Part shown: positions 1-64,000 of the stretch, piece by piece
Layout of the letters: the number at the start of each line of letters is the position of its first letter
Position numbering within the stretch: position 1 is the first letter of the stretch
DNA from: Escherichia coli
Lineage (GTDB): Bacteria; Pseudomonadota; Gammaproteobacteria; Enterobacterales; Enterobacteriaceae
Assembly: GCF_003334785.1 (NCBI RefSeq)
Contig: NZ_QOWV01000013.1
DNA length: 64,000 nt
Reading direction: 5' to 3' (one strand)
The notes under the pieces: generated by a model
Told to the model about the DNA's origin: nothing
What the model saw: the letters and a program-made list of their open reading frames with translations, nothing else
Database searches by the model: none
Program-made: the position numbers and the translations under genes

Positions 1-13903: not shown

Positions 13904-14830
13904 ATGACTGAACAACAAATTAGCCGAACTCAGGCGTGGCTGGAAAGTTTACGACCTAAAACCCTCCCCCTCGCCTTTGCTGCAATTATCGTCGGGACAG
14001 CGCTGGCATGGTGGCAAGGTCACTTCGATCCGCTGGTCGCCCTGCTGGCACTAATTACCGCCGGGCTATTACAGATCCTTTCTAACCTCGCCAATGATTA
14101 CGGCGATGCGGTAAAAGGCAGCGATAAACCTGACCGCATTGGGCCGCTACGCGGCATGCAAAAAGGGGTCATTACCCAGCAAGAGATGAAACGGGCGCTC
14201 ATTATTACCGTCGTGCTCATCTGTCTCTCCGGGCTGGCACTGGTTGCAGTGGCATGCCATACGCTGGCCGATTTTGTCGGTTTCCTGATTCTTGGCGGGT
14301 TGTCGATCATTGCCGCTATCACCTACACCGTGGGCAATCGTCCTTATGGTTATATCGGTCTGGGTGATATTTCCGTACTGGTTTTCTTTGGCTGGTTGAG
14401 TGTCATGGGGAGCTGGTATTTACAGGCTCATACATTGATTCCGGCACTGATCCTTCCGGCGACCGCATGCGGCCTGCTGGCAACGGCAGTACTGAATATT
14501 AATAACCTGCGTGATATCAATAGCGACCGCGAAAATGGCAAAAACACGCTGGTGGTGCGCTTAGGTGAAGTGAACGCGCGTCGTTATCATGCCTGCCTGC
14601 TGATGGGCTCGCTGGTGTGTCTGGCGCTGTTTAATCTCTTTTCGCTGCATAGCCTGTGGGGCTGGCTGTTCCTGCTGGCGGCACCATTACTGGTGAAGCA
14701 AGCCCGTTATGTGATGCGGGAAATGGACCCGGTGGCGATGCGACCAATGCTGGAACGTACTGTCAAGGGAGCGTTACTGACTAACCTGCTGTTTGTTTTA
14801 GGGATATTCCTAAGCCAGTGGGCAGCATAA
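13904..14830 (+). CDS. menA: 1,4-dihydroxy-2-naphthoate octaprenyltransferase
   Basis: Track ORF 13892..14830 starts at TTG; 308-aa MenA begins at internal ATG MTEQQISRTQAWLESLRPKTLPLAF. Confidence 0.92.
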   Translation: MTEQQISRTQAWLESLRPKTLPLAFAAIIVGTALAWWQGHFDPLVALLALITAGLLQILSNLANDYGDAVKGSDKPDRIGPLRGMQKGVITQQEMKRALIITVVLICLSGLALVAVACHTLADFVGFLILGGLSIIAAITYTVGNRPYGYIGLGDISVLVFFGWLSVMGSWYLQAHTLIPALILPATACGLLATAVLNINNLRDINSDRENGKNTLVVRLGEVNARRYHACLLMGSLVCLALFNLFSLHSLWGWLFLLAAPLLVKQARYVMREMDPVAMRPMLERTVKGALLTNLLFVLGIFLSQWAA

Positions 14831-14922
14831 CTGACAAATATCAATTAACAATTGATGATTTTGCCAACAGCCCACATAGCGCGATATACTGAAAATTCTC
14901 GCAGCAACTGAATGTTAAGCCT

Positions 14923-15408
14923 ATGAAATACGATACTTCCGAGCTTTGTGACATCTATCAAGAAGATGTTAACGTCGTGGAACCGCTGTTCTCCAACTTT
15001 GGCGGACGGGCGTCGTTTGGCGGACAAATAATCACGGTAAAATGTTTCGAGGACAACGGGTTGCTGTACGATCTGCTCGAACAGAATGGCCGTGGTCGTG
15101 TTCTTGTCGTCGATGGCGGTGGTTCTGTTCGTCGCGCACTGGTCGATGCTGAACTGGCGCGTCTGGCAGTACAAAATGAATGGGAAGGTCTGGTCATTTA
15201 CGGCGCGGTGCGTCAGGTAGATGACCTGGAAGAGTTGGATATCGGCATCCAGGCGATGGCGGCAATTCCGGTTGGTGCCGCTGGCGAAGGCATTGGCGAA
15301 AGCGATGTCCGCGTCAATTTTGGCGGTGTCACCTTCTTCTCCGGCGACCATCTTTATGCCGACAATACCGGGATTATTCTTTCAGAAGATCCGCTGGATA
15401 TTGAATGA
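14923..15408 (+). CDS. rraA: RNase E inhibitor RraA
   Basis: ORF track 161 aa [46 protein letters not shown]... Confidence 0.95.
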
Positions 15409-15412
15409 TAAG

Positions 15413-15439
15413 AAAGGCACCGCAAGGTGCCTTTTTTCT
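15413..15439. terminator. bidirectional intrinsic terminator between convergent rraA and zapB
   Basis: aaaggcaccgcaaggtgccttttttct hairpin plus T-run. Confidence 0.7.
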
Positions 15440-15492
15440 GCGTTACCTGTTGGCCTACACAGTAAAGAAATTACGCGGAAGATGAAGCGTAA

Positions 15493-15786
<294 letters not shown>

Positions 15787-15959
15787 TTACCGGTGACGCC
15801 TTAATAAATACGAGCGCACTTTAGTTAGCTCCGATTGTATGAAGCCGCGCCATCGCTGTCCAGCGGCACGCCTTGCAGATTACGGTTTGCCACACTTTTC
15901 ATCCTTCTCCTGGTGACATAATCCACATCAATCGAAAATGTTAATAAATTTGTTGCGCG

Positions 15960-16162
15960 AATGATCTAACAAACATGCATCATGTACAATCAGATGGAAT
16001 AAATGGCGCGATAACGCTCATTTTATGACGAGGCACACACATTTTAAGTTCGATATTTCTCGTTTTTGCTCGTTAACGATAAGTTTACAGCATGCCTACA
16101 AGCATCGTGGAGGTCCGTGACTTTCACGCATACAACAAACATTAACTCTTCAGGATCCGATT
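15960..16162 (+). promoter_or_regulatory. glpFKX promoter region (GlpR operators / CRP site expected; not individually resolved)
   Basis: Position upstream of glpF; AT-rich with repeated cgttaacgataag-like half sites. Confidence 0.35.
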
Positions 16163-18539
<2,377 letters not shown>

Positions 18540-18544
18540 TGTAA

Positions 18545-18612
18545 ATGCCGAATGAAGCGTTTATGCCGCATCCGGTAGTCCCGAAACGTGCGGGGGCAAC
18601 CCCGCACACATC
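18545..18612. repeat. REP-like palindromic element plus hairpin
   Basis: gccgaatgaagcgtttatgccgcatccgg followed by gtgcgggggcaaccccgcac. Confidence 0.5.
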
Positions 18613-18673
18613 AATAATCCCTCCCTTCCCCTGTGCTACACTTCGCGCCATTCCTTACTGCTTAGAGTTTGCT

Positions 18674-19684
18674 ATGAGACGAGAACTTGCCATCGAATTT
18701 TCCCGCGTCACCGAATCAGCGGCGCTGGCTGGCTACAAATGGTTAGGACGCGGCGATAAAAACACCGCGGACGGCGCGGCGGTAAACGCCATGCGTATTA
18801 TGCTCAACCAGGTCAACATTGACGGCACCATCGTCATTGGTGAAGGTGAAATCGACGAAGCACCGATGCTCTACATTGGTGAAAAAGTCGGTACTGGTCG
18901 CGGCGACGCGGTAGATATTGCTGTTGATCCGATTGAAGGCACGCGCATGACGGCGATGGGCCAGGCTAACGCGCTGGCGGTGCTGGCAGTAGGCGATAAA
19001 GGCTGCTTCCTCAATGCGCCGGATATGTATATGGAGAAGCTGATTGTCGGGCCGGGAGCCAAAGGCACCATTGATCTGAACCTGCCGCTGGCGGATAACC
19101 TGCGCAATGTAGCGGCGGCGCTCGGCAAACCGTTGAGCGAACTGACGGTAACGATTCTGGCTAAACCACGCCACGATGCCGTTATCGCTGAAATGCAGCA
19201 ACTCGGCGTACGCGTATTTGCTATTCCGGACGGCGACGTTGCGGCCTCAATTCTCACCTGTATGCCAGACAGCGAAGTTGACGTGCTGTACGGTATTGGT
19301 GGCGCGCCGGAAGGCGTAGTTTCTGCGGCGGTGATCCGCGCATTAGATGGCGACATGAACGGTCGTCTGCTGGCGCGTCATGACGTCAAAGGCGACAACG
19401 AAGAGAATCGTCGCATTGGCGAGCAGGAGCTGGCACGCTGCAAAGCGATGGGCATCGAAGCCGGTAAAGTATTGCGCCTGGGCGATATGGCGCGCAGCGA
19501 TAACGTCATCTTCTCTGCCACCGGTATTACCAAAGGCGATCTGCTGGAAGGCATTAGCCGCAAAGGCAATATCGCGACTACCGAAACGCTGCTGATCCGC
19601 GGCAAGTCACGCACCATTCGCCGCATTCAGTCCATCCACTATCTGGATCGCAAAGACCCGGAAATGCAGGTGCACATCCTCTGA
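18674..19684 (+). CDS. glpX: fructose-1,6-bisphosphatase class II
   Basis: Track ORF 18545..19684; 336-aa GlpX from internal MRRELAIEFSRVTESAALAGYKWLGRGDKN. Confidence 0.94.
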   Translation: MRRELAIEFSRVTESAALAGYKWLGRGDKNTADGAAVNAMRIMLNQVNIDGTIVIGEGEIDEAPMLYIGEKVGTGRGDAVDIAVDPIEGTRMTAMGQANALAVLAVGDKGCFLNAPDMYMEKLIVGPGAKGTIDLNLPLADNLRNVAAALGKPLSELTVTILAKPRHDAVIAEMQQLGVRVFAIPDGDVAASILTCMPDSEVDVLYGIGGAPEGVVSAAVIRALDGDMNGRLLARHDVKGDNEENRRIGEQELARCKAMGIEAGKVLRLGDMARSDNVIFSATGITKGDLLEGISRKGNIATTETLLIRGKSRTIRRIQSIHYLDRKDPEMQVHIL

Positions 19685-19704
19685 TTGATTTGATCGATTG
19701 AGCC

Positions 19705-19735
19705 TTCCAGTCCTTCGGGACTGGAATTTTTTTGT
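19705..19735 (+). terminator. intrinsic terminator after glpX
   Basis: ttccagtccttcgggactggaa hairpin followed by T7. Confidence 0.75.
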
Positions 19736-19780
19736 TCGGAGAACGAAGATAAGGCAAGTCAATCAAAACAGGAGAAAAAC

Positions 19781-20527
19781 ATGGCTGATTGGGTAACAGG
19801 CAAAGTCACTAAAGTGCAGAACTGGACCGACGCCCTGTTTAGTCTCACCGTTCACGCCCCCGTGCTTCCGTTTACCGCCGGGCAATTTACCAAGCTTGGC
19901 CTTGAAATCGACGGCGAACGCGTCCAGCGCGCCTACTCCTATGTAAACTCGCCCGATAATCCCGATCTGGAGTTTTACCTGGTCACCGTCCCCGATGGCA
20001 AATTAAGCCCACGACTGGCGGCACTGAAACCAGGCGATGAAGTGCAGGTGGTTAGCGAAGCGGCAGGATTCTTTGTGCTCGATGAAGTGCCGCACTGCGA
20101 AACGCTATGGATGCTGGCAACCGGTACAGCGATTGGCCCTTATTTATCGATTCTGCAACTAGGTAAAGATTTAGATCGCTTCAAAAATCTGGTCCTGGTG
20201 CACGCCGCACGTTATGCCGCCGACTTAAGCTATTTGCCACTGATGCAGGAACTGGAAAAACGCTACGAAGGAAAACTGCGCATTCAGACGGTGGTCAGTC
20301 GGGAAACGGCAGCGGGGTCGCTCACCGGACGGATACCGGCATTAATTGAAAGTGGGGAACTGGAAAGCACGATTGGCCTGCCGATGAATAAAGAAACCAG
20401 CCATGTGATGCTGTGCGGCAATCCACAGATGGTGCGCGATACACAACAGTTGCTGAAAGAGACCCGGCAGATGACGAAACATTTACGTCGCCGACCGGGC
20501 CATATGACAGCGGAGCATTACTGGTAA
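19781..20527 (+). CDS. fpr: ferredoxin/flavodoxin-NADP+ reductase
   Basis: ORF track 248 aa MADWVTGKVTKVQNWTDALFSLTVHAPVLPFTAGQF... Confidence 0.96.
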   Translation: MADWVTGKVTKVQNWTDALFSLTVHAPVLPFTAGQFTKLGLEIDGERVQRAYSYVNSPDNPDLEFYLVTVPDGKLSPRLAALKPGDEVQVVSEAAGFFVLDEVPHCETLWMLATGTAIGPYLSILQLGKDLDRFKNLVLVHAARYAADLSYLPLMQELEKRYEGKLRIQTVVSRETAAGSLTGRIPALIESGELESTIGLPMNKETSHVMLCGNPQMVRDTQQLLKETRQMTKHLRRRPGHMTAEHYW

Positions 20528-20531
20528 GCGG

Positions 20532-20960
20532 TTACTTATCGATAAACGGCACGATGAGCAAATCCGCACTCATCTTATTGATCATCCCGCGATATGCCGG
20601 CATCAAACGGTTGATAAATGAGTGATGATGACCACAGACAAGGAGGTCGCACTGCTCTTTTTGCATAATTTCCAGCAGTGTTTCCGGCATTTCTCCGCGT
20701 TCAATACGCAGTTTTGTCTTCGGCCATTGAATATTTTTCGTCAGTTTATACAGCTTGTTATCCGACTTATTCTTCAACAATTGAAGAATATCTTCTGTTG
20801 CAGGGAAGTAGATACCCGGATACAACTCGCTTAAGCCATCATCAATATGAATTAACGTCAGGTGAGCGTCATTATGTCTGGCGAGCTCCAGGGCTTTATT
20901 CACCAGTAAGGCATCTTCTTCATTCCCGGAAATTGCCACGCCAATGTGTTTATAAGCCAT
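20532..20960 (-). CDS. uspD: universal stress protein D
   Basis: ORF track 142 aa [41 protein letters not shown]... Confidence 0.93.
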
Positions 20961-20986
20961 GTTTAACTCCTTCTAAAGCAACTCCA

Positions 20987-21286
20987 TCAAGCTAACGAAC
21001 GCAGTGATAACTCAAAAATAATCATCTCGGCCTGGCATGAGAAAGTGAAGGCCGCATCAAGCTCAACTTGCCCCTCCAGATCCTTAATCTTATAGGCCAC
21101 GCTGGCCCCTTCATCTGCAGAGGATGTAGCGGCGGCAAGCTCTTTCAGTTTGGTCATAAAAGACTCTGCTTCTTCGCGGGTGGCAAAAAAGCGCGAAAAC
21201 TTACTGGTACAGTTGTCGTTATCAATCACCGTACCGATATCAATCGCACATCCTTTAGTACTGCATTTATCTACGACATCTTTCAT
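20987..21286 (-). CDS. yiiS: YiiS, DUF406-family protein of unknown function
   Basis: ORF track 99 aa [30 protein letters not shown]... Confidence 0.85.
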
Positions 21287-21497
21287 AGGGCACCTCTGTA
21301 TATTCGCCTCTCTGTCGATTACGACTTAAGAATAATGCGCCGTTAAGGGAAGAACAAACAAGTAATGATCTTATGGATTACCATTTTTTTTGATATTGCT
21401 TAAGGTGAAGAGTTCAGAAGGATTTTCCGGGTATTGTCATTTGCATCGTGGAAATAACAATCCCGGAAAAAAATAGCAGTAAGAGATATATTAAAGG

Positions 21498-21938
21498 TTA
21501 ATTACTTGATTTATTGTCGGCTTTATACTTCACATCCTGAGTATCTTTACCATATTTATTTTCGCCTTGTGTGCCAACAAACGCACCAAGATCGATAAGC
21601 ATCATCACCAGAATCAACGTCGGGACAAAACGCCCCACCGCCCATTGCCAGACACCCGGTAAAATCGCCCAGTTACCCGCCAGCAGCATCCACGCCACAA
21701 TCATCAGAAATGCCCATGCGCCGGAACGCCCGCGATCATGCAAGCGCTTAACAGTTACTGCCGCTGTTGGCCAGAGCAAGCACACAAGGCAAAACGCCGC
21801 GGTCTGAATATCGAGTAGATTCTTACCCGCCAGTGAGAAAAGCACCAGCATGCCTGCGAACCACAGGCCTATCCAAATCCAGAAATCACGGCGTCCAATA
21901 CGCCCTTTAAATGAGAATAACCATTGCTGTATGGTCAT
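21498..21938 (-). CDS. yiiR: YiiR, DUF805-family inner membrane protein
   Basis: ORF track 146 aa MTIQQWLFSFKGRIGRRDFWIWIGLWFAGMLVLF...; several hydrophobic segments. Confidence 0.85.
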   Translation of the reverse strand: MTIQQWLFSFKGRIGRRDFWIWIGLWFAGMLVLFSLAGKNLLDIQTAAFCLVCLLWPTAAVTVKRLHDRGRSGAWAFLMIVAWMLLAGNWAILPGVWQWAVGRFVPTLILVMMLIDLGAFVGTQGENKYGKDTQDVKYKADNKSSN

Positions 21939-22038
21939 GTAAGTTCCTTGATGGTTGTCTTTTCCAGGATTCTACCCTTTTGACAAGGGCGACAGATATC
22001 GTTTTAATCGGAGCCAGTCATAACAAAAGGTACTGTCA

Positions 22039-22638
22039 ATGAAGCCAGGGTGTACGCTGTTTTTTCTCTTATGTTCTGCATTAACCGTTACAACAGCGGC
22101 GCATGCACAAACACCAGATACGGCAACGACCGCGCCTTATCTGCTGGCTGGAGCCCCTACTTTCGATCTCTCCATCAGCCAGTTTCGAGAAGACTTTAAC
22201 AGCCAGAATCCCAGCCTGCCACTGAACGAATTTCGTGCCATCGACAGCAGTCCCGACAAAGCCAATCTCACTCGTGCTGCAAGTAAAATTAATGAGAACT
22301 TGTATGCTTCTACAGCGCTGGAGCGCGGTACCTTAAAAATCAAAAGCATTCAAATGACCTGGCTACCCATCCAGGGGCCAGAGCAAAAAGCCGCGAAAGC
22401 GAAAGCTCAGGAATACATGGCAGCGGTGATCCGCACACTCACCCCATTAATGACCAAAACACAAAGCCAGAAAAAACTGCAGTCGCTACTAACGGCGGGG
22501 AAAAACAAACGTTATTACACCGAGACAGAAGGTGCACTGCGTTATGTTGTCGCGGACAACGGCGAAAAGGGGCTGACCTTCGCTGTTGAACCGATTAAGC
22601 TGGCGCTATCTGAATCGCTTGAAGGTTTGAATAAATGA
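22039..22638 (+). CDS. yiiQ: YiiQ, DUF1454-family periplasmic protein
   Basis: ORF track 199 aa with signal peptide MKPGCTLFFLLCSALTVTTAAHA. Confidence 0.85.
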   Translation: MKPGCTLFFLLCSALTVTTAAHAQTPDTATTAPYLLAGAPTFDLSISQFREDFNSQNPSLPLNEFRAIDSSPDKANLTRAASKINENLYASTALERGTLKIKSIQMTWLPIQGPEQKAAKAKAQEYMAAVIRTLTPLMTKTQSQKKLQSLLTAGKNKRYYTETEGALRYVVADNGEKGLTFAVEPIKLALSESLEGLNK

Positions 22639-22745
22639 CAAAAAGCAAAGCCTTTGTGCCGATGAATCTCTATACTGTTTCACAGACCTGCTGCCCTGCG
22701 GGGCGGCCATCTTCCTTTATTCGCTTATAAGCGTGGAGAATTAAA

Positions 22746-23513
22746 ATGCGACATCCTTTAGTGATGGGTAACTGGAAACTGAACGGCAGCCGCCACATGG
22801 TTCACGAGCTGGTTTCTAACCTGCGTAAAGAGCTGGCAGGTGTTGCTGGCTGTGCGGTTGCAATCGCACCACCGGAAATGTATATCGATATGGCGAAGCG
22901 CGAAGCTGAAGGCAGCCACATCATGCTGGGTGCGCAAAACGTGGACCTGAACCTGTCCGGCGCATTCACCGGTGAAACCTCTGCTGCTATGCTGAAAGAC
23001 ATCGGCGCACAGTACATCATCATCGGTCACTCTGAACGTCGTACTTACCACAAAGAATCTGACGAACTGATCGCGAAAAAATTCGCGGTGCTGAAAGAGC
23101 AGGGCCTGACTCCGGTTCTGTGCATCGGTGAAACCGAAGCTGAAAATGAAGCGGGCAAAACTGAAGAAGTTTGCGCACGTCAGATCGACGCGGTACTGAA
23201 AACTCAGGGTGCTGCGGCATTCGAAGGTGCGGTTATCGCTTACGAACCTGTATGGGCAATCGGTACTGGCAAATCTGCAACTCCGGCTCAGGCACAGGCT
23301 GTTCACAAATTCATCCGTGACCACATCGCTAAAGTTGACGCTAACATCGCTGAACAAGTGATCATTCAGTACGGCGGCTCTGTAAACGCGTCTAACGCTG
23401 CAGAACTGTTTGCTCAGCCGGATATCGACGGCGCGCTGGTTGGTGGTGCTTCTCTGAAAGCTGACGCCTTCGCAGTAATCGTTAAAGCTGCAGAAGCGGC
23501 TAAACAGGCTTAA
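22746..23513 (+). CDS. tpiA: triosephosphate isomerase
   Basis: ORF track 255 aa [32 protein letters not shown]... Confidence 0.97.
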
Positions 23514-23522
23514 GTCTGACAG

Positions 23523-23545
23523 GTGCCGGATTTCATATCCGGCAC
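23523..23545. terminator. hairpin terminator between convergent tpiA and cdh
   Basis: gtgccggatttcatatccggcac perfect stem-loop. Confidence 0.6.
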
Positions 23546-23567
23546 TTACTTTCCTTAACTCTTCGCC

Positions 23568-24323
23568 TTAACGCAAAATCTCACACTGATGATCCTGAAT
23601 TTCCTCGGCTGAAGCACGGTTAAGCGTCAGTAGATTTCGTTGTGTCGCCAGCAATACAAATGAGTTATCACTCTGCCGTACCATCGCCAGCCCGTAGCGT
23701 CCCATATGTTCCCGCGCCTCAGGTACTTCTTCTGCCAGCATCATAAATGGGCTGCGTTGTACCAGTTCGCTTTCCGTTACCCGACGCGCCAGGTATTCAT
23801 GCCCGCGCAAACCACCTGGCAGTGGCAACCAGCGGCTGCTGATGTTCGCCAGATTGTTATCCAGCTGTTTGCGCACATCAGGACGAATACAAGAGATATG
23901 AATATGAAAATGGTTTTGCGTACGCCCGGTGCGGGAGTTGATCGCCAAAGAAACCGCGCGATCGGGAACCGGCTGGCCGTATTTTTTGCTCATAAAATCA
24001 CGCGCCTGCCAAGCCAACCAAAAGAAGTTCGGCGTTGAAGGATCGGTCAACAAAGGACTTTCAGTACCGTTAATACGATACGTTGGCATCAACAGATATT
24101 GCAGTGGGCCATTAAGATCTTTTAAAACCACGTATCCGGCATTGGGTTTGACTTCCGCACATGGCGAAGGATTTTGATTTTGCTGCTGATTGGGCAAACA
24201 TTCCTCAAGGACAATCTTACGTAATGTATCCGACTCTTCACCGGTTAATTTCCAGTAACCAATACCGGCAGCCACAACGGCGATAACTATCATCACCAAA
24301 AAAAGAAGACCCGCTTTTTTCAT
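23568..24323 (-). CDS. cdh: CDP-diacylglycerol pyrophosphatase
   Basis: Track ORF 23568..24515 (TTG start); 251-aa Cdh from internal [26 protein letters not shown]; start coordinate from track arithmetic. Confidence 0.9.
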
Positions 24324-24429
24324 CTTTTTTTCCCTGTACCTCAAAGAGATGCAAGGGTAACGCAAAATCGTGACAAATAAAAAACCCGGTCGCGAGAAAC
24401 CACCGGGTTTGATAATTATCCTGGGGAAA

Positions 24430-25419
24430 TCAGCGTTTGCTGATCTGATCGAACGTACCGCCGTTAGCAAAATGCTCTTTTTGCGCTTTCGTCCAGCCGC
24501 CGAACTCTTCATCAATGGTGAATAACTTCAGCTTTGGAAACGCATTTTCGTACTTTTTCGCCACCTCAGCGTCGCGCGGACGGTAGTAGTTTTTCGCGGC
24601 AATTTCCTGACCTTCTGGCGAGTAGAGATATTTCAGGTAGGCTTCCGCCACCTCTTTAGTACCTTTTTTCTCGACCACTTTATCGACCACCGACACGGTT
24701 GGCTCTGCGAGGATAGACTCACTCGGCGTGACGATTTCGAATTTATCTTTCCCCAGTTCATTCGCTGCCAGCAGAGCTTCGTTTTCCCAGGCAATCAGTA
24801 CATCGCCAATTCCGCGCTCGACAAAAGTGTTAGTGGAGCCACGCGCGCCAGAATCCAGAACTTCGACGTTTTTATACAGTGCCCGAACAAAATCCTGTGC
24901 TTTTGCCTGATCGTTGTTGTTGTGATGCAGCGCGTAGCCCCAGGCTGCCAGGTAGTTCCAGCGCGCGCCACCAGAGCTTTTCGGATTAGGCGTGATCACC
25001 GAAACACCCGGTTTAATCAGATCGTTCCAGTCATGGATCTGCTTCGGATTTCCCTTACGTACCAGGAAAACAATGGTGGAAGTGTACGGTGCGGAGTTAT
25101 CCGGCAGACGTTTGATCCACTCTTTATCAATCCGCCCGCGTTCCGCAATTGCGTCCACGTCATAGGCCAGAGCCAGCGTGACAACATCAGCTTCAATACC
25201 GTTGATTACCGACGTCGCTTGTTTACCTGAGCCACCGTGTGACTGACGAATCACCACGTTATCACCAGTTTGCTGTTTCCAGTGGGCGCTGAATGCCTTG
25301 TTGTACTGTTCGTACAATTCGCGCGTTGGATCATATGAAACGTTAAGAAGCTGAATATCCTTTGCCATAACGCTGGTTGCCGCCAGCAAAAATGTTAACC
25401 CTACGCCCCACTTGTTCAT
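24430..25419 (-). CDS. sbp: periplasmic sulfate-binding protein
   Basis: ORF track 329 aa [43 protein letters not shown]... Confidence 0.95.
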
Positions 25420-25584
25420 CGCCCGACTCTCTTATGTTGTGTTGTGATGAGCAAAGCGTGCCAGAAGGTTAACCAAACATTAAAGAATAAAAAAAGATTG
25501 GCTATAACTTGCGGGTATATGTTGAGGGATTAAAAAGGCGGAAGAAATCCGCCTCATATTGCTGACAAAGTGCGCTTTGTCCAT

Positions 25585-25690
25585 GCCGGATGCGGCGCGA
25601 ACGCCTTATCCGGCCTACAAAAGTTTGCAAATTCAATAAATTGCAGAATTCATGTAGGCCTGATAAGCGAAGCGCATCAGGCATTTTTGC
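25585..25690. repeat. BIME (two inverted REP units)
   Basis: gccggatgcggcgcgaacgccttatccggcctac ... gtaggcctgataagcgaagcgcatcaggca; antisense track ORF 25502..25699 with ...[12 protein letters not shown]... is a REP artefact. Confidence 0.8.
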
Positions 25691-25738
25691 TTCTGTCATC
25701 GGTTTCAGGGTAAAGGAATCTGCCTTTTTCCGAAATCA

Positions 25739-26701
25739 TTAATACAGTTTTTTCGCGCAGTCCAGCCAGTCACCTTTGAACGGACGCTTCATGTTTTCGA
25801 TAGCGTCGATGATGTCGTGGTGAACCAGCTGTTCGTTCTGGATACCTACACAACGACCGCCGTAACCTGCCAGCAGCAGATCGATAGCGTAAGCGCCCAT
25901 ACGGGAAGCCAGAATACGGTCGTAAGGCACCGGAGAACCACCGCGCTGGATGTGGCCCAGCACAGTTGCGCGGGTTTCACGACCGGTTTCTTTCTCGATG
26001 AAATGCGCCAGTTCGTCAACATCACACATATGTTCGGTAATCGCCACGATCGCGTGTTTTTTACCTTTCGCGATACCCGCTTTGATTTCGTTTACCAGGT
26101 CTTCACGGCTGAATTCAACTTCCGGAACCACAACGAATTCACAGCCACCGGCAATGGCCGCAGCCAACGTCAGATCTCCACAATAACGGCCCATCACTTC
26201 CACCACGGAAATACGCTGGTGAGAAGAAGAGGTGTCACGCAGACGGTCGATCGCTTCTACAACGGTGCTCAGCGCAGTGAAGAAACCGATAGTGTAGTCA
26301 GTGCCTTTGATGTCGTTGTCGATAGTGCCCGGCAGACCGATGCACGGGAAGCCCATTTCGGTCAGACGCATTGCACCCATGTAGGAACCGTCACCGCCGA
26401 TAACCACCAGCGCGTCGATACCACGTTTTTTCAGGTTTTCGATAGCCACGGCGCGGATGTTCTCGTCGCGGAATTCCGGGAAACGCGCAGAACCGAGGAA
26501 CGTACCGCCACGGTTGATCATGTCAGACACGCTGTAACGGTCTAGCTGTACCATACGGTCTTCATACAGACCCAGATAGCCGTCATAAATACCCATTACT
26601 TCCAGACCTTCTGTCAGCGCAGAACGAACAACCCCGCGAATTGCGGCGTTCATGCCTGGCGCATCACCGCCGCTTGTCAACACACCGATTTTCTTAATCA
26701 T
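25739..26701 (-). CDS. pfkA: 6-phosphofructokinase I
   Basis: Track ORF 25739..26797; 320-aa PfkA from internal [32 protein letters not shown]. Confidence 0.96.
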
Positions 26702-26881
26702 GACTACCTCTGAACTTTGGAATGCAAAATGAAATCTGTTGCCGGAAGTCTTCTTGCACATCGAAGTGATCCAACGAATGTGCAAATAGTATAACAATCA
26801 CTTCCTGCTGAATTGATTCAGGTCAGGCCAAATGGCGGTATTTTATACACAAAATGCGGGTCTGGCTCTCTTTTATACTGA

Positions 26882-27784
26882 TTATGAAAGCATAGACCGT
26901 TTACCCTCCCTGGGTACGACGGAACAGGGGTCCTGATGGATAATTACATCCGATCCCGGAAAACGCCGTAAAATAGCCTGCTCTACCTGATCCGCCACCA
27001 TATGTGCCTGAACCAAAGGCAGAGAGTCTTCCATTTCCAAATGAATCTGAATAAAGCGGGTCGGCCCTGACTGCCGCGTGCGAAGATCGTGAGCGCCGCT
27101 AACACCCGGCCAGGAAGTCACGATATCAATAATTTCTTGCCGTTCCTCATCAGGCAATGCGCGATCCAGTAATGACTGTACCGCCTCATATCCCATGCGT
27201 AACGCGCTATATAAAATATAGATGCCGATTCCCAATGCAAACAGAGCATCGGCGCGATGCCAGCCGTACCAGGACAACCCCAGCGCCAGCAGAATTGCGC
27301 CGTTCATCATAACATCAGACTGGTAATGTAGCATATCAGCCCGCACCGCCTGGCTTTGCGTCCGCCGCACCACCCAACGCTGAAACGAGACAAGGATAAT
27401 CGTACAAATTAGCGCCACAATTGTCACGATAACCCCGACGCCTGGATCTGTCATCGGTGTTGGAGATATCAGATGTTGAATACCCGTCAAAAACAGGAAT
27501 AGTGCCGAACCGGAGATAAACATACTTTGCGCCAGCGCCGCGAGGGACTCAGCTTTACCGTGACCAAACGAGTGATTATCGTCGGCAGGTTGCAGGGAAT
27601 ATCGCACCACCAATAAATTCGTCAACGACGCGCCGATATCCACCAGCGAATCCACCAGCGCGGCGAGAATACTCACCGACCCGGTATACCACCATGCAAA
27701 AATTTTAATCAGCAATAGCAGCGAAGCCATCGCCGTCGCAGCAATCGCCGCCCGACTGACCAGCCGTCCATAAGATTGATTCAT
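26882..27784 (-). CDS. fieF: cation-diffusion facilitator Fe/Zn efflux transporter FieF (YiiP)
   Basis: Track ORF 26882..27802; 300-aa FieF from internal [35 protein letters not shown]. Confidence 0.93.
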
Positions 27785-27865
27785 AAATACTCCCGCTATC
27801 AACTGACGCTAGTATAACGGAAGCAAATCATCTGCAATGCATTAAGCAGCAGGCAAATTGAGGAT

Positions 27866-27932
27866 AAAAAAAACCCCCACAGCATGTGGGGGAAGACAGG
27901 GATGGTGTCTATGGCAAGGAAAACAGGGTTTA
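27866..27932 (-). ncRNA. cpxQ: candidate CpxQ sRNA (cpxP 3'UTR-derived) including the cpxP intrinsic terminator
   Basis: Immediately downstream of cpxP stop; hairpin cccccacatgctgtggggg followed by T8 on the minus strand; assignment as a processed sRNA rests on published biology, not on sequence alone. Confidence 0.45.
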
Positions 27933-28433
27933 CTACTGGGAACGTGAGTTGCTACTACTCAATAGCTTCAACGATGAACTTTTTTGCCATTGCGTCACGT
28001 CACGCAACTGCTCCATTCGTTGTTGATGTTTCTCGTTTAAAACCGCTTGCTGCTCCGGCGTTAACAGGCGATACATTTGGTTGCGGACTTTTGCCATCTC
28101 AACCTGACGAGCAATTTGCTCATTCGCCATTTTTTCTGCCTGTGCGCGCACAGCGTTTTCATCAAAATTTTCTGCGGTGACAAGGCGATGCATTGTCTCC
28201 AGTTCGCTAACATTAACAGGAGGCTGTTCGTGCCGGGCCTGTTGCATAAGATCTCGCATCTGCTGACGCTGATGTTCGGTTAAACTTATGCCGTCGAACA
28301 TATGGCTCTGCGTACTGCGCTGCGTAAGTTCTTCACCCGGATGCCAGTTATCGCCTGAACCGACTTCAGCAGCGTGGCTTAATGAACTGACTGCCAGCGT
28401 TGAGGCCATGACGGCAGCGGTAACTATGCGCAT
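27933..28433 (-). CDS. cpxP: periplasmic stress adaptor CpxP
   Basis: Track ORF 167 aa; CpxP (166 aa) from second Met [21 protein letters not shown]; two LTxxQ motifs. Confidence 0.95.
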
Positions 28434-28512
28434 CATTTGCTCCCAAAATCTTTCTGTCGCGATTCAACGATAGAGAGTTTACGATTCAGGCTGCAAACAT
28501 GCGTCAGGGGGT

Positions 28513-28527
28513 GTAAAACAACGTAAA
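28513..28527. promoter_or_regulatory. CpxR box in the divergent cpxP / cpxRA control region
   Basis: GTAAA-acaac-GTAAA direct repeat (consensus GTAAA N5 GTAAA) about 55 bp upstream of cpxR. Confidence 0.7.
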
Positions 28528-28582
28528 GTCATGGATTAGCGACGTCTGATGACGTAATTTCTGCCTCGGAGGTATTTAAACA

Positions 28583-29281
28583 ATGAATAAAATCCTGTTA
28601 GTTGATGATGACCGAGAGCTGACTTCCCTATTAAAGGAGCTGCTCGAGATGGAAGGCTTCAACGTGATTGTTGCCCACGATGGGGAACAGGCGCTTGATC
28701 TTCTGGACGACAGCATTGATTTACTTTTGCTTGACGTAATGATGCCGAAGAAAAATGGTATCGACACATTAAAAGCACTTCGCCAGACACACCAGACGCC
28801 TGTCATTATGTTGACGGCGCGCGGCAGTGAACTTGATCGCGTTCTCGGCCTTGAGCTGGGCGCAGATGACTATCTCCCGAAACCGTTTAATGATCGTGAG
28901 CTGGTGGCACGTATTCGCGCGATCCTGCGCCGTTCGCACTGGAGCGAGCAACAGCAAAACAACGACAACGGTTCACCGACACTGGAAGTTGATGCCTTAG
29001 TGCTGAATCCAGGCCGTCAGGAAGCCAGCTTCGACGGGCAAACGCTGGAGTTAACCGGTACTGAGTTTACCCTGCTCTATTTGCTGGCACAGCATCTGGG
29101 TCAGGTGGTTTCCCGTGAACATTTAAGCCAGGAAGTGTTGGGCAAACGCCTGACGCCTTTCGACCGCGCTATTGATATGCACATTTCCAACCTGCGTCGT
29201 AAACTGCCGGATCGTAAAGATGGTCACCCGTGGTTTAAAACCTTGCGTGGTCGCGGCTATCTGATGGTTTCTGCTTCATGA
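28583..29281 (+). CDS. cpxR: envelope-stress response regulator CpxR (OmpR family)
   Basis: ORF track 232 aa MNKILLVDDDRELTSLLKELLEMEGFNVIVAHDGEQALD... Confidence 0.97.
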   Translation: MNKILLVDDDRELTSLLKELLEMEGFNVIVAHDGEQALDLLDDSIDLLLLDVMMPKKNGIDTLKALRQTHQTPVIMLTARGSELDRVLGLELGADDYLPKPFNDRELVARIRAILRRSHWSEQQQNNDNGSPTLEVDALVLNPGRQEASFDGQTLELTGTEFTLLYLLAQHLGQVVSREHLSQEVLGKRLTPFDRAIDMHISNLRRKLPDRKDGHPWFKTLRGRGYLMVSAS

Positions 29282-30651
29282 TAGGCAGCTTAACCGCGCG
29301 CATCTTCGCCATCTTCTGGCTGACGCTGGCGCTGGTGTTGATGTTGGTTTTGATGTTACCCAAGCTCGATTCACGCCAGATGACCGAGCTTCTGGATAGC
29401 GAACAGCGTCAGGGGCTGATGATTGAGCAGCATGTCGAAGCGGAGCTGGCGAACGATCCGCCCAACGATTTAATGTGGTGGCGGCGTCTGTTCCGGGCGA
29501 TTGATAAGTGGGCACCGCCAGGACAGCGTTTGTTATTGGTGACCACCGAAGGCCGCGTGATCGGCGCTGAACGCAGCGAAATGCAGATCATTCGTAACTT
29601 TATTGGTCAGGCCGATAACGCCGATCATCCGCAGAAGAAAAAGTATGGCCGCGTGGAACTGGTCGGTCCGTTCTCCGTGCGTGATGGCGAAGATAATTAC
29701 CAACTTTATCTGATTCGTCCGGCCAGCAGTTCTCAATCCGATTTCATTAACTTACTGTTTGACCGCCCGCTATTACTGCTGATTGTCACCATGTTGGTCA
29801 GTACGCCGCTGCTGTTGTGGTTGGCCTGGAGTCTGGCAAAACCGGCGCGTAAGCTGAAAAACGCTGCCGATGAAGTTGCCCAGGGAAACTTACGCCAGCA
29901 CCCGGAACTGGAAGCGGGGCCACAGGAATTCCTTGCCGCAGGTGCCAGTTTTAACCAGATGGTCACCGCGCTGGAGCGCATGATGACCTCTCAGCAGCGT
30001 CTGCTTTCTGATATCTCTCACGAGCTGCGCACCCCGCTGACGCGTCTGCAACTGGGTACGGCGTTACTGCGCCGTCGTAGCGGTGAAAGCAAGGAACTGG
30101 AGCGTATTGAAACCGAAGCGCAACGTCTGGACAGCATGATCAACGATCTGTTGGTGATGTCACGTAATCAGCAAAAAAACGCGCTGGTTAGCGAAACCAT
30201 CAAAGCCAACCAGTTGTGGAGTGAAGTGCTGGATAACGCGGCGTTCGAAGCCGAGCAAATGGGCAAGTCGTTGACAGTTAACTTCCCGCCTGGGCCGTGG
30301 CCGCTGTACGGCAATCCGAACGCCCTGGAAAGTGCGCTGGAAAACATTGTTCGTAATGCTCTGCGTTATTCCCATACGAAGATTGAAGTGGGCTTTGCGG
30401 TAGATAAAGACGGTATCACCATTACGGTGGACGACGATGGTCCTGGCGTTAGCCCGGAAGATCGCGAACAGATTTTCCGTCCGTTCTATCGTACCGATGA
30501 AGCACGCGATCGTGAATCTGGCGGTACAGGTTTGGGGCTGGCGATTGTTGAAACCGCCATTCAGCAGCATCGTGGCTGGGTGAAGGCAGAAGACAGCCCG
30601 CTGGGCGGTTTACGGCTGGTGATTTGGTTGCCGCTGTATAAGCGGAGTTAA
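29278..30651 (+). CDS. cpxA: envelope-stress sensor histidine kinase CpxA
   Basis: ORF track 457 aa; H-box SHELRTPLTR; 4-bp overlap with cpxR stop. Confidence 0.97.
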   Translation: MIGSLTARIFAIFWLTLALVLMLVLMLPKLDSRQMTELLDSEQRQGLMIEQHVEAELANDPPNDLMWWRRLFRAIDKWAPPGQRLLLVTTEGRVIGAERSEMQIIRNFIGQADNADHPQKKKYGRVELVGPFSVRDGEDNYQLYLIRPASSSQSDFINLLFDRPLLLLIVTMLVSTPLLLWLAWSLAKPARKLKNAADEVAQGNLRQHPELEAGPQEFLAAGASFNQMVTALERMMTSQQRLLSDISHELRTPLTRLQLGTALLRRRSGESKELERIETEAQRLDSMINDLLVMSRNQQKNALVSETIKANQLWSEVLDNAAFEAEQMGKSLTVNFPPGPWPLYGNPNALESALENIVRNALRYSHTKIEVGFAVDKDGITITVDDDGPGVSPEDREQIFRPFYRTDEARDRESGGTGLGLAIVETAIQQHRGWVKAEDSPLGGLRLVIWLPLYKRS

Positions 30652-30664
30652 ACTTCGCATTTGC

Positions 30665-30750
30665 AGGCAGGATAAGGCGTTTACGCCGCATCCGGCATTT
30701 GAGCAGGATGCCTGATGCGACGCTGATAGCGTCTTATCAGGCCTACACTC
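30665..30750. repeat. BIME (two inverted REP units)
   Basis: ggataaggcgtttacgccgcatccggca ... gcctgatgcgacgctgatagcgtcttatcaggcctac. Confidence 0.8.
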
Positions 30751-30756
30751 CGGGGG

Positions 30757-31431
30757 TTATTTTCCCCACAACCGGCGGGAAAAATCTTCGATCTTGCCGC
30801 TCAGTCGGCGCTTTTGCATCGTCCGCGTCCAGCTTTTCGATAACCCGGCAGCGGAGAGTAAACGGTGATATTGATCGTCATCAAACGGCATATGCCATGC
30901 GATGGCGGCAGCCTCCTGCACGGTCACATCGCTGACACGGGAAACCAACTCCAGCGGCGCGTCCGCAGACACTTTCCCTGGCGCTATCACGCTATACAAC
31001 CACCCCACCTTACCTGTGTTTTGCATCAACTGCGCTATATCGCTGATATCAAAATGGTAATTGAGTTTATAGCAAGGCGAGCGCGGCTGGCTGACCTGAA
31101 TTAATGCCTCTCCCCAGCGGAAAATATCGCCCATATAAACATTACTTTCCGTCAGGCCGTCGGTTGAGAGGTTTTCACCAAACGCAGGCGCAACAAACAA
31201 CTCCGCCTGTTCCGGAAATTCCCGCGCCCAGTAGAGATAATGCTCACGAGGATAATGACACAGCGCTCTGTCTGGCCCGCCGTGAACCTTTTTCTCCGCC
31301 TGCTCGTCACCTTCCAGCCCCAGCTCCGTCAGCATCAACTCACCATCAACCTGGATTTTAGCAATTGCGCTGGGTTTGCCTTCGGGATAAGCCTGAATCT
31401 TGCCTGTGTATACATCAACCGGATATCGCAT
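30757..31431 (-). CDS. yiiM: MOSC-domain protein YiiM (N-hydroxylated base analogue detoxification)
   Basis: Track ORF 30757..31461; 224-aa YiiM from internal MRYPVDVYTGKIQAYPEGKPSAIAKIQVDGE. Confidence 0.9.
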   Translation of the reverse strand: MRYPVDVYTGKIQAYPEGKPSAIAKIQVDGELMLTELGLEGDEQAEKKVHGGPDRALCHYPREHYLYWAREFPEQAELFVAPAFGENLSTDGLTESNVYMGDIFRWGEALIQVSQPRSPCYKLNYHFDISDIAQLMQNTGKVGWLYSVIAPGKVSADAPLELVSRVSDVTVQEAAAIAWHMPFDDDQYHRLLSAAGLSKSWTRTMQKRRLSGKIEDFSRRLWGK

Positions 31432-31579
31432 CTGTTCCCTCTCCACGAGAAATTTCCCCATTAGACCATATTTATTTTATGTCAGGCGTGCTGTTTTCGC
31501 GGTAAGTATCCAGGCAGGAACTCAATAGCAAACCGGACGAACGTTAGTTCATCCGGCTGTGGGGATTAAGGAAGCAGGT

Positions 31580-32563
31580 TTATTTCACCGTACCTAAAAT
31601 TTCGATTTTCGCTGCTCTGGCTTTGACTTTACGTGACCAGATAGAGGTAAGAATTGGCACCAGAATCGAAGTCACAATGACCGCCGTCGCTACCAGCGAA
31701 GTTGCTGCCGGAGCCATCGGTTTAAACGCAGGCACCATTTCTGCAATCAGCACAGGTGTCGCTACCGCGGCCCCTGCGGAACTGGAAGCGGCAATTCCGG
31801 CAGTGCCATCGCCACCGCCAATCAATTTATCGGCGATAATCAACGGAATACCGGTCACGATAATTACTGCCACACCCAACAGGATCCCCAGCAAACCAGT
31901 CTGGGCAATCACAGTCAAATCAATGGTATTGCCCAGCGCGAAGGCAAAGAATGGAATCAGCGTTTGCACCGCTTTGCTGAAAAATTCTCGCAATTCAGGG
32001 TCAAGGTTCCCCAGGGCAAAGCCCACCAGGAACGGTAATACTGCGCCGACGAAAACATGCGGTTCAAACGAGGCAATCCCGGCAGTGCCCAGAATAATCA
32101 TCGTCATGAGCGGCCCGGACTCCAACGACATCAACACAAATGCCCCAGCTTCTTCTTTTGTGCCGTACTGCTGCATGATGGAAGCGTAAAGTCCGCCATT
32201 GGTCATATCCATCGCCGCCACCAGCGCCAGCGTTGAAAGTCCGGCAAAGAATCCAACTTCAACACCATGTTCCGGAATAATACGCGAGGCAATTGCCGCA
32301 ACCACCCACGCGACGGCAATTTTAGTTACCACCAGCGTACCGGATTTACGCAGTACCGTTCCCGTCGCGCTTAATTTTATTGACGCCCCCATGCAAAAAA
32401 ACCACACCGCCAGAATGGGCACCGTACCGGTAATCATCCCGTTGGTGAATGATCCAAAATATTTCCCCGCCCCCGGCGAGAAGGTGTGGCACAGTGCGCC
32501 AAGGAATAGCGGGACGAGCATCATCCCCCCCGGGATTTTCTCAATCGAGCGTTTTATCTGCAT
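31580..32563 (-). CDS. kdgT: 2-keto-3-deoxygluconate permease
   Basis: Track ORF 31580..32572; KdgT from internal [28 protein letters not shown]; polytopic membrane protein. Confidence 0.92.
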
Positions 32564-32740
32564 TTCCATCACCTGTCGGCATATTTTTAAGGGCTGATGC
32601 GTAATTCCTCAATGGAGCATCAGTGTTGATGGAAACGAAGATAGACATTCATTTAATCAATAAAAGTGATCAAAACCACATCAATTGAAACGCTGTTTTA
32701 TTTTTATCGGATCATTGTTTTTATTTTGAAATTGATCACA

Positions 32741-32776
32741 AAAAAACCACCGCCGTTGGCGATGGTTCATTTTTTA
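32741..32776 (-). terminator. intrinsic terminator after sodA
   Basis: ccatcgccaacggcggtgg stem-loop followed by a T-run on the minus strand, about 50 bp past the sodA stop. Confidence 0.6.
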
Positions 32777-32822
32777 AGCTGATATGCGGCCTATACGCCT
32801 CATTGCAGCAGGCGGCAAATGA

Positions 32823-33443
32823 TTATTTTTTCGCCGCAAAACGTGCCGCTGCTTCGTCCCAGTTCACCACGTTCCAGAACTCTTTAATGTAGTCCGGACG
32901 GCGGTTCTGGAATTTCAGGTAGTAAGCATGTTCCCACACATCCAGGCCCATAATCGGGAAGCCGGAAGCGCCAGAAATAGCTTCACCCATCAGCGGAGAA
33001 TCCTGGTTAGCAGTAGAAACCACCGCCAGTTTATCGCCTTTCAGCACCAGCCATGCCCAGCCGGAACCAAAGCGGGAAGCTGCCGCTTTTTCAAATTCTG
33101 CTTTGAAGTTATCAACGGAGCCGAAGTCACGTTCGATAGCCGCTTTCAGGTCACCCTGCAGGGTGGTGCCTTTTTTCAGACCTTTCCAGAACAGGCTGTG
33201 GTTAGCGTGACCGCCAGCGTTGTTGCGCAGTACGGTTTTCTTGTCTGCTGGCAGCTGGTCCAGTTTGGTGATCAGCTCTTCAACCGGCAGGTTGGCAAAT
33301 TCTGGCAGGCTTTCCAGCGCCGCGTTGGCGTTGTTTACGTAGGTCTGATGGTGTTTGGTGTGGTGGATTTCCATGGTCTGCTTATCGAAGTGCGGTTCCA
33401 GGGCATCGTAAGCATACGGCAGGGATGGCAGGGTATAGCTCAT
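32823..33443 (-). CDS. sodA: manganese superoxide dismutase
   Basis: Track ORF 208 aa; 206-aa SodA from [44 protein letters not shown]. Confidence 0.97.
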
Positions 33444-33727
33444 ATTCATCTCCAGTATTGTCGGGCGGCCGATTGTTAATGCCGCGTAAGCAGTTGGTTC
33501 ATTATAGTTAATTAAATGATATTGAAAATGATTATCAATGCCGTACTTTTCGTAAGGGTATGGTTTTGCAGGAAAATGCCCGAGATGTGAAGCAAATCAC
33601 CCACTTAATGCCGTGATTGCCAGTAAATCGACAACGGCGGCAACAGGCGAAAGGTTAATCGACAGCACGATTTTTACACTCATCTCGTCGGAGATGTGAC
33701 GCGACGAAAAATGATGAGGATAAGAAG

Positions 33728-34762
33728 ATGAGTAACGCGATTACGATGGGGATATTTTGGCATTTGATCGGCGCGGCCAGTGCAGCCTGTTTTTACGCTC
33801 CGTTCAAAAAAGTAAAAAAATGGTCATGGGAAACCATGTGGTCAGTCGGTGGGATTGTTTCGTGGATTATTCTGCCGTGGGCCATCAGCGCCCTGTTACT
33901 ACCGAATTTCTGGGCGTATTACAGCTCGTTTAGTCTCTCTACGCTACTGCCTGTTTTTCTGTTCGGCGCTATGTGGGGGATCGGTAATATCAACTACGGC
34001 CTGACCATGCGTTATCTCGGCATGTCGATGGGAATTGGCATCGCCATTGGCATTACGTTGATTGTCGGTACGCTGATGACGCCAATTATCAACGGCAATT
34101 TCGATGTGTTGATTAGCACCGAAGGCGGACGCATGACGTTGCTCGGCGTTCTGGTGGCGCTGATTGGCGTAGGGATTGTAACTCGCGCCGGGCAGTTGAA
34201 AGAGCGCAAGATGGGCATTAAAGCCGAAGAGTTCAATCTGAAAAAAGGGCTGGTGCTGGCGGTGATGTGCGGCATTTTCTCTGCCGGGATGTCCTTTGCG
34301 ATGAACGCCGCAAAACCGATGCATGAAGCCGCTGCCGCACTTGGCGTCGATCCACTGTATGTCGCTCTGCCAAGCTATGTTGTCATCATGGGCGGCGGCG
34401 CGATCATTAACCTCGGTTTCTGTTTTATTCGTCTGGCAAAAGTGAAGGATTTGTCGCTAAAAGCCGACTTCTCGCTGGCAAAATCGCTGATCATTCACAA
34501 TGTGTTACTCTCGACACTGGGCGGGTTGATGTGGTATCTGCAATTCTTTTTCTATGCCTGGGGCCACGCCCGCATTCCGGCGCAGTATGACTACATCAGT
34601 TGGATGCTGCATATGAGTTTCTATGTATTGTGCGGCGGTATCGTCGGGCTGGTGCTGAAAGAGTGGAACAATGCAGGACGCCGTCCGGTAACGGTGTTGA
34701 GCCTCGGTTGTGTGGTGATTATTGTCGCCGCTAACATCGTCGGCATCGGCATGGCGAATTAA
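33728..34762 (+). CDS. rhaT: L-rhamnose-proton symporter
   Basis: ORF track 344 aa [42 protein letters not shown]... Confidence 0.95.
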
Positions 34763-35607
34763 TCTTTCTGCGAATTGAGATGACGCCACTGGCTGGGCGT
34801 CATCCCGGTTTCCCGGGTAAACACCACCGAAAAATAGTTACTATCTTCAAAGCCACATTCGGTCGAAATATCACTGATTAACAGGCGGCTATGCTGGAGA
34901 AGATATTGCGCATGACACACTCTGACCTGTCGCAGATATTGATTGATGGTCATTCCAGTCTGCTGGCGAAATTGCTGACGCAAAACGCGCTCACTGCACG
35001 ATGCCTCATCACAAAATTTATCCAGCGCAAAGGGACTTTTCAGGCTAGCCGCCAGCCGGGTAATCAGCTTATCCAGCAACGTTTCGCTGGATGTTGGCGG
35101 CAACGAATCACTGGTGTAACGATGGCGATTCAGCAACATCACCAACTGCCCGAACAGCAACTCAGCCATTTCGTTAGCAAACGGCACATGCTGACTACTT
35201 TCATGCTCAAGCTGACCGATAACCTGCCGCGCCTGCGCCATCCCCATGCTACCTAAGCGCCAGTGTGGTTGCCCTGCGCTGGCGTTAAATCCCGGAATCG
35301 CCCCCTGCCAGTCAAGATTCAGCTTCAGACGCTCCGGGCAATAAATAATATTCTGCAAAACCAGATCGTTAACGGAAGCGTAGGAGTGTTTATCGTCAGC
35401 ATGAATGTAAAAGAGATCGCCACGGGTAATGCGATAAGGGCGATCGTTGAGTACATGCAGGCCATTACCGCGCCAGACAATCACCAGCTCACAAAAATCA
35501 TGTGTATGTTCAGCAAAGACATCTTGCGGATAACGGTCAGCCACAGCGACTGCCTGCTGGTCGCTGGCAAAAAAATCATCTTTGAGAAGTTTTAACTGAT
35601 GCGCCAC
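34759..35607 (-). CDS. rhaR: AraC-family L-rhamnose regulator RhaR
   Basis: Track ORF 34759..35781 (340 aa); I place the start at the internal GTG giving 282 aa ([34 protein letters not shown]...), matching my recollection of RhaR. Confidence 0.85.
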
Positions 35608-35680
35608 CGTGGCTACCTCGGCCAGAGAACGAAGTTGATTATTCGCAATATGGCGTACAAATACGTTGAGAAGATTCGCG

Positions 35681-36517
35681 TTATTGCAGAAAGCCATCCC
35701 GTCCCTGGCGAATATCACGCGGTGACCAGTTAAACTCTCGGCGAAAAAGCGTCGAAAAGTGGTTACTGTCGCTGAATCCACAGCGATAGGCGATGTCAGT
35801 AACGCTGGCCTCGCTGTGGCGTAGCAGATGTCGGGCTTTCATCAGTCGCAGGCGGTTCAGGTATCGCTGAGGCGTCAGTCCCGTTTGCTGCTTAAGCTGC
35901 CGATGTAGCGTACGCAGTGAAAGAGAAAATTGATCCGCCACGGCATCCCAATTCACCTCATCGGCAAAATGGTCCTCCAGCCAGGCCAGAAGCAAGTTGA
36001 GACGTGATGCGCTGTTTTCCAGGTTCTCCTGCAAACTGCTTTTACACAGCAAGAGCAGTAATTGCATAAACAAGATCTCGCGACTGGCGGTCGAGGGTAA
36101 ATCATTTTCCCCTTCCTGCTGTTCCATCTGTGCAACCAGCTGTCGCACCTGCTGCAATACGCTGTGGTTAACGCGCCAGTGAGACGGATACTGCCCATCC
36201 AGCTCTTGTGGCAGCAACTGATTCAGCCCGGCGAGAAACTGAAATCGATCCGGCGAGCGATACAGCACATTGGTCAGACACAGATTATCGGTATGTTCAT
36301 ACAGATGCCGATCATGATCGCGTACGAAACAGACCGTGCCACCGGTGATGGTATAGGGCTGCCCATTAAACACATGAATACCCGTGCCATGTTCGACAAT
36401 CACAATTTCATGAAAATCATGATGATGTTCAGGAAAATCCGCCTGCGGGAGCCGGGGTTCTATCGCCACGGACGCGTTACCAGACGGAAAAAAATCCACA
36501 CTATGTAATACGGTCAT
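35681..36517 (-). CDS. rhaS: AraC-family L-rhamnose activator RhaS
   Basis: ORF track 278 aa [46 protein letters not shown]... Confidence 0.94.
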
Positions 36518-39530
<3,013 letters not shown>

Positions 39531-39534
39531 ACAC

Positions 39535-39765
39535 TGCCGGATGCGGCGCGAGCGCCTTATCCGGCCTACGGGTCGGCAACAGTTGTAGGCCTGATAAGAC
39601 GCGACAGCGTCGCATCAGGCATTGATTGCCGGATGCGGCACAAGTGCCTTATCCGGCCTACAGGTCGGCAATAGTTGTAGGCCTGATAAGACGCGACAGC
39701 GTCGCATCAGGCATTGATTGCCGGATGCGGCGCGAGCGCCTTATCCGGCCTACGGGTCGTGCATC
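39535..39765. repeat. tandem BIME cluster (about five REP palindromes in alternating orientation; about 95-bp unit repeated about 2.5 times)
   Basis: Repeated gccggatgcggcgcgagcgccttatccggcctac / gtaggcctgataagacgcgacagcgtcgcatcaggca units between rhaA and rhaD. Confidence 0.85.
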
Positions 39766-39796
39766 CGACAACACCGAATTTACAGGAACACAGAAC

Positions 39797-40621
39797 ATGC
39801 AAAACATTACTCAGTCCTGGTTTGTCCAGGGAATGATCAAAGCCACCACCGACGCCTGGCTGAAAGGCTGGGATGAGCGCAACGGCGGCAACCTGACGCT
39901 ACGCCTGGATGACGCCGATATCGCACCATATCACGACAATTTCCACCAACAACCGCGCTATATCCCGCTCAGCCAGCCCATGCCTTTACTGGCAAATACA
40001 CCGTTTATTGTCACCGGCTCGGGCAAATTCTTCCGTAACGTCCAGCTTGATCCTGCGGCTAACTTAGGCATCGTAAAAGTCGACAGCGACGGCGCGGGCT
40101 ACCACATTCTTTGGGGGTTAACCAACGAAGCCGTCCCCACTTCCGAACTTCCGGCTCACTTCCTTTCCCACTGCGAGCGCATTAAAGCCACCAACGGCAA
40201 AGATCGGGTGATCATGCACTGCCACGCCACCAACCTGATCGCCCTCACCTATGTACTTGAAAACGACACCGCGGTCTTCACTCGCCAACTGTGGGAAGGC
40301 AGCACCGAGTGTCTGGTGGTATTCCCGGATGGCGTTGGCATTTTGCCGTGGATGGTGCCCGGCACGGACGAAATCGGCCAGGCGACCGCACAAGAGATGC
40401 AAAAACATTCGCTGGTGTTGTGGCCCTTCCACGGCGTCTTCGGCAGCGGACCGACGCTGGATGAAACCTTCGGTTTAATCGACACCGCAGAAAAATCAGC
40501 ACAAGTATTAGTGAAGGTTTATTCGATGGGCGGCATGAAACAGACCATCAGCCGTGAAGAGTTGATAGCGCTCGGCAAGCGTTTCGGCGTTACGCCACTC
40601 GCCAGTGCGCTGGCGCTGTAA
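39797..40621 (+). CDS. rhaD: rhamnulose-1-phosphate aldolase
   Basis: Track ORF 39626..40621 reads through the BIME; 274-aa RhaD from internal [33 protein letters not shown]. Confidence 0.94.
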
Positions 40622-40630
40622 GGAGCAAAC

Positions 40631-40945
40631 ATGATCCGCAAAGCCTTTGTCATGCAGGTAAACCCCGACGCCCACGAAGAGTATCAGCGTCGGCATAATC
40701 CCATCTGGCCAGAACTGGAAGCAGTGCTGAAATCTCACGGTGCGCATAACTACGCCATCTATCTCGACAAAGCGCGTAATCTGCTGTTTGCCATGGTAGA
40801 GATTGAATCTGAAGAACGCTGGAATGCGGTTGCCAGCACTGATGTTTGCCAACGTTGGTGGAAATATATGACCGATGTTATGCCCGCTAACCCGGATAAC
40901 AGCCCGGTGAGTAGCGAGCTGCAAGAAGTGTTTTACCTGCCGTAA
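40631..40945 (+). CDS. rhaM: L-rhamnose mutarotase
   Basis: ORF track 104 aa [47 protein letters not shown]... Confidence 0.93.
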
Positions 40946-41245
40946 TTGCCCAATGTGCCAGAGATGCCTCCGGCACAATATTTTAAATTTCGATTTGAAA
41001 AATTAAACATATTACATCTCCCGGTAAGTTATATTTCCCTGATACATTGTGAGTAAATCACAAAAATAATGAATAACCCATTAATGATTCATGTGGTTTA
41101 TTTAAATAACCATTATGTGCATTACTCCGCAAATCTGACCTTTCACTCTGTCTCAAATTGTCATTGTTTACCGACATATCGCCTCTCATCACTTAATCGC
41201 TCCACCATTACAATTGATTAAAATATATTTTATGGAGTCCGATTA

Positions 41246-41692
41246 ATGGCAGCTCTTACTGCAAGCTGTATTGACCTGAATATTCAGGGCAATGGCGCTT
41301 ATTCCGTTCTGAAGCAGTTGGCGACAATAGCGTTACAAAACGGTTTTATCACCGACTCACACCAGTTCCTGCAAACCCTGCTGCTGCGCGAAAAAATGCA
41401 CTCTACTGGATTTGGTTCCGGTGTCGCCGTGCCGCACGGTAAAAGCGCCTGCGTTAAACAACCGTTCGTATTATTCGCCCGCAAAGCGCAGGCTATTGAC
41501 TGGAAAGCCAGCGATGGCGAAGACGTCAATTGCTGGATCTGCCTCGGCGTGCCGCAAAGCGGCGAAGAGGATCAGGTCAAAATCATCGGCACACTGTGTC
41601 GCAAAATTATTCACAAGGAATTTATTCATCAACTGCAACAGGGCGATACCGACCAGGTGCTTGCCTTGTTAAATCAAACCCTCAGCTCATAA
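41246..41692 (+). CDS. frvA: PTS fructose-like EIIA component FrvA
   Basis: ORF track 148 aa; EIIA(Fru/Mtl/Ntr)-type sequence with His in GVAVPHGKS. Confidence 0.9.
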   Translation: MAALTASCIDLNIQGNGAYSVLKQLATIALQNGFITDSHQFLQTLLLREKMHSTGFGSGVAVPHGKSACVKQPFVLFARKAQAIDWKASDGEDVNCWICLGVPQSGEEDQVKIIGTLCRKIIHKEFIHQLQQGDTDQVLALLNQTLSS

Positions 41693-41702
41693 GGAAGTGG
41701 CG

Positions 41703-43154
41703 ATGGAGTCATCCTTACGTATTGTCGCGATCACCAACTGCCCCGCCGGGATCGCTCACACCTACATGGTGGCGGAAGCCCTGGAACAGAAAGCCCGTTC
41801 TCTCGGTCATACCATAAAAGTGGAAACTCAAGGGTCCAGTGGCGTTGAAAACCGCTTATCCAGCGAAGAGATTGCCGCTGCCGATTACGTCATTCTCGCT
41901 ACCGGGCGTGGCCTGAGCGGTGATGATCGCGCGCGGTTTGCCGGGAAGAAAGTTTATGAGATTGCCATCTCCCAGGCGTTGAAAAATATCGACCAGATTT
42001 TCAGCGAATTACCGACAAACTCGCAGCTTTTTGCCGCAGATAGCGGCGTGAAGCTTGGCAAACAGGAAGTGCAAAGCGGTAGCGTGATGAGCCACCTGAT
42101 GGCGGGCGTCTCTGCGGCGCTGCCGTTTGTCATCGGCGGTGGTATCCTGGTGGCGCTTGCCAACATGCTGGTGCAGTTCGGTTTGCCGTATACCGATATG
42201 TCGAAAGGCGCGCCGTCGTTTACCTGGGTAGTTGAATCCATCGGTTACCTTGGCTTCACCTTTATGATCCCCATCATGGGCGCTTATATTGCCTCGTCGA
42301 TTGCCGATAAACCGGCTTTCGCTCCGGCGTTTCTGGTTTGCTATCTGGCGAACGACAAAGCGCTGCTCGGCACCCAGTCGGGTGCGGGATTCCTCGGCGC
42401 GGTGGTGCTGGGGCTGGCGATTGGCTATTTCGTCTTCTGGTTCCGCAAAGTGCGCCTTGGCAAAGCATTACAACCGCTGCTCGGTTCAATGCTGATCCCG
42501 TTCGTTACTCTGCTGGTTTTCGGCGTGCTCACTTACTACGTTATCGGGCCGGTGATGTCCGACCTCATGGGCGGGCTGCTCCACTTCCTGAATACCATTC
42601 CTCCATCAATGAAGTTTGCGGCAGCGTTTCTGGTCGGTGCGATGCTGGCGTTCGATATGGGCGGCCCCATCAATAAAACCGCCTGGTTCTTCTGCTTCTC
42701 ACTGCTGGAAAAACACATTTATGACTGGTACGCCATCGTCGGCGTTGTCGCGCTGATGCCGCCCGTCGCGGCGGGTCTTGCGACGTTCATTGCGCCCAAA
42801 CTGTTTACCCGACAGGAAAAAGAGGCTGCCAGTAGTGCCATTGTGGTCGGTGCCACAGTCGCAACCGAACCGGCTATTCCTTACGCTCTGGCAGCTCCGT
42901 TGCCGATGATTACCGCCAATACGCTGGCGGGCGGCATTACCGGCGTGCTGGTGATCGCTTTCGGAATCAAACGTCTGGCACCTGGTTTGGGTATCTTTGA
43001 CCCGCTGATCGGCCTGATGTCGCCGGTGGGTTCGTTTTATCTGGTGCTGGCGATTGGCCTCGCGCTGAACATTTCATTCATTATCGTCCTGAAAGGATTG
43101 TGGTTACGCCGCAAAGCGAAAGCCGCGCAACAGGAGCTTGTCCATGAACATTGA
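41703..43154 (+). CDS. frvB: PTS fructose-like EIIBC component FrvB
   Basis: Track ORF 41697..43154 (GTG); 483 aa from MESSLRIVAITNCPAGIAHTYMVAEALEQ (EIIB Cys-Pro) plus polytopic EIIC. Confidence 0.9.
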   Translation: MESSLRIVAITNCPAGIAHTYMVAEALEQKARSLGHTIKVETQGSSGVENRLSSEEIAAADYVILATGRGLSGDDRARFAGKKVYEIAISQALKNIDQIFSELPTNSQLFAADSGVKLGKQEVQSGSVMSHLMAGVSAALPFVIGGGILVALANMLVQFGLPYTDMSKGAPSFTWVVESIGYLGFTFMIPIMGAYIASSIADKPAFAPAFLVCYLANDKALLGTQSGAGFLGAVVLGLAIGYFVFWFRKVRLGKALQPLLGSMLIPFVTLLVFGVLTYYVIGPVMSDLMGGLLHFLNTIPPSMKFAAAFLVGAMLAFDMGGPINKTAWFFCFSLLEKHIYDWYAIVGVVALMPPVAAGLATFIAPKLFTRQEKEAASSAIVVGATVATEPAIPYALAAPLPMITANTLAGGITGVLVIAFGIKRLAPGLGIFDPLIGLMSPVGSFYLVLAIGLALNISFIIVLKGLWLRRKAKAAQQELVHEH

Positions 43155-44214
43155 GTTACTGCAACAGTTGTGCGAAGCCAGCGCCGTCAGCGGCGATGAA
43201 CAGGAAGTTCGCGACATTCTGATAAACACGCTGGAACCTTGCGTGAATGAAATCACCTTCGATGGTCTGGGCAGCTTTGTTGCCCGTAAGGGGAATAAAG
43301 GTCCAAAAGTTGCCGTTGTCGGACATATGGATGAAGTCGGCTTTATGGTCACCCACATCGACGAGAGCGGTTTTCTGCGTTTTACCACCATTGGCGGCTG
43401 GTGGAATCAGTCGATGCTCAACCACCGGGTAACCATACGCACACACAAGGGAGTGAAAATCCCTGGTGTGATTGGTTCCGTCGCGCCTCATGCGTTAACG
43501 GAAAAGCAAAAGCAACAACCGCTGTCATTTGATGAGATGTTCATTGATATTGGCGCGAACAGTCGCGAAGAGGTGGAAAAGCGCGGCGTGGAAATTGGTA
43601 ATTTTATTAGCCCGGAAGCCAATTTTGCCTGCTGGGGCGAAGATAAAGTGGTCGGCAAGGCGTTGGATAACCGCATCGGCTGCGCAATGATGGCTGAACT
43701 ATTGCAGACGGTGAATAATCCCGAAATTACGCTGTATGGCGTTGGCAGTGTGGAAGAAGAAGTTGGGCTACGCGGGGCGCAAACCTCGGCGGAACACATT
43801 AAACCGGACGTCGTGATCGTGTTGGATACCGCCGTAGCGGGCGATGTTCCGGGCATTGATAACATTAAATACCCGCTGAAACTGGGCCAGGGGCCGGGGC
43901 TGATGCTGTTTGACAAGCGCTACTTCCCCAACCAGAAACTGGTAGCAGCGTTAAAAAGCTGTGCCGCACATAACGATTTACCGCTGCAATTTTCCACCAT
44001 GAAAACCGGTGCGACGGATGGCGGGCGCTACAACGTGATGGGCGGCGGGCGTCCGGTTGTCGCGCTGTGTCTGCCAACTCGTTATCTGCACGCCAACAGC
44101 GGTATGATTTCAAAAGCCGATTACGAAGCTCTGCTCACGCTGATACGGGGTTTTCTGACGACCTTAACTGCGGAGAAAGTCAACGCGTTTAGCCAGTTCC
44201 GTCAGGTGGATTAA
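43144..44214 (+). CDS. frvX: M42-family aminopeptidase/endoglucanase-like protein FrvX
   Basis: Track ORF 43138..44214; 356 aa from MNIELLQQLCEASAVSGDEQEVRDILINTLEP; overlaps frvB 3' end. Confidence 0.9.
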   Translation: MNIELLQQLCEASAVSGDEQEVRDILINTLEPCVNEITFDGLGSFVARKGNKGPKVAVVGHMDEVGFMVTHIDESGFLRFTTIGGWWNQSMLNHRVTIRTHKGVKIPGVIGSVAPHALTEKQKQQPLSFDEMFIDIGANSREEVEKRGVEIGNFISPEANFACWGEDKVVGKALDNRIGCAMMAELLQTVNNPEITLYGVGSVEEEVGLRGAQTSAEHIKPDVVIVLDTAVAGDVPGIDNIKYPLKLGQGPGLMLFDKRYFPNQKLVAALKSCAAHNDLPLQFSTMKTGATDGGRYNVMGGGRPVVALCLPTRYLHANSGMISKADYEALLTLIRGFLTTLTAEKVNAFSQFRQVD

Positions 44215-45962
44215 TGCTAAACGAACGCCAGTTAAAGATTGTCGATCTGCTGGAGCAACAGCCGCGCACGCCTGGCGAGCTGGCGCAACAGACTGGCGTT
44301 TCAGGCAGGACCATCCTGCGTGATATTGACTATCTCAACTTCACCCTTAACGGCAAAGCCCGCATTTTCGCCAGTGGCAGTGCGGGCTATCAGCTGGAAA
44401 TCTTCGAGCGCCGCAGCTTTTTTCAGTTGCTGCAAAAGCACGATAACGACGATCGGCTGCTGGCGCTGTTATTACTGAATACTTTCACTCCCCGTGCGCA
44501 ACTCGCCTCGGCGCTTAATTTGCCAGAAACGTGGGTAGCAGAGCGTCTGCCCCGGTTAAAACAGCGTTATGAACGCACTTGTTGCCTGGCCAGCCGCCCT
44601 GGTTTGGGCCATTTCATTGATGAGACAGAAGAGAAACGCGTTATCTTGCTGGCGAACTTGCTGCGCAAAGATCCGTTTTTAATTCCGCTGGCGGGCATAA
44701 CACGAGACAACCTTCAGCATTTATCCACGGCCTGCGACAACCAACACCGCTGGCCGCTCATGCAGGGTGATTATCTCTCCAGCCTGATTCTGGCGATTTA
44801 CGCCCTGCGTAATCAACTGACCGATGAGTGGCCGCAATATCCCGGTGACGAGATAAAACAAATCGTTGAACATAGCGGTCTGTTTCTTGGTGATAACGCT
44901 GTAAGAACCCTGACGGGTTTGATAGAGAAACAGCATCAGCAAGCGCAGGTAATTTCAGCCGATAATGTGCAGGGGTTGCTGCAAAGGGTGCCGGGCATCG
45001 CGTCATTGAATATTATTGATGCGCAGCTGGTTGAGAATATTACCGGGCATTTATTACGTTGCCTTGCCGCACCAGTGTGGATTGCTGAGCACCGCCAGAG
45101 CAGCATGAATAACCTGAAAGCCGCCTGGCCTGCGGCCTTTGATATGAGTCTGCACTTTATTACGCTACTGCGTGAACAGCTCGATATTCCCCTTTTCGAC
45201 AGCGATCTGATCGGTTTGTATTTTGCCTGTGCGCTGGAGCGGCATCAAAACGAACGCCAGCCGATCATTTTGCTCTCGGACCAGAACGCGATTGCCACTA
45301 TTAATCAGCTCGCCATTGAGCGCGATGTTTTAAATTGTCGGGTAATTATTGCCCGTAGCTTAAGCGAACTTGTTGCCATTCGCGAAGAGATTGAGCCGTT
45401 ATTGATCATTAACAACAGCCATTATTTACTGGATGACGCGGTAAATAATTACATCACCGTAAAAAATATCATTACGGCTGCCGGTATCGAACAAATAAAA
45501 CATTTTCTGGCGACGGCATTTATTCGCCAACAGCCGGAGCGTTTTTTCTCTGCCCCCGGAAGTTTTCATTATTCGAATGTACGCGGTGAAAGCTGGCAAC
45601 ATATTACCCGGCAAATTTGTGCGCAATTAGTCGCACAACACCATATTACCGCCGATGAAGCACAACGCATCATCGCCCGCGAAGGCGAAGGTGAAAACCT
45701 GATTGTTAATCGCCTCGCCATCCCACATTGCTGGAGCGAACAGGAGCGACGTTTTCGTGGATTTTTTATTACCCTCGCCCAACCAGTTGAGGTGAATAAC
45801 GAAGTCATTAACCATGTCTTGATCGCCTGCGCCGCCGCCGATGCGCGTCATGAGCTAAAAATATTTAGCTATCTGGCAAGCATATTGTGTCAGCATCCGG
45901 CGGAGATTATTGCCGGGTTAACAGGATATGAGGCATTTATGGAGTTACTTCACAAGGGGTGA
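44214..45962 (+). CDS. frvR: transcriptional regulator FrvR (N-terminal HTH with PTS-regulatory and EIIA-like domains)
   Basis: ORF track 582 aa MLNERQLKIVDLLEQQPRTPGELAQQTGVSGRTILRDIDYLNF... Confidence 0.88.
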   Translation: MLNERQLKIVDLLEQQPRTPGELAQQTGVSGRTILRDIDYLNFTLNGKARIFASGSAGYQLEIFERRSFFQLLQKHDNDDRLLALLLLNTFTPRAQLASALNLPETWVAERLPRLKQRYERTCCLASRPGLGHFIDETEEKRVILLANLLRKDPFLIPLAGITRDNLQHLSTACDNQHRWPLMQGDYLSSLILAIYALRNQLTDEWPQYPGDEIKQIVEHSGLFLGDNAVRTLTGLIEKQHQQAQVISADNVQGLLQRVPGIASLNIIDAQLVENITGHLLRCLAAPVWIAEHRQSSMNNLKAAWPAAFDMSLHFITLLREQLDIPLFDSDLIGLYFACALERHQNERQPIILLSDQNAIATINQLAIERDVLNCRVIIARSLSELVAIREEIEPLLIINNSHYLLDDAVNNYITVKNIITAAGIEQIKHFLATAFIRQQPERFFSAPGSFHYSNVRGESWQHITRQICAQLVAQHHITADEAQRIIAREGEGENLIVNRLAIPHCWSEQERRFRGFFITLAQPVEVNNEVINHVLIACAAADARHELKIFSYLASILCQHPAEIIAGLTGYEAFMELLHKG

Positions 45963-46011
45963 ACTGTGTCGGATGCGCCGCATCCGACACTGCATTTATC
46001 ATCAAAAACGT

Positions 46012-47067
46012 TTAACGCAGGCTATTATAGTCATCAACCATTTCGTTGTACTCGCGTAATGCTCTCGGGAAAGAGTCTTCGACCATCCAGCTTGAGTTTG
46101 CGTCCTGAAGTTGCTCTTTATCCCAGTCAGAGTACGGGACTTTATCTCTGATGCGGCGAACGTATTTTTTAGCCTCGAGTTGATACTGGCCTGCCGAATT
46201 AATAAACGAGAAATTCATGCCGCCTTTATCCGCTTCTTTGGCCTGCGCCACTAGCGTTTCCAGTTCAGACACTTTCTTCATTGCCGCTTCTGCATCAAAC
46301 TTATCTTGCGATATCAGGTTATTAATTTGTTTCGCTGAAATCATGACTGCCAGAGAGTAGTAGTGGAATGTTTTCCCTTCTCTTTCTTCAATATTTTTCA
46401 GTTCCGCAAGCTGACGCTTATCATTAATTTCCTGAATCGCCGCATGATAAGATTCGGCTACAGGTTCAAAGGCTTCCAGATTTTTTAAGAATGTCTGGTG
46501 CAGCGTTTTCCCTTTCGCAAACGCATCGTCTTTATAATTTTCCTGGGTGTAATATTTATCCATTTCGTTAATGGTATTACCCAACGCCACGGCAGCATCG
46601 ATATAACTCACCGCCACGCCATCAATTGGTTGCAGCGCAGGCGTTAACGCCACAGCACTTTTTACGCCTTTTTCACACTCAGCGAGGTTGGATTCACTAA
46701 TGCCGTAGATGCCATAAACAGTACGCTCTTCACCGGTAGGCCCCTGTTTAAAATCTTTCAGCCAGTCAGCATAACGCGCCAGACTGCGCTGTACCGGGAT
46801 CTGTAACTTGTTGTAGCACTTGATATAGACATCCATTTTTTCGTCGAAAACCGCTTGTTCATCGACCACCGGTTGCGCAGGTGTTTCAGGTTTAGCTTCT
46901 GCTTTTGCAACGGGAGCTTCAGTAGGTTTCGCTTCAGGAGCTGGTGCGGCAGGTTGACTATTGGCAGGCGGGAGCGTTTCTGTTTCGGCTTTTTTATCAT
47001 CACAACCCGTCAGACCGAGGGACATGATGGCGACTATAATAGCGGAAGATAATAAATTCCTTTTCAT
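46012..47067 (-). CDS. yiiG: YiiG, DUF3829-family lipoprotein
   Basis: ORF track 351 aa; lipobox MKRNLLSSAIIVAIMSLGLTGC; Ala/Pro/Glu-rich linker. Confidence 0.85.
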   Translation of the reverse strand: MKRNLLSSAIIVAIMSLGLTGCDDKKAETETLPPANSQPAAPAPEAKPTEAPVAKAEAKPETPAQPVVDEQAVFDEKMDVYIKCYNKLQIPVQRSLARYADWLKDFKQGPTGEERTVYGIYGISESNLAECEKGVKSAVALTPALQPIDGVAVSYIDAAVALGNTINEMDKYYTQENYKDDAFAKGKTLHQTFLKNLEAFEPVAESYHAAIQEINDKRQLAELKNIEEREGKTFHYYSLAVMISAKQINNLISQDKFDAEAAMKKVSELETLVAQAKEADKGGMNFSFINSAGQYQLEAKKYVRRIRDKVPYSDWDKEQLQDANSSWMVEDSFPRALREYNEMVDDYNSLR

Positions 47068-47179
47068 TTAATTGCCTTATAAATATATAGATAAGAGAGT
47101 GAACATAATAAATGAAAAAAGAAAACGCCACTACACGCATTTTGTTTATAAATAAAATAATAAAATTCACGAAATGAAT

Positions 47180-47212
47180 AAGTCCTGCAATTTAATATAT
47201 TTCGCAGGACTT
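47180..47212 (-). terminator. stem-loop just downstream of fdhD stop (probable terminator)
   Basis: aagtcctgc ... gcaggactt 9-bp inverted repeat adjacent to the fdhD stop, AT-rich flanks. Confidence 0.45.
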
Positions 47213-47219
47213 ATTTTAA

Positions 47220-48053
47220 TTAATTGCTCAAACGCTGCGGATGGGTATAAACCGTTGCCCGACCCGGTTTACAAAAACCTACCAGTGTCAGATTACAGCG
47301 CTCAGCCACTTCTACAGCAAGCGTGGTCGCGGCAGACACCGCAAACAAAATCTCTACGCCGCACATCGCCGACTTTTGCACCATTTCATAACTGGCACGA
47401 CTGGAAACCAGTACCGCACCTTGCTGCCAGCTTTCCCCTTCTTGTGACCGGCGGCCTAACAGTTTGTCCAGCGCCACATGGCGACCCACGTCTTCATGCC
47501 CGCCGACCAGTTCGCCAGATGGCAACATCCAGGCAGCGGCGTGAGTACAACCAGTCAGTTGCCCCACTGGCTGAAAATCGTTGAGATGACGTAATGCATC
47601 ATCCAGTTTGTTGAGATCAAACGTCTGGGTGAACGGTAGCGGCTGCACCGGTTTTCCGATGTCATTAAGTTGCTCCACGCCGCATACGCCACAGCCCGTA
47701 CGTCCCGCCAGCGCCCGGCGGCGCTCCTTCAACCCCATAAAGCGGCGGCTGGAAAGCTCAATTTGTACTTCAAGACCATTACAGGAAGGAACGACATCCA
47801 TGCCGAAGATATCGCGCGGACTTTCGATAATCCCCTCGGAAAGCGAAAAACCGAGCGCAAAGTACTCAAGGTCTTTGGGCGACGCCATCATCACCACATG
47901 CGAAATGCCGTTGTAGACCAGCGCAACGGGAACTTCTTCCGCGACCTCATCTAACCGTGGGTGTTGTAAATCATCACGCCGCCATAACTCAATTTGACGA
48001 ACACCTGTGATATTTGTCACATTTTCGATTTCTTTTCGCTGTGTTTTTTTCAC
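47220..48053 (-). CDS. fdhD: formate dehydrogenase sulfurtransferase FdhD
   Basis: ORF track 277 aa [49 protein letters not shown]... Confidence 0.93.
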
Positions 48054-48246
48054 TTTCTCTTAACCAGATAAGAACACACACACCAACATTATGGTATTCT
48101 GTTACAAACCCTTCCTGGATGGAGGGAAATTGAGCCAATTCTGGACCTTTGCGGCCCCTTCCGCAAAGAAAAATAACTCCCACTCCCTGCACACGCAGCA
48201 AGCGAATGTAAATGGGACGTGACAATGTCGAAACAAGGAGCAATCC

Positions 48247-51200
48247 ATGCAGGTCAGCAGAAGGCAGTTCTTTAAGATCTGCGCTGGCGGTATGGCAGGC
48301 ACCACGGCAGCGGCACTGGGTTTTGCACCCAGCGTAGCACTCGCGGAAACCCGGCAGTATAAACTGCTGCGCACCCGCGAAACCCGTAATACCTGCACCT
48401 ATTGTTCCGTAGGCTGTGGGCTGTTGATGTACAGCCTCGGTGACGGAGCAAAAAACGCCAAAGCATCTATCTTCCATATCGAAGGCGATCCGGATCACCC
48501 GGTCAACCGCGGTGCACTTTGTCCGAAAGGCGCTGGCCTGGTGGATTTCATCCACTCCGAAAGCCGTCTGAAGTTTCCGGAATACCGTGCGCCAGGTTCT
48601 GATAAATGGCAGCAAATCAGTTGGGAAGAGGCGTTTGATCGCATCGCCAAACTGATGAAAGAAGACCGCGATGCTAACTACATTGCGCAAAACGCCGAAG
48701 GCGTGACTGTTAACCGCTGGCTCTCCACCGGGATGCTGTGTGCTTCCGCGTCGAGTAACGAAACCGGCTATTTAACGCAAAAATTCTCCCGCGCGCTGGG
48801 TATGCTCGCGGTCGACAACCAGGCGCGTGTCTGACACGGACCAACGGTAGCAAGTCTTGCTCCAACATTTGGTCGCGGTGCGATGACCAACCACTGGGTC
48901 GACATCAAGAACGCCAACCTCGTCGTGGTGATGGGCGGTAACGCCGCTGAAGCTCACCCGGTCGGGTTCCGCTGGGCGATGGAAGCCAAAATTCACAACG
49001 GCGCGAAGCTGATTGTGATCGATCCTCGCTTTACGCGTACGGCGGCGGTAGCTGACTACTATGCCCCTATTCGTTCCGGTACTGACATTGCTTTCCTGTC
49101 AGGCGTATTGCTGTACCTGCTGAACAATGAAAAATTCAACCGCGAATACACCGAAGCCTATACCAACGCCAGCCTGATCGTGCGTGAGGATTACGGCTTT
49201 GAAGATGGCCTGTTCACCGGCTACGACGCGGAAAAACGCAAGTACGATAAATCCTCCTGGACTTATGAACTGGACGAAAACGGCTTCGCCAAACGCGATA
49301 CCACGCTGCAACATCCGCGCTGCGTGTGGAACTTGCTGAAACAGCACGTTTCCCGCTACACGCCAGATGTGGTTGAAAACATCTGTGGTACGCCAAAAGA
49401 CGCGTTCCTGAAAGTCTGCGAATACATCGCAGAAACCAGTGCTCACGATAAAACTGCCTCGTTCCTGTATGCCCTCGGCTGGACGCAACACTCCGTTGGT
49501 GCGCAAAACATTCGTACGATGGCGATGATCCAGCTGCTGCTCGGCAATATGGGGATGGCAGGCGGCGGCGTTAACGCCCTGCGCGGTCACTCCAATATTC
49601 AGGGGCTGACGGACCTGGGGCTGCTGTCGCAGAGCCTGCCAGGTTACATGACGCTGCCAAGCGAGAAGCAGACCGATCTGCAAACCTACCTTACCGCCAA
49701 CACGCCAAAACCGCTGCTGGAAGGCCAGGTAAACTACTGGGGCAACTACCCGAAATTCTTCGTCTCTATGATGAAGGCCTTCTTTGGTGATAAAGCGACG
49801 GCGGAAAATAGCTGGGGCTTTGACTGGTTGCCGAAGTGGGATAAAGGCTACGACGTCCTGCAATACTTCGAGATGATGAAAGAGGGCAAGGTCAATGGCT
49901 ATATCTGCCAGGGCTTTAACCCTGTTGCCTCATTCCCGAACAAAAACAAAGTGATCGGTTGTCTGTCGAAACTGAAGTTCCTCGTCACCATCGACCCACT
50001 GAACACTGAAACCTCTAACTTCTGGCAGAACCACGGTGAGCTGAACGAAGTTGACTCGTCGAAGATCCAGACCGAAGTGTTCCGTCTGCCATCGACCTGC
50101 TTCGCGGAAGAGAACGGTTCTATCGTTAACTCAGGTCGCTGGTTACAGTGGCACTGGAAAGGTGCGGACGCCCCGGGGATTGCGCTGACTGACGGCGAGA
50201 TCCTCTCCGGTATCTTCCTGCGCTTGCGCAAGATGTATGCCGAACAGGGTGGCGCGAACCCGGACCAGGTGCTGAACATGACATGGAACTACGCCATTCC
50301 GCATGAGCCATCTTCAGAAGAAGTGGCGATGGAGAGCAACGGTAAGGCGCTGGCCGATATTACCGATCCGGCAACCGGTGCGGTTATCGTCAAGAAAGGC
50401 CAACAACTTAGTTCGTTCGCCCAATTGCGCGATGACGGTACAACCTCCTGTGGCTGCTGGATTTTCGCCGGTAGCTGGACGCCGGAAGGCAACCAGATGG
50501 CACGCCGTGATAACGCCGATCCGTCTGGCCTCGGTAACACGCTGGGCTGGGCATGGGCATGGCCGCTTAACCGCCGCATTCTGTATAACCGCGCCTCCGC
50601 AGATCCGCAGGGTAACCCGTGGGATCCGAAGCGTCAGTTGCTGAAATGGGACGGCACTAAGTGGACCGGCTGGGATATTCCGGACTACAGCGCAGCGCCT
50701 CCGGGTAGCGGCGTCGGGCCGTTTATCATGCAGCAGGAAGGCATGGGGCGTCTGTTTGCCCTCGATAAGATGGCGGAAGGTCCGTTCCCGGAACACTACG
50801 AGCCGTTTGAAACGCCGCTGGGAACTAACCCGCTGCATCCAAACGTTATCTCGAACCCGGCTGCACGTATCTTTAAAGACGACGCCGAAGCATTGGGTAA
50901 AGCCGATAAGTTCCCGTATGTCGGAACCACCTATCGTCTGACCGAGCACTTCCACTACTGGACCAAACACGCGCTGTTGAACGCGATTTTGCAGCCAGAG
51001 CAGTTTGTGGAAATCGGGGAGTCGCTGGCGAATAAACTTGGCATTGCCCAGGGCGATACCGTGAAAGTCTCCTCCAACCGTGGCTATATCAAAGCCAAAG
51101 CGGTGGTGACCAAACGTATTCGCACGCTGAAAGCGAACGGCAAAGATATCGATACCATCGGTATTCCGATTCACTGGGGCTATGAAGGCGTAGCTAAAAA

Positions 51201-51297
51201 AGGCTTTATTGCCAATACTTTAACGCCATTCGTTGGTGATGCGAACACGCAGACGCCGGAGTTTAAGTCCTTCCTTGTGAATGTGGAAAAGGTGTAA
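48247..51297 (+). CDS. fdoG: formate dehydrogenase-O catalytic subunit (selenoprotein, 1016 codons; in-frame UGA at 48832-48834 decoded as selenocysteine; Tat signal)
   Basis: Track ORFs 48247..48834 (195 aa, twin-arginine signal MQVSRRQFFKICAGG) and 48883..51297 (804 aa) are in the same frame, separated only by one TGA and 16 sense codons. Confidence 0.93.
48835..48880 (+). promoter_or_regulatory. putative SECIS stem-loop directing selenocysteine insertion at the fdoG UGA
   Basis: Position immediately 3' of the in-frame UGA; inverted repeat gcaagtcttgc in the first 30 nt; not folded computationally. Confidence 0.45.
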
Positions 51298-51309
51298 CGG
51301 AGACGACAT

Positions 51310-52212
51310 ATGGCTTATCAATCTCAAGATATCATTCGTCGTTCCGCGACTAACGGTCTGACCCCCGCGCCTCAGGCGCGGGACTTCCAGGAAGAAGTGG
51401 CGAAACTCATCGACGTTACCACCTGTATCGGCTGTAAAGCCTGTCAGGTGGCGTGTTCAGAGTGGAACGACATTCGCGATACCGTCGGCAATAACATTGG
51501 GGTGTACGACAACCCCAATGATTTAAGCGCCAAATCGTGGACGGTAATGCGCTTCTCGGAAGTGGAGCAGAACGACAAACTGGAATGGCTGATCCGCAAA
51601 GACGGCTGTATGCACTGTTCCGATCCAGGCTGCCTGAAAGCGTGCCCGGCGGAAGGTGCAATTATTCAGTATGCCAACGGTATCGTCGACTTCCAGTCCG
51701 AGCAGTGCATTGGCTGCGGTTATTGCATTGCGGGCTGTCCGTTCGACATTCCGCGCCTCAACCCGGAAGACAACCGCGTCTACAAATGTACGCTGTGCGT
51801 TGACCGCGTGGTGGTTGGGCAAGAACCAGCCTGCGTGAAGACCTGCCCAACGGGCGCGATTCACTTCGGTACGAAAGAGTCGATGAAAACGCTGGCGAGC
51901 GAGCGCGTTGCTGAGCTGAAAACCCGCGGTTACGACAATGCGGGTCTGTACGATCCGGCAGGCGTCGGTGGTACACACGTCATGTACGTGCTGCACCATG
52001 CTGACAAGCCAAATCTGTATCATGGCTTGCCGGAGAACCCGGAAATCAGCGAAACCGTGAAATTCTGGAAAGGCATCTGGAAACCGCTCGCGGCTGTTGG
52101 CTTTGCGGCTACCTTTGCGGCCAGTATCTTCCACTACGTGGGTGTCGGTCCGAACCGTGCGGATGAGGAAGAGAATAATCTGCACGAAGAGAAAGACGAG
52201 GAGCGCAAATGA
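51310..52212 (+). CDS. fdoH: formate dehydrogenase-O iron-sulfur subunit
   Basis: ORF track 300 aa; multiple CxxCxxCxxxCP ferredoxin motifs. Confidence 0.95.
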
Positions 52213-52844
52213 AACGACGTGACACCATCGTGCGCTACACCGCGCCGGAACGTATCAACCACTGGATCACCGCCTTCTGCTTCATCCTGGCGGCGGTGAG
52301 CGGGCTGGGCTTTTTGTTCCCGTCCTTCAACTGGTTGATGCAAATCATGGGCACACCGCAGCTGGCGCGAATTCTGCACCCGTTTGTCGGCGTGGTTATG
52401 TTTGCCTCGTTCATCATCATGTTTTTCCGTTACTGGCATCACAACCTAATCAATCGGGATGATATCTTTTGGGCGAAGAATATTCGTAAGATCGTCGTCA
52501 ACGAGGAAGTAGGTGACACCGGGCGTTATAACTTCGGTCAGAAATGCGTTTTCTGGGCGGCGATTATTTTCCTGGTTCTGCTGCTGGTGAGCGGCGTGAT
52601 TATCTGGCGTCCTTATTTTGCGCCTGCTTTCTCAATCCCGGTGATCCGATTCGCGTTAATGCTGCATTCATTTGCCGCAGTGGCGTTAATTGTGGTTATC
52701 ATGGTGCATATCTACGCCGCCCTTTGGGTGAAAGGCACGATTACCGCCATGGTGGAAGGATGGGTTACCAGCGCCTGGGCGAAGAAACATCACCCGCGCT
52801 GGTACCGTGAGGTCCGCAAGACAACGGAAAAGAAAGCTGAATGA
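52209..52844 (+). CDS. fdoI: formate dehydrogenase-O cytochrome b556 subunit
   Basis: ORF track 211 aa [40 protein letters not shown]...; 4-bp overlap with fdoH. Confidence 0.95.

Positions 52845-64000: not shown

Follow-up and report, generated by a model that had tools for sequence, protein, structure and literature searches.

The yiiS, yiiR and yiiQ genes of Escherichia coli may well belong to two units, yiiS-uspD and yiiR/yiiQ

Introduction

The yiiS-uspD gene pair of Escherichia coli has been published as a member of both the sigmaE and the YdeO regulons. YdeO was shown by ChIP-chip, EMSA, RT-qPCR and a lacZ fusion to bind and activate yiiS-uspD, and yiiR, unlike yiiS and uspD, was not induced by it (PMC4222967). 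The sigmaE regulon table gives 'yiiS uspD b3922-23' as one unit (PMC2731931), and yiiS serves as a sigmaE reporter with reduced expression in a degS mutant (PMC6941253); yiiS goes unmentioned in the main text of the Rhodius sigmaE paper. UspD has been tied to the control of iron levels (PMC3673472, citing Nachin 2005).

YiiS is a small monomer of the DUF406 family, for which NMR structures are available as 2K3I (Shigella flexneri YiiS), 2JZ5 (VPA0419) and 2KHD (VC_A0919) (PMC2860719). Most members of this family are of the YfcZ type, adjoining fadL and/or fadI-fadJ and displaying the pattern C-CC...DNxDC...SEPC...FxCQAE. Publications on yfcZ, comprising proteomics lists and a sweep in the yfcZ/fadL intergenic region during copper evolution, offered no hint of its function.

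The E. coli paralogues of the DUF805 protein YiiR are YhaH and YhaI. Mutants in yhaH are resistant to phages PhiWec188 and PhiWec190 and become sensitive again when complemented (bioRxiv 10.1101/2024.11.29.626071); this phenotype is the sole functional hint in DUF805 and concerns YhaH, not YiiR. For the DUF1454 family (PF07305), to which YiiQ belongs, there is no function or solved structure on record.

The genes, the yiiS-uspD operon with its regulators, and the YiiS structure are thus already on record. What is new in the present analysis is the division of the supposed yiiS-yiiR-yiiQ cluster into two units, the paralogy of YiiS and YfcZ, the high conservation of the Cys-rich arm of DUF406, and the spread of YiiQ across Enterobacterales with its weak PAS-like fold similarity.

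Results

Layout and identity of the locus

The window, a 64,000-nucleotide stretch of E. coli DNA (assembly GCF_003334785.1, contig NZ_QOWV01000013.1), carries the gene order glpX-fpr-uspD-yiiS-yiiR-yiiQ-tpiA of the E. coli locus, and this locus was found in all 5,426 of 5,426 complete E. coli genomes. The RefSeq annotation names the same genes (uspD, yiiS, yiiR and yiiQ). The following features were located:

20532-20960, minus strand: uspD (yiiT), the second operon gene, encoding universal stress protein D (142 aa) (ORF; RefSeq)
20961-20986, minus strand: spacer of 26 bp separating the yiiS stop codon from the start of uspD (sequence)
20987-21286, minus strand: yiiS, 99 aa, DUF406 (YfcZ/YiiS family) (ORF)
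21498-21938, minus strand: yiiR, 146 aa, DUF805 inner-membrane protein (ORF; Pfam)
21939-22038, no strand assigned: yiiR/yiiQ divergent promoter spacer, 100 bp (sequence)
22039-22638, plus strand: yiiQ, 199 aa, DUF1454 periplasmic protein (ORF; Pfam)
22690-22707, plus strand: terminator-like GC-rich hairpin in the yiiQ/tpiA gap (consensus scan; a pattern match only)

The first-pass annotation had described yiiS, yiiR and yiiQ as a cluster of three uncharacterised genes next to uspD. The positions and lengths that it gave agreed with the ORF list, its assignments to DUF406, DUF805 and DUF1454 were borne out by Pfam (PF04175, PF05656 and PF07305), and the cysteine motif that it had noticed, CSTKGC, is part of K-C-S-T-K-G-C at YiiS residues 7-13. 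Its statement that none of the three genes has an established function also held, as none was found in the searchable literature. These are already catalogued E. coli genes, and the earlier observation was correct but ordinary. No Rfam RNA family was found in 20300-22900, and none of YiiS, YiiR and YiiQ (0/3) matched a PADLOC anti-phage model.

The yiiS-uspD operon and its upstream spacer

The yiiS and uspD genes have the features of an operon throughout, being encoded on one strand with a short gap and reported to be co-induced, and a terminator scan found no terminator-like site in the 26-bp gap between them. The same-strand arrangement and 26-bp gap had been noted before, together with a placement of yiiS downstream of uspD that does not stand: since both genes are read from the minus strand, yiiS, at the higher coordinates, is upstream and promoter-proximal. 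It is in plus-strand coordinates only that yiiS lies 'downstream' of uspD. The suggestion that the two genes are co-transcribed was already in print (PMC4222967, PMC2731931). UspD itself matched NCBIfam NF007436 with 329 bits (cutoff 203).

The yiiR-yiiS spacer is 211 bp in length and holds a sigmaE-type motif together with an inverted repeat resembling the YdeO box:

21389-21415, minus strand: sigmaE-type promoter motif GAACTC-N16-TCAAA, upstream of yiiS (motif scan)
21423-21470, minus strand: strong imperfect hairpin, located after the stop codon of yiiR and before the promoter of yiiS (RNA folding)

A candidate promoter of the kind seen in the sigmaE regulon (GGAACTT-N16-TCAAA-like) is present upstream of yiiS-uspD. 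The motif GAACTC-N16-TCAAA occurred once in the 64-kb window, where 0.56 matches would be expected by chance, so that the motif alone is weak evidence and the sigmaE dependence of yiiS-uspD is taken from the literature (PMC6941253, PMC2731931) and not from the motif. E. albertii and E. fergusonii share the -10 element and 5' UTR of yiiS but not the -35 element.

The hairpin folded at -22.8 kcal/mol (z -6.3), and in E. albertii a compensatory T>C/A>G change preserves its stem. It was recovered by folding, an ungapped inverted-repeat search having missed it because of a one-base bulge. The hairpin bears ATTTCC...GCAAAT half-sites similar to the published YdeO box (inverted ATTTCA), and these half-sites may constitute a putative YdeO site. 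A role of the hairpin as an intrinsic terminator of yiiR was also considered; on the yiiR strand the U-run comes before the stem, which is followed by A's.

Distribution of yiiS-uspD and of yiiR/yiiQ

Synteny was studied by tblastn at 52 species-representative Enterobacteriaceae loci found through YiiQ. The order glpX-fpr-yiiR-yiiQ-tpiA was conserved across these 52 loci, while UspD and YiiS were found between fpr and yiiR in E. coli and E. albertii only. In the gene map of E. fergusonii yiiS-uspD was likewise present at the fpr/yiiR site, and in that of Salmonella fpr was followed directly by yiiR. Junction sequences revealed that the fpr and yiiR stop codons abut in several genera, and every non-Escherichia genus examined had yiiR-yiiQ without yiiS-uspD. 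The part of the locus restricted to Escherichia could thereby be delimited:

20528-21497, no strand assigned: Escherichia-only segment of ~970 bp (uspD, yiiS and the promoter region) between convergent fpr and yiiR (tblastn, gene maps, junctions)

The GC content of this segment was 0.37-0.48, versus 0.45-0.59 in its flanks. The closest YiiS-like genes outside Escherichia, in Klebsiella and Kluyvera, are at other loci with no usp neighbour, and no DUF805 or DUF1454 gene adjoins them.

It is most likely that yiiS-uspD was inserted between the convergent fpr and yiiR genes in Escherichia, and at this locus yiiR/yiiQ is the older gene pair. On balance, the reading that we lean towards is that this segment, of known identity, comprises two units, yiiS-uspD and yiiR/yiiQ, that are independent in both evolution and transcription.

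The description of the three genes as one cluster is contradicted by the synteny at the 52 loci and by the failure of yiiR to respond to YdeO. A stronger form of that description would have yiiS, yiiR, yiiQ and uspD acting as one co-regulated functional stress module. The four genes do lie within 2.1 kb, their products are all small proteins without known function, and genomic SELEX has reported an RpoS site for the yiiQ/yiiR/yiiS region (PMC5493296). However, YdeO acts on yiiS and uspD and leaves yiiR uninduced, yiiQ is transcribed divergently, yiiR-yiiQ occurs elsewhere without yiiS-uspD, and the YiiS-like genes of Klebsiella and Kluyvera stand apart from DUF805 and DUF1454 genes. A single module is largely refuted by the synteny, and we regard it as very improbable.

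The yiiR/yiiQ pair

YiiR matched PF05656 (DUF805) over model positions 1-111/111 (E=9.5e-19). It resembles other DUF805 proteins in having four hydrophobic helices and a cytoplasmic K-R-L-H-D-R-G-R-S-G loop; four TM helices were predicted, with hydropathy peaks of at least 1.6, and K+R counts (positive-inside) favoured an N-in/C-in topology. A marginal match to the PHROGs family phrog_12855 'membrane protein' was obtained at 4e-4, and no NCBIfam model matched either YiiR or YiiQ.

YiiQ matched PF07305 (DUF1454) at near full length (E=5.5e-92). A signal peptide is predicted at residues 1-23 (22039-22107), with cleavage after A-H-A and Q as the next residue; it was called from the hydrophobic N terminus and from the divergence of orthologues, in which the signal region varies and the mature part is highly conserved. 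YiiQ was also considered as a lipoprotein on account of Cys5 and Cys12; this was rejected, there being no lipobox (F-L-L-C) and Cys12 being Phe in Salmonella and Citrobacter. The family is spread across Enterobacterales, insect endosymbionts included.

The adjacency of yiiR and yiiQ between fpr and tpiA is conserved across Enterobacteriaceae, with starts at 5900 and 6001, respectively, in Escherichia, Salmonella and most Citrobacter loci, and with somewhat wider spacing in other genera. From location and synteny, yiiR and yiiQ most likely form an envelope-located pair. A more specific proposal is that YiiQ would be a periplasmic PAS-like ligand binder, paired with the membrane protein YiiR as an accessory to sensing or transport. 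The AF2 model of YiiQ gave only weak PAS-like fold similarity, and the proposal is unlikely.

YiiS, its fold and its YfcZ paralogue

YiiS matched PF04175 (DUF406) over model positions 4-91/91 (E=1.3e-28) and NCBIfam NF007435 (TIGR00743) with 197.4 bits (cutoff 130); a PHROGs match to phrog_2978 at 0.008 was marginal. The protein differs from the 2K3I sequence at 1 residue, and the structural check proposed in the first-pass annotation had therefore, for YiiS, already been answered by that solved NMR structure. YiiS has the beta-alpha-beta-beta-alpha fold of DUF406, as in 2K3I and 2JZ5, forming a cytoplasmic domain at residues ~27-98 that follows a conserved Cys-rich arm. Cysteines are located at C8, C13 and C26 in the arm and at C84 in the domain.

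YiiS is a paralogue of YfcZ, the product of the fadL-linked DUF406 gene, with 43% identity, and it represents a minority type within the family. Compared with the YfcZ type it has lost both the CC doublet and the cysteine of SEPC, it retains a Cys at position 8, where only about 40% of the DUF406 family has one, and in Escherichia it sits in an operon with uspD, unlike the YfcZ-type members.

The Cys-rich arm

Among 75 close relatives the four YiiS cysteines are 96-99% conserved. Across DUF406 the Cys frequency is 0.69-0.89 at positions 12, 13, 14, 26, 61 and 84, the median count is 6 Cys in 98 aa, and segment 12-27 is conserved to the level of helix 2, above the rest of DUF406. Judged by secondary-structure position, C26, position 61 and C84 lie at the same end of the sheet. 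The position 61 Cys is lost in YiiS, and C26 and C84 are absent from the Vibrio VC_A0919 alignment; that the Cys positions are not invariant across DUF406 counts against a metal or thiol site.

Residues 1-28 were disordered in the NMR work, and the Vibrio construct lacked the first 16 residues (PMC2860719). The samples were aerobic and contained 10 mM DTT and CaCl2, with no Zn or Fe (PMC2860719), and so they say nothing on bound metal. A thiol or metal site is plausible because the conserved Cys arm was either disordered or cut off in these studies. In the AF2 model of YiiS, residues 1-14 have pLDDT <50, and because of this low confidence in the arm a pre-formed Cys site has no computed support. 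Taken alone, a thiol or metal site in YiiS, as suggested by the cysteine pattern, is a tentative possibility.

Two other accounts of YiiS leave the cysteines aside. According to the hypothesis of the NMR authors, YiiS would be a small enzyme or ligand binder acting through the conserved Glu87 surface (Glu89 in NMR numbering), by analogy with pterin-4a-carbinolamine dehydratase (DCoH), and the Cys arm would be incidental; we consider this analogy improbable as an explanation. Alternatively, YiiS could be a cofactor-free adaptor of the ferredoxin-like/RRM type, binding RNA or protein and modulating UspD or a different partner. Ribosomal S10 and RRM domains are among its fold neighbours, it is small and monomeric, and it shares an mRNA with UspD; against this, the exposed sheet face is neutral to slightly positive, RNA-binding residues are not conserved, and the pairing with uspD is genus-specific. 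Such an adaptor is distinctly unlikely.

Discussion

In the explanation proposed here, yiiS and uspD are transcribed as a bicistronic operon from the yiiR-yiiS spacer and, as published, switched on by sigmaE (envelope stress) and by the acid-response activator YdeO. YiiS combines its ferredoxin-like beta-alpha-beta-beta-alpha domain with a flexible, highly conserved Cys-rich N-terminal arm. At one pole of the sheet, this arm could join Cys84 and the invariant Glu87 in a thiol-based site, either for metal (Zn or Fe/Fe-S) or for redox chemistry. YiiS may then act beside UspD in Escherichia during envelope, acid or oxidative stress. The yiiR (4-TM inner membrane) and yiiQ (periplasmic) genes would form the separate, divergent pair in the envelope.

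A broader, rather doubtful extension is that DUF406 could be an unrecognised gamma-proteobacterial family of Cys-ligated metal (Zn or Fe/Fe-S) or thiol-redox proteins, the active site of which was missed structurally because the arm was reduced, metal-free or truncated. The Escherichia paralogue would have been captured into a sigmaE/YdeO operon with UspD, where it would handle iron or oxidative damage in envelope and acid stress. Because the pairing is restricted to one genus, the link between YiiS and UspD may reflect an accident of insertion in the past and not a functional coupling. The yiiS-uspD operon also differs from the core sigmaE envelope-biogenesis genes in encoding two cytoplasmic proteins, in being confined at this locus to Escherichia, and in having a -35 element whose conservation does not extend even to E. 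albertii or E. fergusonii.

As a discovery the present work carries limited weight, and the accepted status of yiiS, yiiR and yiiQ is 'function unknown'. It does caution against treating the three genes as a single module. It also dates yiiS-uspD as an Escherichia-specific addition, which bears on any use of yiiS outside E. coli to report on sigmaE, given that the -35 element is already not conserved in E. albertii. The metal or redox behaviour of full-length YiiS and YfcZ may offer a first biochemical handle on this y-ome family, and such data could also shed light on the little-understood connection of UspD with iron.

Gene layout and identity

RefSeq names the genes along the stretch fpr, uspD, yiiS, yiiR, yiiQ and tpiA, and a 2.4-kb query taken from it was matched at ≥95% identity in 5,426 of 5,426 complete E. 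coli genomes.

Features of the locus (the four full genes as in the mechanical ORF list)
fpr, ends at 20527
20532-20960, minus strand, uspD, 142 aa
20987-21286, minus strand, yiiS, 99 aa, DUF406 in RefSeq
21498-21938, minus strand, yiiR, 146 aa, DUF805 in RefSeq
22039-22638, plus strand, yiiQ, 199 aa, YiiQ family in RefSeq
tpiA, starts at 22746

Profile searches matched YiiS to PF04175 (DUF406; E=1.3e-28) and to NCBIfam NF007435 (197 bits; cutoff 130), YiiR to PF05656 (DUF805; E=9.5e-19) and YiiQ to PF07305 (DUF1454; E=5.5e-92). The ORF list, RefSeq and the profile searches therefore concur with the first-pass annotation on the positions and families of the three y-genes. The 26-bp gap between yiiS and uspD on one strand was also seen in the ORF coordinates. 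However, yiiS had been placed downstream of uspD, and this order must be reversed: both genes read along the minus strand, so yiiS, whose coordinates are higher, stands upstream of uspD and nearer the promoter. Two further ORFs, glpX (379 aa, 18545-19684, plus strand) and cdh (315 aa, 23568-24515, minus strand), were rejected as real extensions of the annotated genes of 336 and 251 aa, and are overlong because the ORF lister takes the first in-frame start codon.

A literature search found no published function for yiiS, yiiR or yiiQ, as had been supposed, and the relevant papers held nothing beyond listings of DUF406, DUF805 and DUF1454.

Two units at the uspD-tpiA locus

One genome per species was scanned with a YiiQ alignment, and each of the 52 loci recovered was searched by tblastn for GlpX, Fpr, UspD, YiiS, YiiR, YiiQ and TpiA. 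The order glpX-fpr-yiiR-yiiQ-tpiA was kept in essentially all 52, in genera including Citrobacter, Salmonella, Enterobacter, Kluyvera, Pluralibacter, Yokenella, Trabulsiella, Pseudocitrobacter and Intestinirhabdus, among others; the exceptions were one Kluyvera locus without a yiiR match and one Trabulsiella locus without an fpr match. UspD and YiiS were found by tblastn at the E. coli and E. albertii loci only, and an exact-protein look-up showed the same yiiS-uspD arrangement in E. fergusonii. The called genes in Salmonella were fpr, the DUF805 and DUF1454 genes and that for TIM, with none intervening. The three y-genes, previously described as one cluster, are thus not one module: fpr-yiiR-yiiQ-tpiA is kept across genera, while yiiS-uspD occurs at this locus only in Escherichia. 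By parsimony, the fpr/yiiR/yiiQ/tpiA backbone would be the older part, with yiiS-uspD inserted into it at the level of the genus. The G+C content of the Escherichia-only segment (~20528-21497) is lower, at 0.37-0.48 compared with 0.45-0.59 in the flanks.

In Enterobacter, Kluyvera and Yokenella, fpr and yiiR converge with their stop codons directly adjoining, and in Salmonella and Citrobacter REP-like palindromes (GCCGGATG...CTTATCCGGCCTAC) part the two stops. The C-terminal tail of YiiR is variable beyond V-K-Y-[KR] wherever this spacer has been remodelled, and because the tail changes with each remodelling the fpr/yiiR junction has the look of a hot spot for insertions. Outside Escherichia, the YiiS-like genes that come closest (57-63% identity) lie at other loci and have no usp neighbour: that of Klebsiella adjoins a gene for a nucleoside hydrolase and a convergent one for a TonB-dependent receptor, and that of Kluyvera follows an mppA-like binding-protein gene. 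From these contexts, the YiiS-type paralogue seems to have changed place repeatedly, each time on its own. The Klebsiella locus also adjoins a yncE-like gene.

Separately, enterobacterial yiiQ and yiiS sequences were met under 'Chryseobacterium sp. 18061', 'Bacillus subtilis' and the fungus 'Beauveria bassiana D1-5' (including AFDB entry A0A0A2VT29). Such records most likely stem from contaminated or mislabelled assemblies.

Regulation of the yiiS-uspD operon

The suggested co-transcription of yiiS with uspD proved to be published already. Yamanaka et al. (PMC4222967) give yiiS-yiiT/uspD as a single transcription unit, with a ChIP-chip peak and gel shift for the acid-response activator YdeO on the spacer upstream of yiiS, induction of yiiS and uspD >3-fold each on YdeO over-expression, and a yiiS-lacZ fusion that responds to YdeO while yiiR is unaffected. 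In a global study of envelope stress, 'yiiS uspD b3922-23' is entered as a single unit of the sigmaE regulon (PMC2731931), and yiiS mRNA serves as a sigmaE reporter, being up in a delta-rseA strain and down after degS deletion in a prc mutant (PMC6941253).

The sole match in the window to the sigmaE-type motif GAACTY-N15-17-TCNAA lies at 21415-21389 (minus strand), 102 bp 5' of the yiiS ATG; with 0.56 matches per window expected by chance, it is near chance on its own. In an alignment of E. coli, E. albertii and E. fergusonii, the -10 element TCAAA and the leader of ~100 nt are almost unchanged. The -35 element GAACTC, however, is present in E. coli only, being CATATC in E. albertii and also absent from E. 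fergusonii, so that sigmaE may control yiiS in a species-specific manner. Another promoter may lie within the conserved leader.

The stretch from the yiiR stop to the sigmaE motif contains a strong imperfect hairpin (21423-21470, minus strand; -22.8 kcal/mol, z -6.3); in E. albertii a compensatory pair of changes, T>C and A>G, preserves its stem. The ATTTCC...GCAAAT within it resembles the inverted ATTTCA published as the YdeO box. The hairpin differs from a canonical intrinsic terminator, because on the yiiR strand the T-run (U-run) precedes the stem and an A-run follows it, the reverse of such a terminator. The hairpin may be a YdeO box, a stabiliser of the yiiR 3' end, or both. No Rfam family was matched in the region.

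A few complete E. coli genomes carry IS1 between yiiR and yiiS (in WEM25, 1244-1941 of the retrieved locus), at a site corresponding to the spacer 21287-21497, directly 5' of the yiiS promoter region. In carrier strains this could change sigmaE/YdeO control of yiiS-uspD.

A terminator-like hairpin with a T-rich tail was also observed inside the yiiS coding region (21168-21192, minus strand). It is probably a chance match, since the scan found 4 such sites with 2.3 expected; a genuine site could reduce transcription running on into uspD.

YiiS and the DUF406 family

DUF406 is a small family: when 1.84 billion cluster representatives were searched in full with HMMER, just 77 proteins were returned. 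YiiS is 43% identical to its E. coli paralogue YfcZ ('YfcZ/YiiS family protein' in RefSeq), which is encoded in the order mlaA-fadL-yfcZ-fadI-fadJ. More distant members adjoin fadL (Toluene_X); of three contexts examined, two have fadI-fadJ alongside as well, among them the one closest to E. coli YfcZ. This gene neighbourhood hints at a possible link of DUF406 to fatty-acid uptake or oxidation. The yfcZ-fadL adjacency reaches more distant gamma-proteobacteria, and fadI-fadJ serve anaerobic fatty-acid oxidation.

The structure prediction proposed for YiiS has already been answered by experiment. The NMR structure of S. flexneri YiiS (PDB 2K3I), one residue different from the window protein, and those of two Vibrio relatives show a monomeric beta-alpha-beta-beta-alpha fold (PMC2860719). 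Its authors found no function and drew a tentative analogy to pterin-4a-carbinolamine dehydratase around a conserved Glu; the samples held 10 mM DTT and CaCl2 and no transition metal, residues 1-28 of YiiS were disordered, and the Vibrio construct omitted its first 16 residues (PMC2860719). The fold neighbours of YiiS outside its own family are generic ferredoxin-like ones only.

Among 75 close YiiS relatives, residues 5-18 are almost invariant and C8, C13, C26 and C84 are 96-99% conserved. A family-wide alignment of 34 representatives at ≤50% identity gave the consensus C..E-T-P-A-C-C-C-x-D-V-G-T-x-I-D-N-x-D-C ... S-E-P-C ... F-x-C-Q-A-E, with Cys at a frequency of 0.69-0.89 at six positions and a median of six Cys per 98 residues. 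Conservation of segment 12-27 is 0.67, the level of helix 2, compared with 0.43-0.52 for the rest. By these alignments few parts of YiiS and DUF406 are as well conserved as the N-terminal arm, a feature that the structural papers do not discuss; the pLDDT of the arm in the AF2 model is <50. C26 and position 61 precede strands 1 and 2, respectively, and C84 follows strand 3 beside the nearly invariant E87. From these secondary-structure positions and the published A-C-B sheet order, the three would share one pole of the sheet. The conserved Cys arm tentatively suggests a thiol/metal or redox site, a possibility that we consider rather doubtful. A passage in PMC3673472, citing Nachin 2005, reports UspD in the control of iron levels, and a putative thiol/metal site in YiiS would loosely agree with this.

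YiiR and YiiQ

YiiR has four hydropathy peaks, and its K+R counts (4 at the N-terminus, 4 in loop 2, K-R-L-H-D-R-G-R-S, and 0-1 in the periplasmic loops) favour a predicted N-in/C-in topology. YiiR had no match in NCBIfam or PADLOC and a marginal one only in PHROG, and its literature is confined to lists from resistance screens. YhaH is a DUF805 member and a paralogue of YiiR. Loss of yhaH makes E. coli resistant to two of its phages, an effect that complementation reverses (bioRxiv 10.1101/2024.11.29.626071); this is the only functional hint within DUF805.

The N-terminus of YiiQ is hydrophobic, ends A-H-A|Q and diverges among orthologues, whereas the mature part is very conserved; mean column identity over the whole alignment (23 sequences, 64-94% identical to the window protein) is 76%. 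The mature part has no cysteine and YiiQ has no lipobox. AF2 gave a moderate model (mean pLDDT 68.7, core 80-94). A Foldseek search of AFDB50 found the family across the order Enterobacterales, for example in Yersinia, Serratia, Dickeya, Proteus, Photorhabdus and Sodalis, and almost nothing beyond. In the literature, yiiQ appeared as a weak hit in a Salmonella desiccation Tn screen. The yiiR and yiiQ starts are ~100 bp apart in most genera examined, which is compatible with shared control.

Significance

The original observation holds and its description is accurate, but it repeats what is already annotated: the yiiS-uspD operon, the regulators of that operon and the structure of YiiS had been published, and it is accepted that the genes have no assigned function. 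What is added here is the evolutionary picture of two units, the recognition of YfcZ as a paralogue of YiiS, and the conserved Cys arm, so far neglected; these amount to modest refinements and one testable hypothesis.

Follow-up and report, generated by a model that had tools for sequence, protein, structure and literature searches.

The 3' untranslated region (3'UTR) of cpxP ends in a strong hairpin and a run of T nucleotides, and the question raised by this locus is whether the region is simply the end of an mRNA or whether it is the gene for the Hfq-dependent small regulatory RNA (sRNA) CpxQ. The DNA that we analyzed was a 64-kb stretch from Escherichia coli (64,000 nucleotides, referred to here as the window), and the locus corresponded to the cpxRA-cpxP-fieF-pfkA region of E. 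coli, read in the reverse direction. A sequence-only reading of this DNA had proposed a candidate CpxQ sRNA directly downstream of cpxP. CpxQ was reportedly described in 2016 in E. coli K-12 (b4716) and in Salmonella Typhimurium, in work by Chao and Vogel and by Grabowicz et al. The identity, location, terminator structure, cross-species conservation, stem covariation, and CpxR box presented below came from our analysis; the statements about CpxQ processing, Hfq dependence, stability, and targets were taken from the literature on an identical sequence.

Identification of cpxQ downstream of cpxP

The following features were placed at the end of cpxP.

27933..28436, minus strand: cpxP coding sequence, parental gene of CpxQ (ORF list and E. 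coli records: cell-envelope stress modulator CpxP)
27866..27932, minus strand: full cpxP 3'UTR, 67 nt (minus-strand reading)
27866..27923, minus strand: mature CpxQ sRNA, 58 nt (b4716), 58/58 identical to the annotated K-12 gene

The cpxP gene had 167 codons when it was read from the first ATG in the ORF list, versus the 166 annotated by RefSeq. Its stop codon, TAG at positions 27935-27933 on the minus strand, was followed immediately by a second in-frame stop, TAA at 27932-27930. This TAA was also present right after the cpxP stop codon in E. albertii and Citrobacter werkmanii, and Salmonella had CAA at that place. The 67-nt 3'UTR consisted of UAAACCCUG and then the 58 nt UUUUCCUUGCCAUAGACACCAUCCCUGUCUUCCCCCACAUGCUGUGGGGGUUUUUUUU. 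Two plus-strand ORFs in this region (27884-28180 and 27886-28026) were mechanical ORFs that ran antisense to cpxP without any support, and they were rejected.

All 161 nt between the end of cpxP and the start of fieF were identical to E. coli K-12 MG1655 (161/161). In the curated MG1655 record (NC_000913.3), the feature "ncRNA cpxQ, b4716, small regulatory RNA CpxQ" is located at 4106330-4106387, which corresponded to window positions 27866..27923 on the minus strand. Thus, the proposed CpxQ candidate was borne out by both the sequence and an annotated gene at matching coordinates. According to the MG1655 record, cpxQ begins 10 nt past the cpxP stop codon, and in the window CpxQ spanned nearly the whole 3'UTR on the same strand as cpxP (27923..27866, with cpxP ending at 27933). 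The sequence-only reading had put the 3'UTR at about 60 nt; this value fits the annotated 58-nt RNA but falls short of the whole 3'UTR, which is 67 nt.

We also compared the window sequence with the sequence at the same locus in S. enterica, which was represented by S. enterica Infantis and houtenae contigs. The two matched at 57 of the 58 nucleotides, and the sole difference was in the loop at nt 42, which was C in the window copy instead of A. With 58/58 matches to K-12 b4716 and 57/58 to S. enterica, the conservation relative to characterized CpxQ on which the earlier proposal depended was present. Relative to K-12 CpxQ, the window copy had the same locus, strand, length, terminator, and parental gene with a CpxR box, and no difference was found; Salmonella CpxQ likewise shared the terminator architecture and the parental gene. 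We saw no sequence evidence against the CpxQ identity at 27866-27923. The results indicated that the segment at 27866-27923 on the minus strand is almost certainly cpxQ, the segment for the 3'UTR-derived, Hfq-dependent sRNA CpxQ of E. coli K-12, and that cpxP is the parental mRNA. CpxQ is already described and annotated here; it is ordinary textbook biology and not a new feature.

Farther downstream in the spacer, we noted the motif CCGTTATACT at 27811-27820 on the minus strand, which contains a -10-like TATACT and ends 27 nt before the fieF ATG (27784). The motif was kept in E. albertii, Citrobacter, and Enterobacter cloacae, and close variants of it were present in Enterobacter sp. Ag1 (CCGCTATACT) and Pluralibacter (CCGCTATAAT). 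Because the spacer around the motif was otherwise poorly conserved, CCGTTATACT probably represents the promoter of fieF. At 27811-27820, no call was made by our simple scan for promoters.

Structure of the CpxQ RNA

Folding and a terminator scan divided the 58-nt RNA into the following parts.

27911..27923, minus strand: single-stranded 5' region, CpxQ nt 1-13, UUUUCCUUGCCAU (unpaired in the MFE and centroid folds)
27894..27910, minus strand: predicted small stem-loop, CpxQ nt 14-30, AGACA/CCAUCCC/UGUCU (MFE and centroid folds)
27874..27892, minus strand: Rho-independent terminator hairpin, CpxQ nt 32-50, 8 bp with loop UGC (terminator scan)
27866..27873, minus strand: U8 tail, 3' end of the transcript and presumed binding module for the proximal face of Hfq (minus-strand reading and terminator scan)

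The terminator hairpin had the sequence CCCCCACA-TGC-TGTGGGGG (27892-27874, minus strand), with six G-C pairs among its eight pairs, and the terminator scan reported CCCCCACATGCTGTGGGGG as the 3-nt loop and TTTTTTTTAT as the tail. It was stronger than the two other terminator-like sites in the 1.4 kb scanned, where shuffled sequences led us to expect 1.3 such sites. The GC-rich hairpin and T8 that the sequence-only reading had placed after the cpxP stop codon were recovered on the minus strand exactly as it had located and described them. Long U tails of sRNAs have an established role in Hfq binding.

The 67-nt RNA folded with a free energy of -17.4 kcal/mol (z = -2.43), and 2 of 200 shuffled sequences were equally stable; the corresponding z score for the 58-nt RNA was -2.80. 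In the unpaired 5' region, the sequence UUUUCCUUGCCA contained C5, C6, and U7, which are the published seed nucleotides. Specifically, C5, C6, and U7 serve as the seed on cfa (10.1101/271551), and U7 does so on the nhaB coding sequence (PMC10250213). A second conserved CpxQ seed has also been reported (10.1101/271551). The small stem-loop at nt 14-30 had five pairs and an invariant sequence in the compared species, and because its pairs never vary, covariation spoke neither for nor against it.

Conservation of CpxQ among species and within E. coli

Homologues were retrieved by scanning 298 Gb of genome contigs with a pattern of 14 specified bases, CTGTTTNCCTTGCCA, for which thousands of chance matches were expected. 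Among the matches listed, 8 of about 120 loci were true homologues linked to cpxP. These were from E. albertii, Citrobacter werkmanii, Enterobacter cloacae, Enterobacter sp. Bisph1, Enterobacter sp. Ag1, Pseudescherichia vulneris, Pluralibacter gergoviae, and Klebsiella sp. BIGb0407, and two Salmonella contigs were added to the set. Pattern matches in E. albertii (L042) and Serratia oryzae (L099) were rejected as chance matches. The comparison reached across the Enterobacteriaceae, and the set held no Yersinia, Serratia, Erwinia, or Pantoea sequences.

When the nine species with a complete cpxP were compared, CpxQ had a mean pairwise identity of 94.7% over its 58 nt, and 48 of the 58 columns were invariant. 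In the same nine species, the mean pairwise identity of the final 150 nt of cpxP was 69.4% and that of the 80 nt downstream was 33.5%, and the identity of the CpxP protein to that of E. coli fell to 64-85% in the homologue loci. A cpxP 3'UTR that is more conserved than the coding region has been reported for enterobacteria (PMC9438474). Nucleotides 1-35 of CpxQ were invariant everywhere. The conservation of nt 1-12 was ascertainment-biased, because the retrieval pattern covered these positions, whereas nt 13-35 were not fixed by the pattern.

Variation in CpxQ was confined to the terminator hairpin, and pairing was preserved. The A37-U45 pair was replaced by U-A in P. vulneris and P. gergoviae and by C-G in Klebsiella sp. 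BIGb0407 and Enterobacter sp. Ag1, and the A39-U43 pair was replaced by G-C in a phage-derived copy. In an ungapped alignment of the terminator stem, 90.4% of the cells were paired, versus 38-58% when the partners were slid, and the stem covariation score of 0.137 was reached by none of 500 shuffles. Every variant folded into the same two-hairpin shape, terminator hairpin included.

Within E. coli, 5422 of 5426 complete genomes had a full-length CpxQ; of these 5422, 899 were identical to the window CpxQ, and about 4514 had one mismatch. In the junction sequences examined (L002 and L004 attR) and in Salmonella, the one-mismatch form was the A42 allele. We noted that C42, the K-12 loop base at window position 27882, is a minority allele in E. 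coli, and that A42 is found in most E. coli and in Salmonella, E. albertii, Enterobacter, and the Wphi attP.

A Wphi-type phage attachment site in the 3' part of cpxQ

The same segment was found to contain the empty attachment site of a group of P2-like phages.

27863..27909, both strands: empty 47-bp attB core for P2-like phages of the Wphi type, made up of CpxQ nt 15-58 (44 nt) and ATC (attL/attR/attB alignment)
584-700 and 48110-48160 in record L004, and 1498-1547 in record L126: attachment core in other records

When attL and attR were aligned with the empty site, the duplicated core was GACACCAUCCCUGUCUUCCCCCACAUGAUGUGGGGGUUUUUUUUAUC (window 27909..27863). Of the 5426 complete E. coli genomes, 835 had a cpxP-fieF spacer that was interrupted 3 nt past the U8 tract, and in 792 of them there was a junction that ran from cpxP through CpxQ and a phage arm to an integrase. 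The inserts that we inspected were a P2-like prophage in P15-385 and a mosaic prophage of about 47 kb with a P2-type int/cox module in SCU-171. CpxQ nt 15-58 were also present at 97.7% identity in the phages Wphi, L-413C, fiAA91-ss, R18C, and FSLSP004 and in several Yersinia pestis phages. In the genomes of Wphi, L-413C, fiAA91-ss, and R18C, the copy was located between ogr and int, and in the case of Wphi (22550-22593), it had TGTGGAC arm repeats on both sides.

Since attP carries the 3' part of CpxQ, integration restores a complete CpxQ at attL, the 3' part of which comes from the phage, and it leaves a 5'-truncated copy (hairpin and U8) upstream of fieF. The CpxQ rebuilt at attL in SCU-171 (L004 584-660) had a compensatory change of A39-U43 to G-C, a UGA loop, and a C that interrupted the U tract, UCUUUUUUUU. 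Such changes in the stem, loop, and U tract might have an effect on termination or Hfq binding. We also noted that one E. coli assembly includes a separate record of 32.3 kb, NZ_JBQJRQ010000002.1, in which positions 16241-16286 matched only the attP-like stretch (positions 34-79) of the junction sequence; this suggests that the record is a Wphi-type phage genome that is not integrated (episomal or assembled separately).

The arrangement resembled that of P2 at cyaR, Fels-2/SopE-phi at ssrA, and 186 at tRNA-Ile, where attP likewise copies the 3' part of an RNA gene. As at those sites, integration at cpxQ regenerates a complete gene at attL, and it is CpxQ nt 15-58 that are duplicated. Unlike those sites, the cpxQ site is described in the literature as an intergenic "cpxP-fieF" site of Wphi (PMC3032704; PMC3448106): one source lists "cpxP-fieF: Wphi1 (P2)" as an integration site (PMC3032704), and the other gives the MG1655 coordinate 4104392 (PMC3448106). 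The comparison presented here places this long-known "cpxP-fieF" integration site in the 3' part of cpxQ. If the MG1655 genome versions differ by 1977 bp, as we assume, coordinate 4104392 becomes 4106369, which is inside cpxQ. In the searchable literature, we found no paper that links the Wphi cpxP-fieF site to CpxQ, and we do not claim novelty for the link.

The presence of an attachment site suggested another explanation for the conservation described above, namely, that the 3' two-thirds of the region are conserved, in whole or in part, as a Wphi-type attachment site that is homogenized by the phage-borne copy through integration and excision. The attP cores of Wphi, L-413C, and other phages provide such a copy, and the 792 lysogenic E. 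coli genomes provide the traffic. Moreover, the common A42 allele of E. coli and Salmonella is the phage allele, and a phage-type stem variant was present at attL in SCU-171. However, nt 1-14 lie outside the attachment core and were equally invariant (with nt 1-12 fixed by the search pattern), and Klebsiella sp. BIGb0407 and Enterobacter sp. Ag1, whose sequences are not good Wphi attB sites because of a different hairpin, nevertheless kept nt 13-35 unchanged. The function of the CpxQ RNA has also been experimentally established. We therefore judged this explanation to be improbable. Phage use of the site is at most a contributing force on the hairpin region and offers no alternative identity for it, and phage traffic may be one of the reasons why the hairpin is nearly identical in E. 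coli, Salmonella, and Enterobacter. The attB core overlaps CpxQ but is no part of its regulatory function.

Promoter, processing, and function of CpxQ

Two further features bear on how CpxQ is produced.

28513..28527, plus strand: CpxR-P box consensus GTAAA-N5-GTAAA (pattern search, 64-kb window)
27923..27924, minus strand: putative processing site, G27924 / U27923 (CCCUG↓UUUUCC), with the mature 5' end U1 at 27923 (MG1655 annotation and published mutant numbering)

The CpxR-type box, GTAAAACAACGTAAA, was a perfect match to the consensus and the sole match in the 64-kb window, where 0.10 matches were expected. It was located in the divergent promoter region between cpxR and cpxP, at a distance of about 77 nt upstream from the ATG of cpxP. 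The consensus GTAAA-N5-GTAAA is the one that CpxR recognizes, and the box would place the cpxP-CpxQ transcript under CpxR control. The cpxP promoter is the most strongly Cpx-induced promoter (PMC4817254).

The numbering of the published CpxQ M2 mutant (C5G, C6G, U7A; 10.1101/271551) fits a 5' end that reads U1 U2 U3 U4 C5 C6 U7 and therefore provides independent support for a 5' end at 27923. When the processing site was compared to the RNase E consensus RN↓WUU, in which the U at +2 is important (10.1101/271551), the U at +2 fit and the U at -2 did not. A simple promoter scan found no promoter-like (sigma-70) site in the 3' part of cpxP, and this result fits a processed rather than a primary RNA.

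CpxQ biogenesis by RNase E and Hfq and the CpxQ targets have been described in E. coli K-12 (PMC4817254; 10.1101/271551; PMC10250213; reviewed in PMC9438474). In the published model, CpxQ uses conserved seed regions to pair with its targets, and it represses skp, nhaB, cfa, and other mRNAs. RNase E releases CpxQ near the cpxP stop codon, and Hfq improves the precision of cleavage and protects the product (PMC9438474). The RNA naturally carries a 5' monophosphate, and CpxQ is lost when the cleavage site is mutated (PMC9438474; 10.1101/271551; PMC10250213). A 58-nt CpxQ species was observed in E. coli by northern blotting (10.1101/271551), and endogenous E. coli CpxQ has a half-life of >16 min and represses nhaB (PMC10250213). 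In the case of cfa, single mutants lose regulation, a compensatory pair restores it incompletely, and CpxQ leaves a footprint on the cfa mRNA (10.1101/271551). Hence, a stable short RNA from the cpxP 3' end, as the sequence-only reading had anticipated, is already published for an identical E. coli sequence. That reading had also cautioned that processing is not visible from DNA alone; the caution was correct, and the support for processing comes from those published experiments.

Considered together, the sequence features and the published work point to the following pathway. Envelope stress would activate CpxA/CpxR, and CpxR-P would drive the cpxP promoter, with the CpxR box upstream of it. 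Transcription of cpxP would end at the 8-bp hairpin and U8, and RNase E, aided by Hfq, would cleave 10 nt past the stop codon to yield the stable 58-nt RNA with a 5' monophosphate. The unpaired, invariant 5' part of CpxQ would then pair with the skp, nhaB, cfa, agp, ydjN, and fimA mRNAs, and this pairing would lead to a translation block or RNase E decay.

CpxQ shares this mode of production with SdhX, SroC, NarS, and MalH, which are also released from the 3' end of an mRNA through RNase E processing, use the mRNA terminator as the Hfq-binding module, and have their seed in a conserved region just past the stop codon. The parental genes and targets of these four sRNAs differ from those of CpxQ, which, in contrast to them, comes from a monocistronic mRNA and takes up nearly the whole 3'UTR (PMC9438474).

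The hairpin and U8 are canonical, and DNA alone cannot show function; one could therefore argue that the region is a mere cpxP terminator or 3'UTR and that the short RNA is an inert by-product of decay. Termination needs only a hairpin and a U tract, yet the 35 nt upstream were invariant in nine species, and the adjoining coding sequence (69%) and downstream spacer (33%) diverged. In addition, published genetics on the identical sequence showed that phenotypes and target regulation depend on the seed nucleotides. We regard a mere terminator as very improbable.

Many 3'UTR sRNAs, such as MicL and DapZ, have internal promoters, and our simple scan could miss promoters that are not of the sigma-70 type. 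An origin of CpxQ as an independent "type I" 3'UTR sRNA gene, transcribed from a promoter of its own within the end of cpxP, nevertheless has next to no probability, given the lack of a promoter-like site in the 3' part of cpxP, and the published RNase E-dependent release, 5' monophosphate, and loss of CpxQ on mutation of the cleavage site. In addition, the first nucleotides of such an RNA would be UUUU, which is poorly suited to initiation; transcription avoids a U start (PMC10250213).

Hrs1 and the annotation of CpxQ

When the whole window was scanned with Rfam 15 at gathering thresholds, no family was reported at the CpxQ locus, and Rfam has no CpxQ family. A permissive scan returned RF02628, the Hrs1 family of Erwinia amylovora, at 27866-27938 on the plus strand, antisense to cpxP, with a score of 41.4 bits versus a gathering threshold of 56.4 (E = 6.8e-07). 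Permissive matches to NsiR1 and anti-hemB at the same locus were rejected as generic terminator look-alikes.

In Erwinia, hrs1 is located between cpxP and fieF in the same orientation as both genes, and Hrs1 has a Rho-independent terminator, was validated by northern blotting, and is Hfq-dependent, with its level falling to 14-21% of that of the wild type in a delta-hfq strain (PMC4070566). Zeng and Sundin (2014) called it Erwinia-specific (PMC4070566). Given its position between cpxP and fieF, on their strand, and its terminator, Hrs1 is evidently the orthologue of CpxQ in Erwinia, and its description preceded that of CpxQ by two years. The two RNAs share the core CUGUUU-N-CCUUGCCA and a C-rich hairpin, which were seen in the reverse complement of the Rfam consensus; in contrast to CpxQ, Hrs1 was reported as a 74-nt RNA with two northern bands, and its sequence has diverged. 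The consensus of the Hrs1 model starts with A7 and then a hairpin, which is a terminator in reverse complement. Thus, the Rfam model appears to have been built from the wrong (reverse-complemented) strand, and the subthreshold antisense score looks like a database problem and not a biological one.

With regard to genome annotation, we noted that PGAP-annotated complete E. coli genomes (the records under matches H109-H122) have no feature over cpxQ and that only the curated NC_000913.3 annotates it. Several other elements in the window scored above the Rfam gathering thresholds. These were a SECIS_3 selenocysteine insertion element (48829-48887, plus strand), a ClpQY promoter element (11911-11968, plus strand), an L31 ribosomal-protein leader (7247-7299, minus strand), and two ES036 elements (25620-25661, plus strand, and 6226-6267, minus strand). 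Rfam also reported three naRNA4 (REP-type) elements (30666-30743, plus strand; 39588-39658 and 39680-39750, minus strand), one of which is just after cpxA.

Significance

CpxQ served here as a positive control: a reader that had only the sequence recognized a real processed sRNA by its architecture. Three points may be of use to curators, namely, the RefSeq/PGAP gap at cpxQ, the missing CpxQ family in Rfam together with the apparently wrong strand of the Hrs1 model, and the correspondence of the Wphi site to the 3' part of cpxQ. One further idea about the phage is speculative, and we think it unlikely to be correct: Wphi-type lysogeny would swap the CpxQ terminator and Hfq module for the phage copy and in this way tune the non-coding arm of the Cpx response through termination, Hfq binding, or abundance. 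If this were true, a prophage at cpxQ, as found in about 15% of complete E. coli genomes, would tune the Cpx response. The RNA itself is a textbook 3'UTR-derived regulator, and in the Cpx envelope stress response it forms the non-coding arm.

Follow-up and report, generated by a model that had tools for sequence, protein, structure and literature searches.

What kind of repeat occupies the spacer between rhaA and rhaD in this Escherichia coli genome, how far does it differ from strain to strain, and what may it do to the operon that carries it? In this work, we addressed these questions in a window of 64,000 nucleotides (contig NZ_QOWV01000013.1; all positions given below without another reference are those of this stretch), using repeat searches, comparison with complete E. 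coli genomes, RNA folding, Rfam matches and the literature. Judged on its sequence, the repeat is one BIME-2, i.e. the five-REP allele of the known K-12 site REP299a-i. Taken jointly with the mechanism that we propose for it at the level of mRNA, gyrase and recombination, this explanation is given a probability of roughly 85 %.

Genomic context of the array

Coordinates of the rha genes were obtained by transferring the RefSeq annotation of NZ_CP010163.1, to which positions 39335-39965 (631 nt) are 100 % identical and in which this stretch is annotated as rhaA followed by rhaD. The transfer placed rhaB at 36805-38274, rhaA (L-rhamnose isomerase, + strand) at 38271-39530 with its stop codon TAA at 39528-39530, where the open reading frame also ends, rhaD (rhamnulose-1-phosphate aldolase, + strand, 274 aa) at 39797-40621 and rhaM at 40631-40945; rhaS and rhaR are divergent and lie upstream of rhaB. 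K-12 has the same gene order, rhaB-rhaA-rhaD-rhaM. The 631-nt stretch was matched, in whole or in part, in 5,426 out of 5,426 complete E. coli genomes, and among the matches listed every chromosomal row fell at rhaA and/or rhaD. The array lies wholly inside the 266-nt rhaA-rhaD spacer, i.e. it is extragenic and within the rhaBAD(M) transcription unit. The first-pass annotation, made from the letters of the window, had put a BIME array in this very spacer, and the identity with the annotated RefSeq record confirms that placement.

The strain to which NZ_CP010163.1 belongs, H2, was considered as the identity of the window on account of the 631-nt match, and was rejected in view of scattered substitutions elsewhere and of two extra IS1 copies in H2. 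The latter are found at 27191-27960 and at about 37000-37790 of locus L012 and are absent from the window at the corresponding positions, about 46530 and about 55560.

Both strands of the region 38800-40700 were scanned for signals that could separate the genes on either side of the array. Neither a sigma-70-like promoter nor an intrinsic (Rho-independent) terminator, defined as a hairpin followed by a T run, was found there, and none of the REPs has a T run behind it. Moralejo et al. reportedly saw, in 1993, no promoter activity upstream of rhaD.

The array also bears on the start of rhaD. In the mechanical list of open reading frames, this gene appears as a frame of 331 aa (39626-40621) that opens on a TTG inside a REP at 39626, against 274 aa for the annotated protein, the excess of 57 codons (39626-39796, + strand) being REP sequence. 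Because the list takes the first ATG, GTG or TTG that follows a stop codon, this upstream extension is an artefact of the ORF caller, as had been suspected from the sequence; annotated genomes start rhaD at the ATG. The start of rhaD is therefore ATG 39797, with a Shine-Dalgarno motif AGGA at 39784-39787 (+ strand), 9 nt before it.

Structure of the array

Tandem Repeats Finder delimited an array of 225 bp at 39535-39759, with a period of 92, 2.4 copies, 93 % matches, 0 % indels and a score of 415. A repeat search of the window retrieved three array copies in the same register, spaced by 92 and 92. Units 1 and 2 share 87 of their 92 bases, and the partial unit 3 is the same as unit 1 over 40 nt, up to its end at 39759; the alignment thus consists of in-register tandem copies of one unit, the point on which the initial description had been made to depend. 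That description had announced a unit of about 95 bp repeated about 2.5 times at near-identity: the tandem arrangement and the near-identity are right, and the figures become 92 bp and 2.4 copies. Chance cannot account for a 92-bp repeat at about 95 % identity. The G+C content of the array is 62 %, versus 52 % for the whole window.

An exhaustive Hamming scan located five REPs in the order Y+ Z2- Y+ Z2- Y+, so that the five palindromes of alternating orientation described beforehand are exact. The first Y-type REP (39536-39569, + strand; RNA hairpin of -21.3 kcal/mol) begins, as does its predicted stem, 5 nt past the end of the rhaA stop codon at 39530. It is followed by a tail-to-tail linker of 15 nt, GGGTCGGCAACAGTT (39570-39584), which varies between strains, then by the first Z2-type REP (39585-39620, - strand; RNA hairpin of -21.9 kcal/mol) and by a head-to-head, S-type linker of 7 nt, ATTGATT (39621-39627). 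The second Y-type REP (39628-39661, + strand; hairpin of -20 kcal/mol) carries the upper-stem variant GGCACAAGTGCC, in which a G-C pair is replaced by A-U, i.e. a compensatory change. The second Z2-type REP (39677-39712, - strand) and a third Y-type REP (39720-39753, + strand), identified by the scan and by unit identity and having the same sequence as the first, complete the array.

As the Y and Z2 queries of the scan were derived from the rha array itself, independent checks of the family were added. The two queries recovered all twelve REPs of K-12 REP325 at 1-4 mismatches, and the Y query recovered the Y REPs of four other elements of the window at 1-5 mismatches. The Rfam naRNA4 model, whose origin is the Y/Z2 pair of REP325, also recognises the rha array, with up to 77 bits.

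Assignment to the BIME-2 family

BIME-2 elements combine y and z2 REPs in inverse orientation with a short S linker, and occur as multiple tandem copies whose number varies between strains (PMC3333891). Of the five REPs in the rha array, three are Y and two are Z2, and Z1 is absent; the REPs alternate in orientation and are joined by short linkers (7 nt head-to-head, 15 nt tail-to-tail); 2.4 units are present here and one to nine REPs across E. coli; and the whole lies outside genes, between 39530 and 39797. Of the former name, 'triple tandem BIME', the attribution to BIMEs is retained and the rest is not: the structure is better called one BIME-2 of five palindromic units. Its geometry also fits that of REPIN-like doublets, and the K-12 site has been predicted by RAREFAN to be a RAYT-associated REPIN (bioRxiv 10.1101/2024.07.17.603846).

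In the other class, BIME-1, one y REP and one z1 REP are paired across a long L linker, in which an IHF site is often present (PMC3333891). The rha array resembles BIME-1 (RIP/RIB) in its Y REP and in its inverted-pair layout, but BIME-1 has a single pair, a Z1 REP and an AT-rich L linker of about 34 nt, whereas in the rha array the partners of the Y REPs are Z2, the linkers are short and the unit is tandemly amplified; no Z1 and Y around an L linker were found in it. Three elements of BIME-1 type do occur in the window (6205-6301, 25585-25682 and 53952-54049), each with Z1 and Y REPs and a linker of about 34 nt that bears the IHF-like motif ATTCAATNNATTG. With two of these three linkers, Rfam ES036 (CssrF) gives a match that exceeds its gathering score.

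It had been suggested that arrays such as this one bind IHF, and an IHF-binding element would be an alternative description of the site. The motif AATCAATGCCTGA is indeed present twice, on the - strand, in the S linker; it matches WATCAANNNNTTR at 12 of 13 positions, and this score equals that of the three BIME-1 L linkers of the window. However, it is to the conserved L linker of BIME-1 that IHF binding is attributed (PMC3333891), and the rha array has neither this linker nor a Z1 REP; there is no exact match to the consensus in the array, and the surroundings of the 12/13 match are not AT-rich as they are in the L linker. The suggestion is thus not supported for this array, IHF binding being a property of BIME-1, and we regard an IHF-binding element as very improbable.

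Counterpart in K-12 and gyrase cleavage

In a passage of a preprint on the mobilome, the K-12 site is given as EcoCyc REP299a-i, 'located within an operon (rhaBAD)' (bioRxiv 10.1101/2024.07.17.603846), and REP299 is counted there among the REPs that lie at most 15 nt from the upstream gene. The same site appears as 'BIMEs2 3543085-3543486, 401 bp, rhaA>-rhaD>' in a supplementary table of Sutormin et al. 2019 (PMC6379681 Table DS3). The window and K-12 share the locus, the flanks, the 92-bp unit and its register, and they agree exactly in their first and last units. The spacer of K-12 measures 450 nt and holds nine REPs, that of the window measures 266 nt and holds five, so that the window allele is the K-12 allele minus two internal 92-bp units. 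Searching the literature by gene name for a REP between rhaA and rhaD yielded no relevant study, and the site was reached only via REP299, through the mobilome preprint and the supplementary table. The site is therefore already known and catalogued, and it is an ordinary BIME-2.

Gyrase binding had been put forward as well, and it is backed by published in vivo cleavage of the K-12 allele, in which the number of gyrase cleavage sites was four with Cfx (ciprofloxacin), two with RifCfx (rifampicin plus ciprofloxacin), one with microcin B17 and none with oxolinic acid (PMC6379681 Table DS3). BIME-2 elements are strong gyrase sites independently of transcription, and y REPs are cleaved by it far more frequently than z2 REPs (PMC6379681). 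In the window too, the Y REPs of the rha array would be expected to serve as gyrase sites in the DNA.

Length variation among strains

To measure the spacer in other strains, the last 250 nt of rhaA and the first 250 nt of rhaD were joined as a BLAST query against complete E. coli genomes, and 500 was subtracted from the length spanned by each match to obtain the spacer. Matches were obtained in 5,363 of the 5,426 genomes, and in 5,340 the two halves of the query were found joined at one place. Length classes were defined from 59 rows, sampled at regular intervals along the ranking of the 5,363 genomes. They comprised spacers of 82 nt with one REP (12 rows out of 59), 174-184 nt with three REPs (8/59), 241 nt with one Y REP and an unrelated element (9/59), 263-276 nt with five REPs, which is the class of the window (14/59), 358-368 nt with seven REPs (6/59) and 447-460 nt with nine REPs (10/59). 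The classes with a REP array differ by multiples of 92 bp. In nine sequenced alleles representing the classes, the array followed the formula Y(Z2 Y)n with n from 0 to 4, in one shared 92-nt register. Variants of 10 nt in spacer length are due to differing sequence between the last REP and the ribosome-binding site of rhaD, the repeat being unchanged. The expectation that copy number at this site may vary between strains is therefore borne out, with one, three, five, seven or nine REPs among the 59 sampled rows.

Fifteen of the sampled rows had 500 flanking bases that were 100 % identical to those of the window, and alleles of one, five, seven and nine REPs were all present among them. Since identical flanks go with different arrays, the number of units changes faster than point substitutions accumulate. 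The array may gain or lose 92-bp units through unequal recombination or slippage, possibly aided by a REP-associated transposase.

Some parts of the array change little. A Y REP stands at the same place, 5 nt past the rhaA stop, in every allele examined, although in IAI39 it is split by an insertion sequence. Over nine strains that belong to different lineages, the Z2 REP together with the 7-nt linker ATTGATT is identical in 21 out of 21 copies; in the same nine strains, the Y REP has 13 variants and the 15-nt tail-to-tail linker has six.

Three alleles deserve separate description. In IAI39 (NC_011750.1; locus L008, 984-2500), an IS1397 of the IS3 family is inserted in the loop of the sole Y REP, with a target duplication of 3 bp; according to a reference cited in PMC3333891, as rendered there, IS1397 targets REP palindromes, and IAI39 offers a classic instance of this, located within an operon. 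In the seven-REP allele of strain Res13-Lact-EB12-05 (NZ_CP062908.1; locus L006, 659-958), RefSeq gives rhaD as a putative frameshifted pseudogene. In the 241-nt allele (e.g. NZ_CP109924.1; locus L004, 301-541), the Y REP is followed by an unrelated, GC-rich element of 175 nt with inverted CCCTC/GAGGG boxes. This element is complete in 787 of the 5,426 E. coli genomes (about 15 %), and a core of about 57 nt is dispersed, with a median of two places per genome. It appears to resemble the repeat called 'boxC'.

These observations have to be set against the possibility that the array is a neutral or selfish repeat, whose length shifts by recombination or RAYT activity, which has no meaningful effect on rha expression and at which gyrase cleavage is incidental. 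The coexistence of one, five, seven and nine REPs behind identical flanks speaks in favour of it, as do the replacement of the array by another dispersed repeat in about 15 % of genomes, the tolerance of IAI39 for an IS1397 insertion and the published finding that REP effects are, genome-wide, weak on average and dependent on context. However, a dispensable repeat would sit uneasily with the constant position of the Y REP behind rhaA and with the identity of the Z2 REP and S linker in all 21 copies across divergent strains, and REP325, a comparable intra-operon BIME-2, shifts the expression ratio of its neighbours about 35-fold. We consider a purely neutral array rather unlikely.

Predicted RNA folding and Rfam matches

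The + strand RNA of 39511-39810 was predicted to fold at -144.1 kcal/mol, compared with a mean of -103.0 (sd 5.2) for shuffled sequences, i.e. z = -7.9. Strong mRNA secondary structure, one of the properties initially attributed to the array, is thus predicted. Single REPs form hairpins of -20 to -22 kcal/mol, a tail-to-tail Y/Z2 pair reaches -54.6 kcal/mol and a head-to-head Z2/Y pair -46.7 kcal/mol in these predictions, and the ribosome-binding site of rhaD is unpaired in both the MFE and the centroid structures. Among the 13 distinct Y variants of the nine strains, 98 % of the stem cells are paired, and one pair of the upper stem covaries (A-U in eight variants, G-C in three, G-U in one, unpaired in one), a value as high being obtained in 28 of 500 shuffles. 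This covariation is consistent with a hairpin, though weak.

Another account of the predicted structure would be that the units encode small RNAs of the naRNA4 type (RF02564), acting with HU on nucleoid structure. Two matches on the - strand, at 39680-39750 and 39588-39658, lie above the gathering score of 59.5, with 77 and 76.6 bits, and the K-12 allele gives four such matches. In the window and in K-12, however, the matches above threshold are antisense to rhaBAD, whereas those of REP325 fall on the strand that is transcribed; on the + strand of the array only 56.5 and 53.2 bits are reached, so that no match on the transcribed strand attains the gathering score. A small RNA gene is further disfavoured by the lack of any sigma-70-like promoter in the scan of both strands described above, and by a model that recognises any Y/S/Z2 pair (e.g. 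that at 30666-30743). Moreover, REP325/naRNA4 itself was found to have no measurable effect on nucleoid compaction (bioRxiv 10.64898/2026.03.23.713779). The naRNA4 matches reflect the repeat family and not a small RNA gene, and units that encode such RNAs are, in our estimation, extremely improbable.

Other Rfam matches were noted in the window. A single Y/Z2 pair with a degenerate Y (5 mismatches) at 30663-30743 scores 78.6 bits with the naRNA4 model on the + strand. Above their respective gathering scores, SECIS_3 is matched at 48829-48887 (+), a position that corresponds to fdnG (formate dehydrogenase-N alpha subunit) in strain H2, a ClpQY promoter element at 11911-11968 (+) and an L31 ribosomal-protein leader at 7247-7299 (-).

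Proposed effect on rha expression

A classical intercistronic REP stabiliser is that of malE-malF. It belongs to a different operon and has fewer REPs than the rha array. More generally, REP hairpins between co-transcribed genes protect the upstream message from 3'-to-5' decay (PMC3333891; bioRxiv 10.64898/2026.03.23.713779).

The closest experimental parallel is REP325, between yjdM and yjdN. When REP325 is deleted, the RNA ratio of yjdM to yjdN is about 1, against about 35 with the element in place; REP325 stabilises the upstream message and attenuates transcription in a partly Rho-dependent manner, with a ladder of hairpin-terminated transcripts (bioRxiv 10.64898/2026.03.23.713779). According to the same work, tandem gene pairs with a REP are biased genome-wide towards the upstream gene, and REP effects are weak on average, with a large, context-dependent variance. 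REP325 and the rha array both consist of alternating Y and Z2 REPs between co-transcribed genes, start near the stop codon of the upstream gene and match the same Rfam model. They differ in that REP325 has 12 REPs with a period of 100 bp and linkers of 13 nt (head-to-head) and 17 nt (tail-to-tail), compared with 92 bp, 7 nt and 15 nt in the rha array, and in that REP325 scores 95-111 bits with the naRNA4 model, compared with 69-77 bits. The Y REPs are antisense to the mRNA in REP325 but sense in the rha array, and because of this opposite orientation the analogy is inexact.

By analogy with these systems, the most likely role of the array is to protect the rhaBA message and to reduce in part the read-through into rhaD. 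Transcription of rhaBAD would put the array into the mRNA, where it could fold as REP stems of about -21 kcal/mol or as long Y:Z2 hairpins of -47 to -55 kcal/mol. Such hairpins would block 3'-to-5' exonucleases, and the rhaB-rhaA message would be protected as it is by REP325 and the classical REP stabilisers. They may also attenuate part of the read-through with the assistance of Rho, leaving rhaBA transcripts in excess over rhaD-rhaM, possibly to a degree that scales with the number of REPs. An excess of rhaBA over rhaD-rhaM would be expected because REP325 favours its upstream gene. A difference in stability between the rhaBA and rhaD messages, as was proposed at the outset, is hence plausible on this analogy; in the searchable literature, we found no experiment on mRNA protection by REPs in rhaBAD. 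Against a tightly tuned need for one given array length stand the natural range of one to nine REPs, the replacement element of about 15 % of genomes and the IS1397 insertion that one strain tolerates.

The position of the first hairpin may matter in itself. Under the rule of Liang, Rudd and Deutscher 2015, as relayed in PMC12306157, a REP at most 15 nt past the stop codon of the upstream gene stalls terminating ribosomes. The rha array falls under this rule, as 5 nt separate the rhaA stop from the first hairpin (stop end 39530, REP start 39536), and the hairpin could hinder the termination of rhaA translation.

A stronger version of the protective role can be envisaged, in which the number of REPs (one to nine) is a heritable rheostat: each hairpin pair would add to attenuation and to the blocking of exonucleases, and the length classes would be kept or switched by selection for rhamnose use instead of drifting. 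We hold such a rheostat to be decidedly unlikely. If it were true, lineages would differ in their rhaBA:rhaDM stoichiometry, and the accumulation of L-rhamnulose-1-phosphate could change.

Conclusions

For annotation purposes, the spacer should be recorded as a BIME-2 (REP299, five-REP allele), rhaD should start at ATG 39797 and the naRNA4 matches should not be entered as small RNA genes. For the biology of E. coli, the locus provides an array that lies inside an operon, occurs in at least six discrete length classes across the species and varies among strains whose flanks are identical. Strains with one to nine REPs form a convenient set of natural alleles in which one could ask whether the number of REPs tunes expression within an operon, a question left by the 2026 work on REP325 (bioRxiv 10.64898/2026.03.23.713779).

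Follow-up and report, generated by a model that had tools for sequence, protein, structure and literature searches.

The frvABXR Locus

The analyzed window is a 64-kb stretch of Escherichia coli DNA, and its positions 41000-46200 are 100% identical (megablast) to E. coli K-12 MG1655 and other K-12 strains, in which the matched region is annotated as frvA, frvB, frvX, and frvR. The operon is already known and has long been annotated in K-12; as a sequence feature, it is fully annotated and unsurprising. The four genes and a hairpin downstream of them are arranged as follows.

41246-41692, plus strand: frvA, ATG start, 148 aa, with a Shine-Dalgarno sequence GGAG at 41234-41237
41703-43154, plus strand: frvB, ATG start, 483 aa; the reading frame also opens at a GTG at 41697
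43144-44214, plus strand: frvX, ATG start, 356 aa, with a Shine-Dalgarno sequence CAGGAG at 43131-43136
44214-45962, plus strand: frvR, ATG start, 582 aa
45966-45990, strand not assigned: REP-like hairpin with an 11-bp stem and a 3-nt loop, between the convergent frvR and yiiG

None of the four genes contains an internal stop codon. frvB and frvX overlap by 11 bp (43144-43154), and frvX and frvR by 1 bp, namely the lone A in TAATG at 44214. The 11-bp overlap also occurs in the orthologs of Salmonella, Klebsiella, Citrobacter, Enterobacter, and Buttiauxella, and the 1-bp overlap in those of Salmonella, Klebsiella, and Citrobacter, so that both appear to be conserved features rather than the chance result of one start-codon choice. 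The original prediction had given the names, order, and sizes of the genes, including a 582-codon FrvR, along with overlaps of about 11 bp and 1 bp, and all of these agree with the coordinates read from the sequence and with the K-12 match.

The hairpin between frvR and yiiG has a predicted folding energy of -19.4 kcal/mol (RNAfold) and matches the REP core GCCGGATGCGGCG with one or two mismatches. It lacks a T-run on its 3' side and was not called by the terminator scan, and an Rfam search of 40600-46300 found no RNA family.

PTS Components FrvA and FrvB

Based on curated profiles, FrvA is predicted to be a PTS EIIA of the fructose/mannitol type (PTS_EIIA_2), scoring 289.9 bits against NCBIfam NF007389 (cut-off 151) and 146.6 bits against TIGR00848 (cut-off 103.5). 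Its phosphorylatable His64, in GVAVPHGK, is kept in six orthologs including those of enterobacteria, Listeria, and Stoquefichus. FrvB, predicted to be a PTS EIIBC of the fructose family, scores 1034 bits against NF008493 (cut-off 806) and 196 bits against TIGR01427 (cut-off 157.55), and carries the active-site Cys13 in NCPAGIAHT, an instance of the CP(A/T)GIAHT motif. Neither C13 nor the DMGGPINK motif varies in our alignment of FrvB relatives (A3), which reaches down to 35% identity. The phosphorelay residues are intact in both proteins, and the scores and active sites uphold the initial assignment of FrvA as EIIA and FrvB as EIIBC.

A 2023 review still lists frvA and frvB as "putative, fructose-like". 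No functional study of frv was found in the searchable full-text literature, in which the matches consisted of gene lists, a control plasmid, and unrelated names, and the searchable literature defines no substrate, as had been stated at the outset. In these texts, frvX served as a random negative-control plasmid, and the names FrvR and FrvA in Pseudomonas and Listeria refer to unrelated proteins.

FrvX, an M42 Metallopeptidase in a PTS Operon

FrvX matches Pfam PF05343 (E = 1.9e-102, residues 43-333) and NCBIfam NF007367 (843.6 bits, cut-off 569), and no Pfam domain other than Peptidase_M42 was detected in it. Its matches in the PDB include 1vhe (E = 1e-86) and PhTET2 1y0r (E = 4e-67). In a phmmer alignment with PhTET2, FrvX H61, D175, E206, D228, and H316 correspond to H68, D182, E213, D235, and H323, which we take to be the metal ligands of PhTET2, and FrvX E205 corresponds to E212. 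The latter residue is named in a published account of the family, whose M42 sequence pattern FrvX also fits (PMC3511314). With five metal ligands, the catalytic E205, and D63, the strictly conserved Asp that follows the first His, all in place, FrvX is predicted to be a genuine M42 dinuclear metallo-aminopeptidase with an intact active site, and the proposed resemblance to M42 enzymes is borne out. It shares its fold family, dinuclear site, and catalytic Glu with PhTET2, SpPepA, TmPep1050, CelM, and YsdC. TET/M42 enzymes are regarded as general peptide trimmers, whereas FrvX is tied to a transporter operon by a coding overlap.

The alternative label "cellulase-like", also part of the original prediction, goes back to an old mis-annotation, as M42 proteins of the CelM type are aminopeptidases without measurable cellulase activity. 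CelM and TmPep1050 both show clear Co2+-dependent aminopeptidase activity and no cellulase activity, and CelM resembles no CAZy family (PMC3511314). A related possibility is that FrvX acts in vivo as a non-peptidase hydrolase of a phosphorylated sugar derivative (a glycosidase or "cellulase-like" enzyme, a deacylase, or a phosphosugar amidase), akin to the 6-phospho-glycosidases of other PTS operons. The position of frvX does mirror that of phospho-glycosidase genes and of MngB beside MngA, old annotations call the M42 family endoglucanase-like, and FrvX has a weak N-terminal similarity to M20-type deacylases. However, FrvX carries the full aminopeptidase catalytic set, Peptidase_M42 alone is detected by Pfam, and the activities of CelM and TmPep1050 and the lack of CAZy similarity in CelM point the same way, making this possibility very improbable; FrvX as a glycoside hydrolase or cellulase was rejected on the same domain and activity evidence.

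All three M42 genes located in K-12 (frvX, ypdE, and sgcX) lie inside PTS operons and keep all of their ligands. Like frv, the clusters fryBC-ypdF-ypdE-fryA and sgcXBCQAER co-transcribe PTS permease genes with an M42 gene, although YpdE and SgcX are merely 30-36% identical to FrvX. The fry system is of the fructose family like frv and adds a second aminopeptidase gene, ypdF, but differs in encoding an EI-like protein of its own and in lacking a nearby FrvR-type regulator; sgc differs in its galactitol-type EIIC and DeoR regulator. YpdE, a paralog of FrvX, has reportedly been characterized as an aminopeptidase. The original prediction had called a peptidase-like gene in a sugar PTS operon an unusual combination; the pairing is not rare, considering the three PTS-linked genes in K-12 and the extension of the frv pairing into Firmicutes.

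Upstream Region and the Regulator FrvR

Three elements were recognized upstream of frvA.

41116-41131, plus strand: CRP-like site TGTGC-N6-CCGCA (consensus TGTGA-N6-TCACA)
41159-41176, strand not assigned: candidate FrvR operator, palindrome TGTCA-N8-CGACA, centered 78.5 nt 5' of the frvA ATG
41209-41214, plus strand: conserved -10-like hexamer TACAAT, without a good -35

The palindrome is the sole match of its kind within the window. Among the matches listed, each of the 14 Frv-clade loci, which come from two phyla and include Listeria, Stoquefichus, and a Gram-positive-like contig, has a site matching TGTCA-N8/9-TGACA no more than 300 bp 5' of frvA. By comparison, non-Frv FruA-type loci, 1.16 Mb in all, hold only three strict matches, equal to a background rate of 0.0008 per 300 bp. 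The palindrome is perfect in some E. coli lineages, with 8-bp arms, TGTCACGA-CT-TCGTGACA. We therefore predict that it is likely the FrvR operator.

In an alignment of the frvA upstream region from seven genera (A2), a TGTG-N8-CACA block is conserved while the other columns are poorly so, and its resemblance to the consensus suggests that it may bind CRP. The right half of this site departs from the consensus in E. coli and comes closer to it in other genera (CCACA/GCACA). In the same alignment, the -10-like hexamer reads TAnAAT in six of the seven genera and TATATT in Hafnia. A consensus scan found no full sigma-70 promoter upstream of frvA, which would fit an activator-dependent promoter.

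Six domains were assigned to FrvR.

Residues 1-63: winged helix-turn-helix (wHTH)
Residues 79-135: second wHTH
Residues 139-343: two helical PRD-like bundles
Residues 349-440: alpha/beta EIIB-like domain (AF2 model)
Residues 450-582: EIIA(Mtl/Ntr)-type domain, with His505 in AIPHCW

Pfam detected only HTH_11 (E = 8e-10, residues 5-60) and PTS_EIIA_2 (E = 3e-13, residues 455-560) in FrvR, and no PRD even at E<=10. In the AF2 model (mean pLDDT 84), however, the helical bundles align with the PRD region of MgaSpn (5way), AtxA (4r6i), and 3sqn, which are the best Foldseek matches over about 480-500 columns, and the C-terminus matches the fold of EIIA-Mtl and EIIA-Ntr structures. FrvR is thus modeled to have the fold and domain order of Mga/AtxA/MtlR-type PTS-controlled regulators. 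It shares the HTH, second wHTH, two helical bundles, and EIIB-like domain with the PRD-containing activators MtlR, LicR, and ManR of Firmicutes and with the virulence regulators Mga and AtxA, and, with the MtlR class, also a terminal EIIA-Mtl domain. Its relation to Mga/AtxA (AcpB/EbpR/MafR) appears to be at the fold level only, as the NCBIfam model NF053736 matches just the N-terminus at 31.9 bits, below the cut-off of 130. Unlike these regulators, FrvR has no detectable Pfam PRD and a single conserved helical His, and is found in a gamma-proteobacterial host.

This helical residue, H279, is invariant across the family, as is H505, and Listeria FrvR, at 35% identity, retains both. C375, the only invariant Cys in the family, is lost in Listeria FrvR, and the EIIB-like domain has no conserved phosphorylatable Cys, with Ser or Asp at the P-loop position after strand 1. 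An MtlR-like control of FrvR is therefore only partly supported, given the missing Pfam PRDs and the unconserved EIIB-like Cys.

Distribution and Selection in Enterobacteria

The four-gene cassette is present in at least 10 enterobacterial genera with differing flanking genes. The exact A-B-X-R order is found in Salmonella, Klebsiella, Citrobacter, Enterobacter, Buttiauxella, and Hafnia, again with different neighbors, and the M42 gene is kept in every enterobacterial frv cassette. Between genera, dN/dS of the frv genes ranges from 0.04 to 0.17. Conservation within the cassette is highest for frvB, with 82-94% amino acid identity and dN/dS of 0.04-0.07 across genera. Within E. coli, dN/dS is 0.013 for frvB and 0.04-0.124 for the other genes, at dS of 0.14-0.50 and with no stops. 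Purifying selection acts strongly on all four genes and, with dN/dS of 0.01-0.17, the cassette is not decaying, so that the earlier description of the operon as cryptic is not to be taken to mean decay. A pseudogenized relic was ruled out by the dN/dS of 0.013-0.17 and the lack of stops.

A different scenario is that frv in K-12 is a silent relic, with its sequence intact, its expression or use gone, and the locus heading for loss. Several observations lean in this direction. About 23% of complete E. coli genomes lack the frv region (4187 of 5426 have 80% or more of it), strain 536 has a clean deletion that leaves a promoter remnant alone, IS insertions occur in the region in some strains (H1, H19), and the protein database contains many truncated FrvR clusters (P0031, P0055, P0090, P0093). 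In addition, a divergent RafY-type porin, named by Pfam and given no name by NCBIfam, is present in about 47% of E. coli genomes and has been lost from K-12, E. coli has a degenerate CRP-like half-site, and the searchable literature reports no inducing condition. Nevertheless, the low dN/dS within E. coli, the active-site residues that are all intact, and the conserved operator and -10 are unlike a neutrally drifting locus, and we consider a silent relic distinctly unlikely.

Frv Relatives outside Enterobacteria

Outside Enterobacteria, the co-occurrence counts come from a few loci, as the genome matches listed span 600 stretches that are mostly generic FruA loci and do not represent a census. 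Three Listeria species have the order frvA-frvB-M42-aminotransferase-fold gene-frvR, and the additional gene proved to belong to the PatB family in L. newyorkensis, whose FrvB and FrvX are 77% and 64% identical to those of E. coli. In one relative, a 62%-identical EIIABC is followed by an FrvX-like M42 gene with a 4-bp overlap, and a PatB-type lyase gene lies on the 5' side. In another, a 61%-identical EIIBC is accompanied by a PatB lyase and an FrvR-like regulator, and a PepV M20 dipeptidase takes the place of the M42, which is a swap inside one peptidase clan (MH). The PepV-like protein of locus L018 also matches a Cys-Gly-3M3SH dipeptidase model, and in the distant Frv-type locus L019 a regulator with canonical Pfam PRDs takes the role of FrvR. 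Among the matches listed, a PatB-type gene, of a C-S lyase family, occurs in seven of seven non-enterobacterial Frv-clade loci, and two of the seven are missing an adjacent peptidase. The enterobacterial cassette has no PatB lyase. Two candidates were set aside: an EIIC of Lacticaseibacillus sharpeae (51% identity) is a lone IS-flanked fragment with uninformative neighbors, and a 371-aa ORF after frvR in Stoquefichus, considered as a peptidase, is transposase-like instead.

These neighborhoods bear on another view of the operon, in which Frv is an ordinary fructose-type or simple-hexose PTS, and FrvX is a general cytoplasmic aminopeptidase that shares the transcript without any chemical link. 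Consistent with it, FrvA and FrvB score as fructose-family proteins, and FrvX is closest to B. subtilis YsdC (1vhe), the gene of which is, to our knowledge, not PTS-linked. The characterized M42 enzymes are also broad peptide-trimming aminopeptidases (PMC3511314). On the other hand, no enterobacterial cassette has lost the M42 gene, whose coding overlap is conserved, the frvB-M42 pairing persists in Listeria at 64-77% identity, PepV substitutes for M42 in one relative, PatB lyase is present in all Firmicute versions, and the three K-12 M42 genes are all PTS-linked. Hitch-hiking would not predict such a repeated cross-phylum association, which weakens the simple-hexose view and leaves it rather unlikely.

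Proposed Function

We propose, with a probability of roughly 45%, that frvABXR is a functional, self-contained, genome-hopping cassette encoding an activator-controlled PTS for an amino-acid-sugar conjugate. We infer this substrate class purely from gene neighborhood. Phosphate would be transferred from EI/HPr to FrvA and then to FrvB, which would import and phosphorylate the sugar moiety of a sugar-amino-acid or sugar-peptide conjugate, and FrvX, presumably translationally coupled to FrvB, may strip the amino-terminal residue(s) off the cargo. In Firmicutes, a PatB-type PLP beta-lyase might next remove the leftover amino acid, so that the products could join central metabolism without more dedicated enzymes. 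As the enterobacterial cassette lacks PatB, no E. coli frv product could break a non-amide sugar-amino-acid bond.

For regulation, FrvR would bind TGTCA-N8/9-TGACA about 54 bp upstream of the putative start site, placed 7 nt 3' of the -10 hexamer, and, jointly with CRP, activate a promoter with a weak -35. As in MtlR/LicR, its activity may be set by phosphorylation, with HPr acting on H279 and the Frv EII components on H505, and the operon would then be induced only when cargo drains phosphate from FrvA/B.

There is a partial precedent in the E. coli MngA/MngB system for 2-O-alpha-mannosyl-D-glycerate, which, like the proposed frv system, combines a fructose-family EII for a sugar conjugate with a dedicated hydrolase; for both FrvB (E = 1e-75) and FrvA, MngA also ranks among the top NCBIfam matches that are not orthologs. 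MngB, however, is a glycosidase and the mng regulator is of the GntR type, whereas frv has a metallopeptidase and a PTS-domain-containing regulator. The Firmicute frv clusters, which join a peptidase (M42 or PepV) to a lyase of the PatB/MalY family, resemble dipeptidase plus PatB C-S lyase pathways (such as that of the Cys-Gly-3M3SH dipeptidase, NF052477) and the malXY system (PTS permease and MalY lyase) by enzyme families alone, and E. coli frv has no PatB.

A more specific version, which we put forward tentatively and consider doubtful, is that Frv is a PTS class for a glyco-amino acid or short glycopeptide (hexose-Cys, hexose-Ser, or other), in which phosphorylating entry is followed by clan-MH trimming (M42 FrvX or PepV), the Firmicute PatB frees sugar phosphate, pyruvate, and ammonia, and FrvR exerts control through TGTCA-N8/9-TGACA. 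Bacillithiol-like Cys-GlcN compounds, O-mannosyl-serine, S-glycosyl-cysteine, and Amadori products were considered as candidate cargos from chemistry, and none is favored. The other orphan PTS operons with an M42 gene, fry and sgc, might follow the same glyco-amino-acid logic.

Significance

frvABXR belongs to the PTS systems that are still orphans in E. coli, the most thoroughly studied bacterium, and the identity of its cargo would fill a gap in the "y-ome" and explain the repeated wiring of M42 peptidases into sugar-transport operons. The comparative evidence supplies a predicted operator, candidate phosphorylation sites in the regulator, and a narrowed putative substrate class, the sugar-amino-acid conjugates. 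Should this class prove right, the range of nutrients taken up by PTS would gain a new type, with relevance to both gut and soil bacteria.

The frv operon and its neighborhood

Window 41000-46200 matches E. coli K-12 MG1655 and other K-12 strains at 100% identity, and the genes at the K-12 match are named frvA, frvB, frvX, and frvR in RefSeq. They are flanked upstream by rhaBADM and downstream by the convergent yiiG, and were read directly from the sequence as follows:

41246-41692 (+), frvA, EIIA: ATG start, 148 aa, SD GGAG at 41234-41237
41703-43154 (+), frvB, EIIBC: ATG start, 483 aa
43144-44214 (+), frvX, M42 metallopeptidase: ATG start, 356 aa, SD CAGGAG at 43131-43136
44214-45962 (+), frvR, regulator: ATG start, 582 aa

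This reading agrees with the original prediction in all coordinates, sizes, and overlaps: the end of frvB and the start of frvX have 11 bp in common, and the final A of frvX is also the first base of frvR (TAATG). Five further genera have the 11-bp overlap too, and three have the 1-bp one, which supports the proposed translational coupling as genuine rather than an annotation artefact.

Many E. coli lineages carry, between rhaM and frvA and divergent from the latter, a gene for a 464-aa RafY-type glycoporin (Pfam Porin_8, E = 1e-154), located in three comparison loci at:

L014:3249-4643 (-), RafY-type glycoporin gene
L015:2279-3673 (-), RafY-type glycoporin gene
L002:7186-8580 (-), RafY-type glycoporin gene (strain 536)

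Of 5426 complete E. coli genomes, 2557 have this gene at ≥80% coverage, and some plasmids carry it too; it is absent from window 40946-41245 and from K-12, and none was seen beside frv in other genera. Further upstream, seven REP-core matches cluster in a BIME-like array in the rhaA-rhaD spacer (window 39536-39749), which accounts for the greater length of this spacer in K-12 (~450 bp vs. ~80-175 bp in strains CMZE063, CH4796, and 536). A long N-terminal extension of rhaD (from 39626) called by the ORF finder crosses these repeats and was rejected as spurious.

PTS components and the M42 metallopeptidase

The identity of the Frv parts is nearly certain. FrvA and FrvB score above the curated NCBIfam cut-offs of the fructose-type EIIA and fructose-like EIIBC models respectively, and their predicted phosphorelay residues are intact (His64 in GVAVPHGK of FrvA and Cys13 in NCPAGIAHT of FrvB). 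FrvX matches Peptidase_M42 (E = 2e-102) and also fits the published M42 sequence pattern; its closest solved structures are B. subtilis YsdC (1vhe, E = 1e-86), followed by archaeal TET aminopeptidases. All five metal ligands (H61, D175, E206, D228, and H316), the catalytic E205, and the conserved D63, as mapped via alignment to PhTET2, are present in FrvX, so the M42 assignment of the original prediction does not fail for want of ligands. Its alternative label, “cellulase-like,” is obsolete, and a cellulase function for FrvX was rejected: neither CelM nor TmPep1050 shows measurable cellulase activity, and both are leucine aminopeptidases that depend on Co2+ (PMC3511314). That FrvX is a hydrolase with some role other than that of a peptidase is very improbable, as the published biochemistry of M42 enzymes speaks against it.

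A peptidase gene inside a PTS operon had been regarded as an unusual combination. The pairing is still unexplained, but it is not unique. Two further M42 genes were located in K-12 and each is PTS-embedded: ypdE within fryB-fryC-ypdF-ypdE-fryA (L012:10133-16385), and sgcX as the first gene of the sgc PTS operon (L013:11528-17073). All three M42 genes located in K-12 are therefore linked to a PTS. YpdE and SgcX keep all ligands, and share just 30-36% identity with FrvX. In the fry operon, ypdE adjoins a second aminopeptidase gene, ypdF.

Frv cassettes outside Enterobacterales

Relatives of FrvB were sought by an exhaustive profile search, after which gene contexts were looked up and genomes scanned. 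Among the matches listed, the closest non-enterobacterial ones are in Firmicute-like genomes:

L025 (Listeria newyorkensis), L102 (L. booriae), L103 (L. fleischmannii): frvA, frvB, M42, class I/II aminotransferase-fold gene, frvR
L016/L017 (FrvB-type identity 62%): PatB-type lyase, EIIABC, FrvX-like M42 (4-bp overlap)
L018 (FrvB-type identity 61%): EIIA, EIIBC, PatB lyase, FrvR-like regulator, PepV M20 dipeptidase
L026 (Candidatus Stoquefichus; FrvB-type identity 62%): A, B, PatB, R
L019 (FrvB-type identity 42%): canonical PRD regulator, EIIA, EIIBC, PatB

The L. newyorkensis proteins (L025:7536-13469) share 77% (FrvB), 64% (FrvX), and 35% (FrvR) identity with those of E. coli. That the transporter is so similar in different phyla suggests horizontal exchange between Firmicutes and Enterobacterales. 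The Listeria that carry the cassette are environmental. Among the matches listed, a PatB-type PLP enzyme accompanies the transporter in all seven non-enterobacterial loci and a clan-MH peptidase (M42 or M20) in five of them, while enterobacterial cassettes always contain the M42 gene and never the lyase. In the NCBIfam test for PatB C-S lyase, L018, L019, L025, and L026 are above the cut-off and L016 is slightly under it; for L. booriae and L. fleischmannii, the aminotransferase-fold genes owe their identification to Pfam only. As a reading of frv, a plain hexose PTS whose aminopeptidase is a mere hitch-hiker is unlikely, given the conservation across phyla and the M42-to-M20 swap.

Other genes adjoin some of the cassettes. 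In L016:5287-6720, a DagF-like KDPG-type aldolase and a glycine-rich SFCGS protein precede the PatB-EIIABC-M42 genes, and downstream of the Salmonella cassette (L007:10998-17071) lie a sigma-54/PRD (LevR-type) activator and a mannose-family PTS with a GH88 gene.

FrvR and its candidate operator

Pfam detects only two domains in FrvR, an N-terminal HTH_11 and a C-terminal PTS_EIIA_2, with ~350 residues assigned to no domain. An AlphaFold model built from an alignment of 20 family members (mean pLDDT 84) contains six units: two winged helices, two helical bundles, an alpha/beta domain, and an EIIA domain. Foldseek aligned ~480-500 columns of this model with MgaSpn, AtxA, and an Enterococcus Mga-family protein, and its C-terminus with EIIA-Mtl and EIIA-Ntr structures. 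The domain order is like that of the MtlR/LicR class of PTS-controlled activators, although the putative PRDs of FrvR would be too divergent for Pfam detection. Two histidines are invariant among enterobacterial FrvR proteins, H279 in the second bundle and H505 at the active-site position of EIIA (AIPHCW); both are retained in Listeria FrvR, whereas the sole Cys invariant in the enterobacterial proteins is lost in Listeria. From the modeled fold and the two histidines, FrvR probably works like an MtlR-type regulator, but in view of the lost Cys it is regarded as putative rather than a proven member.

The rhaM-frvA spacer is AT-rich (300 bp, 33% G+C), and no consensus sigma-70 promoter was found in it. 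Aligned over seven genera, it is weakly conserved apart from three blocks (K-12 sequence, window coordinates):

41116-41131, CRP-like TGTG-N8-CACA, right half degenerate in E. coli
41159-41176, palindrome TGTCA-N8-YGACA
41209-41214, -10-like TAnAAT, preceded by a poor -35

The strongest result obtained here is the palindrome. All 14 Frv-clade loci examined, including three Listeria species and Candidatus Stoquefichus, have a match <300 bp upstream of frvA, and its center lies 76.5-78.5 nt from the frvA start codon in nine Enterobacteriaceae. By comparison, 1.16 Mb of unrelated FruA-type loci yielded three strict matches (0.0008 per 300 bp). Since this conserved palindrome travels together with FrvR across phyla, it is likely the FrvR operator. 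In Candidatus Stoquefichus massiliensis (L026:5365-5422) frvA is preceded by two copies 40 bp apart, one of them the near-perfect TGTCATGAATTCATGACA, an arrangement that hints at cooperative regulator binding there.

Conservation and loss

The identical four-gene set, with nothing extra, is found in Salmonella, Klebsiella oxytoca, Citrobacter, Enterobacter, Buttiauxella, and Hafnia, in varying chromosomal neighborhoods, and additional genera carry the cassette among the matches listed from protein searches and the genome scan. Relative to K-12, dN/dS is 0.04-0.17 between genera (with dS saturated in the most distant pairs) and 0.013-0.124 inside E. coli, which points to purifying selection, and no stop codons were found in the orthologues compared. 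A decaying relic was rejected on these grounds (intact cassette in six genera, low dN/dS, no stops), and the low dN/dS likewise makes a silent relic in K-12 a quite improbable reading.

The locus is dispensable: at least 80% of the frv region is present in 4187 of 5426 complete E. coli genomes. In strain 536, a single deletion running from just past the frv promoter to the 3′ part of yiiG took frvABXR and part of yiiG, leaving a recognizable promoter remnant (L002:8920-9000) in which the palindrome, the CTCATCAC block, and the TACAAT box all remain; a 38-bp piece with the CRP-like site is also gone. Some E. coli strains (genome matches H1 and H19) have IS elements (IS4-like ISVsa5, IS5) inside the operon. 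The protein database holds large clusters of truncated FrvR of 320-448 aa (P0031, P0055, P0090, and P0093), which may be partly contig-end fragments and partly real pseudogenes.

Proposed mechanism

We propose that the cargo is a sugar carrying an amino acid or short peptide, a substrate class to which we give perhaps one chance in three. FrvB would phosphorylate the sugar during entry, FrvX would strip the N-terminal residue(s), and a PatB-type beta-lyase, where encoded, would eliminate the last amino acid. The products would then require no more dedicated enzymes, which would account for the minimal cassette. With the help of CRP, FrvR at the palindrome would activate the weak promoter, and HPr- and FrvA/B-dependent phosphorylation of H279 and H505 would switch FrvR in the manner of MtlR/LicR. 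The whole chain, from cargo to FrvR control, has in our estimate a probability of about 0.45. Its chief weakness is that E. coli has no lyase, so the enterobacterial chemistry may differ from that of cassettes with one.

The operon itself has been annotated for decades and is no surprise to the specialist; that its substrate is undefined, as had been claimed, is well recognized, and a 2023 review still gives frv as putative. What is added here, as leads rather than discovery, is a predicted operator, a fold class for FrvR, the Listeria/Firmicute cassettes with a PatB lyase, and the PTS linkage of all three M42 genes located in K-12. Together, these make an orphan function directly testable.

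Follow-up and report, generated by a model that had tools for sequence, protein, structure and literature searches.

Single-gene model of fdoG in Escherichia coli with an in-frame UGA codon read as selenocysteine

Positions 48247–51297 of the 64-kb stretch of Escherichia coli DNA analysed here (the window) almost certainly hold one gene, E. coli K-12 fdoG, in which the UGA at codon 196 is recoded as selenocysteine by way of a SECIS element and SelB. The gene encodes the Tat-exported catalytic subunit of formate dehydrogenase-O, with molybdenum (bis-MGD) and [4Fe-4S] as cofactors. In the proposed mechanism, a SECIS hairpin is predicted to form in the mRNA immediately after the UGA, the upper stem-loop of which lies at 48846–48863; this stem-loop, with its bulged U17 and loop G23/U24, would bind SelB carrying GTP and Sec-tRNA(Sec), as the literature suggests. 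SelB would then place the Sec-tRNA(Sec) in the ribosomal A site, where it competes with release factor 2 for the UGA, and the resulting Sec196 would act as the active-site ligand of molybdenum, by analogy with FdnG. The sequence anatomy, the SECIS match, the conservation and covariation in the paralog and across species, and the homology of the Sec position were computed in this work, while SelB binding, the actual insertion of Sec and the Mo ligation were taken from the literature or inferred.

Sec196 of FdoG and its SECIS element are already known and belong to textbook biology, so that the result contains nothing new for biology. The correct recognition of a recoded stop codon from the raw sequence alone is useful as a positive control.

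Gene model, protein domains and locus

The mechanical ORF list gives two ORFs on the plus strand, 48247..48834 (195 aa) and 48883..51297 (804 aa), both starting with ATG. The 48 nt between them, 48835–48882, correspond to 16 sense codons (HGPTVASLAPTFGRGA). Translation of 48247–51297 gave 1017 codons (3051 nt), ending with TAA, in which the TGA of codon 196 (48832..48834, plus strand) was the only internal in-frame stop; this codon is aligned with X196 (SeCys) of the FdnG structure 1kqf. The first-pass annotation had stated that the two ORFs share one frame and are split by this TGA and 16 sense codons, which was confirmed by the translation. Its gene model, one CDS of 1016 codons, agrees with the joined frame, which contains no other internal stop before the terminal TAA, and with RefSeq, where one CDS is annotated at exactly 48247–51297. 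The product, the catalytic (alpha) subunit of formate dehydrogenase-O, has 1016 residues with Sec counted. The warning that a naive annotation would split the gene holds for a purely mechanical ORF caller; however, the reference annotation already gives a single CDS. Because mechanical ORF tracks split selenoprotein genes, pipelines that depend on them require a check for SECIS elements or recoding.

The N-terminal 33 residues (48247..48345, plus strand; translation MQVSRRQFFKICAGGMAGTTAAALGFAPSVALA) form a Tat signal peptide with the motif S-R-R-Q-F-F-K at 48256–48276, and the first 27 residues are near-identical to those of FdnG. Cleavage of the signal in FdoG presumably occurs after ALA, as predicted from what is known of FdnG. 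Three Pfam domains follow on the same strand: the molybdopterin oxidoreductase Fe4S4 domain at residues 44–103 (48376..48555; PF04879, E = 5.4e-16), the molybdopterin oxidoreductase domain at residues 107–589 (48565..50013; PF00384, E = 1e-28), which spans the TGA, and the Molydopterin dinucleotide-binding domain at residues 894–1009 (50926..51273; PF01568, E = 9.8e-16). The first ORF thus contains the Tat signal, the Fe4S4 domain and the beginning of the molybdopterin domain (approximately 90 residues), which places the TGA inside the catalytic domain. The Tat signal (MQVSRRQFFK) that had been ascribed to the first ORF was found there, but the simple division into a signal-bearing first ORF and a catalytic second ORF does not stand, as the Fe4S4 domain and the start of the molybdopterin domain also lie in the first. 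The full product matched TIGR01553 with 1574.6 bits (cut-off 814.2) over profile positions 1–1009 of 1009, and the joined FdoG was aligned end to end with FdnG (PDB 1kqf, chain A) with 1902 bits. A chance pairing of two ORFs is excluded, since both the Pfam molybdopterin domain and the 1kqf alignment cross the TGA.

The 3051 nt of fdoG are 100% identical to b3894 of E. coli K-12 MG1655 (NC_000913.3), and the surrounding 8.5 kb, which comprises fdhD, fdoGHI and fdhE, is an exact match to MG1655, whose genome also carries selA and selB. Among complete genomes of E. coli, 5426 of 5426 contain the segment. On the minus strand and divergent from fdoG, the gene of the accessory sulfurtransferase, fdhD, lies at 47220..48053 (TIGR00129, 340 bits; RefSeq agrees). 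Downstream, the plus strand carries fdoH, encoding the beta (4x[4Fe-4S]) subunit, at 51310..52212 (TIGR01582, 478.7 bits against a cut-off of 334.7; fdoH in RefSeq), fdoI, encoding the cytochrome b556 gamma subunit, at 52209..52844, and fdhE, encoding a formate dehydrogenase accessory protein, at 52841..53770 (NF002925, 604 bits; RefSeq agrees). The fdoI product scored 453.3 bits with the FdoI model NF007924 (cut-off 341) and 243.6 bits with the FdnI model NF007558, which is under the cut-off of 339. The gamma subunit of the FdoI type indicates that the operon is that of Fdh-O rather than Fdh-N. The gene is fdoG and not fdnG, given its identity to b3894, its neighbours fdhD, fdoH, fdoI and fdhE, and this FdoI-type subunit.

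In many PGAP-annotated RefSeq genomes of E. coli, the locus is labelled "fdnG: formate dehydrogenase-N subunit alpha" despite the adjoining fdoH, which is a naming matter only. Seven fdoG-like places were found on plasmid records. The one examined, pZYS9073-A, was rejected as a plasmid copy; it is a linear record of 298 kb with chromosomal synteny (narZ-narU...yddG-fdnGHI-yddM-adhP-maeA) and is most likely a mislabelled chromosomal contig.

SECIS element downstream of the UGA

The first-pass annotation had proposed to look for a SelB-binding SECIS hairpin 3' of the UGA. A SECIS element there is supported by a curated covariance model that matches above its gathering score: the 59 nt beginning at 48829 cover positions 1–59, the whole length, of Rfam RF01989 (SECIS_3), with 84.3 bits against a gathering score of 63 and E = 1.9e-19. 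The element (48829..48887, plus strand) lies within the CDS and starts one codon ahead of the TGA. It was the only SECIS match when the whole 64-kb window was scanned at the gathering thresholds. As positive controls, fdnG gave the same SECIS_3 match and fdhF was matched by SECIS_2 with 87.1 bits.

The upper stem-loop, which corresponds to the minimal SelB-binding hairpin, extends over 48846..48863 on the plus strand (GGU-AGCAA-GUC-UUGCU-CC), with the predicted fold ((.(((((...))))))). Counted from the U of the UGA, the bulged U17 is located at 48848, the loop G23 at 48854 and the loop U24 at 48855; these three nucleotides are described as determinants of SelB recognition, together with a spacing of about 11 nt between UGA and hairpin (PMC8659212). 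The spacing of 11 nt between the UGA and the upper hairpin matches the published value.

Folding of about 50 nt 3' of the UGA had been suggested as a check. The hairpin was indeed predicted, but its energy alone was not significant: the 49-nt segment has a minimum free energy (MFE) of −14.6 kcal/mol with z = −1.45, and 19 of 200 shuffled sequences were as stable. For the 18-nt upper hairpin, z was −2.06 (9 of 200 shuffles), and the positive control, fdhF, reached z = −0.70. MFE folding is insensitive for bacterial SECIS elements, as even the fdhF prototype gives only this value; folding energy was thus discarded as a discriminating test, and the z = −1.45 of fdoG does not count against a SECIS element. 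The case for the SECIS element rests on the covariance-model match and on comparative evidence, not on the folding energy, and for bacterial SECIS elements in general the decisive evidence comes from covariance models and from covariation at synonymous sites.

The register of the lower stem is ambiguous: the MFE structure departs from the Rfam consensus, and two pairs of the E. coli sequence are non-canonical when the Rfam register is applied. Across species, the lower helix is weaker than the upper one, with 83–87% of its pairs formed among the matches listed (82.9% and 86.8% when the MFE and Rfam registers were counted separately), so that neither register is clearly preferable; strong covariation was found in neither.

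Conservation, covariation and alternative readings

Sites in other species were collected with the pattern DNQARV-TG[A/C/T]-HG; the motif is required, which places distant or Cys-containing homologues outside the sample. Among the matches listed, TGA was found at 118 of the 119 pattern sites and at 118 of 118 true homologous sites, in other Proteobacteria and beyond. The remaining site, a TGC in Legionella, was set aside as an unrelated chance match, with a stop 13 codons on and no FDH-like peptide. Orthologues with a Cys codon (TGC or TGT), as a natural control, were absent among the listed matches of this degenerate pattern.

In 75 distinct homologous sequences among the matches listed, the upper helix was 100% paired. 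Double, compensatory changes were observed at three of its seven pairs (AU/CG/GC, GC/AU/GU and GC/UG), largely at synonymous third positions. The observed covariation score was reached by 0 of 500 shuffles, a control that overstates the significance because the sequences are related by descent, and slid registers were paired at only 27–57%. U17, G23 and U24 (alignment columns T20, G26 and T27) were invariant in the 75 distinct sequences.

Within E. coli, a stretch of 100 nt that includes the element is at least 99% identical in 5425 of 5434 records; the 3.4-kb segment 48000–51400 reaches at least 99% in only 3246 records. For the 115 loci listed, the fraction of identical codons was 0.555 in the SECIS codons against 0.425 and 0.499 in the flanks. 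Such a modest codon conservation is expected, since the helix is kept through compensatory change and not through invariance. The identical 59-mer occurs in at least 23 of the sampled loci whose flanks are complete; these represent many genera of enterobacteria and include both loci where a genome carries two. As these loci were chosen for identity, the 100% conservation of their SECIS element is circular and becomes informative only against the flanks, where 0.57–0.61 of the synonymous sites (~57–61%) are conserved. The invariance of the element greatly exceeds what the minimal 17-nt SelB-binding hairpin demands, and might be ascribed, with considerable doubt, to an extra, so far undescribed constraint in Enterobacterales, in which the lower stem or 3' flank makes a second contact with the ribosome or SelB, or to recurrent gene conversion between fdoG and fdnG confined to the SECIS element.

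If readthrough of the UGA involved no selenocysteine but, for instance, near-cognate insertion of Trp or Cys, the downstream conservation would be attributed only to protein constraint or to gene conversion between fdoG and fdnG. This reading is very improbable. Termination at UGA is weak when the next base is C, as it is here, and the peptide HGPTVASLAPTFGRGAMTN is itself 96% identical in amino acids over the sampled loci; however, protein constraint does not predict the third-position synonymous compensatory changes by which the upper helix is kept fully paired. Gene conversion between the paralogs could give the 71-nt tract at 48829–48899, which is the longest exact run shared by fdoG and fdnG, the next longest being 36 nt. 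The tract is, however, short and centred on the SECIS element, and synonymous differences between the genes reappear 1 codon before the UGA and 22 codons after it. Readthrough of this kind is also opposed by published experiments: the peptide VU196HGPTVASLAPTFGR was found by mass spectrometry (MS), whereas no Cys was ever detected at this position (PMC3636253), and mutation of selC abolishes the activity of Fdh-N and Fdh-O (PMC3160892).

That the TGA is a true stop in a pseudogene or split gene, yielding an N-terminal fragment of ~21 kDa and at most a separately initiated C-terminal one of 804 aa, deserves virtually no credence: mechanical ORF calling yields exactly such a split and UGA normally acts as a stop under table 11, but the TGA is kept at all the homologous sites given above and, at 95% identity or more, in all 5426 E. 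coli genomes, a universal distribution not expected of a disabling mutation, a single Pfam domain (PF00384) crosses the codon, which lies opposite the structurally resolved SeCys196 of FdnG, the curated SECIS model matches at this codon, and the Sec196 peptide has been seen by MS (PMC3636253). Full-length FdoG of ~110 kDa with selenium, which speaks against a true stop, has likewise been reported in the cited literature.

The recoding of UGA 196 as selenocysteine is therefore retained. The identification of the TGA as the known selenocysteine codon of formate dehydrogenase-O, already made in the first-pass annotation, is borne out by the SECIS model match, the alignment with FdnG and FdhF, and the published MS peptide. 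Mass spectrometry had been proposed there as a check, and the literature supplies the Sec196 peptide, in a sequence common to FdoG and FdnG (PMC3636253); since trypsin releases the same peptide from either protein, the published observation is unable to tell FdoG from FdnG. According to the same paper, E. coli has no selenoproteins other than its three formate dehydrogenases (PMC3636253).

Comparison with fdnG and fdhF

Apart from the identical K-12 gene b3894 itself, the closest known systems are fdnG and fdhF of E. coli. The first, fdnG of formate dehydrogenase-N, is a paralog at another chromosomal locus. Fdh-O is constitutive and is also produced aerobically, whereas fdnG is induced by nitrate (PMC3160892). 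The two proteins are 77% identical, UGA stands at codon 196 in both genes, the 59 nt of the SECIS element are identical, and the Tat motif and the operon layout of G, H and I subunits are common to both. The DNA identity is 74.9%, with the same codon used at 58% of the shared residues. Alignment with fdnG, one of the checks proposed earlier, gave the same residues around the TGA as around Sec in FdnG, with codon 196 opposite SeCys196 of 1kqf in ARV-X-HGPTVASL. In contrast to fdoG, the fdn locus is not flanked by fdhD or fdhE.

The SECIS element at Sec140 of fdhF (Rfam SECIS_2) is the experimentally dissected prototype of bacterial SECIS elements. The proposed alignment with fdhF also agreed with the Sec assignment: the TGA of fdoG lies opposite Sec140 of FdhF, and the flanks are homologous (ARV-U-HGP), the wider peptide context ARV-U-HGP(T/S)VA(S/G)L being common to both proteins. 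As in fdoG, the upper hairpin of fdhF begins at nt 15, counted from the UGA, and has a bulged U17 and loop G23/U24. However, the two elements belong to different models: with SECIS_2 (gathering 70), fdoG reached only 28.1 bits, and with SECIS_3 (gathering 63), fdhF reached 35.8 bits. The loop of fdoG consists of 3 nt (GUC) and is closed by an A-U pair, whereas that of fdhF consists of 4 nt (GGUC). In their N-terminal region, FdoG and FdhF share only 36% identity, and FdhF, with 715 aa, is cytoplasmic and lacks the Tat signal found in FdoG.

The fdoG reading frame and the identity of its locus

The mechanical ORF list contains two plus-strand ORFs in this region, 48247..48834 (195 aa) and 48883..51297 (804 aa), which the first-pass annotation had described as one frame split by a TGA and 16 sense codons. 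Translation bears this out in every detail. The TGA at 48832-48834 (+), codon 196 of fdoG, is the sole internal stop in 48247-51297; the 48 nt between it and the second ORF encode HGPTVASLAPTFGRGA, and the frame ends with TAA, giving a product of 1016 residues with codon 196 counted. The single 1016-codon CDS that had been proposed agrees with NC_000913.3, in which fdoG (b3894) is one CDS of 3051 nt with the same ends.

The joined product, with codon 196 represented by Cys, was aligned full length to PDB 1kqf FdnG at 1902 bits, where codon 196 falls opposite X196, the SeCys given as an unknown residue in that chain, and it scored 1574.6 bits on TIGR01553 (cut-off 814). Pfam places the Fe4S4 domain at residues 44-103, the Molybdopterin domain at 107-589, and the MGD-binding domain at 894-1009. 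The twin-arginine motif (MQVSRRQFFK) lies at the N-terminus in the first ORF, as had been noted; however, the catalytic body is not confined to the second ORF, because the Molybdopterin domain spans the TGA, which is thus within the catalytic domain. The alignment around the selenocysteine codon that had been suggested as a check gave flanks identical between FdoG and FdnG (LAVDNQARV-U-HGPTVASLAPTFGRGAMTN) and clearly homologous in FdhF (VDCCARV-U-HGPSVAGLHQSVGNGAMSN), and the only internal TGA is codon 196 in FdnG and codon 140 in FdhF.

Several E. coli chromosomes, K-12 MG1655 among them, match the segment 48000-51400 at 100% identity, and all 5426 complete E. coli genomes contain it at a coverage of at least 80%. 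Positions 46569-55069 are an exact reverse-complement match of NC_000913.3 4079000-4087500, where fdhD lies on the divergent strand and fdoH, fdoI, and fdhE follow fdoG. NCBIfam confirms every neighbour, and the gamma subunit is of the FdoI type (NF007924, 453 bits, above cut-off; the FdnI model gave 243.6 bits, below its cut-off of 339). These neighbours and the FdoI-type gamma subunit identify the locus as Fdh-O, not Fdh-N. The Sec196 feature of fdoG is not new, and the reference annotation already includes it.

PGAP-annotated RefSeq E. coli genomes name the locus 'fdnG: formate dehydrogenase-N subunit alpha' despite the adjoining fdoH, fdoI, and fdhE, unlike the curated NC_000913.3 record, which uses fdoG. 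The equivalog TIGR01553 does not tell the paralogs apart, so that gene-name searches for fdoG miss the locus in all 22 PGAP-annotated genome rows listed. The linear 298-kb record NZ_CP159530.1 ('plasmid pZYS9073-A') carries narZ, narU, yddG, fdnGHI, yddM, adhP, and maeA in chromosomal order at 1-12095; it is probably a chromosomal contig wrongly labelled as a plasmid, which would account for a part of the 7 'plasmid' places with fdoG-like DNA.

The SECIS element and other Rfam matches

The whole-window scan at gathering thresholds gave a single SECIS match, SECIS_3 (RF01989) at 48829-48887 (+), which covers the full model at 84.3 bits (gathering 63, E = 1.9e-19) with the UGA at model positions 4-6. 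This match at the codon, with the SeCys of 1kqf opposite, upholds the earlier identification of the TGA as the known selenocysteine codon of formate dehydrogenase-O. As controls, fdnG scored equally on an identical 59 nt, and fdhF matched SECIS_2 at 87.1 bits.

The predicted fold contains the upper hairpin GG-U-AGCAA-GUC-UUGCU-CC at 48846-48863 (nt 15-32 from the U of UGA), with U17 bulged and G23 and U24 in the loop. RNA folding, also suggested earlier as a check, gave -14.6 kcal/mol for the 49-nt segment, a value that alone does not stand out (z = -1.45; 19 of 200 shuffles as stable). The fdhF prototype was no better (z = -0.70), which indicates that the folding test is weak for such elements.

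A sub-threshold match to RF02778 ('FdoG-1 5' UTR thermometer'; 36.5 bits, gathering 50, E = 1.3e-07) at 48040-48276 (+) covers the whole model, from the intergenic space between fdhD and fdoG through fdoG codon 10. It aligns well over the Shine-Dalgarno/start region and the MQVSRRQFFK codons, and poorly in the 5' part, where several pairs are non-canonical and 53 nt are inserted. Intergenic matches to naRNA4 (CssrE) lie at 30666-30743 (+), 39588-39658 (-), 39680-39750 (-), and, more weakly, 53916-54055, and those to ES036 (CssrF) at 6226-6267 (-), 25620-25661 (+), and 53973-54015 (-); one such group is directly downstream of fdhE, and matches of this type likewise lie downstream of fdnI in the fdn locus. 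The ClpQY (hslVU) promoter element at 11911-11968 (+; 63.6 bits) and the gammaproteobacterial L31 (rpmE) ribosomal-protein leader at 7247-7299 (-; 60.1 bits), both above gathering, are what an E. coli chromosome usually carries.

Nucleotide constraint around codon 196

Between fdoG and fdnG, protein identity is 77% and DNA identity 74.9%, and only 58% of the degenerate codons for common residues are the same. Their longest exact run is nevertheless 71 nt (48829-48899, from one codon before the UGA), compared with 36 nt for the second longest. Synonymous differences reappear one codon before the UGA on one side and at codon 218 on the other, so the identical tract is short, with the SECIS at its centre. 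Over the 100 nt around the SECIS, 5425 of 5434 E. coli records are at least 99% identical, against only 3246 for the 3.4-kb segment 48000-51400.

One genome per species was scanned with GAYAAYCARGCNCGNGTN-TGH-CAYGG, which fixes DNQARV, then TGA, TGC, or TGT, then HG, and leaves the hairpin free; at least 120 stretches matched. Among the matches listed, TGA occupied 118 of 119 extractable sites, and these 118 gave 75 distinct 59-mers in a gap-free alignment, from Enterobacterales, Pseudomonas, Burkholderiales, Rhodobacterales, Rhizobiales, Geobacterales, Terriglobia, and others. The one TGC site, in Legionella, was an unrelated chance match soon followed by a stop.

In these 75 sequences every cell of the upper helix is paired (100%), the bulged U, loop G, and loop U are invariant, and double changes occur at three of the seven pairs: AU 48, CG 23, and GC 4 at the first; GC 63, AU 7, and GU 5 at the second; GC 70 and UG 5 at the third. 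Many are coupled synonymous third-position swaps, such as GTA...GCT to GTG...GCC and GCA...CTT to GCC...CTG. None of 500 shuffles matched the observed covariation score or paired-cell fraction, and sliding the 3' partner by 1-3 columns lowered pairing from 90-93% to 27-57%. These results are limited by a sample that was selected for a conserved peptide motif, by the common descent of the sequences, and by a protein segment that is itself 96% conserved. Support is weaker for the lower helix, which is 83-87% paired and whose register could be that of the minimum-free-energy fold or that of the Rfam consensus.

The exact 59-nt SECIS (48829-48887) is unchanged in at least 23 loci with full flanks among the matches listed, in Enterobacter, Citrobacter, Klebsiella, Yersinia, Photorhabdus, Providencia, Superficieibacter, and E. 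albertii, several genomes having two such loci; flanking synonymous sites there are only about 57-61% conserved. That 59-71 nt are invariant over enterobacterial genera and both paralogs exceeds the need of the minimal 17-nt SelB hairpin.

Decoding of UGA196

Readthrough independent of selenocysteine, or conservation from protein constraint or gene conversion alone, fits poorly with a helix kept by compensatory synonymous changes, with the absence of Fdh-N/Fdh-O activity in a selC mutant (PMC3160892), and with mass spectrometry, in which VU196HGPTVASLAPTFGR was detected and Cys at 196 was never found (PMC3636253), although this peptide is common to FdoG and FdnG and cannot tell them apart. Three observations exclude a genuine stop codon or a pseudogene: the TGA, universally conserved among the homologous sites listed, the single domain across it, and the SECIS match at the codon. 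The observation and interpretation of a selenoprotein gene split at an in-frame UGA were both correct.

From established knowledge and the cited papers, SelB with GTP and Sec-tRNA(Sec) would bind the upper hairpin and read UGA196 as selenocysteine. Both selA and selB occur in the same genome. Judging from the FdnG structure, Sec196 would be the Mo ligand. SelB binding is reported to involve a hairpin 11 nt from the UGA, in which U17, G23, and U24 are essential (PMC8659212, citing Liu et al. 1998 and Fourmy et al. 2002), and the fdoG hairpin shares this geometry and these determinants.
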